The position numbers and the translations under genes are program-made. A DNA stretch of 64,000 bases from positions 1,504,001 to 1,568,000 of the forward strand of contig OZ253580.1 of the NCBI GenBank assembly GCA_965263035.1. The letters run 5' to 3'. Each line of letters begins with the position of its first letter. Position 1 is the stretch's first letter. This stretch comes from Acidobacteriota bacterium. GTDB taxonomy: Bacteria > Acidobacteriota > UBA6911 > RPQK01 > JAJDTT01. Below, in pieces: positions 1-64,000 of this stretch. Below the pieces are notes generated by a model. The model searched no databases. It saw only the letters and a program-made list of their open reading frames with translations, and had not been told where the DNA came from.

Positions 1-2080
1 CCAACTGGGCCAGATGGTCCTTGACCTCTCCCCTGGCGCCCTTGGTCAGCAGGGCCAGATGGTCCCGGGACTCCTCGGCCGCCAACTCCAGCAAGCGGCG
101 GTCCCGGACGATGTTGCCGAACTGGAACTGGGGAATCCCCGACTGCCGGGTCCCCACGAACTCCCCCGGGCCACGAATCTCCAGATCCTCCTCGGCGATC
201 CGGAAGCCGTCGGAAGTCCGGCACATGATATCCAAGCGGCGAAAGGCATTCTCGGATCGAGCGTCGCCGGTCATGAGGACACAGGTCCCCTGGTGGCTTC
301 CGCGTCCGATTCGGCCCCGCAACTGGTGGAGTTGGGAGAGGCCGAAACGGTCGGCATGCTCCACCACCATAACGGTCGCGTTGGGAACATCCAGACCGAC
401 CTCCACCACCGTCGTCGCAACCAGAATCTGTGTCGTTCCGTTGCGCAGAGCCTCCATCTGCGCATCTTTCTCCTCACTTTTGAGCCGGCCGTGGATCAAG
501 CCCACGCCATAGCCCGCGAATACTTCCCGGAGCTGTCCGGTCATCTCCTCGGCGGCGCGCAGTTCCAGCTTGTCCGATTCCTCGATCAACGGATACACCA
601 CATACGCTTGCCGATCCTGGGCCAGTTCCCGCTTCAGGAGATCGTATACCCGGTTGCGGTCCCGCTCCGAATAGAGGACTGTCTCGACCGGCAGGCGGCC
701 CGGAGGCAGCTCGTCCAGCACCGAGAGGTCCAGATCGCCATAGACCGTCAAGGCCAGGCTCCTGGGAATCGGCGTGGCCGTCATGATCAACACGTCGGGC
801 TGATCCCCCTTCCCCATGAGCCGGGACCTTTGCAGCACTCCGAAACGTTGTTGCTCGTCGATCACCGCCAGGCCCAGATCCCGAAACCGGACCGGGGCCT
901 CGATCAGGGCGTGCGTCCCGATGACCAGTTGGACACCGCCCGACTGGATCTGCTCCAGGATTTCCCGGCGCCGCTTGCCCCGGACCCGACCCGAGAGCAG
1001 CGCCAACCGGTAATCGGTGCTCCGCAGATAACGGGAAAGGGTTCGGAAGTGCTGCTCGGCCAGGATCTCCGTCGGCGCCATCAGAGCGGCCTGGAATCCG
1101 TTCTCCAGCACCACCAACATGGCCTGGAGGGCCACGATGGTCTTGCCCGAGCCCACGTCTCCATGGAGCAGCCGCCTCATGACGTTGTTGCTGCGCAGAT
1201 CGCCGACGATCTCGCCCACGACTCTCTTCTGGGCCGAGGTGGGATGGAAGGGAAGGATGCCCTTCACCACCTCGCGAATCCGACTGTTGATCTCGATCCG
1301 CCGGTTTTTGGGCAGGGACTCCCGGTCTCGGCGCACCACCTGGAGACCCAGGTGAAAAAGAAAGAATTCCTCGAAGACGAATCTGCGCTGGGCCGGCGTC
1401 GCGCTCGACTCCAGGTCCTCCAGGAAAGCCTCTCGCTTCCGGTCCTCCGGCGGGGAGGGAAAATGGAGTTCCCGCCACGCCCGGCGACGGTCCGGGAGGC
1501 CGTACTTCTCCAGCAACCGGTCCGGAATCGGGTCCGGAATGTCCGGCTGCAACTGGGACACTGCGCGATGGACGATGGTGCGCAGCAACCGGGTGGTCAG
1601 TTTCCCCACCCGCCGGTAGATGGGTACGATCCGTCCGGAATGGATCGCCGGTTCCGACGACGTGTCCATAAGCTCCCATTCCGGGTTCAGGAGCACCGGG
1701 CGGAGAGTGTAGTCGTCGCGGCGAACCTGCCCGTAGAGAATCAGCCGCTGACCGTTGCGGAGGACGCGCTGGAGGTAGGGCTGATTGAAGAACTTGACCG
1801 TCAAGGTTCCCGACCGGTCCTCCACCACCAGCTCGAAGATCCGGACCTTCTTCATTGGGGTGGAGTAGTTCCCGCAAACGGCGATCTCACCCTCCACCAG
1901 GGCGTCCTCTCCGACCCGAAGCTGGTTCATGAGCCGAAAGCTGGACCGGTCCTCATAGCGAAACGGCTTGTAGTTGAGGAGATCTTCCACGGTGCCGATC
2001 TTGGCTTTCTGCAGCATGGCGGCCCGAGCCGGCCCCACGCCCTTCACGTACTGCACCGGCACATCCAACTGCAGCGGCAT
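1..2080 (-). CDS. recG: ATP-dependent DNA helicase RecG (3' end runs off the window)
   Basis: Manual minus-strand translation from ATG 2080: MPLQLDVPVQYVKGVGPARA...YKPFRYEDR; near the window edge GFRIAEEDLEIRGPGEFVGTRQSG (RecG TRG motif). Absent from the ORF track because no stop lies inside the window. Confidence 0.95.
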   Translation of the reverse strand, partial: MPLQLDVPVQYVKGVGPARAAMLQKAKIGTVEDLLNYKPFRYEDRSSFRLMNQLRVGEDALVEGEIAVCGNYSTPMKKVRIFELVVEDRSGTLTVKFFNQPYLQRVLRNGQRLILYGQVRRDDYTLRPVLLNPEWELMDTSSEPAIHSGRIVPIYRRVGKLTTRLLRTIVHRAVSQLQPDIPDPIPDRLLEKYGLPDRRRAWRELHFPSPPEDRKREAFLEDLESSATPAQRRFVFEEFFLFHLGLQVVRRDRESLPKNRRIEINSRIREVVKGILPFHPTSAQKRVVGEIVGDLRSNNVMRRLLHGDVGSGKTIVALQAMLVVLENGFQAALMAPTEILAEQHFRTLSRYLRSTDYRLALLSGRVRGKRRREILEQIQSGGVQLVIGTHALIEAPVRFRDLGLAVIDEQQRFGVLQRSRLMGKGDQPDVLIMTATPIPRSLALTVYGDLDLSVLDELPPGRLPVETVLYSERDRNRVYDLLKRELAQDRQAYVVYPLIEESDKLELRAAEEMTGQLREVFAGYGVGLIHGRLKSEEKDAQMEALRNGTTQILVATTVVEVGLDVPNATVMVVEHADRFGLSQLHQLRGRIGRGSHQGTCVLMTGDARSENAFRRLDIMCRTSDGFRIAEEDLEIRGPGEFVGTRQSGIPQFQFGNIVRDRRLLELAAEESRDHLALLTKGARGEVKDHLAQL

Positions 2081-2172
2081 CCGGATCAATCTACCACTCC
2101 GGTACGGCAGGAGCGGCGGCTGGCCGGCGCAATCCAAACCGGAACCGGGGCAGGGTGGGAGCGGCGGCCCAA

Positions 2173-2331
2173 CAGCCCGTGGCAAAAGTCGTCACGGTAT
2201 TCGACCGTCCCTGCATCGTGCGCGGACTGCGTTGCTATCGGCTCACATACTCCCGGTATGCTCGCTCGTCGCGCCTTGTCCGGCGGGCGCAGGACCGGTC
2301 TCGGGGCTCGCGGGACTTTCACCACGGACTG
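2173..2331 (+). mobile_element. MITE-like palindromic repeat, copy 1
   Basis: Begins CAGCCCGTGGCAAAAGTC and ends GACTTTCACCACGGACTG (imperfect ~18-bp terminal inverted repeats); closely similar to copies at 12973, 36413, 38856 and 52258. Confidence 0.85.
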
Positions 2332-2370
2332 CTGGAGCGGGGACCTGCTTTGGCTGTTTTCGCCGCAGAC

Positions 2371-2379
2371 TGCTAAGAT
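2371..2379 (+). promoter_or_regulatory. Extended -10 promoter (TGcTAAGAT), probable leaderless transcript
   Basis: TGn-TAAGAT lies 6 nt upstream of GTG 2386; no Shine-Dalgarno sequence. Confidence 0.45.
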
Positions 2380-2385
2380 GCGAGT

Positions 2386-2946
2386 GTGAAGTCGGTGCTT
2401 GCGGCGGTGCTTTTCCTGCCTCTCCTGGCTTGTGGCAAGAGTCTCGAGAAGCAGATCGTGGACGGCTTGAGCAACCTGGATCAGGCTCGGCTCGGCAAGG
2501 GGCAGGTCCAGGTCGAGAAGGTGCGCCGGACCGGGAACCACGCCGTCGCCGAGGTGACCCTGAAGACCGCCGTCAAGCTCATTCGAATAGACCGGGCGTG
2601 GGTCATCGAAGAAATACGGCTGGGCGACCGGCGATGGGAGAAAGTGGAGACCATTCTGGCGGCGCTGGACGAGGAAAGGTCGCTCCGGACCCGCTCCGAC
2701 CTGCAGTTGATCGACTCTGCCATCGGCAGCTACCGCCGGGAGCGCGGGAAACTGCCTCCGGCCGAGAACTTCCGTGAGCTGATGGACCACTTGGCGCCGG
2801 AATACGTGCAGCCCACGACCGAGCTGGATGGATGGTTCAACCCCTACGTCTTTCGGACCCTTTCGGCCAAGGACTACGATCTCCGGTCGGCCGGACCCGA
2901 CGGGATTGCCCGAACCTCGGATGACGTGACGTTGGAGCAACCCTGA
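2386..2946 (+). CDS. Lipoprotein with C-terminal GspG/T2SSG-like domain
   Basis: Lipobox LLAC after a hydrophobic stretch; C-terminal DGWFNPY...YDLRSAGPDG..TSDDV resembles the GspG C-terminus. Confidence 0.7.
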   Translation: MKSVLAAVLFLPLLACGKSLEKQIVDGLSNLDQARLGKGQVQVEKVRRTGNHAVAEVTLKTAVKLIRIDRAWVIEEIRLGDRRWEKVETILAALDEERSLRTRSDLQLIDSAIGSYRRERGKLPPAENFRELMDHLAPEYVQPTTELDGWFNPYVFRTLSAKDYDLRSAGPDGIARTSDDVTLEQP

Positions 2947-3815
2947 TGCGGAGAGACACCAGTCTTCTGCTCGTGACCCTGGGACTCTGCCTGGTTCTGC
3001 TGGTGGGGTACTCCCTCTACCGGTCCCTGCCCGACCGGCTGCCCTGGATCCAGAGCTATGAACAGGCCCTCAAGGAAGCTCAGCTCGGAGACAAGCTCAT
3101 CCTGGCGTACCTCTATACGGATTGGTGCGGCTACTGCAAGAAGATGGAGGCCGAGACCTTCACCGACAAGACCGTGATCGACGAGATGTCCGATAGTTAC
3201 GTCTGGCTCAAGCTCAACGCCGAGACGGACGAGGAGGGACGCCGACTCCAGGAGAGGTTCAACATCACCGGCTACCCGGGTCTGCTCCTCCTGAACGGTG
3301 AGGGCCAGGAGATGGAACGGATTTCGGGTTTCGTGCCCGCGGGAGCCTTTCGGGAGCGTGTCACGACCGCGGCGGGCGGCCCGGATTCCTTCGTCAGCCT
3401 CCTCCGAACGGCAAGCCAGGAACCCGGTTCCGTCGATGTCCAATACCGCTTGGCGGAGAAATACATCGAGCGCGGGGAATTTTCCACGGCCATCGAACGG
3501 CTGCGCCGAGTCATCGAACTGGATCCTGACAACAGCTCGGGGAAGGCCGACTTGAGTTACTACTATCTGGCACTGAGCCTGGCCTCCCAGGGAAACGAGG
3601 AGATGGCGCTTCTGGAACTCGAGTCCCTGGTGTCGAGCTTCCCCCGGAGCGACTACATCGCCGACAGCGCCTTCCTGAGGGGCCAGATCTATTACCACTC
3701 CGGAAACCGGGCCCAAGCCGAAACGGTTCTTGCGGCCTACGTGCAGGACTTTCCGGAGCACGCCCACGTTTCCAAGGCCCGCGACATTCTGGCGGAGAGA
3801 GAAGAAGCGGAGTAG
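2946..3815 (+). CDS. Membrane-anchored thioredoxin-fold protein with TPR repeats
   Basis: N-terminal TM, WCGYC motif, GYP cis-Pro loop, C-terminal TPR helices. Confidence 0.85.
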   Translation: MRRDTSLLLVTLGLCLVLLVGYSLYRSLPDRLPWIQSYEQALKEAQLGDKLILAYLYTDWCGYCKKMEAETFTDKTVIDEMSDSYVWLKLNAETDEEGRRLQERFNITGYPGLLLLNGEGQEMERISGFVPAGAFRERVTTAAGGPDSFVSLLRTASQEPGSVDVQYRLAEKYIERGEFSTAIERLRRVIELDPDNSSGKADLSYYYLALSLASQGNEEMALLELESLVSSFPRSDYIADSAFLRGQIYYHSGNRAQAETVLAAYVQDFPEHAHVSKARDILAEREEAE

Positions 3816-3869
3816 GAAACCGGAAGGCGGCCACGGGACACCGATCGATGGGCGCGAGACGATCTCCCG

Positions 3870-4469
3870 CTACAGCAGGTGGCCCAGCTTCTCCTTCTTG
3901 GTCTTGAGGTACTCCTGCGACACCGGGGAGGGTTCCACGACCAGGGGAACTCGTTCCACCACCTGGAGCCCTTCGGCCTCCATGCCGCGAATCTTGTTGG
4001 GGTTGTTGGACATGAGACGAATCCGGGAGATCCCCAACCTGAGCAGCGCCAACGCGCAGAAACGGTAGGAGCGCAGGTCTGCCGCGAAACCCAGCCTTGC
4101 GTTGGCCTCCACCGTGTCGATTCCCTGATCCTGGAGCTGATACGCGTGAATCTTGTTCATCAGACCGATTCCCCGGCCTTCCTGAAGCTGATAGATGAGG
4201 ATGCCGCTGCCGGCCTCGGCAATTTTCTGAAGGGACCGTTCCAACTGTTCGCCGCAATCGCAGCGGAGTGAGTGGAAGATGTCGCCGGTCAGGCACTGGG
4301 AGTGGATCCGCACCAGGGGAGGCCTCTGGTCACTCAGAGGCCGGCGGACCAGCGCCACCAACTGCTCGTCGTCTTCTTCGCTCTCGAACCCGTAGATCCG
4401 GAACGGTCCGAAACGCGTGGGCAGCACCGCATTGGGCACCGTGTCGAGACTCGCCAAGACCTCTCTCAT
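3870..4469 (-). CDS. ribA: GTP cyclohydrolase II
   Basis: RIHSQCLTGD, CDCGEQL, QEGRGIGL and NNPNK motifs. Confidence 0.95.
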   Translation of the reverse strand: MREVLASLDTVPNAVLPTRFGPFRIYGFESEEDDEQLVALVRRPLSDQRPPLVRIHSQCLTGDIFHSLRCDCGEQLERSLQKIAEAGSGILIYQLQEGRGIGLMNKIHAYQLQDQGIDTVEANARLGFAADLRSYRFCALALLRLGISRIRLMSNNPNKIRGMEAEGLQVVERVPLVVEPSPVSQEYLKTKKEKLGHLL

Positions 4470-4484
4470 GGGCGCTGTATAGTA

Positions 4485-5081
4485 TCACTCTCCGGGGTGA
4501 GCGAGTGAACTCGCCGGCGTGGACCAGCGCTTCATTCCCTTGACGGCGATGTCGAAAACATCCAGGGCCCGCCCCAGACTGTGGTCCACCAGATCCTGGA
4601 GACTGTCGGGATGATGGTAGAAGGAGGGGATGGGCGGGGCGACGATCGCTCCCAACTCCGCCACTTCCACCAGCCGCCTGAGATGGCCCAGGTGTAGAGG
4701 AGATTCGCGCACCAGCAGCACCAGCGGCCTCCTCTCCTTCAAGGTCACGTCCGCAGCCCGGGTCAAGAGGTCCTTGGTAATGGAGTTGGCAAGGCAGGAA
4801 ACCGTATGGATCGAGCAGGGAGCGACGATCATTCCCCGGGTCTTGAAGGACCCGCTGGAAATCGCCGCCGCCATGTCGCCCGGTTCATGGACGACGTCGG
4901 CCAGATTCCGCACCTGGTCCAGGTCGTAGCCGGTTTCCAGCTCGATGGTCCTGGGCACGGTCCGTGTGTAGACCAGATGAGTCTCCACCCCAGGGACAGC
5001 GCGCAGAAGTTCCAGCAACCGGATCCCGTAGATGGGCGCCGAAGCGCCCGACAACCCAACCACCAGTGGACGAGAACTCAT
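4485..5081 (-). CDS. ubiX: Flavin prenyltransferase UbiX/Pad1
   Basis: GLSGASA, ISSGSF, APCS, RAADVTLKERR, RESP and PSFY motifs. Confidence 0.93.
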   Translation of the reverse strand: MSSRPLVVGLSGASAPIYGIRLLELLRAVPGVETHLVYTRTVPRTIELETGYDLDQVRNLADVVHEPGDMAAAISSGSFKTRGMIVAPCSIHTVSCLANSITKDLLTRAADVTLKERRPLVLLVRESPLHLGHLRRLVEVAELGAIVAPPIPSFYHHPDSLQDLVDHSLGRALDVFDIAVKGMKRWSTPASSLAHPGE

Positions 5082-5156
5082 GCATCCGCCTCTTCGGTGC
5101 GGGGAGTCATTGGGAGGCGTTCAACGCCGGCTCCCCGCCGTTCCAACTGCAACAGC

Positions 5157-6206
5157 TCAGCTCACGCGCCCGATTCCGGGGAGGTATTCGAGCCCCTGGG
5201 GAGCCCGCCACTCGTCGACTATGGAGGCTTGGTGGACACACGACACGGTGCAGTAGGCAGCGCAGCTCTTCTGGGTTCGATGCTCTCGCCGGATATCCGC
5301 CAGAGTGTATTCCGCCAGTGGAATCCCCGGGTACCCGCGCTGCTGGGAACAGTAGTGCACCAGTCCGTCTTCACAGACGTACAGATACCTGGACCCGGCC
5401 CGACAGCGCCATTTGTTGGGGCGTCCGGCCGCTAGATTCTCCTGAAACACGCGGTTGAGCCGCGAGTAGCCCCGCTTTGCCATTCTCTTGACCTGATGGA
5501 AGATGCGAACTTCATCCGCGCTGAGGGGCTTGAGCCCGCCGCGTCCGTCATGGATGACGCCGACGGTGCATGTGAACCCCAGTTCCACGGCTCGCCGCGC
5601 GATGATCAGGGCATCTTCGGGATGATTCACACCGGAACCCAGGACCGTATTGATGTTGACCTGGAACTCGGCCAGTTCCGACAGGTAAAGGAGCTTCTTG
5701 TCCAGCACCTTCAGACTCTTCATGGAGTTCCCGTCGGGCTTCACGTTGTCGATGCTGATCTGCAGATGCTCCAACCCGGCGCGATTCAGGGACCGGATCC
5801 TCTTGCGCGCCAGGAGGTAGCCGTTGGTGATGAGACCGGCGATCATGTTGCGGTCCCGAATCCGGCTGATGACGGCCTCCAACTCCCGATGCATCAAAGG
5901 CTCTCCGCCGCTGATGGTGACGATGGAGGTTCCCAGCCGGGCCAGGTGATCGATTCGTTCCTGCATCACGCCGGTGGGGATGGGAGGCGAGAAGTCGTCG
6001 TACTCGTTGCAGTACGAACACGAGAGATTGCAGCGCCGCATGGGAATGATGTGGGCCAAAATCGGGTGACGCTGGGAGAGCAGGGCTCGGCCCACCATCT
6101 TCAACTCACGCACGCGGATCCTGTAGGCTTGGAGTCTGCGCATGGGCCTCTGGCGGGCGCTGCCGGAACGGATGCGGATCATAGCAGTCTGGTCAGGGTC
6201 CGTCAA
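5157..6206 (-). CDS. Radical SAM protein with twitch/SPASM-like C-terminal cysteines
   Basis: [18 protein letters not shown]-terminal CRAG...YCS...CAAYCTVSC. Start uncertain (TTG 6206 overlaps the SPFH stop; internal ATGs are possible). Confidence 0.85.
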
Positions 6207-7156
6207 CGGCCGGGTGTGCCGGACCCGTCATCCTTCTGAGACTGTCCAATCACCGTCATCGCCGAGGCGATCATGCCGGCCATGTCGGACAGGTTGGAGG
6301 GGATGATCAGGGAATTGTTGGTCCGGGCCAAGTTGCCGAACTCCTTGATGTACTGTTCAGCGACTCGCAGGTTGACCGCATCCTGACCGCCTTTTTCATT
6401 GATGGCGGAGGCGATTTCCCGGATCCCCTTGGCCGTGGCCTCGGCCACCTTCTCGATTTCGGATGCTCGCCCCACCGCTTCGTTGATCCGGCGCTGTTTC
6501 TCCCCTTCCGAGCGTTTGATCAGCTCCTGCTTGGCCCCCTCGGCGACGTTGATCTTCGCTTGTTTTTCACCCTCGGACTGCGCCACTACGGCCCGCTTCT
6601 CGCGCTCGGCCCGCATCTGCTTTTCCATGGCGTCCTTGATGCTCTGCGGCGGGAGGATGTTCTTGACCTCGTAGCGGGTCACCTTCACGCCCCAGGGATC
6701 GGAGGCTATGTCGACCGCATTGACGATCGCCGAGTTGATGGTCTCCCGTTCCTCGAAGGTACGATCCAGCTCCAGCCGGCCGATGACGCTTCTCATGGTG
6801 GTCTGGGCCAGCTGCGTGGACGCGAACTGGTAGTTGTTGATCCCGTAGGAGGCTTTCCCGGGGTCGATCACCTGCAAATAGAGAATGCCGTCCACTTCCA
6901 CCGAGATGTTGTCTTGCGTGATGCAGGTCTGAGGCGGGACGTCCACCGCCTGCTCCTTGAGCGTTTGCCTGTAGGCGACCTTGTCCACGAACGGCGTCAG
7001 GACATGGAACCCGGCCACCAACGTCACCCGGTACTTGCCCAGACGCTCCACGATGAAAGCGGATCTCTGGGGAACGATTCGAATGGTCTTGAAGAACGCG
7101 ATCAGCGCCAACAAGGTCAGGCCGATCAGAACAACGGTGCTAAAGTCCATGGTCAC
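6203..7156 (-). CDS. SPFH/band 7 (slipin, QmcA-like) protein
   Basis: N-terminal [43 protein letters not shown]. Confidence 0.93.
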
Positions 7157-7183
7157 CTCCCGGCAGACCTGATGCCTGCAAAG

Positions 7184-7636
7184 TCAGATTTTCTTTACGA
7201 TTAACGTCAGATTCCTTTTATTCACGATTTCGACCGCCGCGCCTTCGGGAATCCTCTCACCGGCCTCGGCCTCCCAGGTGGTGCCCCGGAAATCGACGCG
7301 GCCGGCCCGGTCGGACCGTATCTCACGGGCCACCAGCGCGCGCCTGCCCACGAACTCGTCGGACTCGCCGCCGACGGCCGTCGGCTGACGGCGGTTGATC
7401 CTCCCCTTGATCCTGCTTCGGAAGGCCAGGAGCAGTATGACGGACGAGACGACGAACACCCCCAACTGCAGATTCAGGGAGACGTCCACCAGCGTGCAGA
7501 GGAGGGCCACCGACCAGGCGCCCAGAGCGAAGAAGATGAGGACCACTCCAGGACCGGCGAACTCCAGGAGCAGCAGGACGACCCCCAATCCGAACCAGAG
7601 GAGTTGGGGTCTGAGCCATTCCTGAAGAAAATCCAT
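7184..7636 (-). CDS. NfeD family (short form) membrane protein
   Basis: Hydrophobic N-terminus plus OB-fold GRVDFRGTTWEA; directly upstream of the SPFH gene. Confidence 0.9.
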   Translation of the reverse strand: MDFLQEWLRPQLLWFGLGVVLLLLEFAGPGVVLIFFALGAWSVALLCTLVDVSLNLQLGVFVVSSVILLLAFRSRIKGRINRRQPTAVGGESDEFVGRRALVAREIRSDRAGRVDFRGTTWEAEAGERIPEGAAVEIVNKRNLTLIVKKI

Positions 7637-7722
7637 CTACCCGCCTCCGTTCCGTCCCCGTTCAACTCTACTAGCCTATGGCAAAAGGCATCATCGCATC
7701 CACCCGACAGGTAAGCGCCTCA

Positions 7723-7763
7723 CTTCTTCTTCTCTCTTTCCTCTCTCCTCTTTCCTCTCCCCC
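7723..7763. repeat. Polypyrimidine tract with degenerate 7-bp periodicity
   Basis: Minus strand reads GAGGAAA GAGGAGA GAGGAAA GAGAGAA; a similar tract lies at 45146. Confidence 0.5.
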
Positions 7764-7794
7764 TGTATCATGTGGACGCCCACATCGATTCTGC

Positions 7795-8793
<999 letters not shown>

Positions 8794-8794
8794 G

Positions 8795-9856
8795 ATGGAG
8801 TCCGGGACCGGCGCACCGACTCCTCGAGGACTCGGTTTCTTCATGCCTCCCGAGTGGCATCCCCACGAATCCACCTGGCTGGCCTGGCCCAAGAACCGGG
8901 AGACGTGGCCCGGACGCGTGGGGCGAATCCAGTCGCTCTTCCTGGAGATGATGCGGCTGCTGGCATCCGGCGAGAGAATCGATCTGCTGGTGGATCACCG
9001 GGAGCAGGAGGCGGACGTCCGGAGCCGATTGGACGCGGCCACCCGCCGCCGGGTCCGATTCCACCGGATCGCCACCGGGGACGCCTGGATCCGGGACTAT
9101 GGTCCCAACTTCGTGATTCGCGACGACGGCGCACGGGCCACCGGCTTCAACCACTGGCGCTTCAACGCCTGGGGAAGCCGATATCCGGAATTGGCCGTCG
9201 ACGGAGAGGTCCCGAACCGCATGGCCCCGTTCCTGGACATGCCCCGTTTCCGACCCGATCTGGTGTTGGAGGGCGGCGCCATCGACGTGGACGGGAGGGG
9301 CGCCATCCTGGCTTCCGAAACCTGTCTGCTCAACCCCAACCGGAACCCGGGACGGAGCCGGAAAGAGGTGGAAGACTATCTCCGGAACCATTTGGGCGCG
9401 TGCCGGACGATCTGGCTGGGAGACGGGCTGCCGGGTGACGACACGGACGGGCACCTGGACAATCTGGCGCGGTTCGTCCGCCCGGACACCATCGTCTGCG
9501 CGGTGGAAGAGGACACCCGTCATCCGTATCACCGGAAATCAGAGGACAACCGGCGGCGCCTGACCCTGGCCCGGCGGCCGGACGGACGCCGCTACCGGAT
9601 CCTCACCCTGCCGCTGCCCTCTCCTCTGGAGACTGGCCTCGGCGACCTCCCGGCTTCCTACCTGAACTTCTACATCGCCAACCGGTGGGTTCTCGTCCCC
9701 GCGTTCGGATGTCCCCAGGATGAAACAGCCCGGAAGACCTTGCAGGAATTGTTCCCACGACGCCGGGCCGTCAGCCTGAATTGCCGGGACCTGATCCGCG
9801 GACTGGGGGGCATCCACTGCGTCACGCTGCAACAACCCCGGGTCGTCAGGTGTTGA
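8795..9856 (+). CDS. aguA: Agmatine deiminase
   Basis: MPPEW, WIRDYGP, FNAWG, EGGAI, DTDGHLD, GGIHCVT. Confidence 0.92.
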   Translation: MESGTGAPTPRGLGFFMPPEWHPHESTWLAWPKNRETWPGRVGRIQSLFLEMMRLLASGERIDLLVDHREQEADVRSRLDAATRRRVRFHRIATGDAWIRDYGPNFVIRDDGARATGFNHWRFNAWGSRYPELAVDGEVPNRMAPFLDMPRFRPDLVLEGGAIDVDGRGAILASETCLLNPNRNPGRSRKEVEDYLRNHLGACRTIWLGDGLPGDDTDGHLDNLARFVRPDTIVCAVEEDTRHPYHRKSEDNRRRLTLARRPDGRRYRILTLPLPSPLETGLGDLPASYLNFYIANRWVLVPAFGCPQDETARKTLQELFPRRRAVSLNCRDLIRGLGGIHCVTLQQPRVVRC

Positions 9857-9924
9857 GGAAACGTTCGTCAGAAGCGGTGGTCACAATCCTGCGCGATCAA
9901 CACGCCCCCGGCGGGAAATGCGAG

Positions 9925-10374
9925 CTATCGGCTCACCTCCGTCCACGGATTCACCGTGATGACGCCGCTGTTGCGAAAATCCCGCTGGTTTCGGGTGACG
10001 ATGGACAAACCGTGGCGGATCGCCGTTCCCACCAGCATGGCGTCGGGAAGATGACTATCGAGCGGCTCGCCCCGCCGCCGTTTGGATTCCATGATACGAG
10101 CACAAGCCCGGGCATCGGCGGCCGTCCAATCGAACACCCGATCATGGAAAAGGCTGTCCAGAATGCCTTCAAACCGCCGGAAAAGATCCTCCCGACGCCC
10201 GCCAGGCTCGATCTGACCGATTCCATTGAGAATCTCCCAGACGGTGACGGACGCAAGACCCATCCCTTGACCGGCGATGCTGTCGAGAAATATTTCGACG
10301 CGCGGCTCCGGGTGCGGTCGCATCATTTCCGACACGATGTTCGTGTCGAGAATCCAGACAATGGATGCTTTCAC
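9925..10374 (-). CDS. vapC: PIN-domain toxin (VapC/FitB family)
   Basis: ILDTNIVSEMMR, DAMLVGTA, VTRNQRDF, NPW. Confidence 0.92.
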   Translation of the reverse strand: MKASIVWILDTNIVSEMMRPHPEPRVEIFLDSIAGQGMGLASVTVWEILNGIGQIEPGGRREDLFRRFEGILDSLFHDRVFDWTAADARACARIMESKRRRGEPLDSHLPDAMLVGTAIRHGLSIVTRNQRDFRNSGVITVNPWTEVSR

Positions 10375-10628
10375 GCTTCTTCCTCTTCGGCGAACACGAC
10401 CGGCCGGTATCCATAACGGTCCGGCGGCGGCAGATCGATTCCGTGCTCCGGCCCGAAAAACCGCTTGAATACCTCGGACGGCTTGGTGCGCCGTTCGGCC
10501 CTCTCCCGTTTTTCGCGGATGAGCCGGCGGACGAACTCTTCCATGGAGACGCCGGTATCCCGTGCTTCTCGTTTGAGCCAGGATTTGTCCCCGGGATCGA
10601 TACCACGGACGGTGATAACGGAACTCAT
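10371..10628 (-). CDS. FitA-like ribbon-helix-helix antitoxin
   Basis: ITVRGID...LKREARDTGVSMEEFVRRLI; 4-bp overlap with the PIN toxin. Confidence 0.85.
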   Translation of the reverse strand: MSSVITVRGIDPGDKSWLKREARDTGVSMEEFVRRLIREKRERAERRTKPSEVFKRFFGPEHGIDLPPPDRYGYRPVVFAEEEEA

Positions 10629-10678
10629 CGCGGTATTTCCCTCCGTATCGTGTTCTTGACTCCGTGAGCCAGACCCTA

Positions 10679-10699
10679 CGCTAGCACAAACTGCTGTCA
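10679..10699. promoter_or_regulatory. Putative TA operator half-sites
   Basis: CGCTAGCA and TGCTGTCA upstream of the antitoxin resemble FitA-type TGCTATCA boxes. Confidence 0.3.
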
Positions 10700-10766
10700 G
10701 AGCTGGGGCGAGTCTGGCCCTTGTTCGTACGAACGTCGAGACGGAGGTAACTGTGGAGAAAATGGG

Positions 10767-11060
10767 CTACTCGCCGCGGATTTTGCGGATCTCCCGCTCC
10801 CTCTGGCGATTCAGGCGGGCTTTGTCCCGGGAAAGCTGCTGGTTCAGTTCCTGGACCTTGTCCATGGCCCCCGTCTGGGCGGCCGCGAAAATCTGAGCCT
10901 GCTTGTGGATCTCGGCCTCGGCGATGCGAGCCTGATATTTGCTTCGGACCTGGGCGATGGCTTCCTTTTGCTCATCGTTCAGGCTGACGACCGAGTATTC
11001 CTCCTGAGCCTCCAGCTTCTCGAGAGCCAGTTCCCATGCAGACTTCAACTCGCCCGGCAT
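10767..11060 (-). CDS. Small coiled-coil hypothetical protein
   Basis: Starts MPGELKSAWELALEKL, SD GAAAGGA, charged helical sequence; downstream of ilvB. Confidence 0.75.
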   Translation of the reverse strand: MPGELKSAWELALEKLEAQEEYSVVSLNDEQKEAIAQVRSKYQARIAEAEIHKQAQIFAAAQTGAMDKVQELNQQLSRDKARLNRQREREIRKIRGE

Positions 11061-11084
11061 CGATAGATCCTTTCCAACTCGGCG

Positions 11085-12842
11085 CTACAACTCGTCGTAG
11101 ATGGTATCGGCGAAGGTGTGTCCCGACGGAATCATGGGCAGGACGTGCTCGGTAAAGGGGATCACGACGTCCAGGACGTAGGCGGTCTCGCTGGCCAGCA
11201 TCTCGTCCAGGGCGTCCGACACCTCTTCCCGCCTGGTGATGCGGCGGCCCGGGATTCCGAACCCTTCGGCCAGACGGACGAAGTCGGGATAGATGTTCTT
11301 CGGATCCCTCGGATCGCCGATGAAGGTGTGGCCCCGATTGCTGGCGTAGAAGCGGTCCTCCCACTGGACCACCATACCCAGATGCTGGTTGTTCAGGATC
11401 AGGGCCTTGACGGCGATTTCCTCGGCATAGGCGGTCGCCAGCTCCTGGATGTTCATGACGAAGCTTCCGTCTCCGTCCACGTCGATGACCTGCCAGTCGG
11501 GACGACCCAGCTTCGCGCCCACGGCCGCCGGAAAGCCGAAACCCATGGCCCCCAGACCAGCCGAAGTCAGCAGGGTGCGCGGATAGACGAACTTGAAATA
11601 CTGCGCCGCCCACATCTGATGCTGGCCCACCCCGGTGGTCAGAATGGCCTTCCCGCGAGTCTTCCGGGAAAGCAGGTCCAAGACGTACTGGGGCATGATC
11701 TGATCCCCGTCCTGACGGTAGCGGAAGGGCTTGGACCGCTTCACCTCCATCAAGTTCCAAAGCCAACCGGAGTAGTCCGCCTTACCCAGGTCCATCTGGT
11801 TGAGACGCCGCAAGAGGTCGTGGACGTCCCCGGTCACCGGCACCTGGGCCGGCTTGATCTTGTTGATCTCCGAGGAATCGATGTCCACGTGGACGATGGT
11901 GCCGTGCTTGGCGAATTCCTCGGCCTTTCCGGTGACGCGGTCATCGAAGCGAACTCCGAAGGCCAAAAGCAGATCGGCGTTGTTGACCGCGTAGTTGGCG
12001 TAGACGGCGCCATGCATGCCCAGCATGTCGAAGCAGAGAGGATGGCCAGCCGGGAAACTGCCCAGACCCAGGACCGTCATGACCGCGGGGATTCCCGTCT
12101 TCTCGACGAAGCGCCGCAGTTCCGCGGAGGCATTGGAACAGATGATCCCGTTGCCGGCATAGATGATGGGCCTCCTGGACCGGCGAATAGCTCGCGCGAT
12201 CTGGCCCAATTCCCGGTCCCTGGCCTTGATCTCCGGACGATAGCTTCGAAGGTCCACAAGAGACGGCCACTTGGGCTTGGCGCGAGACTGCTGGACGTCC
12301 TTCGGGATGTCGATCAGCACCGGACCGGGCCGTCCGCTGGAGGCCACGTAGAACGCTTCCTTGACGATGCGCGGCAAGTCGGAGACGTGCTGGACCAGAT
12401 AGTTGTGCTTGGTGATGGGGCGGGTGATCCCGACGATGTCCGTCTCCTGGAAGGCGTCCTTCCCGATCATGGTCTGGGGCACCTGTCCGGTGACGGCCAC
12501 GATGGGGACCGAGTCCATCTTGGCGTCGGCGATTCCCGTCACCAGATTGGTGGCTCCGGGACCGGACGTTGCCAGGGCCACACCCACCCTTCCCGTGGCC
12601 TTGGCATACCCTTCCGCCATGAAAATGCCGCCCTGCTCATGCCGGGGAAGGATGACCCGGATCTTGTCCTGGACTCCGAAGCGCGTCAGAGCCTGATGAA
12701 TTTCCATCGAGGCTCCGCCCGGATATCCGAAGATCACCTCTACGTTCTCCCGCACCAGAGCTTCGGCCAGGATATCGGACCCCTGGAGTTCTTGAACTCG
12801 GGAGGGGACGCTACGGGAGACACTTGAGGAAGCCATGACCAT
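11085..12842 (-). CDS. ilvB: Acetolactate synthase, biosynthetic large subunit
   Basis: FGYPGGA, RHEQGG, TSGPGATN, FDDRVTGK, GVGQHQMW, GDGSF...LNNQHLGMV. Confidence 0.96.
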   Translation of the reverse strand: MVMASSSVSRSVPSRVQELQGSDILAEALVRENVEVIFGYPGGASMEIHQALTRFGVQDKIRVILPRHEQGGIFMAEGYAKATGRVGVALATSGPGATNLVTGIADAKMDSVPIVAVTGQVPQTMIGKDAFQETDIVGITRPITKHNYLVQHVSDLPRIVKEAFYVASSGRPGPVLIDIPKDVQQSRAKPKWPSLVDLRSYRPEIKARDRELGQIARAIRRSRRPIIYAGNGIICSNASAELRRFVEKTGIPAVMTVLGLGSFPAGHPLCFDMLGMHGAVYANYAVNNADLLLAFGVRFDDRVTGKAEEFAKHGTIVHVDIDSSEINKIKPAQVPVTGDVHDLLRRLNQMDLGKADYSGWLWNLMEVKRSKPFRYRQDGDQIMPQYVLDLLSRKTRGKAILTTGVGQHQMWAAQYFKFVYPRTLLTSAGLGAMGFGFPAAVGAKLGRPDWQVIDVDGDGSFVMNIQELATAYAEEIAVKALILNNQHLGMVVQWEDRFYASNRGHTFIGDPRDPKNIYPDFVRLAEGFGIPGRRITRREEVSDALDEMLASETAYVLDVVIPFTEHVLPMIPSGHTFADTIYDEL

Positions 12843-12972
12843 GTAACCTGTCAGCTGTTCCGATTTCAGGAAATTCCCATCGTCACCGGACGAATCCCGA
12901 ATTCTATCGCCAATTTCAGCGGGGGCGCAACTTGGCGGGAATCCGGGATCGGCAATCGGGGACTGCGCTTAG

Positions 12973-13132
12973 CAGTCCGTAGCGAAAGTCCCGCGAGCAC
13001 CGAGACCGTTCCTGCGCCCGCCGGACCAGGCGCAACGGAGGGAGCATACCGGGAGTATGTGAGCCGATAGCAACGCAGTCCGCGCACGATGCAGGGACGG
13101 TTGAATGCCGTGACGACTTTTGCTACGGGCTG
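12973..13132 (-). mobile_element. MITE-like palindromic repeat, copy 2
   Basis: Reverse complement of copy 1; flanks TTAG / CTAA. Confidence 0.85.
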
Positions 13133-13214
13133 CTAACGGCTCGGAGTTTGGAATTCAGGTGAGACCCGCCGGCTTGCGAAGCTTCGGAACCGGGTGATAG
13201 AACTGGACTTCGAC

Positions 13215-13973
13215 ATGCGCCTCAAGGACAAGGTCGCCATCATCACCGGGGCCGCAGCCGGAATCGGAGAGGCCTCCTCCCGTCTTTTTGCCGCCGAGGG
13301 AGCCACGGTCGTGGCGCTGGACCGCGACTCGGCAGGACTGGACCGGGTGGTGGGCGAGATTCGGGATCAGGGATTCGCCTGCCACGGCCTTGGTGTCGAC
13401 GTGACCTCCTCATCCCGGTGCCGGGAAGCCTTGGAGTGGACGGCTCGGGAGTTGGGGCGGATCGACATCCTGTTCAACAACGCGGGCGTCGTGCACCAAG
13501 GGACGCTGCTGGAGGCTTCGGAGGAGGACTGGGACCGGGCCCTGGACATCAATCTCAAGAGCATGTTCCGGACCTGCCGCCATGCGCTCCCCGTGATGCT
13601 GCGGCAAGGCTCGGGGAACATCATCAACACCGCCTCCGCAGCCGGCTTTTCCGGAGTCGCGAAACGGGGCGTCTACTCGGTCTCCAAAGCGGCGGTGGTG
13701 GGCCTGACCAAGAGCTTGGCCATCGATTTCGTCGGCGACGGAATACGCGCCAACTGCATCTGTCCGGCTACTGTGGACACCCCCTCTCTCCAGTCCCGGA
13801 TCAACACGGCGGCGGACCCTGAACAGGCCAGGCGGGATTTCATCGCCCGACAGCCCATGGGCCGCCTCTGTCAGGCCGAGGAGATTGCGGCCCTGGCACT
13901 CTATCTGGCCTCCGACGAGTCGGTCTTCATGACCGGCCAAGCGATAGTCATCGACGGAGCCATGACCCTCTAG
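13215..13973 (+). CDS. Short-chain dehydrogenase/reductase (BDH2/sugar-acid dehydrogenase-like)
   Basis: TGAAAGIG, NNAG, YSVSK catalytic motif, ARQPMGR. Confidence 0.9.
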   Translation: MRLKDKVAIITGAAAGIGEASSRLFAAEGATVVALDRDSAGLDRVVGEIRDQGFACHGLGVDVTSSSRCREALEWTARELGRIDILFNNAGVVHQGTLLEASEEDWDRALDINLKSMFRTCRHALPVMLRQGSGNIINTASAAGFSGVAKRGVYSVSKAAVVGLTKSLAIDFVGDGIRANCICPATVDTPSLQSRINTAADPEQARRDFIARQPMGRLCQAEEIAALALYLASDESVFMTGQAIVIDGAMTL

Positions 13974-13997
13974 GATCATAGACAAGGAGAGTTCGGC

Positions 13998-16274
13998 ATG
14001 GGCAGAAAAGTTCTGCTGGCTGCAATCTTGGCCGCGGTGCTGGCGGGGATCTTCCTCTGGTCGCCGCTGTCGGATCCGCCGCCCGTCGGAATCGAGCAGC
14101 GGGAACCCTGGACCACTTCGCGGGTCCACGGCACGCCGGATCCGCCCGATCCCTTCACCACGGAGGTCGTGTTCCCGGAGATCCGCTTCGAACAACCTCT
14201 GGAGGTGACGACGGTTCCCGGCACCAACCTCATTGCCGTGGCCGAGCGCTACGGCAAGATCTACGTCTTCGAAAATCGTCCCGGAGCCACCGAGAAGCAT
14301 CTGCTCATGGACGTCGGGAAGACGATCTACGGGCTGGAGTTCCATCCCGAATTCCAGGAGAACCGGTATTTCTTCGTGAGCCAGGTGGACGATCCCGTCA
14401 AGGAATTGCCGGAGGGCAGCCAACTCTCCCGTTACCGTGCGAACCCGGGGCAACCCCTCACCGCTGATCGGGACTCGGAGACGGTCCTCCTCATCTGGCC
14501 TTCAGGCGGCCACAACGGAGGCTGCATCCGGTTCGGTCCGGACGGAAACCTATACCTGGGCACGGGTGATGCGAGCGGCATCGCCGACAGTCTGGTGACC
14601 GGCCAGAATCCCGACGACCTCATGGGATCCATCCTCCGAATCGACGTGGACCGTCCCGATGCCGGGAAAAACTACGGCATCCCGCCGGACAATCCCTACG
14701 TGGGGAGAGAGGAGTTTCGACCGGAGGTCTGGGCCTATGGACTCCGTCAGCCCTGGAAGTTCAGCTTCGATCCGGCCCGCCGTCTCTGGGTCGGTGAGAT
14801 CGGACAGGACCTCTGGGAGATGATCCACATCATCGAGAAGGGAGGAAATTACGGCTGGAGCGTCATGGAGGCGACCCACCCCTTCCGGCCCGATCGCCCC
14901 CTGGGTCCCACGCCCATCCTGGCGCCTCTGGTGGAGCACTCCCACACCGATTTCCGGTCCATCACCGGTGGCTACGTCTACCAGGGAAGCCGCATCGACG
15001 CGCTGGCCGAATCTTATATCTACGGAGATCACGACACCGGCAAGATCTGGTCCCTGGACTACGACGGCACCCGCGTCGAGAATCACCGCCAGTTGGCCGA
15101 CACCCTGCTGCGAATCGTCGCCATCGGTCAGGACCAGCAGAACGAACTGATGTTCCTGGACTTCATCGGCGGCCAGCTCCATCGTCTGATGCCGCGGCCC
15201 GAATCCCCCAGGCAGGTGGCCGATTTTCCCCTGCGGCTGAGCGAGACCGGCTTGTTCACCTCCACGGAGGAAATGACGCCGGCTCCGGGTCTGATCCCCT
15301 ATTCCGTGAACGCGGCGCTGTGGTCGGACCATGCCGCCAAGGAGCGCTACATCGCGCTGCCGGGCCTGTCGCAGATCGAGTACGACACGGTCATCTACCC
15401 GCAACCTGCACCGGGAGTCCCCCCAGGTTGGAAATTTCCCGACGGGACCGTCCTGGTCAAGACCTTCTCCCTGGAAACGGAGAGGGGCAACCCCGAAAGC
15501 CTCAGGCGATTGGAGACGAGGCTCTTGCACCACGAGCGGATTCCCGGAACCGACGAAGTGGGAGCGCAGGTCTGGAAGGGCTACGTCTATGTCTGGAACG
15601 AGGAGCAGACTGACGCCCATCTGTTGGAAAGCGAGGGCCTGGACCGGCCGTTCTCCATTCGGGAGGCGGACGGCGGGACCAGCGAGCAGACGTGGCGGTT
15701 CCCCAGCCGCGCCGAGTGCACGCTCTGCCACACCACGGCCGCCAAGTACGTCCTGGGCGTCAACACCCTGCAGATGAACAAGGACCATGACTACGGCGGA
15801 GTGGTGGCCAACCAGCTTCGGACCTTGGACCATCTGGGGGTCTTCACCAAGCCTCTACCGGTACCGCCGGAGAAGCTGGGCCGGCTGGCCGACTATCAGA
15901 ATCCCGATCTGGAGACCGAACGGCGGGCGCGCTCCTACCTTCACGCCAACTGCTCCCACTGTCACGTGAAGTGGGGAGGCGGCAACGCCGATTTCCAGTT
16001 GATCGGCTCCATGCCGCTGGAACAGACCGGCATCGTCGACACCCTGGCCGCCCATGGCAAGTTCGAACTGGACCAGCCCCGGCTGGTGGTGCCGGGGCAC
16101 CCGGACCGCTCCGTCATCCCCCATCGCATGGCCATGCTGGGCCTGGGCCGCATGCCCCATATCGCCTCCAACGTGGTGGATGAAGAGGGAGTCCGGCTGG
16201 TCCGGGAATGGATCCGGAGCCTGCCGGTGCAACAGAGCCGGAACCGGTCCCGGGACGGGAACGGGCCAAGTTAG
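13998..16274 (+). CDS. PQQ/glucose-sorbosone dehydrogenase-like beta-propeller fused to a diheme cytochrome c domain
   Basis: N-terminal signal/TM, HNGG..FGPDG.LY, AYGLRQPWK, NYGW; heme motifs CTLCH and CSHCH. Confidence 0.85.
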   Translation: MGRKVLLAAILAAVLAGIFLWSPLSDPPPVGIEQREPWTTSRVHGTPDPPDPFTTEVVFPEIRFEQPLEVTTVPGTNLIAVAERYGKIYVFENRPGATEKHLLMDVGKTIYGLEFHPEFQENRYFFVSQVDDPVKELPEGSQLSRYRANPGQPLTADRDSETVLLIWPSGGHNGGCIRFGPDGNLYLGTGDASGIADSLVTGQNPDDLMGSILRIDVDRPDAGKNYGIPPDNPYVGREEFRPEVWAYGLRQPWKFSFDPARRLWVGEIGQDLWEMIHIIEKGGNYGWSVMEATHPFRPDRPLGPTPILAPLVEHSHTDFRSITGGYVYQGSRIDALAESYIYGDHDTGKIWSLDYDGTRVENHRQLADTLLRIVAIGQDQQNELMFLDFIGGQLHRLMPRPESPRQVADFPLRLSETGLFTSTEEMTPAPGLIPYSVNAALWSDHAAKERYIALPGLSQIEYDTVIYPQPAPGVPPGWKFPDGTVLVKTFSLETERGNPESLRRLETRLLHHERIPGTDEVGAQVWKGYVYVWNEEQTDAHLLESEGLDRPFSIREADGGTSEQTWRFPSRAECTLCHTTAAKYVLGVNTLQMNKDHDYGGVVANQLRTLDHLGVFTKPLPVPPEKLGRLADYQNPDLETERRARSYLHANCSHCHVKWGGGNADFQLIGSMPLEQTGIVDTLAAHGKFELDQPRLVVPGHPDRSVIPHRMAMLGLGRMPHIASNVVDEEGVRLVREWIRSLPVQQSRNRSRDGNGPS

Positions 16275-16963
16275 CCCCCCGGGTTTCTCAGGTACGAGAG
16301 CAGATCCAGCATCAGTCCGTTGACGGCTCGGTAGTTCTCAGCCGGCGCCTCCAGGAGTTCGCTTTCCGACTGCACGTACCTGGAGGGGGTCAGTTCAGCC
16401 CGGCAGTTGACGACCAGCTTTTCCGCCGCCTCCGGCGTGGTCTCCAAATGGAACTGCATGCCGATGGCGTTTCTACCGATCTGGAAGGCCTGATTCTCAC
16501 AGCCGTCGCTACGTGCCAGGTGCACCGCTCCGGGAGGCAGATCGAAGGTCTCGCCGTGCCAGTGAAACGCCTGGATGGTCTCGGGAAACCGGAAGCGGTC
16601 CGCGCCTCCGCCGATCCCGCGCAGGGGAAACCAGCCGATCTCCTTCAGCTCGTTGGGGTAGACCCGGGCGCCCAGGGCGCTGGCGATGAGCTGTGCGCCG
16701 AGGCAGATGCCCAAGACCGGCTTTCCCGCCTCCAGGGCTCGGCGGATGAACCGCTTCTCCGCAACCAGCCAGGGAAGCTCCTTCTCGTCGTTGACGCTCA
16801 TGGGCCCGCCCATGGCGATGAGGAAGTCGACGTCCTTCAACTGCGGCAGTTCCGCCGATTCGAAGAATCTCGTACAGGTCACGTCGTACCCGGCGGCGAC
16901 CAGCCAGGGCCGGATGCAACCGAGGCCTTCGAAGGGGACGTGCTGAAAGTAGTGGGCGCGCAT
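16271..16963 (-). CDS. Type 1 glutamine amidotransferase domain protein
   Basis: QHVPFEG, GGPMS, LGICLGAQL, QFHLE. Confidence 0.9.
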   Translation of the reverse strand: MRAHYFQHVPFEGLGCIRPWLVAAGYDVTCTRFFESAELPQLKDVDFLIAMGGPMSVNDEKELPWLVAEKRFIRRALEAGKPVLGICLGAQLIASALGARVYPNELKEIGWFPLRGIGGGADRFRFPETIQAFHWHGETFDLPPGAVHLARSDGCENQAFQIGRNAIGMQFHLETTPEAAEKLVVNCRAELTPSRYVQSESELLEAPAENYRAVNGLMLDLLSYLRNPGG

Positions 16964-17016
16964 GGGATCGACGAATCAGTTTGTATCCGCAACCGTGAGA
17001 GCAGGCAAGTTGAGGA

Positions 17017-18462
17017 TCATGGCGCAACGGCTCCCGCTGACGCGGGGCAATTCCACCGACTGTCTTCCCGCACCGGCGCCGGCCCGGAAGCCGGCAGCTC
17101 AACAGCGTGCTTCGATCTGGCCTTTCCCTGCAAGCCAGGCCTGGAAAAATACCGCAACGCCTGCCATCGGCCGGCCTGCGGTCTGGGCCGGCCGTCCCGA
17201 AACGCGCCGGCTGACCCCTGGCGGACGACCAGCACCAGCACCACCCAAAGTCCCGCCAGGACGATGACCGCCACGCTGATCCAATTGACTGAGAAGTGCA
17301 GGAAAGAGGTGAGAACCAGCAGCAGTCCCCCGGCCAAGCCACGCGACCATCGATCCACTAAGAGGTCGATGAACACCTTGGCCCGTTTCTTGACTTCCAG
17401 AGGCAGCGGCAGGAAAAGCAGTTCCCTGCCCGTCTTGTCGATGGAGGAGCGGAGGCTGCCGTCGATGCCCCGCAAGAGGACGGCGCCCCAGAGGGAGGGG
17501 ACCGCCAACATGCCGAACGACGTGAGCAACAGTCCCAGCGGGAGCAACAGGATGGCTCCAGACACGCCCCAGAACCGAATCAGCCGGTAGGTCAGAAACG
17601 TCTGCAGAAGCAGCGAGACCATGCTGAGGCGCCCGTAGAACTTTCCCAGAAACGCCGCCAACGCCTGCTGATCCGGGTAAGCCTCGACAGCGACGGTCTT
17701 GAACTGAAAGTCCACCAATGTGGCCACCAGCATGGTCAGGGAGAGGAGACCCCCGATGCCGGCGAGATGCCGGTGGTCCCGGATCATCGAGCGCACTTCA
17801 TGCAGAGAGTTCCGCACCGGATCCGGGAGAGGCGCCGCCGTCGCGGCAGCCCGGGAATCCCTACGACCGAGACCTCCAACCCGGCTCAGGAGGACGGCCG
17901 ACAGAGCCAGGAAACCCGCGCAGAACAGCAGGAGATCCCGGGTCGAGACCTCCAGAACCCCCACCAGGAAGCTGGCCGTCTCGCCCCCGATTATGGCGCC
18001 CAGGATGCCGCCGAGATTCACCACGCCGAAGATGCGCTTGGCCTGGGTGGAGTCCAGGACCGAGTTGGCGAAGAGCCAGAACAGCGATGTGGTCAGGATT
18101 CCGTAGATGCCGACCCAGACGTAGAAGGCGTAGTAGATCCACCAGATCTCCAACGCCAGGAGCCAACGCAAGATCAGAAGGCAGCCGATCATTACGGCGC
18201 TGGTCACCTTGATCAGCCGGCTCAAGTCCAGAATCCGGGCCAGTCTTCCGTACAAGAGGGTGACGGGTAGAGCCACCAGAGCGATCAGGATGAAAACTAC
18301 GGGAAGGTTGTTGGGACCGGGTCCGGCCAGAAACAGGCTGTCTCTCGCCGGCTTCAGGAAGAAATAGGTCAGGAGGATGAGGCCGTAGCCGGAGAAGAGG
18401 ATTGCGGCGAGCCCGACTTCCTCCTTGCGTACGCCAAAGAGGAAATCGACCAGACGTGTCAT
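17017..18462 (-). CDS. NTT/TLC (ATP:ADP antiporter family) MFS transporter, possibly C-terminally truncated
   Basis: LKPARDSLFL, FWLFAN....QAKRIFG, IDKTGRELLFLPL...KRAKVFID; about 12 TMs. Confidence 0.8.
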   Translation of the reverse strand: MTRLVDFLFGVRKEEVGLAAILFSGYGLILLTYFFLKPARDSLFLAGPGPNNLPVVFILIALVALPVTLLYGRLARILDLSRLIKVTSAVMIGCLLILRWLLALEIWWIYYAFYVWVGIYGILTTSLFWLFANSVLDSTQAKRIFGVVNLGGILGAIIGGETASFLVGVLEVSTRDLLLFCAGFLALSAVLLSRVGGLGRRDSRAAATAAPLPDPVRNSLHEVRSMIRDHRHLAGIGGLLSLTMLVATLVDFQFKTVAVEAYPDQQALAAFLGKFYGRLSMVSLLLQTFLTYRLIRFWGVSGAILLLPLGLLLTSFGMLAVPSLWGAVLLRGIDGSLRSSIDKTGRELLFLPLPLEVKKRAKVFIDLLVDRWSRGLAGGLLLVLTSFLHFSVNWISVAVIVLAGLWVVLVLVVRQGSAGAFRDGRPRPQAGRWQALRYFSRPGLQGKARSKHAVELPASGPAPVREDSRWNCPASAGAVAP

Positions 18463-18494
18463 GAATGAAAGTCCCGCCCGCCTTCAGGACTGGG

Positions 18495-19865
18495 TTACCG
18501 GGCCGCTGTTTCCTCGGCCGCGACCCCCGAGACCGGCCAACCCTCCCGAATCAGAGCCCGGAGCGCCTTTTCGTAGGCTTCCACCGTGAAATCCACGTCC
18601 TCTTCGGTATGAGCCCCGGTCAGGCGCCAGCTCACGCCTCCCTGGATGTCCACACCTTCATTCAGGAGAGCTTTCCGAAGAACGCCGCCGCGCGTGGGAT
18701 CGTTGACCGCTTTGAGACGGGCGTCGGGAACGGTGCAACCGTTCGCTTCATCCCACTCCCCCTCGACCCCCAGGGCGACGAACAGGCCCGACGAAAGACC
18801 GTAAGCGAATCCCGGGATTCCGATCCGGGCCAGAACTCCATTGAGACCCGATTTGAGCCTTTCGGTCATCGCCTCCGCTCGCTCGTTGACCGGCTCCCGA
18901 TCCAGGATTTCCAGACAGGTGGCCCCGGCTACCGCCGACAGAGGATTGGCGTTGAAGGTGCCGGGATGGGCGACTCGCCGACGGGCGTCCCATTCGGGGT
19001 CGCCCCGGTGCTGGATCATGTCCAGGATCTCCGCCTTTCCCACGACGGCGGCGCCGGGAAGGCCGCCGGCCAGGATCTTGGCGTGAGTGCTCAGATCGGG
19101 AGTGATCCCGTAGCGTTCCTGGACTCCCCCCAGGGCGGCCCGAAACCCGGTGACCACTTCGTCGAAGATCAGCAGCACCCCGGCTCTCCGGGTGACCTCC
19201 CTCAACTGCCGAAGGAATCCCGGCGTGATCGGGAGAAGACCTCCCAAGGCCCCCGTGGGTTCCAGGATCACGGCGGCGATGTCCCGGTCTCGGGCCAGCA
19301 CCCGCTCCACCTCGCCGATCTCGGGAGCGACCTGAACCACGGTTCCAGCGGTCCCCTGAGGGACGCCGGCCGCCTCACCCTCGGGACTCAGGACGACGTA
19401 GTCGCTCCAACCGTGGAAATGGTGGTGGAACTTGAGGATCTTGTCCCGTCCGGTGTAGGCCCGGACCAAGCGGAAGGCCATCAGGTCCGCCTCGGTCCCC
19501 GACGAGTGGAAACGGACCTTCTCGGAACAAGGCACCAATTTGTTCACGAGCTCGGCCCAGCGGATCTCAAGTTCGGTGGCTCCGCCCAGATGGGTGCCCC
19601 GCCCCATCTGCTCGCTGACCGCCTCCACGATGGCGGGATGAGAGTGGCCCAGCAGAATCGCTCCATGGCCCACCACGTAGTCGACGTACCGGTGCCCGTC
19701 CACGTCCCACTTGTAGGCCCCTTCTGAGCGGGTCATGTAGAGGGGAAAGGGAGTGATCCAGCGCGAATCGTGCGTGGCTCCGTCGGGAAAGGCGCGGCGT
19801 CCTCCGCCGGCCAGGCGGAGGGATCCGGGATGGTCGTCATGGTATCGCTGGTCCACGGAATTCAT
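18495..19865 (-). CDS. Class III aminotransferase (glutamate-1-semialdehyde aminomutase-like)
   Basis: WDVDGHRYVDY, SSGTEA, FHGW, LIFDEVVTGFR, HAKILAGGLP, GTFNANP. Confidence 0.88.
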   Translation of the reverse strand: MNSVDQRYHDDHPGSLRLAGGGRRAFPDGATHDSRWITPFPLYMTRSEGAYKWDVDGHRYVDYVVGHGAILLGHSHPAIVEAVSEQMGRGTHLGGATELEIRWAELVNKLVPCSEKVRFHSSGTEADLMAFRLVRAYTGRDKILKFHHHFHGWSDYVVLSPEGEAAGVPQGTAGTVVQVAPEIGEVERVLARDRDIAAVILEPTGALGGLLPITPGFLRQLREVTRRAGVLLIFDEVVTGFRAALGGVQERYGITPDLSTHAKILAGGLPGAAVVGKAEILDMIQHRGDPEWDARRRVAHPGTFNANPLSAVAGATCLEILDREPVNERAEAMTERLKSGLNGVLARIGIPGFAYGLSSGLFVALGVEGEWDEANGCTVPDARLKAVNDPTRGGVLRKALLNEGVDIQGGVSWRLTGAHTEEDVDFTVEAYEKALRALIREGWPVSGVAAEETAAR

Positions 19866-19982
19866 AAACGTGCTCCTGATTCTACTGATGCAACTTCTCG
19901 ATTCCAGTCTACTGACAGGTCGCGGCAAAAGTCACCATCGGCGCCAGACTGTCTCTTCGGGCGGGTGTGTGAATGGCGCCGA

Positions 19983-21164
19983 TCACGAAATTCCTTCCAG
20001 ACCCTGATCGAAATCCCCCACCAGATCTCCAGGGTCCTCGATGCCCACCGAGACCCGTACCAGCGAGTCGGAGATTCCCATCCGAATCCGTTCCTTGGCC
20101 GGTACGCCGGCATGGGAAGTGGTGGCCGGACGGGTGATCAGGGTCTCCACACCTCCCAGGCTGGGAGCCGATCTGGGAATTCGAAGACGGTTCAGCAACG
20201 CTTCCGCCGCGTCCACACCCCCCCGCACCTCGAAGCTCAGCATCCCGCCATAGCCGGAGAACAGCTTCCGGGCCCGGCCGTGTTGAGGATGGGTCTCCAG
20301 GCCGGGAAAGTTGACCCCTTCGACGGCCGGGTGCCCTGCCAGGAAACGGGCCAACGCCAGGGCGTTCTCGTTCTGTTGGCGCACCCGCAGCACCAGAGTC
20401 TTGATCCCCCGCTGCAGCAGGAAACAGGCATGAGGGTCCAGGACGCCTCCCAGCAGATTCAACCTGCGGGTCACCCGACTCACCAACTCTTGATCCCCGA
20501 TGACGGCGCCCGCCGCCAGGTCCGAATGACCGTTGAGGTATTTGGTGCCGCTGTGGACGACGAGGTCGAAGCCCGAGTCCAGAGGCCGATAGTTGACGGG
20601 CGTGGCGAAAGTACTGTCGACGATGGAGACCAGACCGTGCTTCCGGGCGAATCGAACGATCTGCTCCAGATCCGGGACCTGCATCAGGGGATTGGTGATG
20701 GTCTCCACGTAGATGGCGCGGGTGGACGGTTTCAGGAGCGCGGACCAGGTCTCGGGACGGTTGCCGTCCATGAGGTCGTGAGCGATCCCGAATTCCGCCA
20801 AGTCACGAGTGACGAAGGTGTGAGTCCCACCGTAGAGCCCCTCCAGTGCCAGCAAGTGGTCTCCGTGCGAGAGCAACGCCAACAGCGTCGTGGTGATGGC
20901 GGCCATGCCGCTGGAGGCCACGACCGCCGCCTCGCCGGCTTCCAGGGAAGCCAGCTTGGCATGGAGGGATTGGTGATTGGGGGTGTTATTGAGGCGGACG
21001 TAGCGAACCGCGTCGTAGCTCTTCTCGCCCGCGGTCTCGAAGGTGGCCGACTGGAAGATGGGTATGGCTACCGCTCCCTCGATTCGAGGTTCGGGCTCAC
21101 CGGCGTGGACGGCGCGCGTGGCCAGCCGGCGGGTTTGCTCTGAAAGGTCATTGTGATCCGACAT
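19983..21164 (-). CDS. Cys/Met metabolism PLP enzyme (cystathionine gamma-synthase/lyase family)
   Basis: PIFQSATF, SSGMAAI, ETITNP, DSTFATP, SGTKYLNGHSD, SLGGVETL, RVSVGIE; SD GGAGG. Confidence 0.92.
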   Translation of the reverse strand: MSDHNDLSEQTRRLATRAVHAGEPEPRIEGAVAIPIFQSATFETAGEKSYDAVRYVRLNNTPNHQSLHAKLASLEAGEAAVVASSGMAAITTTLLALLSHGDHLLALEGLYGGTHTFVTRDLAEFGIAHDLMDGNRPETWSALLKPSTRAIYVETITNPLMQVPDLEQIVRFARKHGLVSIVDSTFATPVNYRPLDSGFDLVVHSGTKYLNGHSDLAAGAVIGDQELVSRVTRRLNLLGGVLDPHACFLLQRGIKTLVLRVRQQNENALALARFLAGHPAVEGVNFPGLETHPQHGRARKLFSGYGGMLSFEVRGGVDAAEALLNRLRIPRSAPSLGGVETLITRPATTSHAGVPAKERIRMGISDSLVRVSVGIEDPGDLVGDFDQGLEGIS

Positions 21165-21253
21165 TCGACCTCCTGTACGCGTCTCCCCTCCTGAACGGAG
21201 ACGGGGTCCGGCGACCTCGATCTTGAAGCCGCCTGCACCCGCGGATACTCTAA

Positions 21254-21306
21254 CAGCCCGTGTCAAAAGTCATCACGGCAATCGACCGGCCCCGCATCCC
21301 GATGGA
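21254..21306 (+). mobile_element. Truncated left end of the MITE-like repeat
   Basis: CTAA|CAGCCCGTGTCAAAAGTCATCACGGCAATCGACC... matches the first ~50 bp of the full copies. Confidence 0.7.
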
Positions 21307-21364
21307 CGGCAAGGGAGGGCGGCCACAAGGGCCGCCCTGACAACCCCGGGAGTCCAGGATACCC

Positions 21365-22522
21365 ATGAAATTGAATCGACGAGAAATGATCCGAACCGCC
21401 GCCACCGTGACCTCCATCACGGGCCTCTCCACGGGCGGCCGCGCCCGGGCCGGCACCGTCCGGGAGACTTCGGTGATCAGTCTCCGTCCCCATCTCTATC
21501 ATGGGTGGCCCACCGTGGCCCGGCGCTCCAGCGGGGAGCTGCTCCTGGTCTGCTCCGGAGGACGGGAAGCCCACGTCTGCCCCTTTGGATGGGTGGAGCT
21601 GATGCGGTCCCACGACGAAGGCCGGACCTGGACCTGGCCCCGGGTCTTGATGGACGGTCCCCTCGACGATCGGGACGCCGGAGTTCTCGAGACCGGCACG
21701 GGAACCCTGCTGGTCACCACTTTCACCTCAGTCGCTTACGAGCGCCCGTTGGCCAAGGCTCCGGCCGAAACCCGGGGCAGTGGCGGGGCTTGGCCGGAGG
21801 AGAAGATGACCCGCTGGCAAGCCGCCCACGCCCGGATCCCGGTCCACCGGCGGGAGGCCCTGTTGGGCGGGTGGATGCTCCGGTCCACCGACGGCGGCGA
21901 CACCTGGTCGGCCCCCTGCCGGGTCCCCGTCAACAGTCCCCACGGCCCCGTTCAGCTCTCCGACGGACGACTGCTCTACCCCGGAAAACAGTTCGGGCAC
22001 GGGGAGGGCCGGATCGGCGCTTGTGAATCCGCCGACGACGGCAAGAGTTGGCGCTGGGCGGGGGGGATCCCCACCCGTCCGGGGGACAGCCAGCATGATT
22101 ATCACGAGCTGCACGGGATCGAGGCCGCCGACGGCACCCTCATCATCCAGATCCGAAACCACAACGACGCGAACGCCCGGGAGACCCTTCAGTCCGAGTC
22201 CGGCGACGGCGGCCGGACCTGGTCGGAACCCCATTCCATCGGCGTCTGGGGCCTGCCCTCCCACCTGCTCCGGCTCCGGGACGACCGGCTGGTCATGACC
22301 TACGGATACCGGCGCAAGCCCTACGGCAACCAGGCCCGGGTGAGCACCGACAACGGCCGGACCTGGTCCGAGCCCGTCACGCTCTCGGCGGACGGTCACT
22401 CGGGTGACCTGGGCTACCCCTCGACGGTCGAATTGAACGACGGTTCGCTGCTGAGCATCTGGTACGAGAAGCTGGAGAGTTCGCCCCGCGCGGTTCTGCG
22501 CCAGGCCCGCTGGTCGCTATAG
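21365..22522 (+). CDS. Tat-exported sialidase/BNR-repeat family protein
   Basis: NRREMI twin-arginine signal; Asp-boxes SHDEGRTW, STDGGDTW, SADDGKSW, SGDGGRTW, STDNGRTW; DLGYPS. Confidence 0.88.
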   Translation: MKLNRREMIRTAATVTSITGLSTGGRARAGTVRETSVISLRPHLYHGWPTVARRSSGELLLVCSGGREAHVCPFGWVELMRSHDEGRTWTWPRVLMDGPLDDRDAGVLETGTGTLLVTTFTSVAYERPLAKAPAETRGSGGAWPEEKMTRWQAAHARIPVHRREALLGGWMLRSTDGGDTWSAPCRVPVNSPHGPVQLSDGRLLYPGKQFGHGEGRIGACESADDGKSWRWAGGIPTRPGDSQHDYHELHGIEAADGTLIIQIRNHNDANARETLQSESGDGGRTWSEPHSIGVWGLPSHLLRLRDDRLVMTYGYRRKPYGNQARVSTDNGRTWSEPVTLSADGHSGDLGYPSTVELNDGSLLSIWYEKLESSPRAVLRQARWSL

Positions 22523-24040
22523 CGGGACAGGCCTGCGGGTGCCGGCCCTCCGGTGCTGCCAGTAGCTGACGAGCGTCCCGATGGACAGGTCCACGGTCAG
22601 GGCGACGGGCGCTACCCATATGAAGCTGACCGGATCCTCGCCTGTGACCGGGTTCATACCGAAGATGGATCCGGAAAAGGCGGTCAACCCTGCGGCCAAA
22701 ATCCCCAGAATCGTACCCACGCCCACTCCCAACGGCTTGGCAAAGGGAACGAAGAAGGCGAAGAAGAAGAGCCCGAAGATGGGCGCCGTCAGGAGCGCCG
22801 ACGTCTTGTTGCTGACCGCCCAGATGTTCCCGGGCACGTGCTCCAGGAAGGAACTGCCCACCACGACGAGGGCTCCGATGACGAAGGCCAGGATCTTGGC
22901 GATTCGGGTGCGCGCCCGCTCATTCTCAGGGAGTTTTCCGAAACGCGCCAGAAAATCCTGGTTGACGACGGCCGTGATGGAATTGACCCCGGAATCGATG
23001 CTGGACATGGCCGCGGCAAACATGGCGGAGACCACCAGTCCCGAAATGCCCGGCGGCAGCAGGTAGGCGATGTAATAGGGGAAGACGTCGTCCCCGTTCC
23101 CGGTGAGCTCGATCCCTGCGGGAAGTTTCCCGGGGAATTCCCGGAAGAATCCCAACAGGGCGAATCCCACCATCCAGAGGGATACGATGACGACGACGTT
23201 CACGATCTGGTGGGTCAGGTAGGCCCGGCGGGCCGCGCGGGCGTCCCGGGTCGCCATGAAGCGCTGGACCATGGTCTGGTCGCCTCCGGCGACGCAGACG
23301 GTGAGGACGAAGACGTAGAAGATGGATCCGAGGATGCTGACCCGAACCCCGGGATCGAAGCTGAACAGGGGTTGAACGTCCCAGTGAGGCTGCCAGCCGG
23401 TGGGCACCCAACCCAGGCCGCCCAACTCCCAGGTCACCAGGCCGATGGCCAGGCAGGCACCGCCAAACATGAGAAGTGTCTGGACGGTGTCGGTGATCAC
23501 CACCGCCCGAAGACCACCCAATGAGGTGTACAGGACCGCCACCAGCCCGGTCAGGAGGGTGATCATAGGGATCCAGGATGGGTCCACCCCCATCATGAGG
23601 GCCATGGCCTTGGCGGACAGGAACACCAGCAGCGACATCCAGATGAGCCGAACCATAAGGAACAGCACCGCTCCCAACAGCCGGATTGCCAGACCCAGCC
23701 GCTCTTCCAGGAGCTCGTAGGCGCTGGTCACCCGGCTCCTCATGTAGACGGGAATGATGGCGTAGGCCACGATCAGGAAGGCGAAGGGATAGGCCAGGAA
23801 GTTGAGCAGTCCCCCCGGCCCTTTGGAGATGGCTTCCCCGGGGACGGCCAGATAGGAAATCGTGCTCAGCAGCGTGGCGAACATGGAGAACCCGATGAGG
23901 ATCGGGTTCATCCGGCCGCTGCCGGTAAAGTACTCCCGGGTCGTCTTCTGCCGGCGGCCGTAGTAGTAACCCAGGGCGACGGTTCCCAGGGCGTAGAGAA
24001 AAATGATGGCCCAGTCGACAGCCGTCAGTCCGCCCGGCAA
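22517..24040 (-). CDS. Sodium:solute symporter (SSS family)
   Basis: SAYELLEERLG, YTSLGGLRAVVITD, DQTMVQRF, FAAAMSSIDSG; SD AGGAGG before the TTG start. Confidence 0.92.
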   Translation of the reverse strand: MPGGLTAVDWAIIFLYALGTVALGYYYGRRQKTTREYFTGSGRMNPILIGFSMFATLLSTISYLAVPGEAISKGPGGLLNFLAYPFAFLIVAYAIIPVYMRSRVTSAYELLEERLGLAIRLLGAVLFLMVRLIWMSLLVFLSAKAMALMMGVDPSWIPMITLLTGLVAVLYTSLGGLRAVVITDTVQTLLMFGGACLAIGLVTWELGGLGWVPTGWQPHWDVQPLFSFDPGVRVSILGSIFYVFVLTVCVAGGDQTMVQRFMATRDARAARRAYLTHQIVNVVVIVSLWMVGFALLGFFREFPGKLPAGIELTGNGDDVFPYYIAYLLPPGISGLVVSAMFAAAMSSIDSGVNSITAVVNQDFLARFGKLPENERARTRIAKILAFVIGALVVVGSSFLEHVPGNIWAVSNKTSALLTAPIFGLFFFAFFVPFAKPLGVGVGTILGILAAGLTAFSGSIFGMNPVTGEDPVSFIWVAPVALTVDLSIGTLVSYWQHRRAGTRRPVPL

Positions 24041-24093
24041 GGACTCCTCCTATCCCGCCGGACCTCGCGAAGAGCCTCCCGCGGCGCTGGACT

Positions 24094-24681
24094 CTACTGT
24101 TCGGAGAGCTTGCTTTCGATCAGGCTCACGACTCCAGGATCGTCGGGACGCGTCCTGGGCTGGAATCGTGCAACGACGTTTCCGGACCGGTCCAGAACGA
24201 ATTTCTCGAAGTTCCAGCTGATCTCGCCGGGCCCCTGGGGCGAGGTCGTGACCGACTTGAGGTACTTGTAGAGATCGGCCGCGCCGTCGCCGTTGACCTC
24301 GATCTTGGAGAACATGTCGAACTCGACTCCGTAGTTGGCGCTGCAGAACTTGCGGATCTCTTCGTCGCTGCCGGGTTCCTGGCCCTTGAACTGGTTGCAG
24401 GGGAATCCGAGGATCGCCAAGCCCTGTCCGGAGTACTTCTGGTGCAGGTCCTGAAGCTGCTCGTATTGCGGCGTCAGCCCGCACTTGCTGGCCACGTTCA
24501 CGATCATCACGACCTTGCCCTTGTAGGCGCCCAGATCCACGTCCTTGCCGTCCAGGGATTTCAGGGTGAAGTCGAGTGCGGGCGCGGCCTTTTCGCCCCC
24601 CTCAAGGCTGACGGTTCCGGCAACCAGGAGTACCAGAACCAGACAGACAGCGGATGGAAACAGATCAGAGAGACTGGACAT
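24094..24681 (-). CDS. Glutathione peroxidase family protein with signal peptide
   Basis: NVASKCGLTPQY, GFPCNQF, WNFEKF. Confidence 0.92.
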   Translation of the reverse strand: MSSLSDLFPSAVCLVLVLLVAGTVSLEGGEKAAPALDFTLKSLDGKDVDLGAYKGKVVMIVNVASKCGLTPQYEQLQDLHQKYSGQGLAILGFPCNQFKGQEPGSDEEIRKFCSANYGVEFDMFSKIEVNGDGAADLYKYLKSVTTSPQGPGEISWNFEKFVLDRSGNVVARFQPRTRPDDPGVVSLIESKLSEQ

Positions 24682-24884
24682 GAGAGATCCTCCTCACAAC
24701 AACCCGGCGTCCACCGGAAACAATTACGGTGTGCCTCAGTTTACTCCGAGCGGGCGAGAGAAATCCATACTCGGAACCTGTCCAAACCGATGACGGTCCA
24801 TCTGGGGGAACCCCGAACGGCCGTCGTCCGGGACAAGACCGATCGCCCCTGTATTCGTCACGGCGAGCGGGCTATCATTTGCGG

Positions 24885-25988
24885 ATGAGCAAACCACTGA
24901 TCGTCGACCTGCATCTGGACCTGGCCTGGGACGCGCTCTACTGGAATCGGGACCTGACCCTGACCGCTCACGAGGTGCGGGAGCAGGAACGGCGGGAACC
25001 TCCCCAAGTCGCTCCCGGCCACACCTGCGGGACCTGCACCACCACCTTTCCCGAACTCCGCCAGGGTGGCGTCGGAGTCATCCTCAGCACCATCATGTCC
25101 CGGGTCCAGACTCGATCGGGGCGCATGAAGGACGGCCTGCGGACCCAGGAACTGTGCATCGGCATGGGACGGGGACACTTGGCCTACTATCAGGCCATGA
25201 CCCGCCAGGGCCACCTCAAGTCGGTGCACAGTTGGGCCGATCTGGAAGAGGCCATCGAGGCGTGGAAGGATCCGAAGCCGGACACCCCCCTCTACCACGT
25301 CCTGTCCATGGAGAGCGCGGATCCCATCGCCGATCCCGACGACGTGGAGTTCTGGTGGGACGCCGGACTGCGCGTGGTGGGTCCCGCCCACTTCGGCGAC
25401 AACACCTATATCCACGGCACCGGCACCGAGGGGGGGCTCAAGCCTCCCGCCCCGGCTCTCTACCGGGCCCTGCGCCAGGCCGGGATCATCCTGGACATCA
25501 CCCACATGGCCGATCAGGCCGTCTGGGAGTCCCTGGAAATCTGGGACGGTCCCATCGTCGCCACCCATTGCTCCGCCCGGGCCCTGATCAAGGGCCAGCG
25601 TCACCTCACCGACGACATGATCCGCGAGGTGATCCGGCGGGGTGGAGTCATCGGCATGGTCTTCTGCCAGAGCTTCATCGACCCGGCCATCGAATGGGGA
25701 AGCCGGCCGGCGATCGACGGCTGCGGGGGCAAGTACGGCATGGACGGGTTCATCCCCATCATCGAGCATATCGGCGATCTGGCCGGCGGCACGCTGGAGA
25801 ACGTCGCCGTCGGGACCGACATGGACGGCGGATTCGGAGCCGAGATGACGCCCAAGGACGTGGACACCATGGCGGACGTCGCCAATTTCGCGACCGTCCT
25901 GTCCGGTGCCGGCTATCGCGCGGAAGACGTCGAAGGGATCCTGAGCGGCAATTCCCTCAGGCTGTTCGAGCGGGTCTGGAACTCCTGA
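24885..25988 (+). CDS. Membrane dipeptidase (peptidase M19)
   Basis: DLHLDL, MESAD, LDITHM, ATHC, GTDMDGGF; TATCAT -10 lies 6 nt upstream of the ATG. Confidence 0.88.
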   Translation: MSKPLIVDLHLDLAWDALYWNRDLTLTAHEVREQERREPPQVAPGHTCGTCTTTFPELRQGGVGVILSTIMSRVQTRSGRMKDGLRTQELCIGMGRGHLAYYQAMTRQGHLKSVHSWADLEEAIEAWKDPKPDTPLYHVLSMESADPIADPDDVEFWWDAGLRVVGPAHFGDNTYIHGTGTEGGLKPPAPALYRALRQAGIILDITHMADQAVWESLEIWDGPIVATHCSARALIKGQRHLTDDMIREVIRRGGVIGMVFCQSFIDPAIEWGSRPAIDGCGGKYGMDGFIPIIEHIGDLAGGTLENVAVGTDMDGGFGAEMTPKDVDTMADVANFATVLSGAGYRAEDVEGILSGNSLRLFERVWNS

Positions 25989-25995
25989 TCCGGGT

Positions 25996-26757
25996 TCAGT
26001 ATTCGATCTTCACCCAGTCGAACATGATCAGACCCTTGGGCAGGCGGTCCCGATCCACAGGGTAGTCGACCCCTGCCCGGGGGGTGTGCAGATCCGTCAC
26101 GCCGTCCGAGAGAGGGACCACCTCCAACGGGAACAGGACGAAGATGAGGTCGATGTTCACGTCCTCCAGCACCTTCCCGATATCGTCGCAGCCGTACAGT
26201 TCGGTCGTGTCGTGACGCGACCCCAGGCAGGTCCATTGTTCGGGGTCAGGCGCCAGAGTCACGGTCTGCTCGCTCCATTCCCGGGTGACCCGGAAGGGTT
26301 GGCCGGTCAGAACCATGTTGGCCGTGGTCTTGTCGGTCTCGGATTGGGCCAGCAGCAGAAGCTCGGCCCCACCGTCCTGCAACTCTCCCCGCAGCCGGAC
26401 CGTCATCCGGGCGTTGGCCAGACGGGTCGAGTAGCCCTGCTCCACGAACGAGTTGTTGGTGTAGGGCAGGCGGGTGGCCGCCGTGGGATGCTCGTACCAC
26501 CTCCCGTCGGTGTACAGCCACATCACCAGGTGGAGATAACCCGCTCCGGGCGGAGCGTGGTTGGAATCCAGAAACCAGGGGCCGTGACAATAGGCCACTC
26601 CGTCCCACACCGGCAGCGCGTAGTGCCGGTCGGCGTACCAGCCTCCATTTCCGTGATCGAAGTCTTCCAGGTAGACCCGGGCATCCCCAACCTGTCCCGG
26701 ACCGCAACCCGTCAGGGCCACCACACACCCGGTCAGCAGGAGTTCTCTCATTCTCAT
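25996..26757 (-). CDS. Hypothetical lipoprotein
   Basis: MRMRELLLTGCVVALTGC lipobox; aromatic-rich, predicted beta body. Confidence 0.7.
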   Translation of the reverse strand: MRMRELLLTGCVVALTGCGPGQVGDARVYLEDFDHGNGGWYADRHYALPVWDGVAYCHGPWFLDSNHAPPGAGYLHLVMWLYTDGRWYEHPTAATRLPYTNNSFVEQGYSTRLANARMTVRLRGELQDGGAELLLLAQSETDKTTANMVLTGQPFRVTREWSEQTVTLAPDPEQWTCLGSRHDTTELYGCDDIGKVLEDVNIDLIFVLFPLEVVPLSDGVTDLHTPRAGVDYPVDRDRLPKGLIMFDWVKIEY

Positions 26758-26801
26758 TGGAAATTCCCCCAAGGAGGACGACTGAAAGTCGCCCCTCCCA
26801 T

Positions 26802-29633
26802 TCAGCGCCGGCGGTAGGGATAGAGGTCGAGGATCCGCTCCACCTCGGGCCTCCAAGATGGGCGAGCCCGCCACTCTTCCTCCAAGGGAAGATGGGCCAT
26901 CCAGATGTCTCCCATCCTCTCCTTCAAAGTGAAAACGAGTTTGTCCCGGGCGACGTTGGTCCTCAGCGAGCTGGGCGAGACCCCTGCCAGCGATAGACGG
27001 GTCTCCCGAAAGTGCCAGACCAACCTGGGGTCTCCCACCTGCCGTCTGTCTACCGGGTCCAGTTGCTGCACCCAGATACCGCGGGCCCCCCCTCGGTTGG
27101 AGACGAAGTACAGGAGATTTCCGTTCGGGGACCAGCCGGTCATCCCGTCCCTGTCCTGTCCGTCCGTGACGGCCATCCACAGCTCGGGGGCGATACCCGG
27201 GCTCTCATGAAACTCTTCCTGGCGGAAGGGCGCCACATAGATTCTGGCCCGAAGTGGACCCTCGGCCACCGTAAACGCGACCCATCTGGCAGCAGGATCG
27301 AGCCTGGCCTGAACCACGCTGTACTGGGGATGCTCCAGCAGCTTGAGCCGTCTCCCGCTGGTCACGTCCAGAAGATCGACTCTTGACCGTCTTTCTCCCC
27401 TTATCCGGCGCACCACCAGGATATCGTCTCCCTGAGAGGACCAGTCCAGGGGACGGCCGCAATCCTGACAGACCCGGGCCCTGGGAGTCTGTCTCCGGGC
27501 CTCCACTCGATAGATGCTCTGGCCCTCCGAATCGGATTCGCCGGCGTTGTAGGCGACCTGACTGCCATCGGTCCGGATCCTGGGGCGCCGATCGTCTCCC
27601 GGACTCTCGGTGAGGTTGATCTCCGCGCCCGACTCCAGGTCCATGAGCCAGATGTCCCGATTCCCGGAGCGGGTGGACTCGAAGGCCATCAGGCCTCCGT
27701 CTCCGGACAGGGACGGATGGGAATCCTCTCCCGCATGTTGCGTGAGCCGCTGCAGACGCGCTCCCTCCGGCACGCGTCCCCGATCGGCGTCGATAGCCAG
27801 ACTCCAGAGATCCAGGTTCTCGACCTGCGAGGAAAAGGCGATCCGGCCCGGCAGGACCGCGAAAGGCTCCAGCTCGGGGCCGACGCCGGACGTGATCTGC
27901 CGGGGTTCACCCGAGAGGGACAGGGTTCGGGGCGAGACGGCAACGCGCCACAAGTTGACGCTGTCCCCACGGTGGGCGGAGAAGACGATGAAGTTGTCGA
28001 TGGGTACCCAGACCCCGGGGATCACCAGGCCGGATATCCCGGCCTGGGGCAACCTGGCCGCCAGACCCAGCCTCCGGATCTCACCGTCCTCCAGCCGAAG
28101 AATCCACCAGTCGAAGTCTTCGTCGCGCCGGGAGGATTCCCAGCCCAGGAATACGATGTGATCTCCCCGGGGAGACCAGATGGGATGACTCGCGACCGCG
28201 AAATTCTCCGCCAGTTGAGTCCGGGCCCGATTTGAACTCCAGCCGGTGGTGAAGAGGGAGCCTCGCTTGAAGTCGGCGCCGACACGTCCCGTCCAGTAGG
28301 CGATACGGCTGCCTTGGGGGGAGACCCTGGGACGGCGTCCCCGCTCGGCGATGAATCTGGCGCTGGCCTCGTCCCCCAGTGTGGTGGTCCAGTAGAGACC
28401 GCCGCCGCGCCGTTCGGATCGAAACACCATCCTGGTCCCGTCGGGATGAAAGGAGGGCTGGCGATCGTCGGCCGGGTCCCGGGTTCGCCGGGAGCCGCCC
28501 CCACCCAGCTGTTGAACCCAGATGTCCAGGTTCCCCTCGCCACTCCGGTCCGAGGCGTACCCCAGCAGCCGTCCCCGCCGGGAGATGGCCGGATCGACGG
28601 TGAGACCCGACACCGACGTCACCCGGGTCAGCATGGGTGGCTGAACCAGTCTTGCAGGATCTCCCGCGGTTCCCCACCACAATCCCCCGAACAGGACCGC
28701 CACCAGTGCCAGAGCAGCTACGGAGAACTGCCAGAGCGACAGTAACAATAACCGGCCCCTCCACCGCCGGGGAGTCTCCGTCTCCTGGAGCACGTCCTCC
28801 AGGGCCAACCGCAGGTCGCGCATGTGTTGGAAACGCCGCGCGGGATCCTTCCGCAGGCACCGGGCCACGACCCACTCCAATTGCTGGGGGACGCCCCGAA
28901 CCTGCCTTCCCAGGGGCTTGGGCTCCTTCTCCAGAATCCCCGCCAGCACCCGCGCCTGGCTCTCTCCCGGAAAGGCCTTGCGGCCGGTGACCATCTCGTA
29001 GAGCAGCGACCCGAAGGAAAAAATGTCCGTCCGCGGATCCAGGGGCAACCCTTCGACCTGTTCGGGACTCATGTACGGAGCCGTCCCCAGGATCACGCCC
29101 TTTCTCGTCTTCTCGTCCATCAGGGTGGGAGAATGAGTCAGGTCCAGAGGCTCGGAACTCTCGTCGATCGCCTTGGCCAGGCCGAAGTCCAGAACCTTGA
29201 CCCCGTCGTCGGGCGTAATCATCACGTTGGCCGGCTTCAGGTCCCGGTGGATCACCCCTTTTTCGTGGGCGGCCTCTACACCTTGAGCAATTTCCACCGC
29301 GTAACGCACGGCTTTCTTCAAGGGCAGAGAACCTTTTTCCAGGAGCTCACCCAGTGTCTTTCCTTCCACCAGCTCCAGAATGAAGAACTTCTGGTCGTTG
29401 GCCTCTTCGAACCCGTAGATGGCCGCGATGTTGGAGTGGTTGAGAGAAGCCAGGACCCGAGCCTCCCGCTGAAAACGGGAGAGGCGTTCGGAGTCTTCGG
29501 CGTAGCCTGGAGGGAGTATCTTGATGGCGACTTGCCGATTCAGGCGCGTATCCCGGGCGCGGTAGACCTCGCCCATCCCCCCGGCTCCGAGGGGTCCGAT
29601 GATCTCGTAGCTGCCGAGCAGATCGTCAGGCAT
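26802..29633 (-). CDS. Hanks-type Ser/Thr kinase with TM and TolB-like (PD40) beta-propeller
   Basis: GAGGMGEVY, VAIK, HRDLKPAN, DFG, YMSPE; TM; repeated SPxG motifs. Confidence 0.93.
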   Translation of the reverse strand: MPDDLLGSYEIIGPLGAGGMGEVYRARDTRLNRQVAIKILPPGYAEDSERLSRFQREARVLASLNHSNIAAIYGFEEANDQKFFILELVEGKTLGELLEKGSLPLKKAVRYAVEIAQGVEAAHEKGVIHRDLKPANVMITPDDGVKVLDFGLAKAIDESSEPLDLTHSPTLMDEKTRKGVILGTAPYMSPEQVEGLPLDPRTDIFSFGSLLYEMVTGRKAFPGESQARVLAGILEKEPKPLGRQVRGVPQQLEWVVARCLRKDPARRFQHMRDLRLALEDVLQETETPRRWRGRLLLLSLWQFSVAALALVAVLFGGLWWGTAGDPARLVQPPMLTRVTSVSGLTVDPAISRRGRLLGYASDRSGEGNLDIWVQQLGGGGSRRTRDPADDRQPSFHPDGTRMVFRSERRGGGLYWTTTLGDEASARFIAERGRRPRVSPQGSRIAYWTGRVGADFKRGSLFTTGWSSNRARTQLAENFAVASHPIWSPRGDHIVFLGWESSRRDEDFDWWILRLEDGEIRRLGLAARLPQAGISGLVIPGVWVPIDNFIVFSAHRGDSVNLWRVAVSPRTLSLSGEPRQITSGVGPELEPFAVLPGRIAFSSQVENLDLWSLAIDADRGRVPEGARLQRLTQHAGEDSHPSLSGDGGLMAFESTRSGNRDIWLMDLESGAEINLTESPGDDRRPRIRTDGSQVAYNAGESDSEGQSIYRVEARRQTPRARVCQDCGRPLDWSSQGDDILVVRRIRGERRSRVDLLDVTSGRRLKLLEHPQYSVVQARLDPAARWVAFTVAEGPLRARIYVAPFRQEEFHESPGIAPELWMAVTDGQDRDGMTGWSPNGNLLYFVSNRGGARGIWVQQLDPVDRRQVGDPRLVWHFRETRLSLAGVSPSSLRTNVARDKLVFTLKERMGDIWMAHLPLEEEWRARPSWRPEVERILDLYPYRRR

Positions 29634-31272
29634 TTCCGGCGTCCAGTCTCTCCACCACCAGAACCGTGAGATCGTCGCAGGCCGAGGCCTTACCCATGAA
29701 GCTCCGGACGGCCGACAGGATGGCCTCTTGGACCACGGCCCCTCCGGAAGCCGCCGACTCCCGGACGACGTCCACCAAACGGGATTCTCCGAACATTTCC
29801 CCGTTCGGATCCATGGCCTCGGTCACCCCATCCGAATATACGACGAGAATGTCGCCTACGTTCAGACGGAAGGGAACGGACTCGTAGGTGACGTCTTCGA
29901 AGGCGCCCAGGATCATGCCGCACGGCAAAAGCTCCTCGATCCCGCCGGTCGCCACCCGACAGACGTACGCGGGGTTGTGGCCGGCGCTCACGTACGCCCC
30001 CTCACCCGAGGGTTTGACCCGGAAGAGGAAGAGGGTGACAAAACGGTTGCTCGGAGTCTTCTGGAAGAGATGGTTGTTGGCTCCGGTGACGGCCTCGCCC
30101 AAGGACAAACTGGAACCGAATCCAACCTCCAGGACCCCCTGGAGAAAAGAGCTCAGCAACGCGGCGGGGACGCCCTTTCCAGACACGTCCGCCAGAACGC
30201 CGGTCAGATCCTGGCTGTCCGGACCGAGAAAGTCGTAGTAGTCGCCCCCCACGTAACGAGTGGGCGTGCTGGAGGCATGGACGCTGAAGGACCGGGAATC
30301 GGGAAGGTTCTGGGGAAGCAGAGCACGTTGAGTCGCCTGGGCCAGGGACATTTCCTGTTGGACCCGCTTCCGTTCCTCCAGACTCTCGATCAGTTTCAGC
30401 TTCTCGAAGACGTTGGAGGCCTCCAGGGCCAGCCGGGTCAGGATCTTCTGATCCAGGCCGCTGAGCATGTGCATGGCCTTCCGGCTGTCCAGGTAGAGGA
30501 TGCCTCGGACAGCCGGCCGGTCGCCGTCATCGGAGATCCACTTCAGGGGCAGGCAGGCCACGGCTCGAAGCCGCATGTTGACGATGCTCTCCTGGGCGGC
30601 GAACTCCTGGTCGATGCCCTCGGTCATGAAGAGCGAATCCCCTCGTTTGGCCACCTGCTCGACCACGGTACGGCTGGTGTTGAACTCGCTCTCGGAGAGG
30701 TGTTCGCCCCGGTGGTCCATACCCACCACGTAGTCGAAATTCTGTCCCGAGAAGGTCAGCAGAAATCCCCGCTCCGCACCGCTCACCCGCAACGCCGACT
30801 CCAGTAGCTGACCCAACATCCGGTCTGCCGAAAAGGTCTGGCCCCATTGATATTGGAAATCCAGGATATGGGAGATCTTCTCCAACTCCGAGGCGGCCGA
30901 CGCAACGGGGGGGAGCACCGCCGAAAGCTGCAGGACGGACTCCTCCAGGTTCAGGGTCCTGTGCCCGTCCTGCTCCACCGGGCCCGTATAGCTGAGCTCG
31001 CCCGGACCGGGTCCCATCCGGATTTTGTCACCGGCCTCCAGGACCCGTTCAAGGACGCGGTTCCCATTGACGAAGGTCCCGTGTGTGCTGTTCAGATCGA
31101 TGACCTTGTAGCCCCGATCCTGCCGCACCAACCGGGCATGCCGCCGCGAGACGTAGGGATCGGTCAGGACGATGTCCGAATCGGATCTGCGCCCGATGAA
31201 CAGTTCCTGCTTCCGAAGCGCCACCCGGCAGGGCCGGCCACCCTGATGCCATTCCAGACAGTGAGCGCCCAT
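29626..31272 (-). CDS. FHA + GAF + PP2C (SpoIIE/RsbU) phosphatase
   Basis: FHA IGR...VSRRHA...STHGTFVNG; GAF GILYLDS; PP2C VGGDYYD, DVSGKG, YSDGVTEA, DDLT. Confidence 0.92.
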   Translation of the reverse strand: MGAHCLEWHQGGRPCRVALRKQELFIGRRSDSDIVLTDPYVSRRHARLVRQDRGYKVIDLNSTHGTFVNGNRVLERVLEAGDKIRMGPGPGELSYTGPVEQDGHRTLNLEESVLQLSAVLPPVASAASELEKISHILDFQYQWGQTFSADRMLGQLLESALRVSGAERGFLLTFSGQNFDYVVGMDHRGEHLSESEFNTSRTVVEQVAKRGDSLFMTEGIDQEFAAQESIVNMRLRAVACLPLKWISDDGDRPAVRGILYLDSRKAMHMLSGLDQKILTRLALEASNVFEKLKLIESLEERKRVQQEMSLAQATQRALLPQNLPDSRSFSVHASSTPTRYVGGDYYDFLGPDSQDLTGVLADVSGKGVPAALLSSFLQGVLEVGFGSSLSLGEAVTGANNHLFQKTPSNRFVTLFLFRVKPSGEGAYVSAGHNPAYVCRVATGGIEELLPCGMILGAFEDVTYESVPFRLNVGDILVVYSDGVTEAMDPNGEMFGESRLVDVVRESAASGGAVVQEAILSAVRSFMGKASACDDLTVLVVERLDAGNA

Positions 31273-31713
31273 TGCTTCACTCACGACCACCCGCGGCAAG
31301 AATTCTCTTGGAATTCAGCCGGTTCCGCATCCATGCGGCCAGCGTTGTCCAGCGGACTCATACGCCGTCGGATGCCCCATGTTTCTCCCGGTCCGGAGGC
31401 GGCAGCCCCGGGCTCGATGCTCCGCGGCCTTTTCAGCACCGAACAATACGGCAGAACGCCTGCATTATAGTCTCGCATCTGCCCCGATAGCCTACACCGT
31501 TGAAGCGAATCCCGAGAATCGTTCCCCGGGGAGGCCTCGGAGCCGATTTGGAGTTGACTTTCCCAGATTTTTCCCGAATATGAGTGGGAGTGCGCGGGCT
31601 TCTGCACCGTGACTCTTCGACAGTGTAGAATGACCTCTCCGGATTGAACCCGCAGATTGCAGGTGGTCGAACGGGATGACTGTACCCCACAGACGAGAGG
31701 AGAAAACAAGACT

Positions 31714-32598
31714 GTGAAGGCACTAGGTTACGCATGCCCCGAAACGCTGGAGGAGGCGGTAGCGCTCCTGGCCGAATACGACGGCCGTGCTTGTCCTCTG
31801 GCCGGGGGAACCGACATCATCGTCCAAGTGAGGGAAGGTCATCGCGACCTGGACCTGATGGTGGACGTCAAGCGGATTCCCCAGTTGAGACAGCTGACTC
31901 ACGATGCAGAGCAGGGACTGGTCCTGGGGGCCGCGGTTCCCTGCTGTGAATTCTACGAAAACGCCGAGATCGCGTCCCTCTACCCGGGCCTGGTGGACGC
32001 CGGCGAGCTGGTGGGAGGGACCGCCATCCAGAGCCGCGCTTCCTTCGGCGGCAACCTCTGCAACTCCTCCCCGGCAGCCGACACCATTCCCGCTCTGATC
32101 GCCCAGGAAGCCGTGTGCGTGATCGCCGGTCCCGGCGGCCGGCGCGAGGTCCCGGTGGAGAGCTTCTGCACCGCCCCGGGGCGCAACGTTCTGGGACGGG
32201 GAGAGTTGCTGGCCTGCTTGCGGATCCCGACCCCGCGCCCCAACTCGGGAGCGCACTATCTCCGCTTCATCCCCCGAAACGAAATGGACATCGCCGTCGT
32301 CGGGGCGGGGGCCGCAGTGGTGCTGAACGACGCCGGCGACACCTTCGTGTCCGGCCGCATCGGATTGGGCGCGGTGGCCCCAACCCCGCTGTTGGTGGAG
32401 GAAGCCGGCGAAGTGTTGTCGGGAAGTCCGGTTTCGGACGCCGTCATCGACCAGGCGGCCGCGGCGGCCAGCCGCGCGGCCCGGCCCATCAGCGACATGC
32501 GGGGAACCATCGAGCAGCGGAAACACCTGTCCGGCGTCCTGACGCGCAGGGCACTCGTGAAGGCCGTCGCCCGAGCCAGAGGAGAGTCAGATTCATGA
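31714..32598 (+). CDS. Xanthine dehydrogenase family FAD-binding subunit (CoxM-like)
   Basis: LAGGTD, ASFGGNLCNSSPAAD, PISDMRG. Confidence 0.92.
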   Translation: MKALGYACPETLEEAVALLAEYDGRACPLAGGTDIIVQVREGHRDLDLMVDVKRIPQLRQLTHDAEQGLVLGAAVPCCEFYENAEIASLYPGLVDAGELVGGTAIQSRASFGGNLCNSSPAADTIPALIAQEAVCVIAGPGGRREVPVESFCTAPGRNVLGRGELLACLRIPTPRPNSGAHYLRFIPRNEMDIAVVGAGAAVVLNDAGDTFVSGRIGLGAVAPTPLLVEEAGEVLSGSPVSDAVIDQAAAAASRAARPISDMRGTIEQRKHLSGVLTRRALVKAVARARGESDS

Positions 32599-33095
32599 GC
32601 GTCACAGCCGCCTACCGGAAGCTACACATTCAGACCCGGATCAACAACGAAGACACCGAGTTCCTGTGCGAGCCGCGCCACAGCCTGCTGGAGGTGCTCC
32701 GCGACATTCTCCAGCTGACCGGCAGCAAGGAAGGGTGCAACAACGGCAACTGCGGCGCCTGCTGCGTCATCCTGAACGGGCGCCTCGTCAACTCCTGCGT
32801 GGTGATGGCCGGCGAGGTTCAGAGCGCCGAGATCACCACCATCGAGGGGTTGGCGTCGGAATCGGGCGAACTGCACCCCTTGCAGCAGAAGTTCCTCGAA
32901 CACGCCGCCCTCCAGTGCGGCGTCTGCACGCCCGGTTTCATTGTCGCCGCCAAGGCCCTGCTGGACCGGAATCCCGATCCTTCCGAACACGACGTGCGCC
33001 TCTGGCTGGCGGGAAATCTCTGCCGCTGCACAGGCTACGACAAGATCATTCGAGCCGTGTTGGACACTGCCGGGCAGACCAACGGCAACGGCTAA
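32595..33095 (+). CDS. Xanthine dehydrogenase family 2x[2Fe-2S] subunit (CoxS-like)
   Basis: GCNNGNCGAC...SC, QCGVCTPG, GNLCRCTGY; ATGA overlap with the FAD subunit. Confidence 0.94.
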   Translation: MSVTAAYRKLHIQTRINNEDTEFLCEPRHSLLEVLRDILQLTGSKEGCNNGNCGACCVILNGRLVNSCVVMAGEVQSAEITTIEGLASESGELHPLQQKFLEHAALQCGVCTPGFIVAAKALLDRNPDPSEHDVRLWLAGNLCRCTGYDKIIRAVLDTAGQTNGNG

Positions 33096-33114
33096 CCTAG
33101 GGGAGTCAAGACTG

Positions 33115-35412
33115 ATGGCTACAGCATCCAAGACCGCACCCGAAACCCAATCCCAGTACAAGGTCATCGGCACCCGTCCCATCCGCCACGACGGAGTGGA
33201 CAAGGTCACCGGAAGGGCCCAATACGGCGCCGACGTGTATCTGACGGGCATGCTGCACGGCAACGTTCTGCGCAGCCCTCATGCCCACGCCAGGATCCGT
33301 TCCATCGATGCCAGCAAGGCGCTGGCCCTACCCGGCGTGAAGGCGGTGGTCACCGGTCGGGACCTGCCCGACCCGGGAGACAAGGTCGCCAACCTGGGGG
33401 AGGCGTCGTCGCCCCTGCGCCACCTTTCCCTCAACGTGCTGGCCCGGAACAAGGTCCTTTACCAGGGACACGCCGTCGCCGCCGTGGCGGCCACCAACCC
33501 GCATCTGGCTGAGGAAGCCGCGGGCCTGATCGAGGTGGACTACGAGCTTCTTCCCCCGGTGATGGACGTCATGGAGGCCATGCAGGACGGGGCGCCGCTG
33601 CTGGACGAGAGCCTCCGCACCAAGGCCTTCGGGGCCACCGGGGACAAGCCGACCAACGTCGCCGATCATATCCACTTCAAGTTGGGCGACGTGGAGAAGG
33701 GGTTCGCCGAAGCGGACGTCGTGGTGGAAAGAGAATTCACCACGGGAACCGTCCACCAGGGATACATCGAGCCCCACAATTGTACGGCCTTCTGGAATTC
33801 CGACGGCCACCTCACCATCTGGCTCAGCACCCAGGGCGCCTTTACCAGCCGGGCCCAGACCTCCGAGATCCTGGGTATCCCCATTTCGCAGGTCAAGGTG
33901 GTGCCCACCGAGATCGGGGGCGGCTTCGGGGGGAAGATCGCCACTTACCTGGAGCCGGCGGCGGCTCTACTGTCCAAGGCCACCGGCCGCCCGGTGAAGA
34001 TCCTCATGACTCGGGAGGACGTCCTGAAAGCGACCGGTCCGACGCCGGCTTCGTTCATGCGGGTCAAGATGGGCGCCAAGAAGGATGGGACTCTCACCGC
34101 CGGTAGCTTCTGGGCCGCGTTCGACGCCGGCGGTTTTCCGGGATCGCCCATCGGCGCCGCCTGCATGTGCGTGTTCGCTCCCTACAACCTTCCCAACGGG
34201 GTCATCGACGGCTTCGACGTGCTGGTCAACAAGCCCAAGTCGTCCGCCTATCGGGCTCCCGGGGCGACCCACGCCGAATTCGCCTCCGAGACGGTGGTGG
34301 ACGAGATCTGTGAAAAGCTGGGCATGGATCCCATAGAATTCCGCATCAAGAATGCCGCCCGCGAAGGAGGCCGGAGAGTCGACGGGCCCGTCTGGCCGCG
34401 GATCGGATGCGTGGAAACGACCGAGGCCGCCGGCGCACATCCGCACTATACGGCCCCCCTCGAGGGACCCAACCGGGGCCGTGGCGTGGCCAGCGGCTTC
34501 TGGTTCAACGTGGGACTCAAATCCAGCGTCCACGCCAGCGTGAACCCGGACGGACGGGTGAGCCTGGTCGAGGGCTCCACAGACATCGGGGGCACCCGGA
34601 CCTCGGTGGCCATGCAGATGGCTGAGGTCCTGGGCATTCCAGCGGAGAGCGTTCGGCCCATCGTGGCGGACACGGATGGCGTCGGTTACACGGACGTGAC
34701 CGGAGGCAGTCGAGTCACCTTCTCCACCGGCTATGCCGCGTACGAGGCGGCCCGGGACATCCAGCATCAGATGGTCGAGCGCGCGGCTGTCCTCTGGGAA
34801 ATTTCAGGGGATCAGGTCGAGGCTCGCGACGGGGACTACGTGGCCACCGACGGTTCGGGCAGGAGTATTTCCTTCGCCGAGTTGGCCGCCAAGATGGACG
34901 AGACCGGCGGACCCATCGTGGGCCGGGCCACGGTCGACCCCAAGGGCGTCGGCGGCGCCTTCTGTACCCAGATTGCCGACGTGGAAGTGGACCCGGACAC
35001 GGGAAAGGTCGAAATTCTCCGCTTCACGGTCGTCCAGGACGCAGGCCGGGCCATCCACCCCTCCTATGTGGAGGGTCAGATGCAGGGCGGAGCCGTCCAG
35101 GGCATCGGTTGGGCGCTGAACGAAGAGTACGTCTACAACGACAAGGGTCAGCTCCTGAACGGCAGTTTTCTGGACTACCGGATGCCGACGAGCCTGGACC
35201 TCCCCATGATCGACACCAAGATCGTGGAAGTGCCGAATCCGGGACATCCCTTCGGAGTCCGGGGAGTCGGAGAGGTCCCCATCGTGCCCCCTCCCGCCGC
35301 CATCGCCAATGCGATCTATCAGGCAACGGGATTGAGGCTCACGGACTTGCCCATGAGCCCACCCAGGGTATTGAAGGCGATTCTGGAGCAGAACGGAAAC
35401 GGGTCGGGTTGA
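33115..35412 (+). CDS. Xanthine dehydrogenase family molybdopterin-binding subunit
   Basis: DKVTG, RSPHAHA, GGGFGGK, AYRAPG, QGIGWAL, GVGE. Confidence 0.93.
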   Translation: MATASKTAPETQSQYKVIGTRPIRHDGVDKVTGRAQYGADVYLTGMLHGNVLRSPHAHARIRSIDASKALALPGVKAVVTGRDLPDPGDKVANLGEASSPLRHLSLNVLARNKVLYQGHAVAAVAATNPHLAEEAAGLIEVDYELLPPVMDVMEAMQDGAPLLDESLRTKAFGATGDKPTNVADHIHFKLGDVEKGFAEADVVVEREFTTGTVHQGYIEPHNCTAFWNSDGHLTIWLSTQGAFTSRAQTSEILGIPISQVKVVPTEIGGGFGGKIATYLEPAAALLSKATGRPVKILMTREDVLKATGPTPASFMRVKMGAKKDGTLTAGSFWAAFDAGGFPGSPIGAACMCVFAPYNLPNGVIDGFDVLVNKPKSSAYRAPGATHAEFASETVVDEICEKLGMDPIEFRIKNAAREGGRRVDGPVWPRIGCVETTEAAGAHPHYTAPLEGPNRGRGVASGFWFNVGLKSSVHASVNPDGRVSLVEGSTDIGGTRTSVAMQMAEVLGIPAESVRPIVADTDGVGYTDVTGGSRVTFSTGYAAYEAARDIQHQMVERAAVLWEISGDQVEARDGDYVATDGSGRSISFAELAAKMDETGGPIVGRATVDPKGVGGAFCTQIADVEVDPDTGKVEILRFTVVQDAGRAIHPSYVEGQMQGGAVQGIGWALNEEYVYNDKGQLLNGSFLDYRMPTSLDLPMIDTKIVEVPNPGHPFGVRGVGEVPIVPPPAAIANAIYQATGLRLTDLPMSPPRVLKAILEQNGNGSG

Positions 35413-35453
35413 ACCGCCACCCGGCTCCGAGCCGAGGTTCGCACGAGAATTCC

Positions 35454-35732
35454 ATGCCGACAGCCTGGATTCCCCCACCGATGCAAGAGCTCACGGATGG
35501 ACGGGAGCAGGTCGACGTTCGTGGACGGACCGTGCGAGAACTCATCGATCAGTTGGATCAAGAGTACCCTGGAATCCGGGACCGTCTCCGCGAGGGCAAT
35601 CGACTGCGCAGCGGCGTCGCGGTTTCGGTCGACGGTGTGATTTCGCCCGAAGGTCTGCGGGCCCGCCTGGAGTCCGGCAGCGAAGTCCATTTTCTGCCGG
35701 CCATCGCCGGAGGAGGCCGGAGGCGGAAGTAG
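35454..35732 (+). CDS. MoaD/ThiS ubiquitin-like sulfur carrier
   Basis: TVRELIDQL...YPGI, FLPAIAGG followed by GRRRK. Confidence 0.85.
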   Translation: MPTAWIPPPMQELTDGREQVDVRGRTVRELIDQLDQEYPGIRDRLREGNRLRSGVAVSVDGVISPEGLRARLESGSEVHFLPAIAGGGRRRK

Positions 35733-35736
35733 CGCC

Positions 35737-36084
35737 ATGGGAATGAGGGTTCTGAGCCGCGTGATGCTCATCCTCTATTGCGCCGCCACCCTCCTTCAAT
35801 ACAACGATCCGGACCTCTATATCTGGATGCCCGTCTACGGCTTGGCTGCGCTCTGGTCCTGGATGTCCTGGACGGGGAGGAGACTGCCCGAACCCTGGGT
35901 GGAGTTCTTTGCATTGGCGTGCCTGCTGGCGGCGTTCTACTTGGGGACGGCGCTCCCGGAGGGGACATTGAACTATCGTCGGGAGGAACTCAGTGAGTCG
36001 GGTGGCCTCCTGGTCACTGCCGTCTGGTCCCTGGTGCTCGCCCGGCGCCAGCGCATGGCGGAAAAACAACGGGCGGCCTCGTGA
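35737..36084 (+). CDS. TMEM220-like small membrane protein
   Basis: LQYNDPD..IW..VY and REE..E.GGL. Confidence 0.75.
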   Translation: MGMRVLSRVMLILYCAATLLQYNDPDLYIWMPVYGLAALWSWMSWTGRRLPEPWVEFFALACLLAAFYLGTALPEGTLNYRREELSESGGLLVTAVWSLVLARRQRMAEKQRAAS

Positions 36085-36094
36085 GGCTGGCAAC

Positions 36095-36403
36095 ATGAAT
36101 CTTCCAGAAGCGGCGGTCTTCATCTATGGAGCCCTGGTGACCCTGGGAGGGCTGATGGGTTACCGGAAGGCCCGCAGCATCCCTTCCCTAGTGCTGGGCC
36201 TTCTCTTCGGAGTGGCTCTCATTCTCTCGGCACTGTTTGCCGGCGCCGAAGGCGGGGTCCCGGCAGACCTGCCGCTGTGGCTGGTTCTGGGACTGACGGT
36301 ATTGTCCCTCTACCGCCTCAATGTGACTCGACGCTTCATGCCGGCCGGACTTCTGGTCCTCCTCGGCGCCATCGTCGCCGTCATCCTGTTGACAGCCAGG
36401 TAA
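36095..36403 (+). CDS. TMEM14-family small membrane protein
   Basis: YGALV.LGGLMGYRKARSIPSL...RFMPAGL. Confidence 0.8.
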   Translation: MNLPEAAVFIYGALVTLGGLMGYRKARSIPSLVLGLLFGVALILSALFAGAEGGVPADLPLWLVLGLTVLSLYRLNVTRRFMPAGLLVLLGAIVAVILLTAR

Positions 36404-36412
36404 CTGCCTTGA

Positions 36413-36570
36413 CAGCCCGTGGTAAAAGTCCTCACGGCATTCAACCGTCCCTGCATCCCGGCGGACTGCGTTGCGACTCGGTCACATACTCCCGGTATGC
36501 TCCCTCATCGCGCCTGGTCCGGCGGGCGCAGGAACGGTCTCGGTGCTCGCGGGACTTTCACCACGGACTG
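36413..36570 (+). mobile_element. MITE-like palindromic repeat, copy 3
   Basis: Flanked by a perfect 4-bp direct repeat TTGA (36409-36412 and 36571-36574). Confidence 0.9.
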
Positions 36571-36593
36571 TTGAGCAACCGGATCGTGTGACC

Positions 36594-37469
36594 ATGATGA
36601 AATCCCTGCCTCTGATCCTCCTGCTGGTCCTCGGACCCGCTCCTTCCCAGATCGAGACCCGGGTCTTGAACGCCATCCAGGGCATGCTTCGCCAAGGAAC
36701 CGGAGTCAGCTTCTCCGAGCTTCAGAACGACCCCCACTTCGGCAAAGAGGAGAAGGAGTTCATTGGGAGGCTCTTCGAGACCCTGTTCCGCATCCCCGCC
36801 TTCGTCGAGAGCGAGCTGGAGCGGACGGGCCACCCCCCCAAGCGGGCGCAGATCGGAGAACGGTTCGGCGTCGGCGTACAATCCATCGAGCTGTTGCTGA
36901 CCGTCATGGAAATCGACCGCCGTGTGCCCAGAATGTTCGACCGGGACCAGACCGGAGAGATCACCAGGGTCCACCGTCAGGGCTTGGCGGCCTTCCTCCA
37001 GCGTCACGGTAACCCGGTCCGCGTCACGGGTTGGGAAGGAAAGCCCGCACCCGGATTCGACTTGCTGACCCTGGAGGGAAAGAGGCTGTCCAGCGGGAGC
37101 TTGAGAGGGTCCAACGTCCTCCTCTATTTCTGGTTCACCGGCTGCCCGCCGTGCGCCCGAATCTCTCCCATCCTGGAGTCCCTCCACCAGCGGTACGGGA
37201 AGGATCGACTTCGGGTAGTGGGTCTGAACGCCGACCGGGTCCTGGAATTGACGGTCGACGACCAGGAACGGATCGAATATCTGAAGCAGCACGGGGTCTC
37301 CTTTCCCAACCTCCATCTGACCCCGGCGGCCCACAAGACCTTCGGAAACATCAACGTCTTCCCCACACTCTTTCTGTTGGACTCCTCCGGGACGGTGGTC
37401 CGGCGTCTGCTCAACTACCAGAGTCAGGAGACCATGGACCAAGTGGTCTCCGAACTGGTGGGACCCTGA
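36594..37469 (+). CDS. TlpA-family thiol-disulfide oxidoreductase with extra N-terminal domain
   Basis: Signal peptide, FWFTGCPPC, VFPTLFLLD. Confidence 0.85.
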   Translation: MMKSLPLILLLVLGPAPSQIETRVLNAIQGMLRQGTGVSFSELQNDPHFGKEEKEFIGRLFETLFRIPAFVESELERTGHPPKRAQIGERFGVGVQSIELLLTVMEIDRRVPRMFDRDQTGEITRVHRQGLAAFLQRHGNPVRVTGWEGKPAPGFDLLTLEGKRLSSGSLRGSNVLLYFWFTGCPPCARISPILESLHQRYGKDRLRVVGLNADRVLELTVDDQERIEYLKQHGVSFPNLHLTPAAHKTFGNINVFPTLFLLDSSGTVVRRLLNYQSQETMDQVVSELVGP

Positions 37470-37530
37470 TGCCGGCCGGCAAACGTCGCAGGCGGCCCGC
37501 CCCGGCGACCCCGGCTGCGGCAAGCTTGGA

Positions 37531-38844
37531 ATGAAGCTCTTTCGGGAAATCGGCCTCGCTTCCGCCATGTTCCTGGTGGTGGGGAACATGGTCGGGACCG
37601 GAATCTTCACCACCTCCGGACTCATCGCCCAGGAAATCGGGAATTCTCCGTGGCTTGTCGGAATCTGGCTGGCCGGCGGCCTGCTGTCCCTTACCGGTGC
37701 CCTCTGCTACGCCCAGTTGGGGGCCCGGACTCCCAGAGCCGGCGGAGAATTCGCATTCCTCTACCCGATCTACGGTCCCCTGGTCGCATTTCTCTCCGGC
37801 TGGGCTTCCCTGATCATCGGATTCTCGGGGCCCGTGGCCGCAGCGTCGCTGGGACTCGCCATCTATCTGGAACCCTACCTGCCCCTCGCATCCGGCGCTC
37901 TGGGAAACCAGGCGGTGGCGACCCTGGTTCTCCTGGCGGTCACCACTCTTCTCTCCCTGGGGCTCAAGTTCGGAACCCGTCTCCATTCCACGGTGACCCT
38001 CCTGAATCTGGGACTGCTCGCCGGGTTCACCTGCCTGGTGCTGTTCAACACCCGGAAGACCGGCGTCCTCCACGAGTTGAATCCGGCCGGCGCCTGGGAC
38101 TTGGCGACGCTGGTCCCCGTGGCCTCGGCACTGGTCCTGGTCATGTTCTCCTACAGCGGCTGGAACGCAGCGGCCTACATCGCCGAAGAGATTCGGGATC
38201 CGGCCCGCAACCTCCCCAGGTCCCTGTTGCTGGGGACGGCGCTGGTCACCATCCTCTACGTCGGTGTCAATCTGGCCTACCTGACGGCTCTTCCCCTGGC
38301 CCGGTTGCGGGGAGAGCTGGCCGTCGCCCAGTTGGCGGCTTCGGCGGTGTTGCCGTCCGGTGAATGGCTCGTGACTTTACTGATTCTGGTCTCGATCCTG
38401 AGTTCCGTCACCGCCATGTCCATCGCGGGTCCCCGAATCTACTTCGCCATGTCCCGGCAACGCCTGTTTCCCTCCTGGTTGGGGGAAGTGCACCTGCAAA
38501 AGAAAATCCCCCTGAAGGCCATCTGGTTCCAGAGCGGCATCGCCCTGGCCCTGGTCTGGATGGGGACCTTGAGGCAGATCCTGCTGTTTTCGGGATTCGT
38601 GATCATACTCTTTTCGGCAGTGACGGTCTCGGCGCTGCTGCGAACGTCTCTCGACCCCGGCTCGAGCCGCGGGGCCTGGATCTTGCAGCGGGTTCTGCCC
38701 TGGATCTTCGTCTTGACGAGTCTCGCAATCCTGGCGAGCGTCGCATTCTCCCATCCCGGGGAGTCCCTGGCCGGCGTGGCCACGGTCTGTGCCGGGCTGC
38801 CCGTCTACTACTATTATCGGAAGCGCCTGGGACCGGCGCCGTGA
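37531..38844 (+). CDS. APC family amino acid/polyamine permease
   Basis: GNMVGTGIF, PRAGG, FSYSGW, EEIRDPARNLP; about 12 TMs. Confidence 0.92.
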   Translation: MKLFREIGLASAMFLVVGNMVGTGIFTTSGLIAQEIGNSPWLVGIWLAGGLLSLTGALCYAQLGARTPRAGGEFAFLYPIYGPLVAFLSGWASLIIGFSGPVAAASLGLAIYLEPYLPLASGALGNQAVATLVLLAVTTLLSLGLKFGTRLHSTVTLLNLGLLAGFTCLVLFNTRKTGVLHELNPAGAWDLATLVPVASALVLVMFSYSGWNAAAYIAEEIRDPARNLPRSLLLGTALVTILYVGVNLAYLTALPLARLRGELAVAQLAASAVLPSGEWLVTLLILVSILSSVTAMSIAGPRIYFAMSRQRLFPSWLGEVHLQKKIPLKAIWFQSGIALALVWMGTLRQILLFSGFVIILFSAVTVSALLRTSLDPGSSRGAWILQRVLPWIFVLTSLAILASVAFSHPGESLAGVATVCAGLPVYYYYRKRLGPAP

Positions 38845-38855
38845 CCGGTGGTTGA

Positions 38856-39016
38856 CAGCCCGTGGCAAAAGTCGTCGCGGCATTCGACCGGGTCTGCATC
38901 GTGCGCGGACTGCGTTTCGCCTCGGTCACATTTGGTCGAATATGCTCCCTCACCGCGCCTTGTCCGGCGGGCGCAGCCCCGGTCTCGGTGCTACGCGGGA
39001 CTCTCACCACGGACTG
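38856..39016 (+). mobile_element. MITE-like palindromic repeat, copy 4
   Basis: Same termini; lies between convergent genes and abuts the pcm stop codon. Confidence 0.85.
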
Positions 39017-39802
39017 TTATTCCTGGATCTTCCCGGTCATGGGGACGAAACGGACGGCGAGCACGTTCTGGCGCCGGATCTTGCCCTCCTCCTTGGTCAA
39101 CAGGAGGAGCTTCTGGACCCGTCCCGGATCACCCACGGGAATGACGAGGCGGCCTCCTTCGGCCAGTTGCTCCTGCAGGGGCTCGGGAATCCGGCCGGCC
39201 GCGGCGGTCACCAGGATGACGTCGAAAGGAGCCGCCTCGGGCCATCCCAGATAGCCGTCCCCCGCCCGGGCGAAAACGTTCTCGTAGCCGAGACGCTTCA
39301 GCAAGGCCGCCGACCGGCCGGCCAGTTCGGGGACGATCTCCATGGTGTAGACCTGATCCACCAGCTCCGCCAGGACCGCCGCCTGGTAGCCGGACCCGGT
39401 TCCGATTTCCAGAGCCCGCGCGTCCTTCCTCGGATCCGCCAGTTGGGTCATGAGAGCGACGATGTAAGGCTGGGAAATAGTCTGTCCCAGGCCGATGGGC
39501 AGCGGGTGATCCTCGTACGCGAGATGCTTCACGGACGGGGGAACGAACTCGTGCCGGGGAACCTTGCCCATGGCCTCGAGGACCCTGCGGTCCCAGATGT
39601 CTCGCGAACCGAGCTGGGACGCCACCATCTCCCGGCGCAGCCGGGGATAGTCGGCCGCCGCGGAGGCGGAATCCCCGGAGTCCCGGGACCCGCAGGAAGC
39701 GGCCAGCGGGAACAGAAGGACCATCAGCACCAGCAGGGTCCCCCCGGCCGGAGACCGGAAACCGAAGCTGGCCCGATCACCGCTGCCACTCGATCCAGGC
39801 AT
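39017..39802 (-). CDS. pcm: Protein-L-isoaspartate O-methyltransferase with N-terminal lipoprotein-like signal
   Basis: VPRHEFV, GQTISQPYIVA, LEIGTGSGYQAA, GDG, APFD, VRFVPM; LAASC lipobox. Confidence 0.93.
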   Translation of the reverse strand: MPGSSGSGDRASFGFRSPAGGTLLVLMVLLFPLAASCGSRDSGDSASAAADYPRLRREMVASQLGSRDIWDRRVLEAMGKVPRHEFVPPSVKHLAYEDHPLPIGLGQTISQPYIVALMTQLADPRKDARALEIGTGSGYQAAVLAELVDQVYTMEIVPELAGRSAALLKRLGYENVFARAGDGYLGWPEAAPFDVILVTAAAGRIPEPLQEQLAEGGRLVIPVGDPGRVQKLLLLTKEEGKIRRQNVLAVRFVPMTGKIQE

Positions 39803-39859
39803 GGGTTTCTCCGATGAATTCGCCGGGCCGCCGCCCGGTGCGGAAGGCCCTCTTTCCTC

Positions 39860-42571
39860 TCAAAAGGAGTATTTTAGCGCGACTTCGATCTCCCGGGAAC
39901 GATGAGCTCCGAAGATCTTTCCGAAGAGTGACGTCCCGACCACTGCCTCGGGTCGGAGGAAGTTGACCTGGTTGAAGGCATTGAAGAGTTCCACACGAAT
40001 CTCCACCAGATCGCCGTTGATCAGCCGGGTCTGCTTGATGAGGCTGATATCCCACGCATGATAACCGGGCCGCCTCAGGATGTTTCGGCCGGAATTACCG
40101 AAGGCATAGGGAGCCGGTTCAGTAAAGTCGCCGATCGGGAACCACATGTCCACCGAGGATTCGAACCGGTCGCCCGGCGTGATGGCGATCCGGTCCGCCC
40201 GGTCTCCCCCAAGGCCGTCGTTGTTCCCGTCTCCCGGCCCGTAGACACTGAAGGGTGTCCCGTCCTGGATGCGGGTAATCCCCGACAGGCGCCAGCCGTC
40301 CACCAACTGCAGCAATGGGTTCCGTCCCTCGGAATCCAGTGTCCGCTCCCGGCCCGGAGGCAGGTCGATGATGTAGTTCAAGGAGAACTGCCGAATCGGG
40401 ACCCCGCGGGACGACGCCCTCTCGGCCTCCAGGTCTCGAGGGTTCGACGGTTCTCGGGAAAAACGATCATCCAGGGAACGGTGGAAGGTAAAGGCCGACC
40501 TGAGAGATACGCCGTCGCTCAGCCGCCGCTCCGCCGCCAGATTCATCTGGTGGCTGTTCCCGGAGGATGCACCGGTCAGGATCTCAAACCGGCCGTAAGC
40601 GGGGTTCGGACGCCGCGACTGGATGGGGCCCGGCGCCGGGAGGGGGACGTTTCCGGGAAGCACCCGGCTCCACCCGGTTCTCCTGTTCCCGTAGTAGGAG
40701 GCCTGTAAATGCCAGACCTCCTTGAAGTCGTTCTCCAGAGTCAACCTCCAGGCCTGAACGTAAGGAGTTCTCAGCCGGGTCTCGATACCCCGGACCACCA
40801 GCTCGGGAGGCGCTACGTTCTCGAATGGATTCGCCAGATCCAGATCGGGACTGTCTACCGGGGATTGGGCACTCTCCGTATAGTAGAAAGGATAGTTCTT
40901 CCCCAGATAGCGGCTGAAGCTATTGCTCCCGACTACCGAGTAGTAGAGGGAGTAGGAGGCCCGGAGCACCATCCGGTTGGTCCTGAAGGGTTTGTAGGAC
41001 AAGCCGATCCGGGGCGCCCAGTCGTTGCGATCGGGGAATACCAGTCCGCCCTTCCCTGCCTTTCCCAGGCCGAGAGCCCGGGCTTCGGGGCTGTCGGCCA
41101 CGACGATCCGGCCCGCGGGCGGGGGTTCGAACAGGAGCGGAAAGAAACCGGAGATGTTGTCACTGGTGGACCGGTAGGGCGAAGTGTATTGATAGGAGAC
41201 CCCACCCGTCAGCGCCAGAATCGGACTCACCCGCCACCGGTCCCGGATATAGGCCTGCCATTGGTTGCGGCGCAAGTCGGTCCTGTCCGATCCGACCGTC
41301 CGCGAGGCCACACTGGGTAGCCCCAGAACGAAATCCGAAAACCCGTCACCGGTGTAGAACCCGCTGAATTCGAATTCGCCGCGGCCGCGGCCTTCGATAT
41401 GGGTGTCATTGAGCTGACGGTTGACCAGGCTCGTTGCGATGGTCAGGGTGTGCTCCCTGAGCACCGTAGTGGTGGAGTACGAAACGGAATACCGGTTGCT
41501 GAGCCACTTGTAGGGAGACCTCGAATCCCCGAAGGAAGCGTAACCGGTGACGTCGAAGTCGGGGTAGCCTTCGGTCAGGGCATCGGGAGCTGCCAGTCCG
41601 GAAATACCCATCGACTCCAGGAGACCTGCCCGGCCGGAGTTGGGTGACGCGCTCAGGCCCAGGTAGCGATTGTATCCGATGGAGCCTTGGGTGACCCACC
41701 GGCTCCCCAGGGTCCGGTTGTGGGAGAGGCTCACGGATTGGCTGCGGAGCGTCCGATTCCAGCCGAAGGCGGGGAGGGGATGGACCAACTTCCCGTCGCC
41801 GTCCATCAGCGAGTACCGGAGGTAGCTCTTGGCATCGTCGTCGCCGGCATAGTCGAATCGAAAGAGATAGGTGTCCCGGTTGGTCACCCGGGGCTGGTTG
41901 TTGACGAAATTCCGGTCGGGGTCCGGGCGATTGGGATCGGGAATCACCGGGAACAGGTTCCGGGCGACCGGATGCAACCGGCTCTGAGGAATCTGATTTC
42001 CGGGAAATGGTTCTCCCGTCACCGGATCGACAAGGGGGGTCTCGATGCTGCTGAAATCACCCTGCTTCATCTCCGGAACGGGTACGTGGGAAAGGAGGGT
42101 CGATCCCTGGATGATGCGCAGGCTCTGGAGACTACCGAACAGGTTGATCTTGTCTCCAACCCGAACCCCCAGACTGGCCCCGAACTCGTTTCTCTTGTAT
42201 TCCGGGAGCGGCTGCCCTCCGGGATCGAAGAAGTTTCGCGCATCGAGATTGTCGTTCCGGTGAAACCAATACACCGAACCGTTCAATCTCCCGGACTGTT
42301 TGGCGGGAAACGGGTTGACCATCTCCGCCAGCGAGGAGGTCGAGGTCGAGACGGCCGTTTCGCGGGCCAGTCCGATCTGATAGTCGCGGATCTGATCCAG
42401 GGAGCTCTTCCCGGAACCGGCGCCACTCCCCTGGGAAGCTGCGTCGCCCTGCTGGGGCTTGGCCCGGGCCGAACCCTGATCCCAGATGCCGATCACGAGC
42501 CCAAAGGCGAGCACCGAGTTCAAGACCCGAGACACACCGGCGCCCATCCAGGCTCCACGATGCATATTCAT
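39860..42571 (-). CDS. Oar-type TonB-dependent-receptor-like beta-barrel, apparently plug-less
   Basis: NGSVYWFHRNDNLDARNFF, NEFGASLG, DRNDWAPRIG, FGNSGRN, ELFNAFN, C-terminal ALKYSF; start uncertain (42571/42565/42547). Confidence 0.85.
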   Translation of the reverse strand: MNMHRGAWMGAGVSRVLNSVLAFGLVIGIWDQGSARAKPQQGDAASQGSGAGSGKSSLDQIRDYQIGLARETAVSTSTSSLAEMVNPFPAKQSGRLNGSVYWFHRNDNLDARNFFDPGGQPLPEYKRNEFGASLGVRVGDKINLFGSLQSLRIIQGSTLLSHVPVPEMKQGDFSSIETPLVDPVTGEPFPGNQIPQSRLHPVARNLFPVIPDPNRPDPDRNFVNNQPRVTNRDTYLFRFDYAGDDDAKSYLRYSLMDGDGKLVHPLPAFGWNRTLRSQSVSLSHNRTLGSRWVTQGSIGYNRYLGLSASPNSGRAGLLESMGISGLAAPDALTEGYPDFDVTGYASFGDSRSPYKWLSNRYSVSYSTTTVLREHTLTIATSLVNRQLNDTHIEGRGRGEFEFSGFYTGDGFSDFVLGLPSVASRTVGSDRTDLRRNQWQAYIRDRWRVSPILALTGGVSYQYTSPYRSTSDNISGFFPLLFEPPPAGRIVVADSPEARALGLGKAGKGGLVFPDRNDWAPRIGLSYKPFRTNRMVLRASYSLYYSVVGSNSFSRYLGKNYPFYYTESAQSPVDSPDLDLANPFENVAPPELVVRGIETRLRTPYVQAWRLTLENDFKEVWHLQASYYGNRRTGWSRVLPGNVPLPAPGPIQSRRPNPAYGRFEILTGASSGNSHQMNLAAERRLSDGVSLRSAFTFHRSLDDRFSREPSNPRDLEAERASSRGVPIRQFSLNYIIDLPPGRERTLDSEGRNPLLQLVDGWRLSGITRIQDGTPFSVYGPGDGNNDGLGGDRADRIAITPGDRFESSVDMWFPIGDFTEPAPYAFGNSGRNILRRPGYHAWDISLIKQTRLINGDLVEIRVELFNAFNQVNFLRPEAVVGTSLFGKIFGAHRSREIEVALKYSF

Positions 42572-42609
42572 CTTGCGAAACGAAGGAACGGCAGGACGAT
42601 GGGAGGGGA

Positions 42610-43341
42610 TCACAACACGAGCGCCCCTTCCACCAACATGTCGGAAACCAAAAAATTGACGTGCAACCGACGGTACACCGACGAAATGTTGACCTCGAAA
42701 TTGACTTCCTTCTGGTCCGGCGAAACCACCGGAACACCGTCGATCCGACGGGGAAAGACGAACTTGGCCCCCACTGCCTCCTCTCTGGGGGCGAAGTAGG
42801 CGGCCAGTTCGATCCGCGGAAAGCCCTCGGTGGCCAGATACGCCCGGTCTCTCATGGTCTCCAGCGTTTGGGAATCGAAGAAACGCTTCACGCTGAGCTC
42901 CATGTTGGGGTTGTTGGACCGGAAACTGATGGTGACCACGATCCAACGGCTCACGTCCAAGTTCAGACCGGGGGCGATGCCGGCATCGAGACGGATCTTC
43001 TCTGCCCGTGTCATCTCGTCGTAGCCGTTTTGAATCTGTTGAATACGAGCATAGGCGCGACGGATGGGCGGGGCCGAAAGCAGCCGGACGAAGAAGGTAT
43101 TGAAGATTTCCTTTTCCCCGTGAATCCCGCTGCCGACACCTCCCACGACTCGGGTATAGGTCTGCTTCCGGGCCCAGGGAGACCGGTTCAGGATCCGGGT
43201 GGCTTCAGCCAGAGTCCAGCTGGAGAAACCCTTTTGCAGGATCTGTCGGGTATCCGGAACGGCGGCGGCGACCGACAAACCGAGCAGTGAGATCAGGCCC
43301 GCTCGCAGCAGCAATGGAACTCCTCGAAAGATTCCGGTCAA
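42610..43341 (-). CDS. Secreted hypothetical protein
   Basis: Signal peptide ending AAA; WTLAEATRILNRSPWA; co-oriented just upstream of the barrel gene. Confidence 0.75.
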   Translation of the reverse strand: MTGIFRGVPLLLRAGLISLLGLSVAAAVPDTRQILQKGFSSWTLAEATRILNRSPWARKQTYTRVVGGVGSGIHGEKEIFNTFFVRLLSAPPIRRAYARIQQIQNGYDEMTRAEKIRLDAGIAPGLNLDVSRWIVVTISFRSNNPNMELSVKRFFDSQTLETMRDRAYLATEGFPRIELAAYFAPREEAVGAKFVFPRRIDGVPVVSPDQKEVNFEVNISSVYRRLHVNFLVSDMLVEGALVL

Positions 43342-43483
43342 TCCCCTCAGTCAGGAACTCACACTCCGCCGGACCGCGCCTGTCAAACCCGGCGACGGCT
43401 TACGAAAAGCTTAACATATACGACTGCGCTCCCCGCAGGCCGGAGAGCATGAAGATCGAATGAGCGGGTGACGGCGTTGCCCG

Positions 43484-45019
43484 TCAGGTGCCGGATGAAC
43501 CGATCGATTCGGGCCTGTAGCCTCCCCGCGAGCGGAAATAGGCGATCAAGATGAGATAGCAGGCCAGCATGATGAGGGGAAGCACCGCGATCCTGGCCAG
43601 CGTCCCCTGTTTGGAGACCACCACCACCTCGCCGACCCGCTCCCGGCTCTCCTGGTCGAGACTTCCCAATACGGACTGGTCCAAGGCGTTGTACCGCCCC
43701 AGAAGTCCCAGCTTCTCGGTCATGACCTGGGTGTGCAGGGCCTGGTCCTCCTGCTTCATCATGCGATCGAACGCCTGGTCCTGAAAGGTGCCGATCAGGG
43801 GTCCGCCCAGAACCCCCACCGCCAGCATCCCGACCCCCGCGATGGCGTTGAGGGTCAAGGCCCCGCCGCGGGGAAAGGACTCGCTCACGACTCCCAGAGT
43901 CGCCGGCCAGAAGAAGGTCTTGCCCACGCCGTAGAGAGTGGCGGCCAGGAAAACCACTGAGGCGGCCTGGCCGGCCGAGGACAACCAGTAGAGGCCGCCC
44001 GCGGCGATGAGAGCCGAGGCGGCCAGCAGGCCCAAGGGGGAGATGCGGTGGGTGATGGGACCGGCGAAGAAGCGAAGGATGAACATGATGAGCGAGGTGT
44101 AGATCAGCACCAGGGCGCCGGCGTTGGGACTGGCCAGCACGTAGCTCATCAGGTCGGCGATCCAACTGTCGGTCCCCAACTCGGTGGTCGCGAGGGGCAT
44201 CATGATCAGCAGCAGGAAGATGAACATGGGCCTGCCCAGCGAGCGGACGAAGTACATGAACGCGGCCGTCGGCGCCAAGACCAGGACCACCTGCATCCAC
44301 GGTTCGAGTGCGCTCTGGTGGACCAGCAGGATCTGATCCAGTCCCTGCACCAGCAGATAGCAGACGATCAGGCAACTCGCCGCGCCGAATTCCCGGAGCA
44401 TGTCCAGGTAGGGGACTCCGGCGGCCACCCGCTCCTGGACGGGAAACTTCCGGCCCAGCAGCAGGAACCCGTAGAGAATGGTGGGAATCACCACCAGACC
44501 CACCTTCCACTGCCAAAGACTGCCAGGAAGCCCTCCCAGGGTGTCCCCCGTTCCCAGGGTCATGGCCAGAAGCCCGCCCAGGACCAGACCTCCGGGCCAG
44601 CCGGCGTGGAGCACGCTCAAGTAGTGAGTCTTCTGCTTGTCGTAGATGGTGGCCACCACCGGATTGATCACCGCTTCGACGATCCCGTTGGAGAGGGCGA
44701 ACAGGAAGGTGCCCAGGTACAGGGTCGAGAAGTCTCCGGCGAAAATGGTGATCACGGCTGAGGCCAGGTGACCCGCGAAGGCCAGCACCATGGAGACTCC
44801 GTAACCGATCCGGTCCACCACCAGACTGAAGAGAATGATGGAGATGGCAAAGGGGTAGAGCCCCGCTCCCACCAGGTACCCGATCTGTTCCCCGCTGAGA
44901 TTGAACTGGGCCCGCCAGTCATCCAGGATCATGGCTCGAACCACAAATCCGAAGGCGGTGGCCACCAGCGCAAAGAAACACCCCAGAAACAGCCTTCGTC
45001 CGCCGATTCCATTCGACAT
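43484..45019 (-). CDS. MFS transporter (FucP-like sugar permease)
   Basis: DRIGYG, GIVEAVINP, LHAGWPGG, GKTFFWP; about 12-14 TMs. Confidence 0.88.
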   Translation of the reverse strand: MSNGIGGRRLFLGCFFALVATAFGFVVRAMILDDWRAQFNLSGEQIGYLVGAGLYPFAISIILFSLVVDRIGYGVSMVLAFAGHLASAVITIFAGDFSTLYLGTFLFALSNGIVEAVINPVVATIYDKQKTHYLSVLHAGWPGGLVLGGLLAMTLGTGDTLGGLPGSLWQWKVGLVVIPTILYGFLLLGRKFPVQERVAAGVPYLDMLREFGAASCLIVCYLLVQGLDQILLVHQSALEPWMQVVLVLAPTAAFMYFVRSLGRPMFIFLLLIMMPLATTELGTDSWIADLMSYVLASPNAGALVLIYTSLIMFILRFFAGPITHRISPLGLLAASALIAAGGLYWLSSAGQAASVVFLAATLYGVGKTFFWPATLGVVSESFPRGGALTLNAIAGVGMLAVGVLGGPLIGTFQDQAFDRMMKQEDQALHTQVMTEKLGLLGRYNALDQSVLGSLDQESRERVGEVVVVSKQGTLARIAVLPLIMLACYLILIAYFRSRGGYRPESIGSSGT

Positions 45020-45088
45020 GAATCCACCTTTCGTCTGAACCGGATCAATACGTGGCAGCCCGGAAGGGTCCGCTCCGACGTCTACGAA

Positions 45089-45117
45089 AGTTTGAGCCCG
45101 CCGCCGGCAAGTGTCAA
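45089..45117 (-). promoter_or_regulatory. Sigma70-type promoter of the MFS gene
   Basis: TTGACA-17 bp-CAAACT on the minus strand. Confidence 0.45.
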
Positions 45118-45145
45118 TCGCCGCCCCACTCTCTTCTGAGAAACC

Positions 45146-45185
45146 GAGGAAAGAGCAAAGAGGAAAGAGAAAAAAGTGAAGAAAG
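45146..45185. repeat. Purine tract with degenerate 7-bp periodicity
   Basis: GAGGAAA GAGCAAA GAGGAAA GAGAAAA. Confidence 0.5.
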
Positions 45186-45377
45186 GCGCGTAGTTTACGC
45201 GTAGCGGGCACCTCTACCGAAAACGATCTGGTTAAGGATTCTGGAGCCAGATTGGTTCGAAGGCTTGTTTCTTCCATGAATCCTCCGGAGCCGAGCCGGT
45301 GAGGGAGCTTTCCTCTTTCCTTCCCGGCTTGGTAGGATCTGGACCCTGTCCGGTACCGGGCGACAAGACCACGCGAG

Positions 45378-47846
45378 ATGGAGACCACCTGCGTCATTCT
45401 CTGCGGCGGACACGGTAGGCGCATGGGCTCCTCCCGGCACCACAAGGTCTGTTTTCCCATCGCCGGCGTCCCGGCCATCGTTCGCATCATCGACACCCTC
45501 AAGGCCGCCGGTCTGAAACATTTTCTGCTGGTCGTGGGCCAACAGGCCGTCGACGTCATGGAGACGGTGACCCAAGTCCACCCCGACGTCTCCTTCGCCT
45601 ACCAACCCGAAGCTCTGGGTACGGGACATGCGGCCGAGTGCGCCGCCCGGGTCCTTCGCGACCGGCGTGCCGACGGCGACATCCTGATCACCATGGGAGA
45701 CAAGGTCATTCAGACCCACGTGGTGAGAGACCTGATGGAACGCCACCGGGCGGAGGCCGCCGACCTGACGCTTGCGGCTCTCGCCAAGGAGCCGAACAGC
45801 ACCGCCGGCCGGATCCTGCTGGACTCGGAGTCACGGCCCCTGGCCGTGGTCGAGCTGGCCGACATCCGCCGCTCATCGGAGACCGGGGTCCCCATCACGG
45901 TCGCGGGTCAGGAGATTTCCGGCGCCGAAGTCGAGTCCGGGAGCCGATTGCTCAACACCTCCCTCTACCTCTTCAGAGCCGAAACCCTGCACGCCTCCCT
46001 GTCGGGCCTCGCGGCCGGCAACGCCCAACAGGAGCTCTATCTGACGGACACGGTCGAGCAGGTTTCCGGAACCGGGGGCACGACCTCGGTCCTGGAGGTG
46101 GCCGATCCCCAGGATCTCATGGGCTTCAACACCCCGGAGGAGCTGCTCCGAATCGAGGAGACCCTGGGTCGGCGCAAGCTCCTCAGAGACGGTCCGTCGG
46201 AGCCTGTCCCCCGGATCGACCCGGGCCGCCTGAAACCGGCGGGCGAATGGCTGGAGATCCTGGACCGGAAGCCCTCGTCCCTGCGGCGCTCTCTGACACA
46301 GGTCTACGGCTTGGACGGAGTCCTCCTGGAGCCGCGCATTCGTGCCTACCGGCGCCTGCTGGAACGGTTCATCGACAGCCATGGCGCCTCTCGTCCCGTG
46401 GTCCTGGCCCGAGCTCCGGGCCGCCTCAACCTCATGGGACGGCACGTGGACCACCGGGGCGGCTACGTGAATACCATGGCCATCAACCGGGAGATCCTGT
46501 TGGCGGCCTCTCCCCGGGACGACGACAGCGTCAGCCTTCGGCACCTCTCTGCGGACGAATTTCCCGAAAGAACCTTTCGCATCCGCGATCTGCTGCCGGA
46601 CACCGACTGGCTCGCCTGGATGGACTTCATCAGTTCCTATACCGTCAACCAGTTTCTCAGCGTCTCGCGGGGTGACTGGAGCAACTACGCCCGGGCCGCC
46701 GTGCTGAGACTCCAGCACGCCTACCCGCACCGCCGGTTGCGGGGAATGGACTGCGTCGTCTGGGGGGACATCCCGCTGGGAGCCGGCCTCTCCAGCAGCT
46801 CGGCTCTGGTGGTGGCCATGGCGGAGGCGTCGGTGGCCCTCAACCGGTTGGCACTGACGACGCGGCAATTCGTGGATCTGTGCGGTGAAGGGGAATGGTT
46901 TGTCGGGTCCCGGGGCGGAATCGCCGACCAGGCCGCCATCCGAGGCGGCGAGAGGGACAAGGTCAGCAAGATCGGATTCTTTCCGTTCCGGATCGAAGAG
47001 ACCATCGCCCTGCCCCCGGAGCTGTCGGTCATCATCGCCAACAGTCAGGTCACCGTATCCAAAAGCCATGAGGCCAGACACACCTTCAATCACCGGGTGG
47101 CCTGCTACGACCTGGCCGAGATGCTGCTGCGCAAGAATGCGTCCTTCCTGACATCCATGAAACACCTCAGGGATCTCGACCCCAGGAAGCTGGGTCTGTC
47201 CCGGGCCGAGATCTACCGCCTGCTGAAACAGCTGCCCCCAGAAACCGACCGCCAGAGTCTTCTGAAGCAGCTGCCGGACCAGACCGATCGAGTCGAGGAG
47301 ATCTTCTCGACCCACGACGACGTGGGGAAATATCCCCTGAGAGGGGTCGCCCTCTTCGGCCTCACCGAGTGCCGGCGGAGCGACCGCTTCTCTCGTCTCT
47401 TGAAGGACCGCGATTTTTCCCAGATCGGAGAAATGATGCGGGTCAGCCACGACGGCGATCGCATCGTGCGGTATCACCGGGGCCGATCCCGGCCTTACGC
47501 CGCGGCATGTGACGACCGGCAATTGGACCGTCTGATCCGGGACTCCTTCGCTCCGGACTCCACCAGGAGGGAGTACGCGAGCCTCTGGATGCAGCCGGGC
47601 AGCTACTCCTGCTCCACTCCGAAGATCGATCGGATCGTGGATCTGGCCGGTGCCCAATCCGGGGTCGTGGGGGCTCAACTGTCCGGCGCGGGTCTGGGGG
47701 GGTGCGCCATGATACTGGTCCGAACCGAAGCGGTGGAGCGAATTCTCGCCCACCTGACCCGCACCTTTTATGCGGCCCAGGGCCTGGAGGTCGAGGCCTA
47801 CGTCTGCCGGCCCGTGGCGGGAAGCGGTCTCATCGACTGCCGTTGA
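45378..47846 (+). CDS. Fusion of GlmU-like nucleotidyltransferase and GHMP (galactokinase/galacturonokinase-like) sugar kinase
   Basis: N-half: ILCGGHGRRM, QPEALGTGHA, NAQQELYLTD, GFNT. C-half: PGRLNLMGRHVDHRGG, PLGAGLSSSSA, ADQ, SGAGLGGC. Confidence 0.85.
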   Translation: METTCVILCGGHGRRMGSSRHHKVCFPIAGVPAIVRIIDTLKAAGLKHFLLVVGQQAVDVMETVTQVHPDVSFAYQPEALGTGHAAECAARVLRDRRADGDILITMGDKVIQTHVVRDLMERHRAEAADLTLAALAKEPNSTAGRILLDSESRPLAVVELADIRRSSETGVPITVAGQEISGAEVESGSRLLNTSLYLFRAETLHASLSGLAAGNAQQELYLTDTVEQVSGTGGTTSVLEVADPQDLMGFNTPEELLRIEETLGRRKLLRDGPSEPVPRIDPGRLKPAGEWLEILDRKPSSLRRSLTQVYGLDGVLLEPRIRAYRRLLERFIDSHGASRPVVLARAPGRLNLMGRHVDHRGGYVNTMAINREILLAASPRDDDSVSLRHLSADEFPERTFRIRDLLPDTDWLAWMDFISSYTVNQFLSVSRGDWSNYARAAVLRLQHAYPHRRLRGMDCVVWGDIPLGAGLSSSSALVVAMAEASVALNRLALTTRQFVDLCGEGEWFVGSRGGIADQAAIRGGERDKVSKIGFFPFRIEETIALPPELSVIIANSQVTVSKSHEARHTFNHRVACYDLAEMLLRKNASFLTSMKHLRDLDPRKLGLSRAEIYRLLKQLPPETDRQSLLKQLPDQTDRVEEIFSTHDDVGKYPLRGVALFGLTECRRSDRFSRLLKDRDFSQIGEMMRVSHDGDRIVRYHRGRSRPYAAACDDRQLDRLIRDSFAPDSTRREYASLWMQPGSYSCSTPKIDRIVDLAGAQSGVVGAQLSGAGLGGCAMILVRTEAVERILAHLTRTFYAAQGLEVEAYVCRPVAGSGLIDCR

Positions 47847-47870
47847 CCCGCAGGAGGAAGGCGAGAAGAC

Positions 47871-49028
47871 ATGGAATCCACCCGGTATGAAGGTCGAGAC
47901 TATCGGACCGGCAACTCCGTCTCCGTCGGCGTGACGGGTGAGACCATCATCGATGTCCGGCCGGAGGTCCGCGCCGAGCCCGGCCTCTGGATCGCTCCGG
48001 CCCTGTTGGACATCCAGCTCAATGGCTTCGGAGGTTACGGGTTCAACGAAGCGGAGACTTCGCCGGAATCGGTGGTGCAGGTGGTCCGGAGTCAGTGGCG
48101 GGCCGGAATCGGCGCCTTCCTGCCCACCGTGACCACCCACTCCCGGGACCGGATGCTTCGATCCGTGAGAGCCATCACCGGTGCTTGCCGCGATCCCCGG
48201 ATCCGCCGCTCGATCCTGGGAATCCACCTGGAGGGTCCCCACATCTCACCCCTGGACGGCCCCCGGGGAGCTCATCCGCTGGAACATGTCCGGCTTCCCG
48301 CGTGGGACGAATTCCTCCGGATGCAGGAAGCCGCCAACGGCGAAGTTCTGCTGGTGACGCTGGCTCCCGAGCTGGAGGGAACCGTCCCCTTCATAGAGCG
48401 CCTGGTGGACGCAGGCGTCGTGGTCGCCATCGGCCACACCAACGCCTCGGCACACGACCTGGACGCCGCCATCGAGGCCGGCGCCCGGCTCTCGACCCAC
48501 CTGGGAAACGGGGCCCACTCGTTACTTCCCCGGCATCCCAACTACATCTGGGAGCAACTGTCCAGAGATCGCCTCGACTGCAGCGTCATCGCCGACGGAC
48601 ACCACCTCCCCGCTTCCGTTCTCAAGTGCATTCTGCGGTGCAAGGGAGTGGAGCGCACCATCCTCATCAGCGACGCCGTCACCCCGGCCGGACTGCCTCC
48701 CGGCACCTATCCGGCGGCGGGGGGAGAGGTGGAGGTGGCCGCCAACGGCCGGATCTCACTGGCCGGAACGCCCTACCTGGCCGGGGCCGGAGCCCATCTG
48801 GGCCAAGGCGTTTCCAAACTGGTCCGCATGGGAGTGGCATCCCGCCGGGACGCCCTTCGGATGGCCAGTCTCCATCCCGCCCGGCTCCTCGCTCGAGACG
48901 ACCGGATGGGAGCCTTGGAAGCGGGGAAACTGGCCAACCTGATTCAGTACTCGTGGACGGACGAGGGGATCCGCGTCCATCGAACCGTGGTCGGCGGTCA
49001 GGTGGTCTTCGGCGACGGCGCCGATTGA
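47871..49028 (+). CDS. nagA: N-acetylglucosamine-6-phosphate deacetylase family
   Basis: DIQLNG, GIHLEGP, GAH, TLAPE, GHT, THLGNG, IADGHH, ISDA. Confidence 0.88.
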   Translation: MESTRYEGRDYRTGNSVSVGVTGETIIDVRPEVRAEPGLWIAPALLDIQLNGFGGYGFNEAETSPESVVQVVRSQWRAGIGAFLPTVTTHSRDRMLRSVRAITGACRDPRIRRSILGIHLEGPHISPLDGPRGAHPLEHVRLPAWDEFLRMQEAANGEVLLVTLAPELEGTVPFIERLVDAGVVVAIGHTNASAHDLDAAIEAGARLSTHLGNGAHSLLPRHPNYIWEQLSRDRLDCSVIADGHHLPASVLKCILRCKGVERTILISDAVTPAGLPPGTYPAAGGEVEVAANGRISLAGTPYLAGAGAHLGQGVSKLVRMGVASRRDALRMASLHPARLLARDDRMGALEAGKLANLIQYSWTDEGIRVHRTVVGGQVVFGDGAD

Positions 49029-51139
49029 GTCTGGGCGACGATCTCCAGCAGCTCCTCGCCATAGCGGCCGATCTTCGCCGGACCCAGTCCCTTGATGCTC
49101 TCCAGCTCGGGCAGCCGTTGGGGCCGGACGGCGGCCACCAGCTTCAAGGTGGCATCGTGAAGTACCGTGTAGGGCGGAATCCGAGCTTGGCGGGCCCGGT
49201 TCGTCCTCCACGATCTCAGTCTCTCGAACAAGGCTTCATCGTATGCCAGGTCGGTCGCCTCCGATCGACCCGCCCTGGTCTTGGCCTGCGGCCGTTTTCG
49301 GGGCGAAGTCGGCCAGGAGATCTCCACCGGCTCCTCCCGAAGCATGACGCGGCGACCCCGGGGCGTGATGGAAATCACCGGGTACTCTCCGGAAGAAACG
49401 CGGACACAACAGTCCCGGATCAGCTCTTCCAGGATTCCCCGCAAGTAGGTTTGCCCGTGGCCTTGGAGCAGTCCGTAGGTCGAGAGCCGGTCCAGGCCGC
49501 GGTCCACAATCTCCTGCGCCTTCGATCCCATCAGCACCTGGAGCACCTTGGCCAGTCCGAACCTGCCCTGCATCCGCGCCACGCAGCTCAGGGCCTTCTG
49601 CAGCACGACCCACTCTTCCTGGGTCGGTTCCCGGGTCTCTCCCGCGGAGAAACGGCGGCACCGGTCGCAGTTGGCGCACTGAGAGGCCGCCTCCCGGTCC
49701 CCGAAGTAGCCCAGGATGTAGCCATGCCGGCAACGGGTCGTATTGACGTAGCCGAGGATGTCCCTCAACTTTCCCCGGTCTCGGCGGCGCTTCTCATCCA
49801 GATAGGAGGACTCTTGGTCCAGGAGGACATCGTCCCGGCCGGCCAAGAGAGATATGGAGATCTGCCCACCGGGTGCCGGTTCCTGCCGGATCAGTCCGCT
49901 CCGCTCCAGCAGCGAGAAGAGGCTCCGAATCGACAACTCGCTGGTGTCTGGAGAGATTTCCCGGGTCCATGCCGACAATGGCTGGATTCGTGGCTCCTCC
50001 TGGGAACAGGTTCGCCGCAAGACGCTCCAGGTTCGCGCCAGGAGAAAGGGCTCCGGGTTGGCGGCTTCCAGAAAGAACTCCTGGGTCCGAACGTCAGCAT
50101 AGTTGTAGAGGAGTTCGCAGAGCGCGGGCGACCCGTCACGGCCGGCCCGGCCGACCTCCTGGTAGTAGGCCTCGACGCTGCCCGGCAGGTCCCAATGCAC
50201 CACGAAATGAAGATCCGCTCGGTCCACGCCCATGCCGAAAGCGTTGGTGGCCACCACGACCGGGTCCTCCTTGCCCATGAACCGATCCTGGACGGCCTGG
50301 CGCTCCCGGTCCGGCAGGCCCGCATGATAGAGGCCCGCCTTCCTCCCGGCGTCCCGCAGCAGGGAATGGACCCGCTCCGTCTGTTTCCGGGTGGCGCAGT
50401 AGACGATTCCGGATTCCCATTCGTCCAGGATCTCGATCACCCGGTCCAACTTGGCCTGGTGGTTCGCTGTTCTGGAGACCACGAGCCGGAGATTGGGCCG
50501 TTCCAGGCCGTAAACCAGAAGCCGGGGCTCGGGTCGGTCTTCCTGCCCCAGGCCCAGCTGTTGCACGATGTCCTCGCGAACGTAGGGAGTGGCCGTGGCG
50601 GTCAAGGCCATGACCCGGGCCCGCGGGAACAGGGTCAGGACCGGCGCCAGACGCAGGTACTCGGGACGGAAGTCGTGCCCCCAGTGACTGATGCAGTGGG
50701 CCTCGTCCACGGCGACCAGGGAAACCGTGCGGCTCTGCAAAACCTCCATGAACCGGCGATTCCGGAAGCGCTCCGGCGCCACGTAGATCAACTTGTACGA
50801 TCCCCGCTCTAATTCCCGGATGCGGTGATCCATTTCCCGCCAGGTCAGAGAGGAGTTGATGAAGGCGGCCGGCAGCCCCCGCGCCACGAGCCCGTCCACC
50901 TGATCCTTCATGAGGGCGATCAAGGGGGAGACCACCACCGTGACCCCCTCCAGCAGCAGCGCCGTCAACTGGTAGCAGAGAGATTTCCCCCTGCCCGTCG
51001 GCATGATCACGATGGAATCGTCGCCGTTCAGGGTATGAAGAATGGTCTCTTCCTGTCCCGGAAGAAACGAGGGGAAGCCGAAATGCTCCTCCAGTGCCGC
51101 CCGCAGGTCGGGCGGAGACACGGATGAGTTGGCCTCCAT
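48998..51139 (-). CDS. recQ: ATP-dependent DNA helicase RecQ with HRDC domain
   Basis: MPTGRGKSLCYQ, DEAHCISHWGHDFR, LTATAT, AFGMGVD, QEVGRAGRDG, Zn-binding CANCDRC, C-terminal HRDC. Confidence 0.94.
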   Translation of the reverse strand: MEANSSVSPPDLRAALEEHFGFPSFLPGQEETILHTLNGDDSIVIMPTGRGKSLCYQLTALLLEGVTVVVSPLIALMKDQVDGLVARGLPAAFINSSLTWREMDHRIRELERGSYKLIYVAPERFRNRRFMEVLQSRTVSLVAVDEAHCISHWGHDFRPEYLRLAPVLTLFPRARVMALTATATPYVREDIVQQLGLGQEDRPEPRLLVYGLERPNLRLVVSRTANHQAKLDRVIEILDEWESGIVYCATRKQTERVHSLLRDAGRKAGLYHAGLPDRERQAVQDRFMGKEDPVVVATNAFGMGVDRADLHFVVHWDLPGSVEAYYQEVGRAGRDGSPALCELLYNYADVRTQEFFLEAANPEPFLLARTWSVLRRTCSQEEPRIQPLSAWTREISPDTSELSIRSLFSLLERSGLIRQEPAPGGQISISLLAGRDDVLLDQESSYLDEKRRRDRGKLRDILGYVNTTRCRHGYILGYFGDREAASQCANCDRCRRFSAGETREPTQEEWVVLQKALSCVARMQGRFGLAKVLQVLMGSKAQEIVDRGLDRLSTYGLLQGHGQTYLRGILEELIRDCCVRVSSGEYPVISITPRGRRVMLREEPVEISWPTSPRKRPQAKTRAGRSEATDLAYDEALFERLRSWRTNRARQARIPPYTVLHDATLKLVAAVRPQRLPELESIKGLGPAKIGRYGEELLEIVAQTQSAPSPKTT

Positions 51140-51266
51140 GGAGCACAAAATGGAATCACCCCCGGCGGTGAGGACCGAACCGTTCAACCTTACAAGAAAA
51201 GGCTGGCAAGGGGACGATTTCAGACCCGCAACCCGATATCCTCCCGATTCGGGAGACTGGCCGGGC

Positions 51267-52250
51267 TCAGATTCCAATCAGCGGCTTGAGATACCGGGCG
51301 CTACGCGCCACCGCCTCCTCCACCGGCATGACGCCGGCGAAGGCCTGGTGGACGGTCACGTAGCCTCCATACCCGATGGCGTCGAGGCCGCGAAAGACCT
51401 CCTCGAAATCGACGCCTCCTGCTTCCCACAGACCGATGTGGTCCACCGCGACGCCGCCGCGGCCCCAGGTCTCGACCACCGTCACCCCGGAGGGAGTCAG
51501 GAGGTGGTTCTGAACATAGACGTTCATGAGCCAGGGCTCGAGACGGCGGATGGTTTCGGCTCCGTAGTCCTCCCCGGCGATGAACCAGTTGGCCGGTTCG
51601 TAGATGATGCCGAAGTTGGAACGGTCGACCCGCTTGAGGACGTCCAGTGAGCCTTCGACCGTCTCGAACAGACTGGCGCAATGCGCCTGGTGAGCGAGCC
51701 GGATCCCCCGCTCCCGGGCTTCGTCCGAGGCGCGGGCGGCCCATTCGATATCTGCTTCCTTCTTCATGCAGATCCGGATCAGATCGGAGCCCAGGGCCTC
51801 GGCCAGATCCAGGAAGGGCGTGATGTTGCGGAGTCCGCCCGGGCCCTGCTCATCGTTTCGGGGAACGGCGAAATCGCCGGTGACCATGGAGACGGCCAGG
51901 TCCGCCTGAGCGACGGAGCGAGCCGCTTCCCGTACTCTCTCTTGCGGCGAGTGGATGCCCACCTGAGACGCCCGCATGCAGACGGCCCCGTACCCGTGCT
52001 CTTGGGCCAGACCGATGATCTGGTCCAGTGTCAGGTCCGCCCTTTCCTTGGAACTGAAGGATTCGGCCACTCGTGCAGACAGGGATAGCTTCATGGTGTC
52101 CTCGCTGGTCGATTTCGGCGGGGGCGATTTCTCAGCCGGAGGACGGCAACCGCCCAGAAAACTCAGGGCACCCAATCCCAGAAACCCTTCCAGCAGCTGT
52201 CGTCGAGTTGGCGCCATTGATTCGTTCCAGACGATTTCCGGTTCTGTCAT
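51267..52250 (-). CDS. Sugar phosphate isomerase/epimerase (TIM barrel) with Tat-lipoprotein-like signal
   Basis: TRRQLL...LGGC; YEPANW, G.VDF, GYGGYVTVH. Confidence 0.8.
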   Translation of the reverse strand: MTEPEIVWNESMAPTRRQLLEGFLGLGALSFLGGCRPPAEKSPPPKSTSEDTMKLSLSARVAESFSSKERADLTLDQIIGLAQEHGYGAVCMRASQVGIHSPQERVREAARSVAQADLAVSMVTGDFAVPRNDEQGPGGLRNITPFLDLAEALGSDLIRICMKKEADIEWAARASDEARERGIRLAHQAHCASLFETVEGSLDVLKRVDRSNFGIIYEPANWFIAGEDYGAETIRRLEPWLMNVYVQNHLLTPSGVTVVETWGRGGVAVDHIGLWEAGGVDFEEVFRGLDAIGYGGYVTVHQAFAGVMPVEEAVARSARYLKPLIGI

Positions 52251-52257
52251 CGGCTAA

Positions 52258-52418
52258 CAGTCCGTGGTGAAAGTCCCGCGTAGCACCGAGACCGTTCCTG
52301 CGCCCGCCGGACCAGGCGCGGTGAGGGAGCATATTCGACCATATGTGACCGAGGCGCAACGCAGTCCGCGCACGATGCAGACCCGGTCGAATGCCGCGAC
52401 GACTTTTACCACGGGCTG
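52258..52418 (-). mobile_element. MITE-like palindromic repeat, copy 5
   Basis: Flanked by a perfect 4-bp direct repeat CTAA (52254-52257 and 52419-52422). Confidence 0.9.
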
Positions 52419-53491
52419 CTAAGGCTCACTTCCACTCTCCGACTGGGCCGGTGGGTCCTGCCTCCAGCCAGTTGCTCGGCGATCTGGACGGCGTTGAGGG
52501 CCGCCCCCTTTCGGATCTGATCGCCGCAGACGAACAGGTTCAGGCCGTGGAGGCCGTTCCTCCCGGAGCGGCTGATATCGGAGCGAATCCGGCCCACAAA
52601 CACGTCGTCCCGTCCGGACGAGTCCAGCGGGGTGGGAAAACGGTTGCCGGTCCGATCGTCCAGGACCGAGACACCGGGAGCGTTCGCCAGCAGGCTCCTG
52701 GCCTGGTCCGCATCGAGGGGCTCCTCCGACTCCAGGTTGATGCTCTCGGCATGGGCGCGCATGACGGGAACCCGCACACAGGTGGCGGTGATGGCGACCG
52801 AGGAATCGCCCCAGATCTTGTGGGATTCCCGAACCATCTTCATTTCTTCCGAGTTGTACCCCTCGGGTCCGATTCCCGAGTCGTGGCTGAAGAGATTGAA
52901 GGCGTACTGCTGGCGGAAGATCTCGCAAGTGGGGGGCCGGCCGGCCAGCACCTCGCGGGTCTGCTGCTCCAGTTCGGCCATGGCCGCGGCCCCGGCGCCG
53001 CTGGCGGCCTGGTAGGTGCTCACTACGATGCGCCGTACCCGGACGGCGCGGTGTATGGGAGTCACCGGCACGATCATGATGATGGTCGAGCAGTTGGGGT
53101 TGGCGATGATCCCGCCGCGGCCCAACTCCACGCCCTCCAGGGCTTCCGGATTCACTTCCGGAACCACCAAGGGGATGCCTTCCGTCATCCGGAAGGCCGA
53201 GCTGTTGTCGACGACGGTGGCTCCGGCCTCGGCGGCCAGGGGAGCGAACTTGCGGCTGATGGACGCGCCGGCGCTGAACAGGGCCAGCTCCACGTCCCGG
53301 AAGCTATCCTCCGTCAGTTCCTCGACGGTGTGGGGCTTTCCCTGGAATTCAATGGTCTTGCCCGCGCTACGGCGGCTGGCGAGAAGCTTGAGACGGCCCA
53401 CGGGAAAACGCCGCTCGGCCAGCAGGCGGACGAACTCCCGCCCCACGGCCCCGGTCGCACCCACGATGGCTACGCTCGTATTGCCCGACAC
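52406..53491 (-). CDS. asd: Aspartate-semialdehyde dehydrogenase
   Basis: VGATGAVG, DNSSAFR, PEVN, ANPNCST, STYQAASGAG, CVRVPV..H, DQIRKGAALNA; SD GGAGG before the GTG start. Confidence 0.96.
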   Translation of the reverse strand: MSGNTSVAIVGATGAVGREFVRLLAERRFPVGRLKLLASRRSAGKTIEFQGKPHTVEELTEDSFRDVELALFSAGASISRKFAPLAAEAGATVVDNSSAFRMTEGIPLVVPEVNPEALEGVELGRGGIIANPNCSTIIMIVPVTPIHRAVRVRRIVVSTYQAASGAGAAAMAELEQQTREVLAGRPPTCEIFRQQYAFNLFSHDSGIGPEGYNSEEMKMVRESHKIWGDSSVAITATCVRVPVMRAHAESINLESEEPLDADQARSLLANAPGVSVLDDRTGNRFPTPLDSSGRDDVFVGRIRSDISRSGRNGLHGLNLFVCGDQIRKGAALNAVQIAEQLAGGRTHRPSRRVEVSLSSPW

Positions 53492-53581
53492 GACACACCT
53501 CCGTATTGAACGCCCACCCGGGGCAACAGTCGTCGCAGCCTCCAGCCGGCGCGACGGCAACTTCTTGCCACGAAAGGGTAA

Positions 53582-53612
53582 ACAGCCCGTGACGACGTTG
53601 CCCACGGGCTGT
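53582..53612. repeat. Hairpin built from MITE-like terminal sequence (possible terminator)
   Basis: ACAGCCCGTG-11 nt-CACGGGCTGT, a perfect 10-bp stem. Confidence 0.55.
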
Positions 53613-53685
53613 CAACGTGAAGCGAGAGTATACCAGGATGCCCGCCGTTGAAGTTCCGGGAGGCGGGGTGGAGGGAGGCTGCTGC

Positions 53686-54531
53686 TCAGTTCAGCAGCGT
53701 CGCCTTCTTGATGTAGTCCAGCTTGGGAAAATCCCGCTTGAGATAGCTGTTGCCTTCGGCGCGAATCCGCCCCTGACCCGGTCCCCGGCCCGAGGGAGCC
53801 CCCTCGCCGTACCCCTTGTAGACGGAGTCCACCACCTCCATCCCTTCGATGACTTGTCCGAAGGGAGAAAAGCCGTAGCTGTCCAGGCTCCCGTTGTCCT
53901 TGTAGTTGATGAAGAACTGCACCGAACGGGAGTGGGGCATGTTGGTCTTGGCGAAGGAAATGTACCCCCGATGGTTCGACTTCACCACCGGGTCGTCCTG
54001 GATGTTGGCGGCGCTCCACTTCTGCCCGATGGCCGGATCGCCATGCATGCCGAACTGGGCCATGAACCCTTCGATCACTCGGAAGAAGGCGATATTCCGG
54101 AAGTAGCCGATTTTCACCAGGTTGTAGAAACGGTCCGCGCCTTGAGGCGACCATTCCCGGGTCACCTCGACCAGGAAGCTCCCCTTGGTGGTTTCGAACT
54201 TGGCCTTGAAGGTGGCGGGAGCCTTCCCGTTGGCCAGGGAAGGATTCCGTAGAGCGGGATTGGGCCCCTTCAAGGGCCGAGGTGGCTTGTCCATTTTGAC
54301 GGGCTCCGGTTTCGGTTTGTCGGGTTCCTTGGCAGGCTCCGGCGGGGTTGCATCCGCAACGTCGCCGGCCGCTTCCTCGGCGGTTATCTTGTCGCCCGCA
54401 TCGGCCACGGCCGCGGCCTCGTCGGCCGCAGGCGGCTCCGAGGAATCGGCTTCATCGGAGACAGGCGCACTACAGGAGAGCGAAAGCAACAACAAGAAAA
54501 ACGCACAATACTCCAATCGCCTTGCATGCAT
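53686..54531 (-). CDS. Cyclophilin-type peptidyl-prolyl isomerase, lipoprotein
   Basis: LSLSC lipobox, Pro/Ala linker, FFRVIEGFMAQFG, QFFIN, FGQVIEGM. Confidence 0.93.
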   Translation of the reverse strand: MHARRLEYCAFFLLLLSLSCSAPVSDEADSSEPPAADEAAAVADAGDKITAEEAAGDVADATPPEPAKEPDKPKPEPVKMDKPPRPLKGPNPALRNPSLANGKAPATFKAKFETTKGSFLVEVTREWSPQGADRFYNLVKIGYFRNIAFFRVIEGFMAQFGMHGDPAIGQKWSAANIQDDPVVKSNHRGYISFAKTNMPHSRSVQFFINYKDNGSLDSYGFSPFGQVIEGMEVVDSVYKGYGEGAPSGRGPGQGRIRAEGNSYLKRDFPKLDYIKKATLLN

Positions 54532-54672
54532 GTTTCTTTATCTCCTTCATGGTTTCCGTTTCCGGTCCTCTCTCCAGACCGTCGATTATTGCCCGGCAGA
54601 GGGTTCGGTTCAAGAGAAACGGGTTCGAAGCCAAACTCGAATTCGTAGTGCCCAATTTCCAAGCCGCGTTTC

Positions 54673-54701
54673 TTGACACCTTACTCAGACGTCCATAGTT
54701 T
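54673..54701 (+). promoter_or_regulatory. Sigma70-type promoter
   Basis: TTGACA (54673-54678), 17 bp spacer, TAGTTT (54696-54701), then SD GGAGG and ATG 54721. Confidence 0.6.
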
Positions 54702-54720
54702 GATGCAGGGAGGTAGGCAA

Positions 54721-56376
54721 ATGCAGCAGAGGCGGCTTCGAGGGTCGGATAGAGAGGTCGGTGGATCCCCGACCGGGGCCGGAACCGGCTCACGGTTCGT
54801 TGCGGGCGCCCTTTCGGCATGGCTTGCCTTCGCGGGAATGGCGGCGGCGGGCTCTGCAGGCCTCCTTCATATCGGCGGAAACAAGCAACTTTTCATCGAC
54901 GACCACGTCATCCAGAGTCTCAGCCACGCCAAGCAGATCCTCAACCCGGCCGTCAAACATCCGGCAAACCCCCTCTTGAAGCAGGACCGTCCCTGGGAGG
55001 GTCATTACGTCGGGCTCCAACGGATGATCTACGACCCGGACCGGGGCATGTACCGGATGTGGTACCGGACAACCGGAGCGTTCGAGTCCCAGAAGGGGGG
55101 CGCCGATCGGCTCAGACCCTACCGCTGGGACTGGAGCCTGAAGGACGGAAAAGCGGTCCGCAGCAAGGTGGAGGAGGTCTACGGTTACAAGCAATACGCC
55201 GACGGCCGGGATTGGCTCATCTGTTACGCCACCTCCCGGGACGGCATCCATTGGGAGAAACCGAACCTGGGCCAGGTGGAGTTCGAGGGCTCCCGCGACA
55301 ACAACATCCTACCGCCCGGGACCCTGGTCCCCCTGTTTCGGGACGGGCACGAAACCGATCCCGCCAAGCGCTACAAGTCCATGAGGTCCGAGGGCACGAC
55401 TCCCACCGTCTGGAAGCCGGGAATGACGCCGGGGATGCGGCAAAGCCTCTACTACTCGCCCGACGGCTTCAAATGGACGCCGTACGAGAACAACCCGGTG
55501 ATCGACACCGCCCCCAAGATCGGACGGTGGGGACCCACCTCACACATGGGCTGGGACCCCATCCGGCAGGTCTACGCCGTGTTCATGGAGCAGTGCCTGC
55601 ACCGGGGCTGCCCCCGGGGGCAGCGGATCATCGGCCGGGCCGAGAGTCCCGACATGACCCGATGGACCCCGGATCAGAACGTCCTGATCCAGGACGAGTT
55701 GGATTATCCGGACACGGAGTTCTACTCCATGCCGGTCATGGCCTACGAGGGAATTTACATCGGTCTGCCCTGGATCTTTCGAACAACCAATACGCTCCAT
55801 TACCCCCAACTGGCCTTCAGCCGGGACGGGATCCGTTTCGAGCGTCCGTACCGCGAGCCCTTCCTGCAGGTGGGTGACAAAGGGGATTTCGACGAGAGCA
55901 CCATCTACGTGCACCAGCCCATGGTCCGTGACGGCGAGATCCGGATCTACTATTACGGCGGCAACTGGAGGGGATCCGAGGCGCTTTACGGGCAGGGAGA
56001 CCGGGCCATGTTCGCCGTGGCTCTGGCCACGGTTCGCGAGGACGGGTTCGTCTCCGTGGACGCCGGCAAGATCCACCCCGGAGTCCTCACGACCCGCTTC
56101 CTCAGCTTCGAGGGCCGCCGTCTGGTGGTGAGCCTGGAGGCCGCCAAGCACAACCACGGCTCGGGACGTCCCGAGGTCCGGGTCGAGATCATCGGAAACG
56201 ACCACCATCCCATCCCGGGCTATACGCTGGCCGAGTCCGATCCGGCCCGCGTAACCGGGAAGCACGTCATGAGCTGGCGGGGAAAGACGGAACTGGGGGC
56301 CCTGGCCGGAACCCCGGTGCAGCTGCGCTTCGTGATTCGAAACGCCAAGCTCTTCTCGTTCCAGTTCCGACCCTGA
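54721..56376 (+). CDS. Secreted beta-propeller glycoside-hydrolase-like protein (GH32/43-like, uncharacterised)
   Basis: Signal peptide; QLFIDD, YATSRDGIHWEKP.LG, SPDGFKW, SRDGIRF, REDGFVS, C-terminal LFSFQF. Confidence 0.75.
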   Translation: MQQRRLRGSDREVGGSPTGAGTGSRFVAGALSAWLAFAGMAAAGSAGLLHIGGNKQLFIDDHVIQSLSHAKQILNPAVKHPANPLLKQDRPWEGHYVGLQRMIYDPDRGMYRMWYRTTGAFESQKGGADRLRPYRWDWSLKDGKAVRSKVEEVYGYKQYADGRDWLICYATSRDGIHWEKPNLGQVEFEGSRDNNILPPGTLVPLFRDGHETDPAKRYKSMRSEGTTPTVWKPGMTPGMRQSLYYSPDGFKWTPYENNPVIDTAPKIGRWGPTSHMGWDPIRQVYAVFMEQCLHRGCPRGQRIIGRAESPDMTRWTPDQNVLIQDELDYPDTEFYSMPVMAYEGIYIGLPWIFRTTNTLHYPQLAFSRDGIRFERPYREPFLQVGDKGDFDESTIYVHQPMVRDGEIRIYYYGGNWRGSEALYGQGDRAMFAVALATVREDGFVSVDAGKIHPGVLTTRFLSFEGRRLVVSLEAAKHNHGSGRPEVRVEIIGNDHHPIPGYTLAESDPARVTGKHVMSWRGKTELGALAGTPVQLRFVIRNAKLFSFQFRP

Positions 56377-56414
56377 ACTGACCCAGCCGCTCACCGCTGA
56401 GAAATCACAAATCC

Positions 56415-56468
56415 CGACAGAAAGGGACAGTCGCTGCGACACGACAGAAGCGACAGAAAGGGACAGTC
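56415..56468 (+). repeat. 18-bp direct repeat CGACAGAAAGGGACAGTC x2 (REP-like)
   Basis: Exact copies at 56415-56432 and 56451-56468; an inverted related copy lies at 57748. Confidence 0.8.
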
Positions 56469-56678
56469 TTGAGAACAGTCTTTTTCTTCTTTCCGATTCT
56501 GTGTCGTGATTCTTGGGAATCCCGCCCGGAAGCAGCGCAGTGAACCTATGGCCAAAGGATGGAAGTCCGGAGGACATTCCACACACTAAGGAGGACAATT
56601 CAGTCTATTAGGCGGTTCCAGTGATCTGGGTCGTTCGGTGCCACGGTGGCAGAATCGACGGTCGGAAATCAGGCGAGT

Positions 56679-57614
56679 CTACGAGACGAAGGCATTCGAG
56701 CGCTGCTCCCGCAAGGAAAACAGCGCTCCGCCCAGTTGGGGGATGGGGTGTCGGCGACGTCGATATCGACCTTGCTGCCGATAAGTCTCCAGCAGTTGCG
56801 CCACCTTCTCTGCCGGCCCGACGGCCAATCCGTCCGTCAGAAATCGCAAACGCCGGCGAAAAGCTCCGGGACGGGTAAATCCACGTCGCTGCTCCTGATG
56901 GAGGATCCACCGGGGGATCGCGGCCTGGTCCTCCCGGGTGGGGACGGCTCCTCGATAGTACAAGCGAGCCCGGTAACTGCTGTACAGGTCCGTTCCGGGA
57001 TCCGAAGGGAACAGTTCCTCCAGTGGAATCAGGTCTTGGTCCTTGCCGGTGAGTCTCCAGCGGGCCGAGCCCCACTTCCACTGCTCGGGCCTTTTGACCA
57101 GTCCGGCCCGGACGGCATTGAGTTCCACGTAGAGGATGGCATCCTGGACGGCTTGGCGTCCCAGGAGTTCCGGGTTCTTGAAACGATCACCCCCAAAATG
57201 GCCTCGCCGTGCAAACTCGTGGTTGAACCACGTGGCATATTGCCCGTCCAAGTTCGCCATCAGTTTGGACACGTCAAATAGACGCTGGTTGAAAGCCTCC
57301 CATTGGGCGTCGGTCCAACGGGCAGTTTTCACCTCTGCCTGTCGTCCATAAAGTATGTGGGCGCTCTCCCACAACTCCTCGCGGGACAAGGGGCGGGGTT
57401 TCTCAAAATGGACGATGAAGTGGAAATGATTACCCATGATCTGGAAGGCGGCCAAACGACACCGGTAGACAGCCACATAGAACAACATCATGTTCAGGAG
57501 TTTGCGACGGGCTTGCCGGTTTTCAAAGGGGAACCAATCAGTCCAGCCGGTGACTCGATTGGTGAGGTGATAGAAGGCGGCTTCTGAGCTCTTGTGTCGT
57601 GCGGTTCGGGCCAT
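56679..57614 (-). mobile_element. HUH Y1 (IS200/RAYT-like) transposase
   Basis: YHLTNR, MGNHFH (HUH), WFN...RRGH...RFK, YVELNAVRAG (catalytic Tyr), W.WGS; lower-GC flanks. Confidence 0.85.
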
Positions 57615-57738
57615 GGCCACGGTCCTCGGTTCACCGGACTCGGACTCAGCAGGGATGGGTTCGCACCTCTGATGACAACAACGATTCGGATCTGAGAAAG
57701 GCGAAGGAAACTCAAGAAAATCAGCAAATCTAATGACC

Positions 57739-57766
57739 GGAAAAATAGACTGTCCCCTTTTTTTCC
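57739..57766 (-). repeat. REP-like copy upstream of the transposase
   Basis: GGAAAAATAGACTGTCCCCTTTTTTTCC; minus strand AAAGGGGACAGTC matches the 56415 repeat core. Confidence 0.6.
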
Positions 57767-57937
57767 GTGAATATCCGGTGGATTGCCAAGCCCCGCTATC
57801 GCCGGTGATTCTGGGGTTGGGCACTATTGTTAGTAATCCCCTAAATGTCGGCTCATTTTTGCTATCAATGGACAAATTGCATCCATTCCAAGCAACTTCC
57901 CCCCCCCACCGACACTTATTTTCTCTTTCCTTTCCGA

Positions 57938-59431
57938 TCACTTGAACCGGAAGGAATAGAGATCGGCGTCCTGCAGGACCCAGCGCAGGCGGACCGTCTT
58001 TCCGGCGACTCGCCGGAGGGGTTTCGCACGAACCTTGCCTCCGTAAATCCACCCCGCCTTCCCCTCCAGCTCGTCCCCCCAGATGGGGACCGATTCGGTC
58101 AGTGAGAATCCGGGCACCGGGTTGCCGTTGCGGTCCTGGATCTCCACCTGGATGGAGCCGGCCGCGGAAGTGGAGTAGTTCAGGATCAGGTTCTCCCCAC
58201 TGAACCGGAACGGTTTCGTGATCAGCTCGCCGCCCGGATAGCCGGCGCTGGCGGACACGAAACCGTCCGTCCGCACCACCACGCGCTGTAGGTGAGCCGT
58301 GGGATAAGTGTAGTGCTGAACCGTGTAGAGGGAGATCTCCCCCGGCGCCGTGGGGACGATGCCCCGGGCCACGAAGCCGTTCCGGTGGATCCAGTTGCGC
58401 CGGTTCCTCCCGGGCCGGATGAAGGCTTCCATGAAGCGGTGCCAATGGACCCCGTCCCGGCTGCTCATGAACACGGCATCGGAGAGTCCGGCCCGCTCGC
58501 CGGCAAGGGCGGGATCCAGATGCCGGGGAATCCGGTAGGTCACGAAGCGCTTGGGAAAGGAAAGGTAGATATGGGGAGCGCGAAAATAGGGAACGGTGGC
58601 ATTGGTGTAGAGCTGTTCGGTAGGAGCGTCTCCATAGTCCACCCACCGGCCCTCGGACCATTCGACGAAGTCCTTGGAGGTTGCGTACTTGAGGGTCCGG
58701 ACCCCGTGGAGGAAATCCCGGTAGAGCGCCACGTAGATCCCCCGCTCGCCATCCCAGAAGGCCACGTTGTGGGAGTCGAAGGCGCCGTCGGTGATGACCG
58801 GAACTTCACGCATCCAGCTCCAGCGGATGCCGTCGGGAGAGGACAAGGCCACCAGACCCCGATGGTCCCCGGGCTTGGCGAAGGCCACCGCCTTGTAGCG
58901 GGCCTCGGCCGGCGCCGCCGGATTGTCGTCGCGGAAGGGATTCAGCTTGGCGGCGCCCCGGATCTCCAGGATATTGTTGTCCCGGGAGCCGTTGAACTCC
59001 ACCTGCCCCAATGAGGGACGGGTCCAGTGGACGCCGTCGCGGCTCTCGGCGTAGCAGGAGACCTTTTCGTGGGCGGCGACCCAGGTCTCCCCCGGCTCCA
59101 GCTCCTCCCGGTGGATGTAGTCGACCGCAGCGCTGCCCCGGTAGTACATCCGAAAGATTTCCCCGTCCTTGAAGACCGCCACGTGAAAGGGAATGTTCCC
59201 TTCCCAAGGTTGATCGAAGACGAAGACCTTCTCGCCTCGCTGGGGCTGCTGGACCTCCAGCTCCACCCCATCCATGGATTCGATGAGAGTATCGTCGACG
59301 AACAGCTCCAGACGGTTCCCCAAGTCGGGAACCGGGTCGGAACCGGCAGCCTTTTTCCCGTGACTCGACGCCTCGACGCCAGGCACGCCCATCAGAACCA
59401 GCAACACGAACATCCGCAAAATCGATTTCAT
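57938..59431 (-). CDS. Secreted beta-propeller glycoside-hydrolase-like protein, paralog of 54721..56376
   Basis: Signal peptide; ELFVDD, YAESRDGVHWTRP.LG, SPDGIRW, RTDGFVS, LYSFRF. Confidence 0.75.
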   Translation of the reverse strand: MKSILRMFVLLVLMGVPGVEASSHGKKAAGSDPVPDLGNRLELFVDDTLIESMDGVELEVQQPQRGEKVFVFDQPWEGNIPFHVAVFKDGEIFRMYYRGSAAVDYIHREELEPGETWVAAHEKVSCYAESRDGVHWTRPSLGQVEFNGSRDNNILEIRGAAKLNPFRDDNPAAPAEARYKAVAFAKPGDHRGLVALSSPDGIRWSWMREVPVITDGAFDSHNVAFWDGERGIYVALYRDFLHGVRTLKYATSKDFVEWSEGRWVDYGDAPTEQLYTNATVPYFRAPHIYLSFPKRFVTYRIPRHLDPALAGERAGLSDAVFMSSRDGVHWHRFMEAFIRPGRNRRNWIHRNGFVARGIVPTAPGEISLYTVQHYTYPTAHLQRVVVRTDGFVSASAGYPGGELITKPFRFSGENLILNYSTSAAGSIQVEIQDRNGNPVPGFSLTESVPIWGDELEGKAGWIYGGKVRAKPLRRVAGKTVRLRWVLQDADLYSFRFK

Positions 59432-59452
59432 GGATCCCTCCTTACCCGAACG

Positions 59453-60358
59453 CTACATGCCGAGCCGCCGGCTCGCCGGATCGATGATCCAGAGCCAATC
59501 GTCCGCGAGGAACTCCAGCCTCTGGGCCATCAGGGCGATGCGCCCCATCACCGTGTAGCCGAAGCCGGCCCCGAAGGTGATCATGAGGAACCAGATTCCC
59601 AGGCGCGAGACCCCTCCCACGACCCCCTTGTGCTCGATGGAAAAGAAAAAATAGACCAGACAGGACAAGACTCCGACCACGATGGTCAGATTCTGGAGGG
59701 AGGCCCAAAAGTCGAATCCCTGGGTCCCCACCACCACCAGGGGGAGAATCGTGCTCTGGATCTGCCGGATGAAATCGCTCTGCAGGTAGCCCAAGAGACG
59801 GATCCCCGCGGTGGCCCCGATGAAAAAGGCCAGCGACCAGCGGGAAACCCAGCCCCCGACCGGAGAGAGCCTCATCAACATCAGGACGCTCAACAGCAGC
59901 GGGACCAGGTAGATGAGTTCCTGCTCCTGGGATTCCGGCAGGCCCGGGAGCATCGAACCCCGGACCAGATCCGGGGCCAGCTTCCCGAACAGGTTCTGAA
60001 CGATGCCGGTCCAGAATCCGACGACCATCCAGTAGGCCGCCGAGACCCCGACGAAAATGGCCTCGGCCAGCTTGTAGAACGGATTGTCACCGTAGAGAAA
60101 GGAGAGGATGAAAAGCGTGAAGAGGGCGGCCAACCAAGTCCCCACGGTGCGGGACCAACTCACGCGCACTCCCTCTTCACCCTGCCGCTTGGGATCCACC
60201 CCGACGACCCGGCTCCACGTTTCCTGACCCGGCTCCTGGACTTCCACCGGCTGGTCTTGAACGTAGACCAGTCCCATGCCTCCCGTGGCCAGCCTCACCA
60301 ACAGGTAGATCCCGGCCAAAACCATCAACGTCGTCCAAACCCACCCGGATCGGCTCAT
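59453..60358 (-). CDS. Uncharacterised polytopic membrane protein
   Basis: About 7 TMs; SFLYGDNPFYKLAE, LMITFGAGFGYTVMGR; ATGA overlap with the upstream gene. Confidence 0.8.
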   Translation of the reverse strand: MSRSGWVWTTLMVLAGIYLLVRLATGGMGLVYVQDQPVEVQEPGQETWSRVVGVDPKRQGEEGVRVSWSRTVGTWLAALFTLFILSFLYGDNPFYKLAEAIFVGVSAAYWMVVGFWTGIVQNLFGKLAPDLVRGSMLPGLPESQEQELIYLVPLLLSVLMLMRLSPVGGWVSRWSLAFFIGATAGIRLLGYLQSDFIRQIQSTILPLVVVGTQGFDFWASLQNLTIVVGVLSCLVYFFFSIEHKGVVGGVSRLGIWFLMITFGAGFGYTVMGRIALMAQRLEFLADDWLWIIDPASRRLGM

Positions 60359-61215
60359 GACGTCACCCCCTGACGCCGCTCCCAGAAGTAGATGACGTTG
60401 CCCAGAACGATGAGCAGGATCACCAGCATGTGGGCCAGGAGCTGCGGGCCCATTCGCCGCAGCCCCTCCTGCGCCGTGTCATTGCCTATCAAGTCGGGAT
60501 AGAGGTCGATGACGGCCTGTTCGTATTCGGCCGCAGCCTTGATGGCGGCCAGCATACCGATCAATTGTCCCGGCACATAGGGATACAGCGTCGGGGCCGA
60601 GACTCCCGTCGTACCCCCGACGATCTTCAGGTCGTAGGGGGTCGCGGCATAAAGAATCCACTCCTTGACCCCTGGATAGCCGGCGCTCACGTTGACGATG
60701 AGGTCCATCTGGCGGATGTTTTTCAGGTTTCGAGTCAACGGCAGCTGGTCCAGACTGGCCCCGTCCACGTCGTTGGCGAAGAGTTTCTTCAGGTCTCCCA
60801 CGACGACCTTGATGACCCCCTCGCCGCCGGGGCGAAAACCCAGGTTCACGTAGTCGTGCCCGTACTCGTAGTCGGGAAACTCCCGTTTCAGGAGGTCGAT
60901 GCTCTCCTGAATCAGCGGCCCTCCGGTGGCCCAGAGCGTCAGGAAGTAGAGCTTGTGTTGCTTGTAGGCGCAGTGGCGAACGAAGGCGGCGGCCATGGGA
61001 CTCAGCTCGCCCCGGCTGGCGGGGTCGAAATCCCAGGCCATCAGGACGTCCGAGCCGTCGGGCAACTCCTCGATGGCCGAGCGGACGTTCAGGACCATGG
61101 GCGACGGGCTCTCGGGGAACCGGATTCCGAAGAGGAGCGGAATCAGAATGGACAACAGCATCAGGAAAAAGATCCAGCGCCGGTCCAGGTTGCGAAAGAA
61201 CTCGTTGATCTTCAT
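60355..61215 (-). CDS. Uncharacterised protein, TM-soluble alpha/beta domain-TM
   Basis: DRRWIF, YGHDYVNLGFRPGGE, YPY...GQLIG, AAEYE. Confidence 0.8.
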   Translation of the reverse strand: MKINEFFRNLDRRWIFFLMLLSILIPLLFGIRFPESPSPMVLNVRSAIEELPDGSDVLMAWDFDPASRGELSPMAAAFVRHCAYKQHKLYFLTLWATGGPLIQESIDLLKREFPDYEYGHDYVNLGFRPGGEGVIKVVVGDLKKLFANDVDGASLDQLPLTRNLKNIRQMDLIVNVSAGYPGVKEWILYAATPYDLKIVGGTTGVSAPTLYPYVPGQLIGMLAAIKAAAEYEQAVIDLYPDLIGNDTAQEGLRRMGPQLLAHMLVILLIVLGNVIYFWERRQGVTS

Positions 61216-61218
61216 GGG

Positions 61219-61905
61219 CTATTCCTTCGTTCCCAGATAGGATCGATCGACGCCCAGGAGAATCTTCAGAGAGAGGGAGACCACACCCAGGCCGATGCCA
61301 ATGGTGATGGCCCGGTTCCCCGCCAGGTTGAAGACGTTCATGATGGTGCTGGTGAGATTGTCGAACTGGAGCGCCTCGGGCAGCCATCCCGTCAGGGCCG
61401 TGCCGGCGTAGGTCCGCCCCACCAGTACGATGAAGGCCGTCGAGAGCAGGATGATGGCCTCGGGGTTCTTGGCTCGGAAGGCGCGAAATGCGGCCGAGGC
61501 GATGAAGCAGGCCAGCAGGGCGAACATCGTAGCCCCCAGGGGATAGAAGGAATACTGGTAGATGAACCAGAAAAAGCTTCCCTGCTGAACGTAGTCCCCC
61601 GACCAGGCGAACTGGGCAAACTGGGGACTGGGGTGAACCCCCATCTTCGCCATTCCCACCACCAGCGTCAGAAAGAAGGCGATAACGGTGACGGCCGCGT
61701 AACCCCAGCCGGCCCCCCGGTCCGATATCTTCTTCAGGTTGATCTTCACCAGGTTGGCGCCCCCCAGAATGAAGGCGATGGCGGCCAGGATGTCGAACCA
61801 GATCATGGCCTCCTCGCCCCAGGACTGGGTGTAGGGAACGAAGTGGGCGCCGATGAGGACGAACCCCGTAACCGCGGCAATGAGCAGGGGAAGAGTTCTC
61901 TTCAT
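61219..61905 (-). CDS. Uncharacterised polytopic membrane protein
   Basis: About 6 TMs; PLGATMFALLACFIASAAFRAFRAK, RAITIG, LKILLGVDR. Confidence 0.8.
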   Translation of the reverse strand: MKRTLPLLIAAVTGFVLIGAHFVPYTQSWGEEAMIWFDILAAIAFILGGANLVKINLKKISDRGAGWGYAAVTVIAFFLTLVVGMAKMGVHPSPQFAQFAWSGDYVQQGSFFWFIYQYSFYPLGATMFALLACFIASAAFRAFRAKNPEAIILLSTAFIVLVGRTYAGTALTGWLPEALQFDNLTSTIMNVFNLAGNRAITIGIGLGVVSLSLKILLGVDRSYLGTKE

Positions 61906-61917
61906 GGTGTGCTTTCC

Positions 61918-63138
61918 TTACCAGCCCTGGTTTCCCAGGACGTGATCGGTCAGATAGGCCAGCATCTGGCCCAGAACGGGAGCGTCGGTCAGGTAGGCGG
62001 CAGTGGCCAACAGGCATCCGGCGACCATCAGCGTTCCTCCCAGGACCTTTCCCACGTCCTGGCCCTTGAGGCTGCCCAGTTGGTGGCTTTCCCCGGAGAG
62101 GTAGGCGGATGCGGCGAACAGCTCCTCGCCGATGAGCGTGTAGTCGCACGCCGCCACGAAGAAGGGAAGCTGCGACGGCATGGCGGTTCCGGCCACCTGG
62201 ATCGCGCCGATGGCGTTCCCGGTCTCGGCCAGAATCAGCGACTCGGCGAAGAAGGCGCCCATGTAGAAGCAGGCGGCGGGCCGCTCCCGGAGCATTTTTC
62301 CGGTGACGCCGGCGACGTAGCCAAACTGCTCATCAGTGAGGTAATAGACCGAGTCCTCATTGTATGCATCCGGACGTCCGGCCGAAAGATAGGCTGCCTC
62401 TACGGTTTCCCGGCAGGCCGTCATCACCAGGGAACGGGAGGTAGGCACGTCCAGACGGGCGTCGAACTCGGCCGTCAATCCGGCGACCCGCGACAGGACC
62501 GTGACGCCGGCGAGGGTCTGCATGTCGTTAATGTCCAGAATCCCCGGAACATAGAGGCAGGACCGCCCCATCTCGGTGGCACGGCCCACGGCTTCGTCCA
62601 CCGCTTCCAACCCGGCAATTGGGCGAACCTTCAGCTCACGTCCGCTCCGGGCCAGTTGGATGAAGTAGACGACACTTCCTCCCACGATCAGCAGAATCAC
62701 ACCGAACCAGAGTTGGGAGAAGTCGAAGTACTGCATGACCGGCGTCACCGGATGATCGGTGACGATGGCGGCTGATCGAGCCCCGCCGGGCCCCAACGCC
62801 ACAACCTGGTAAGAGTAGCTGGTTCCCCGCCTGCACCGGTCGTCCTTGAAAGACCGGGTCCGGTACGTCTCTTTTCCGATCTTGATAAACGTTTCTTCCC
62901 CCGATTCCCGCCTCAGGATCTCGTAAGCGACGACCAGCCGTTCCCCGGGCTGGGGCCGGTCGTCGGGGGAGAGCTCCCACTCGATCCGCACCGCCTCCCC
63001 GGCGTCGTTGGGAAAGTCGACGGCCCGCACTTCACCCGGCGGCCGGGGGAGTTGCGCCAGGGCCGCGGAGGCCCCTCCCCAGAGGACGAAACCACCGGCC
63101 AGCACCGACGAGAGAATCGATTTGCCCATTTTGCTCAC
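61918..63138 (-). CDS. Fibronectin type III + DUF6754-like membrane protein
   Basis: Signal, FN3-like (D.PNDAG..V.IEW..S.DD, YEI.R, YSYQVVA), TM, RPIAGLEAVDEAVGRATEMGR, AESLILAETG, ACDYTLIGEELFAASAYLS; GTGA overlap with the upstream gene. Confidence 0.8.
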   Translation of the reverse strand: MSKMGKSILSSVLAGGFVLWGGASAALAQLPRPPGEVRAVDFPNDAGEAVRIEWELSPDDRPQPGERLVVAYEILRRESGEETFIKIGKETYRTRSFKDDRCRRGTSYSYQVVALGPGGARSAAIVTDHPVTPVMQYFDFSQLWFGVILLIVGGSVVYFIQLARSGRELKVRPIAGLEAVDEAVGRATEMGRSCLYVPGILDINDMQTLAGVTVLSRVAGLTAEFDARLDVPTSRSLVMTACRETVEAAYLSAGRPDAYNEDSVYYLTDEQFGYVAGVTGKMLRERPAACFYMGAFFAESLILAETGNAIGAIQVAGTAMPSQLPFFVAACDYTLIGEELFAASAYLSGESHQLGSLKGQDVGKVLGGTLMVAGCLLATAAYLTDAPVLGQMLAYLTDHVLGNQGW

Positions 63139-64000
63139 GCCTCGATCAACTCCACATTGGCCCGCGGCACGACCAGCCGCCGGCCCGATTCCGATTGAAC
63201 CTCCAGCACCCGCGCCCGGGACCCGGAGCCCAGGACCTGGGGTTCGGCCGGAAGCCGAGAGACCACGCCGATCAATCCGAAGTGAGGGTCCCGGATCACT
63301 CGAACCGGTGTCCCCAGTTCCAGCCTGCCGGCAGCACGCGTCTCGTCCACCTCCGCCGCGTCCCCGGGTGGCGACGGAATGACGATTTCCGGCCGCAGGA
63401 CTCCGGCCCGAATCTGAGTCGCGCCGTTGACCGATGCCGGATCCCCTTCCCGGGAGGCCAACAGTTGGAAGGTCTTGCGGGCCATGGCGATTCGGCCGAA
63501 CCCCTCGGTGATGATCAGGGTCGTCGCCACCGGTTCCGATCCGGTGATCGCGACCCCCAAGTCGTATCCGAGGATCTGCCGCAGGTCCGCGTCGTCCATG
63601 CCTCCCGAAACCAGGGCCGAGATACCGATCCGGAAGGCCTTGCGGACGGCTTCTCCCGTCATTCGGCTGCCGCCGACCACGACGGCCCCCTTCATCCCCT
63701 CGTCGAGCCGGCCGGCGGTCAAATCTTCCTCCTCGTCCCGGCAGGCCATGCGGACGGGTCCGAAGGCCTCCCCGCCGATCCCGAAGATCCCCTGGATGAA
63801 AGTGGCGTCCGACTCCAGCACGACCCCCTCTCCCGGGATCTCTTCGACCACCTGTCCGGCCAGGTAGGCCAGGACCCGGACCGGGATCGGCTCCCCCCGG
63901 AGGATGACCTGCCCCGTCACTTGGGAAATGGACTCGATGGTCCCGGCGACCTTGGCCCTGCACTCGGACTTGAACAACCCGAAAATCCCCTTGGTCCGAG
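63135..64000 (-). CDS. Uncharacterised soluble protein with C-terminal KOW-like domain (5' end outside the window)
   Basis: GTIESIS.VTGQV, IQGIFGIGGE, GYDLGVAITG, ITEGFG, GATQIRAGVLRPE, GTPVRVIRDPHFG.IG.V, VPRANVE. Confidence 0.8.
   Translation of the reverse strand, partial: RTKGIFGLFKSECRAKVAGTIESISQVTGQVILRGEPIPVRVLAYLAGQVVEEIPGEGVVLESDATFIQGIFGIGGEAFGPVRMACRDEEEDLTAGRLDEGMKGAVVVGGSRMTGEAVRKAFRIGISALVSGGMDDADLRQILGYDLGVAITGSEPVATTLIITEGFGRIAMARKTFQLLASREGDPASVNGATQIRAGVLRPEIVIPSPPGDAAEVDETRAAGRLELGTPVRVIRDPHFGLIGVVSRLPAEPQVLGSGSRARVLEVQSESGRRLVVPRANVELIEA

Follow-up and report, generated by a model that had tools for sequence, protein, structure and literature searches.

A seven-gene operon joining a GlmL-family ATPase to a four-protein membrane module: a probable envelope machine of a new type, driven by ATP

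The only known characterised relatives of the ATPase described here are chaperone-like reactivases of B12 enzymes rather than motors of membrane complexes: PMC4682846 describes GlmL/MutL as a chaperone by which glutamate mutase is reactivated, and PMC7317905 reports that other ASKHA ATPases reactivate corrinoid proteins. Here we describe an operon in which an ATPase of the actin/Hsp70 fold is combined with a complex of four membrane proteins that resembles none of the transporters or secretion systems studied so far. Searches of the literature and of solved structures returned no paper and no structure covering this system.

The window, which is the whole 64,000-nucleotide stretch of DNA analysed, ends in five co-oriented, tightly coupled open reading frames on the minus strand (59453-64000), the first of which (B) is truncated where the window stops. 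The original prediction had read these as a translationally coupled operon and had proposed a search past position 64000 for a GlmL/MutL-like actin-fold gene. The reading frames and junctions are as it described, and the operon extends to seven genes in the order Z-A-B-C-D-E-F, with B to F in the window and Z and the predicted actin-fold gene, A, upstream outside it:

Gene Z, window-equivalent 66092-66439 (L002 8093-8440), up to 115 aa, a small conserved protein.
Gene A, window-equivalent 64275-66095 (L002 6276-8096), 606 aa, a GlmL-type ASKHA ATPase by sequence.
Gene B, 63135..64000, minus strand, gene continuing to window-equivalent 64259, 374 aa with 288 codons in the window, a soluble three-domain protein.
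Gene C, 61918..63129, minus strand, 403 aa from ATG, with a signal peptide, FN3, a helix, DUF6754 and a helix.
Gene D, 61219..61905, minus strand, 228 aa, with six membrane helices.
Gene E, 60355..61215, minus strand, 286 aa, with a helix, a Rossmann-like domain and a helix.
Gene F, 59453..60358, minus strand, 301 aa, a polytopic membrane protein with five or more helices.

All seven genes are joined by gaps of 3-15 bp or by 4-bp overlaps. The A start overlaps the Z stop by ATGA; B and C are separated by 5 bp, or overlap by 4 bp if C starts at GTG 63138; and a 12-bp gap (C/D), a 3-bp gap (D/E) and a 4-bp overlap (E/F, ATGA) follow. With dN/dS values of 0.08-0.19 for B to F against six congeneric loci, and hundreds to thousands of relatives for every window gene, we conclude that B to F are real genes under purifying selection. 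Metatranscriptome contigs, which were assembled from four runs of one study and in which DNA carry-over is possible, cover the whole operon at ~99.6% identity, and in 4/4 runs a contig end falls 65-70 nt upstream of the Z start. A gene for a 497-aa secreted protein lies 21 bp after F, in the window's genus only.

A matches PF13941 over the full model length (E 1e-127). Mean column identity is 76% across 27 sequences from several phyla, and DCGSTTTK, DIGGATTD and SGGVLSHAP are invariant in all 27. On these sequence features A is a GlmL-family ATPase of the actin/Hsp70 (ASKHA) fold with its nucleotide-binding motifs intact. Its scores against NCBIfam NF040745, NF040744 and TIGR01319 are 237, 214 and 169 bits, where the cut-offs are 475, 600 and 204, and a profile search with A found no solved relative. 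Z stands directly 5' of A in 41 loci of an 80-locus genome set.

AF2 models were made for B and E. Fold matches on the B model (pLDDT 84.7) divide it into a barrel-sandwich hybrid, a swivelling beta/beta/alpha domain and a KOW/SH3-like end. Residues 49-123 align with the N-termini of RnfC (8ahx_C, Z 7.4, 65 aligned) and NqrA (4u9o_A, Z 7.3, 64 aligned), and one relative (P0040) has a precomputed RnfC_N match. Residues 152-296 align with the mobile domain of PTS enzyme I (2wqd_A, Z 9.6, rmsd 2.7, 107 aligned), with further matches to rifampin phosphotransferase (Z 9.1), RraA (9.0) and the aconitase X small subunit (8.2). This middle domain also aligns with a diol dehydratase reactivase (2d0o_A, Z 6.9, rmsd 3.3, 112 aligned), and Foldseek returned 1nbw_A. 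The earlier description of B as KOW-like fits its last ~60 residues (312-374, Z 7-8 to KOW domains) but not the rest of the protein, and the Pfam KOW model itself stays below the family cut-off (E 0.098). No Pfam or NCBIfam family matched B, and its profile found no solved relative. Since no histidine or cysteine is invariant among 28 B sequences, B runs no PTS-type phosphoryl relay. B is fused to A in 10 loci; 55 of the 59 longer B relatives measure 957-1062 aa and contain PF13941. Bearing on the suggested spread through anaerobes and archaea, distant A-B fusions come from sources named Cloacimonetes, Aegiribacteria and Ozemobacteraceae. B is the obligatory partner of A, often covalently joined to it.

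The proposed FN3-DUF6754 protein was borne out in C, where residues 132-379 match PF20539 (E 2e-119) and a profile comparison recovers solved titin FN3 (3lpw_A, E 7.6e-5; 8e-17 to a multi-domain titin chain). Beyond FN3, the C profile found no solved relative. Hydropathy places membrane helices at ~142-160 and ~359-377, and K+R counts over 86 sequences are 2.0 before the first helix and 4.0 after it; FN3 is thereby predicted to be exported and DUF6754 to lie on the cytoplasmic side. Invariant columns number 23 over the 86 sequences, including E296, E302, D329, E335, E336 and D358, and contain no histidine and no DxHxxG-type motif. In C relatives the exported part is FN3, an FN3 array, a PQQ-like beta-propeller (9/19 long relatives) or nothing recognised. 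The suggestion of a transporter or signal-transducing complex with an extracytoplasmic binding module is supported as to the existence of an exported module (signal peptide plus FN3). Transport or signal transduction is presumed, the analysis having turned up neither a substrate nor a ligand nor a partner, and so is binding by FN3.

Three membrane subunits had been foreseen; these are D, E and F, but C is also a membrane protein, making four in all. D has six hydrophobic segments by hydropathy, and K+R alternates cleanly across 23 sequences, predicting an inside N-terminus. Its alignment (mean column identity 68%) holds an invariant motif, SAAFRAFRAKN, where helix 4 ends on the cytoplasmic side. 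Between its two membrane helices, E carries a soluble part of ~220 residues with a Rossmann-like alpha/beta fold (AF2 pLDDT 86.8, pTM 0.84). The fold matches are generic, at the level that the tool's own note calls a 'common arrangement': the best reaches Z 9.6 (1kjn_B), followed by a flat list at Z ~8 with RecJ DHH, sirtuins, KTN/RCK (7.8-8.4) and transhydrogenase dIII (8.3). Such a fold might serve equally well for binding a cofactor or nucleotide or for catalysis. K+R counts in E are 2.9 before and 1.0 after helix 1, but 3.2 and 3.5 around helix 2; the soluble domain would probably lie on the outer face of the membrane. In F, hydropathy and alignment show a variable stretch after the first helix and conserved motifs YFFFSxEHKG, GWISRWPLAF and TVMGRIAL. 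None of D, E and F matched a family, including when 27 E members and 26 F members were scanned singly, none of their profiles found a solved relative, and the named clusters of the ESM Atlas held no look-alike of F.

The 80 genome loci come, by record titles, from Acidobacteriota, Planctomycetota, Fidelibacterota/Neomarinimicrobiota, Gemmatimonadota and Verrucomicrobia. Where the contig leaves room, D-E-F follow C in 61/64 of them, and A then B precede C on its 5' side in 56/59. In metagenome loci collected independently, with the beta-propeller subfamily as seed, D, E and F follow 53/54 C copies with room. Gene order is therefore kept across at least five named phyla, and C, D, E and F travel together. 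The two polytopic subunits remain 55-64% identical across phyla. The forecast of an uncharacterised system holds up, since the gene string is syntenic in other genomes and matches no characterised complex. PF13941 (A) and PF20539 (C) match the same 11/31 related genomes, and do so at neighbouring positions. The distribution of the cassette is rare and patchy: of 301 genomes sampled from the phylum of the window 8 have it, as do 11/31 close relatives, and no neighbour recurs beside it across lineages. Two or three tandem C-D-E-F modules occur in 18/41 metagenome loci. A or B lies inside only 15/41 of these loci and neither is within 10 kb in the other 26/41, so that modules can be encoded apart from A and B. 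Median identity between tandem copies falls from 53% for DUF6754 through 46% (F), 39% (D) and 36% (E) to 28% for the exported part of C.

We consider that the operon probably encodes a self-contained, modular inner-membrane machine energised by an ATPase, and thereby an envelope machine of a new type, powered by ATP. That an A-B energiser is tied to a C-D-E-F membrane complex is suggested by gene order, by co-occurrence and by fusion. A, B and the small protein Z would form a cytoplasmic energising module, in which ATP binding and hydrolysis in A would drive domain movement and B would supply a swivelling domain of the kind that shuttles from site to site in PEP-utilising enzymes and in diol dehydratase reactivase. 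This movement would be relayed to the cytoplasmic DUF6754 of C and across the membrane via the polytopic D and F. Work would then be done outside the cytoplasm, at the exported FN3 of C and probably at the Rossmann-like domain of E. Specificity would reside in the exported parts, with several diversified C-D-E-F modules served by one energiser. The task would most likely be to take up or extract a substrate of the envelope or of the cell exterior, either as an importer or as a force transmitter resembling MacB or FtsEX.

This energiser-plus-modules reading is weakened by the fact that A's characterised relatives are reactivases and not motors. The same fact favours another explanation, in which C-D-E-F is a membrane-bound cofactor enzyme or a redox- or ion-coupled complex, its Rossmann-like domains (DUF6754 in C and the E domain) hold a cofactor such as a corrinoid or nucleotide, and A-B, as an ATP-dependent chaperone in the style of GlmL or DdrA and not a motor, loads, exchanges or repairs that cofactor. 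The GlmL-family membership of A, the reactivase-type swivelling domain of B, the likeness of the E domain to nucleotide-binding Rossmann domains of membrane proteins (transhydrogenase dIII, KTN/RCK) and the invariant carboxylates and arginines of DUF6754 are all consistent with it. We nevertheless think it unlikely: families of B12 mutases and of radical-SAM, Fe-S, haem or flavin proteins are absent from the seven, C has neither an invariant histidine nor a DxHxxG-type motif, no riboswitch, cobalamin or other, was found at 23 loci, and the E matches stay at the 'common arrangement' level. Tandem membrane modules with diverging exported parts fit diversified specificity better. A machine, energised by A-B, that flips, exports or inserts phospholipids or polyprenyl-linked intermediates is suggested by neighbouring genes, with CdsA-like genes at 20/80 genome loci. 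In a Fidelibacterota/Neomarinimicrobiota-type clade the genes immediately upstream, in the same orientation, are a YegS/DAGK-type lipid kinase and CdsA (CdsA in 5/5 and the kinase in 3/5 annotated loci); in Planctomycetaceae (L024, L035) UppS-CdsA is found 0.7-3 kb beyond the cassette on the downstream side, CdsA also occurs at L054, and PlsX-FabH-FabD-FabG-FabF lies directly downstream in 13 Planctomycetota/Phycisphaerae loci. However, in the independent and more diverse metagenome set, relatives of CdsA, UppS, PlsX, FabH, FabD and DagK lie within 10 kb in 0/41 loci of at least 9 kb, and no such gene adjoins the window's own cassette or those at L019, L065, L086 and L050. The association is thus confined to one subfamily, where it may reflect conserved housekeeping gene order, and we hold a lipid role to be quite improbable.

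That the variable exported domains sense a cue and pass it through DUF6754 to A-B as a nucleotide-dependent switch is an idea that draws on variable protein- or glycan-binding scaffolds outside (FN3, beta-propeller) attached to a cytoplasmic domain that is invariant, and on the resemblance of the E domain to regulatory KTN/RCK (Z ~8). It is very doubtful, as the seven proteins include no output domain (kinase, cyclase or DNA-binding), no regulator is conserved next to the cassette, and ~sixteen membrane helices with two conserved polytopic subunits exceed by far what a sensor needs. A might polymerise like actin, MreB or FtsA and be anchored by the membrane proteins for envelope growth or division; its actin fold and its column identity, as extreme as in cytoskeletal proteins, would suit this, as would ftsZ-ftsQ-murC-murG beside the cassette at metagenome loci L105, L116, L119 and L145 and tolQ-tolR-tolA-tolB-cpoB at L097, L115 and L160. 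We give this little credence, because A belongs to the GlmL/hydantoinase branch and not to that of actin, MreB, FtsA or ParM, such neighbourhoods occur at 3-4 loci each, and the patchy distribution is unlike that of a core division function. Finally, the operon could be a diverged member of a characterised class (ABC, ECF, TRAP, TTT, PTS or Rnf/Nqr) missed by sequence searches, as the RnfC/NqrA and PTS enzyme I alignments of B and the RnfC_N match of P0040 might hint. This is barely credible: Pfam and NCBIfam models of those systems match none of the seven proteins, nor any E or F alignment member taken singly, in keeping with the earlier report of no ABC, TRAP, Fe-S or heme signature; no defining PTS feature, P-loop ATPase, Fe-S motif or flavin motif is present; and, apart from the FN3 of C, profile searches with A to F lead to no solved relative.

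Compared with known systems, the modular machine that we favour shares parts with several. With GlmL/MutL and Or-4, A shares the full-length PF13941 match and the ASKHA motifs, and fused relatives bear the database name 'glutamate mutase L'. A differs in falling below all three NCBIfam cut-offs, in having ~120 extra C-terminal residues, in travelling with B and a membrane module with no mutase gene beside it, and in being, in our judgement, far more conserved than expected of an accessory chaperone. In DdrA/GdrA, too, an ASKHA ATPase works with a swivelling beta/beta/alpha domain, to which the B middle domain aligns, but there it is inserted in the ATPase, whereas here it belongs to a separate or C-terminally fused protein and is flanked by barrel-sandwich and KOW-like domains; dehydratase and microcompartment context is absent here, and sequence similarity is undetectable. 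With RnfC/NqrA and PEP-utilising enzymes B has single domains alone in common, and it lacks Fe-S motifs, other Rnf/Nqr subunits nearby and an invariant histidine able to carry a phosphoryl group. In type VII ABC systems (MacB, FtsEX, LolCDE), cytoplasmic ATP hydrolysis moves exported domains, which do work beyond the membrane without a transmembrane channel. They offer a possible working analogy, with no sequence or fold relation found. Unlike ECF and ABC importers, in which an energiser is shared by exchangeable membrane or specificity components, this operon shows no P-loop/ABC domain and no EcfT or S-component family; it has an actin/Hsp70-fold ATPase and four subunits in each membrane module. 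The likeness to them is one of layout only: one cytoplasmic ATPase module per genome or locus stands with one to three diversified membrane modules, conservation being highest in the part that faces the ATPase and lowest in the exported parts.

The co-oriented genes that the original prediction had placed at 59453-64000 were present as five minus-strand ORFs, with the junctions it gave. The GlmL/MutL-like actin-fold neighbour that it expected past 64000 was found adjoining B: this protein, A, is a full-length match to the Pfam model PF13941 ("MutL"; 427 bits, cut-off 27, model positions 1-450, E 1e-127). A small gene, Z, is located directly upstream of A, overlaps it and is conserved in 41 other loci, so that the operon comprises seven genes, Z-A-B-C-D-E-F, in a genome consisting of one contig of 6.2 Mb. 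In gene order they are:

Outside the window, upstream of A, minus strand: Z, ORF of at most 115 aa, with an ATGA overlap of its stop with the start of A
Outside the window, 15 bp upstream of B, minus strand: A, ASKHA ATPase, 606 aa
63135 to past the window end, minus strand: B, soluble partner of A, 374 aa, 288 codons inside the window
61918-63129, minus strand: C, DUF6754 protein with an exported part, 403 aa
61219-61905, minus strand: D, polytopic membrane protein, 228 aa
60355-61215, minus strand: E, soluble domain between two helices, 286 aa
59453-60358, minus strand: F, polytopic membrane protein, 301 aa

The true start of A reads MKQID. B and C are separated by 5 bp, or overlap at GTGA if an alternative GTG start is used; the C/D and D/E gaps are 12 bp and 3 bp, and E and F overlap at ATGA. 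Relative to six congeneric loci, B to F have dN/dS values of 0.08-0.19, indicating purifying selection. A consensus scan for promoters and terminators gave no excess over shuffled expectation, and no Rfam family was found between Z and the next upstream gene.

In four metatranscriptome runs from one study, 85-87% of sampled words were present, and assembled RNA contigs (~99.6% identical) jointly spanned positions 1000-8510 of L002, the fetched DNA that extends past the window end. In all four runs a contig ended 65-70 nt before the Z start, at L002 8505-8510. The gene set is thus found in assembled contigs of that study's RNA libraries, in a form compatible with a single transcript. The interval from Z to the next minus-strand gene contains an ORF of 347 aa on the plus strand, at L002 8505-9594 (window-equivalent 66504-67593). 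It is without a Pfam family, and no Rfam family or tRNA was found there; the region's only sigma-70-like site (TTTACA-16-TAGAAT) lies just before it, and contig depth over it is two to three times that of the operon.

The neighbourhood survey bore out the predicted synteny. One genome per species was scanned, which gave 196 stretches coding for C relatives, and 80 loci were kept: eight from Acidobacteriota/Aminicenantes, most from Planctomycetota, and others from Fidelibacterota/Neomarinimicrobiota and Gemmatimonadota, with one from Verrucomicrobia. The eight are kin of the window, with C 86-93% identical. In 61 of 64 loci that extend at least 3.5 kb downstream, C was followed by D, E and F in order (misses L057, L076 and L080), and in 56 of 59 that have enough sequence, A and then B came before it (misses L031, L057 and L080). 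Outside the phylum, median identity to the window proteins is 74% for A, 62% for B, 59% for C, 64% for D, 52% for E and 55% for F. PF13941 and the DUF6754 family PF20539 co-occur in 11 of 31 relatives of this genome, where their matches are adjacent; the remaining 20 match neither. In one Neomarinimicrobiota locus (L071 5368-12194), D-E-F lies ~6.8 kb downstream of C, a spacing that suggests an insertion into the operon. A bPH-domain membrane protein lies upstream of Z in 29 genome loci; a single query did not detect it in this genome.

A second, independent scan of metagenomes was seeded with the beta-propeller subfamily of C and gave 79 loci, one of which was removed as a duplicate of a first-set locus. 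Forty-one loci are at least 9 kb long, and 34 of these contain C, D, E and F; D, E and F follow 53 of 54 C copies with room, while A or B lies within the locus in 15 of 41 and Z in 7 of 41. The two surveys show a conserved seven-gene unit, a cassette in which a soluble module (Z, A, B) is combined with a membrane module of four subunits (C, D, E, F).

The cassette is widespread in uncultured bacteria. The C family comprises 1119 representatives of 50%-identity clusters (E up to 1e-30), some of them FN3-only giants, and the E family 3767 clusters at 90% identity among 8000 candidates scored. In the window's own phylum it is rare (8 of 301 sampled genomes, 4 of 186 genera), and it is absent from 14 well-known control genomes. 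We built a tree of A with 53 rows by a quick search, sampled from the best 80 matches to this protein and with the root open. In this tree the acidobacterial clade (support 100) is nested among rows that otherwise belong to Planctomycetota, with L021 as its sister (support 92) inside a 20-row group (support 94). Such a placement would fit acquisition of the acidobacterial cassette by transfer, as far as the root and the sampling of the best 80 matches allow.

A is unusually conserved, with a mean column identity of 76% over 27 sequences from several phyla and invariant ASKHA phosphate and adenosine motifs. It scores below the curated NCBIfam cut-offs of NF040745 (GlmL equivalog, 237 of 475 bits), NF040744 (Or-4, 214 of 600) and TIGR01319 (169 of 204), and differs from GlmL proper by ~120 additional C-terminal residues. 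Neither its profile nor its sequence alone found a relative among solved-structure sequences.

B is without a Pfam or NCBIfam family. Its AlphaFold2 model (pLDDT 84.7) has three domains, and Foldseek returned the same families weakly. Residues ~49-123 are predicted to form a barrel-sandwich hybrid that resembles the RnfC and NqrA N-termini (Z 7.3-7.4 over ~65 residues), residues 152-296 a swivelling beta/beta/alpha domain, and residues 312-374 a KOW/SH3-like end (Z 7-8). This end is KOW-like in the shape of the model, but by sequence it stays below the family threshold: B scores 13 bits against KOW PF00467, short of the gathering cut-off of 22.3 (E 0.098), and its profile gave only weak KOW matches among solved-structure sequences (E at least 0.18). 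The swivelling domain resembles the mobile domain of PTS enzyme I (Z 9.6), RraA (9.0), the small subunit of aconitase X (8.2) and diol dehydratase reactivase (6.9). The mobile domains of PEP-utilising enzymes and the PTS carry the phosphoryl group on a conserved histidine; in contrast, B has no invariant histidine or cysteine among 100 invariant columns of 28 sequences, which makes a PTS-like phosphoryl relay unlikely.

A single reading frame of ~990-1040 codons encodes both A and B in ten loci of the genome set (L039, L049, L050, L052, L058, L069, L071, L078, L085 and also L072). Of 59 longer B relatives, 55 have a length of 957-1062 aa and contain PF13941; those with a name are called "glutamate mutase L", and distant fusions (29-39% identity) come from Ozemobacteraceae, Aegiribacteria and Cloacimonetes. 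Except for L072 (Thermoguttaceae), which is placed elsewhere, the fused loci included in the A tree fall in one clade (support 99) of Fidelibacterota, Gemmatimonadota and other MAGs, which also contains the unfused L047, L055 and L086; L078 was left out of the tree. An apparent B-C fusion (P0046) was not counted, as it is a single sequence on a single contig and may be a read-through or an error.

C consists of a signal peptide, an FN3 domain, a membrane helix, DUF6754 and a second helix. Residues 132-379 match PF20539 strongly (397.9 bits, cut-off 27, E 2e-119), and positive charges after the first helix place DUF6754 in the cytoplasm. Across 86 diverse sequences DUF6754 has 23 invariant columns, including six carboxylates. 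A profile of 28 orthologues matches solved titin FN3 at profile positions 24-134 (3lpw_A, E 7.6e-5; others to a summed 8e-17), while the window C alone gave no Pfam fn3 match at E up to 0.1.

The other membrane subunits, and Z, are without a Pfam or NCBIfam family. D has six helices with clean positive-inside alternation; F, also polytopic, has a stretch behind its first helix that varies. The AlphaFold2 model of E (pLDDT 86.8, pTM 0.84) has a Rossmann-like three-layer domain between two helices, and charges at helix 1 suggest that this domain faces outward, with the flanks of helix 2 balanced. Its fold matches form a flat, generic list led by 1kjn_B (Z 9.6), with RecJ DHH, sirtuins, KTN/RCK, transhydrogenase dIII and GT-B halves at Z ~8. 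Profile searches against solved structures found no relative of D or F, and for E a single transmembrane-helix match (E 1.5) with no relative. Single-member Pfam scans of 27 E and 26 F members (E up to 5) returned scattered one-off matches, and profile-profile comparisons of D with F and of E with C found nothing beyond one membrane helix. The ESM Atlas held no usable match for F or the DUF6754 part of C. In Thermoguttaceae/Pirellulales-type loci (L054, L059, L072, L074, L076, L079 and L090) D is 515-674 aa long; the extra 300-450 N-terminal residues match no family at gathering score and gave one weak YscD-like BON match (E 0.007).

The membrane module varies in its exported part and in copy number. 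In 19 long C relatives the exported part is a PQQ-like beta-propeller (9), an FN3 array (2) or nothing recognised (8), and DUF6754 scores 360-417 bits in all 19. Two or three modules occur in tandem in 18 of 41 metagenome loci; three diverged modules are found in L097, L105, L116, L119, L126, L130, L136, L145, L146 and L148. Between tandem copies (ten loci, 30 pairs) median identity is 53% for DUF6754, 46% for F, 39% for D, 36% for E and 28% for exported C. DUF6754 is thus held constant while the exported parts diversify, as expected if the cytoplasmic domain meets a shared partner. Four triple-module loci adjoin ftsZ-ftsQ-murC-murG on the opposite strand, and that of L097 adjoins tolQ-tolR-tolA-tolB-cpoB.

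No neighbour recurs strongly in the second set. Its neighbours include oligopeptide-type ABC ATPases (7 loci), a cohesin/dockerin protein (5), PPDK (4), dcw genes (3-4) and Tol-Pal genes (2-3); oligopeptide-type ABC ATPases also lie downstream of F in three Fidelibacterota-type loci. A search of 23 loci (~423 kb) for riboswitches and other Rfam families found only a 16S rRNA fragment in L169.

Several genes flank the cassette in this genome. A gene for a secreted protein of 497 aa (57938-59431, minus strand) begins 21 bp after F and lies behind F in all eight congeneric acidobacterial loci (88-94% identity) and nowhere else beside the cassette. We did not count it as a member, since it adjoins the cassette in this genus only and is part of a very large family of its own; 7944 of 8000 scored clusters have E up to 1e-10, every one is named "hypothetical", and two have a precomputed PF22847. 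A 567-aa paralogue, 29% identical, lies at 54673-56376 on the plus strand; neither protein has a Pfam match, and the 497-aa protein has no solved relative. Between the two genes, a long minus-strand ORF (56679-57764) resembles the IS200-like Y1 transposase PF01797 in its C-terminal part (E 1.6e-4; 22.3 bits, below the cut-off of 23) and may be a RAYT-like or degenerate element. On the other side, a minus-strand gene at L002 10168-12126 (window-equivalent 68167-70125) encodes a 652-aa fusion in which a double zinc ribbon and a weak PRTase-like stretch are joined to the two formiminotransferase subdomains (FTCD_N E 1e-63, FTCD 1e-20). Formiminotransferases do not usually have this domain arrangement. 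DksA, RsfS, an NadD-like protein and Obg are encoded upstream of the fusion, also on the minus strand.

We consider that the cassette probably encodes an ATP-coupled modular membrane machine, with uptake or force transmission as its most likely task. A and B would act as the energiser, with DUF6754 of C as the likely docking site; D and F would pass the change across the membrane to a working end formed by the exported FN3 and probably the domain of E, and a single energiser could serve several modules. A complex prediction of B with C residues 136-403 scored 0.00 in a run without controls and is neutral as to binding. The main alternative, which we regard as unlikely, is a cofactor-bearing membrane enzyme with the GlmL-like partner as its reactivase. 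Reactivation is the role of the known relatives of A: GlmL/MutL is described in one account as a chaperone that reactivates glutamate mutase (PMC4682846), and in another, corrinoid proteins are reactivated by other ASKHA ATPases (PMC7317905). An enzyme would also be compatible with the generic Rossmann-like fold of E. GlmL proper is coded between or beside subunits of a B12-dependent mutase; by contrast, the conserved neighbours of A are B to F and Z, and no mutase or B12-binding family was found among genes within ~6 kb on either side in this genome. "Glutamate mutase L" is a misleading annotation for A-type genes of the cassette.

Lipid handling, signalling, a cytoskeletal role and a hidden known transporter each receive a small weight. 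For lipid handling, the first set offered a YegS/DAGK-type kinase and CdsA directly upstream of the cassette in a Fidelibacterota-type clade, UppS-CdsA downstream in Planctomycetaceae, and PlsX-FabH-FabD-FabG-FabF downstream in 13 Planctomycetota/Phycisphaerae loci. None of the 41 second-set loci has these genes within 10 kb, and we rejected such a neighbourhood as a general property; the association is lineage-bound and carries little weight. As for a cytoskeletal role, only PF13941 and hydantoinase-A match A among Pfam families, and actin/MreB/FtsA-type families are not among the matches.

If the ATP-coupled machine is an energised transporter or force transmitter, it would add a new energy-coupling principle and, if true, would account for a set of genes, now labelled "hypothetical" or wrongly named "glutamate mutase L", that are carried by marine Planctomycetota, Marinimicrobia and further uncultured groups of high abundance. 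Full-text literature searches found no paper on this gene family, and to our knowledge a GlmL-type actin-fold ATPase has not been described as the driver of any membrane complex. The ABC pair of a PF00005 ATPase and an ABC membrane domain had no match in any of the seven proteins, and components of ECF (EcfT/S), TRAP (DctQ/DctM/DctP) and TTT (TctA/B/C) systems had no Pfam or NCBIfam match in C to F at E up to 0.1, nor in the 27 E and 26 F members scanned singly at E up to 5. Rnf and Nqr have a full RnfC or NqrA together with subunits B, D, E and G; here only the ~65-residue barrel-sandwich domain of B aligns, and C to F have no Rnf/Nqr family match. We tentatively raise the bolder possibility, which we do not hold to be probable, of a new class of primary-active membrane machine, in which an actin/Hsp70-fold (ASKHA) ATPase and a swivelling partner, not a P-loop ATPase, would be the energy source, and one energiser would drive several interchangeable four-subunit modules whose exported domains set the uptake or target. 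Such a machine would represent a separate solution to ATP-driven membrane work, beside ABC, ECF and P-type systems.
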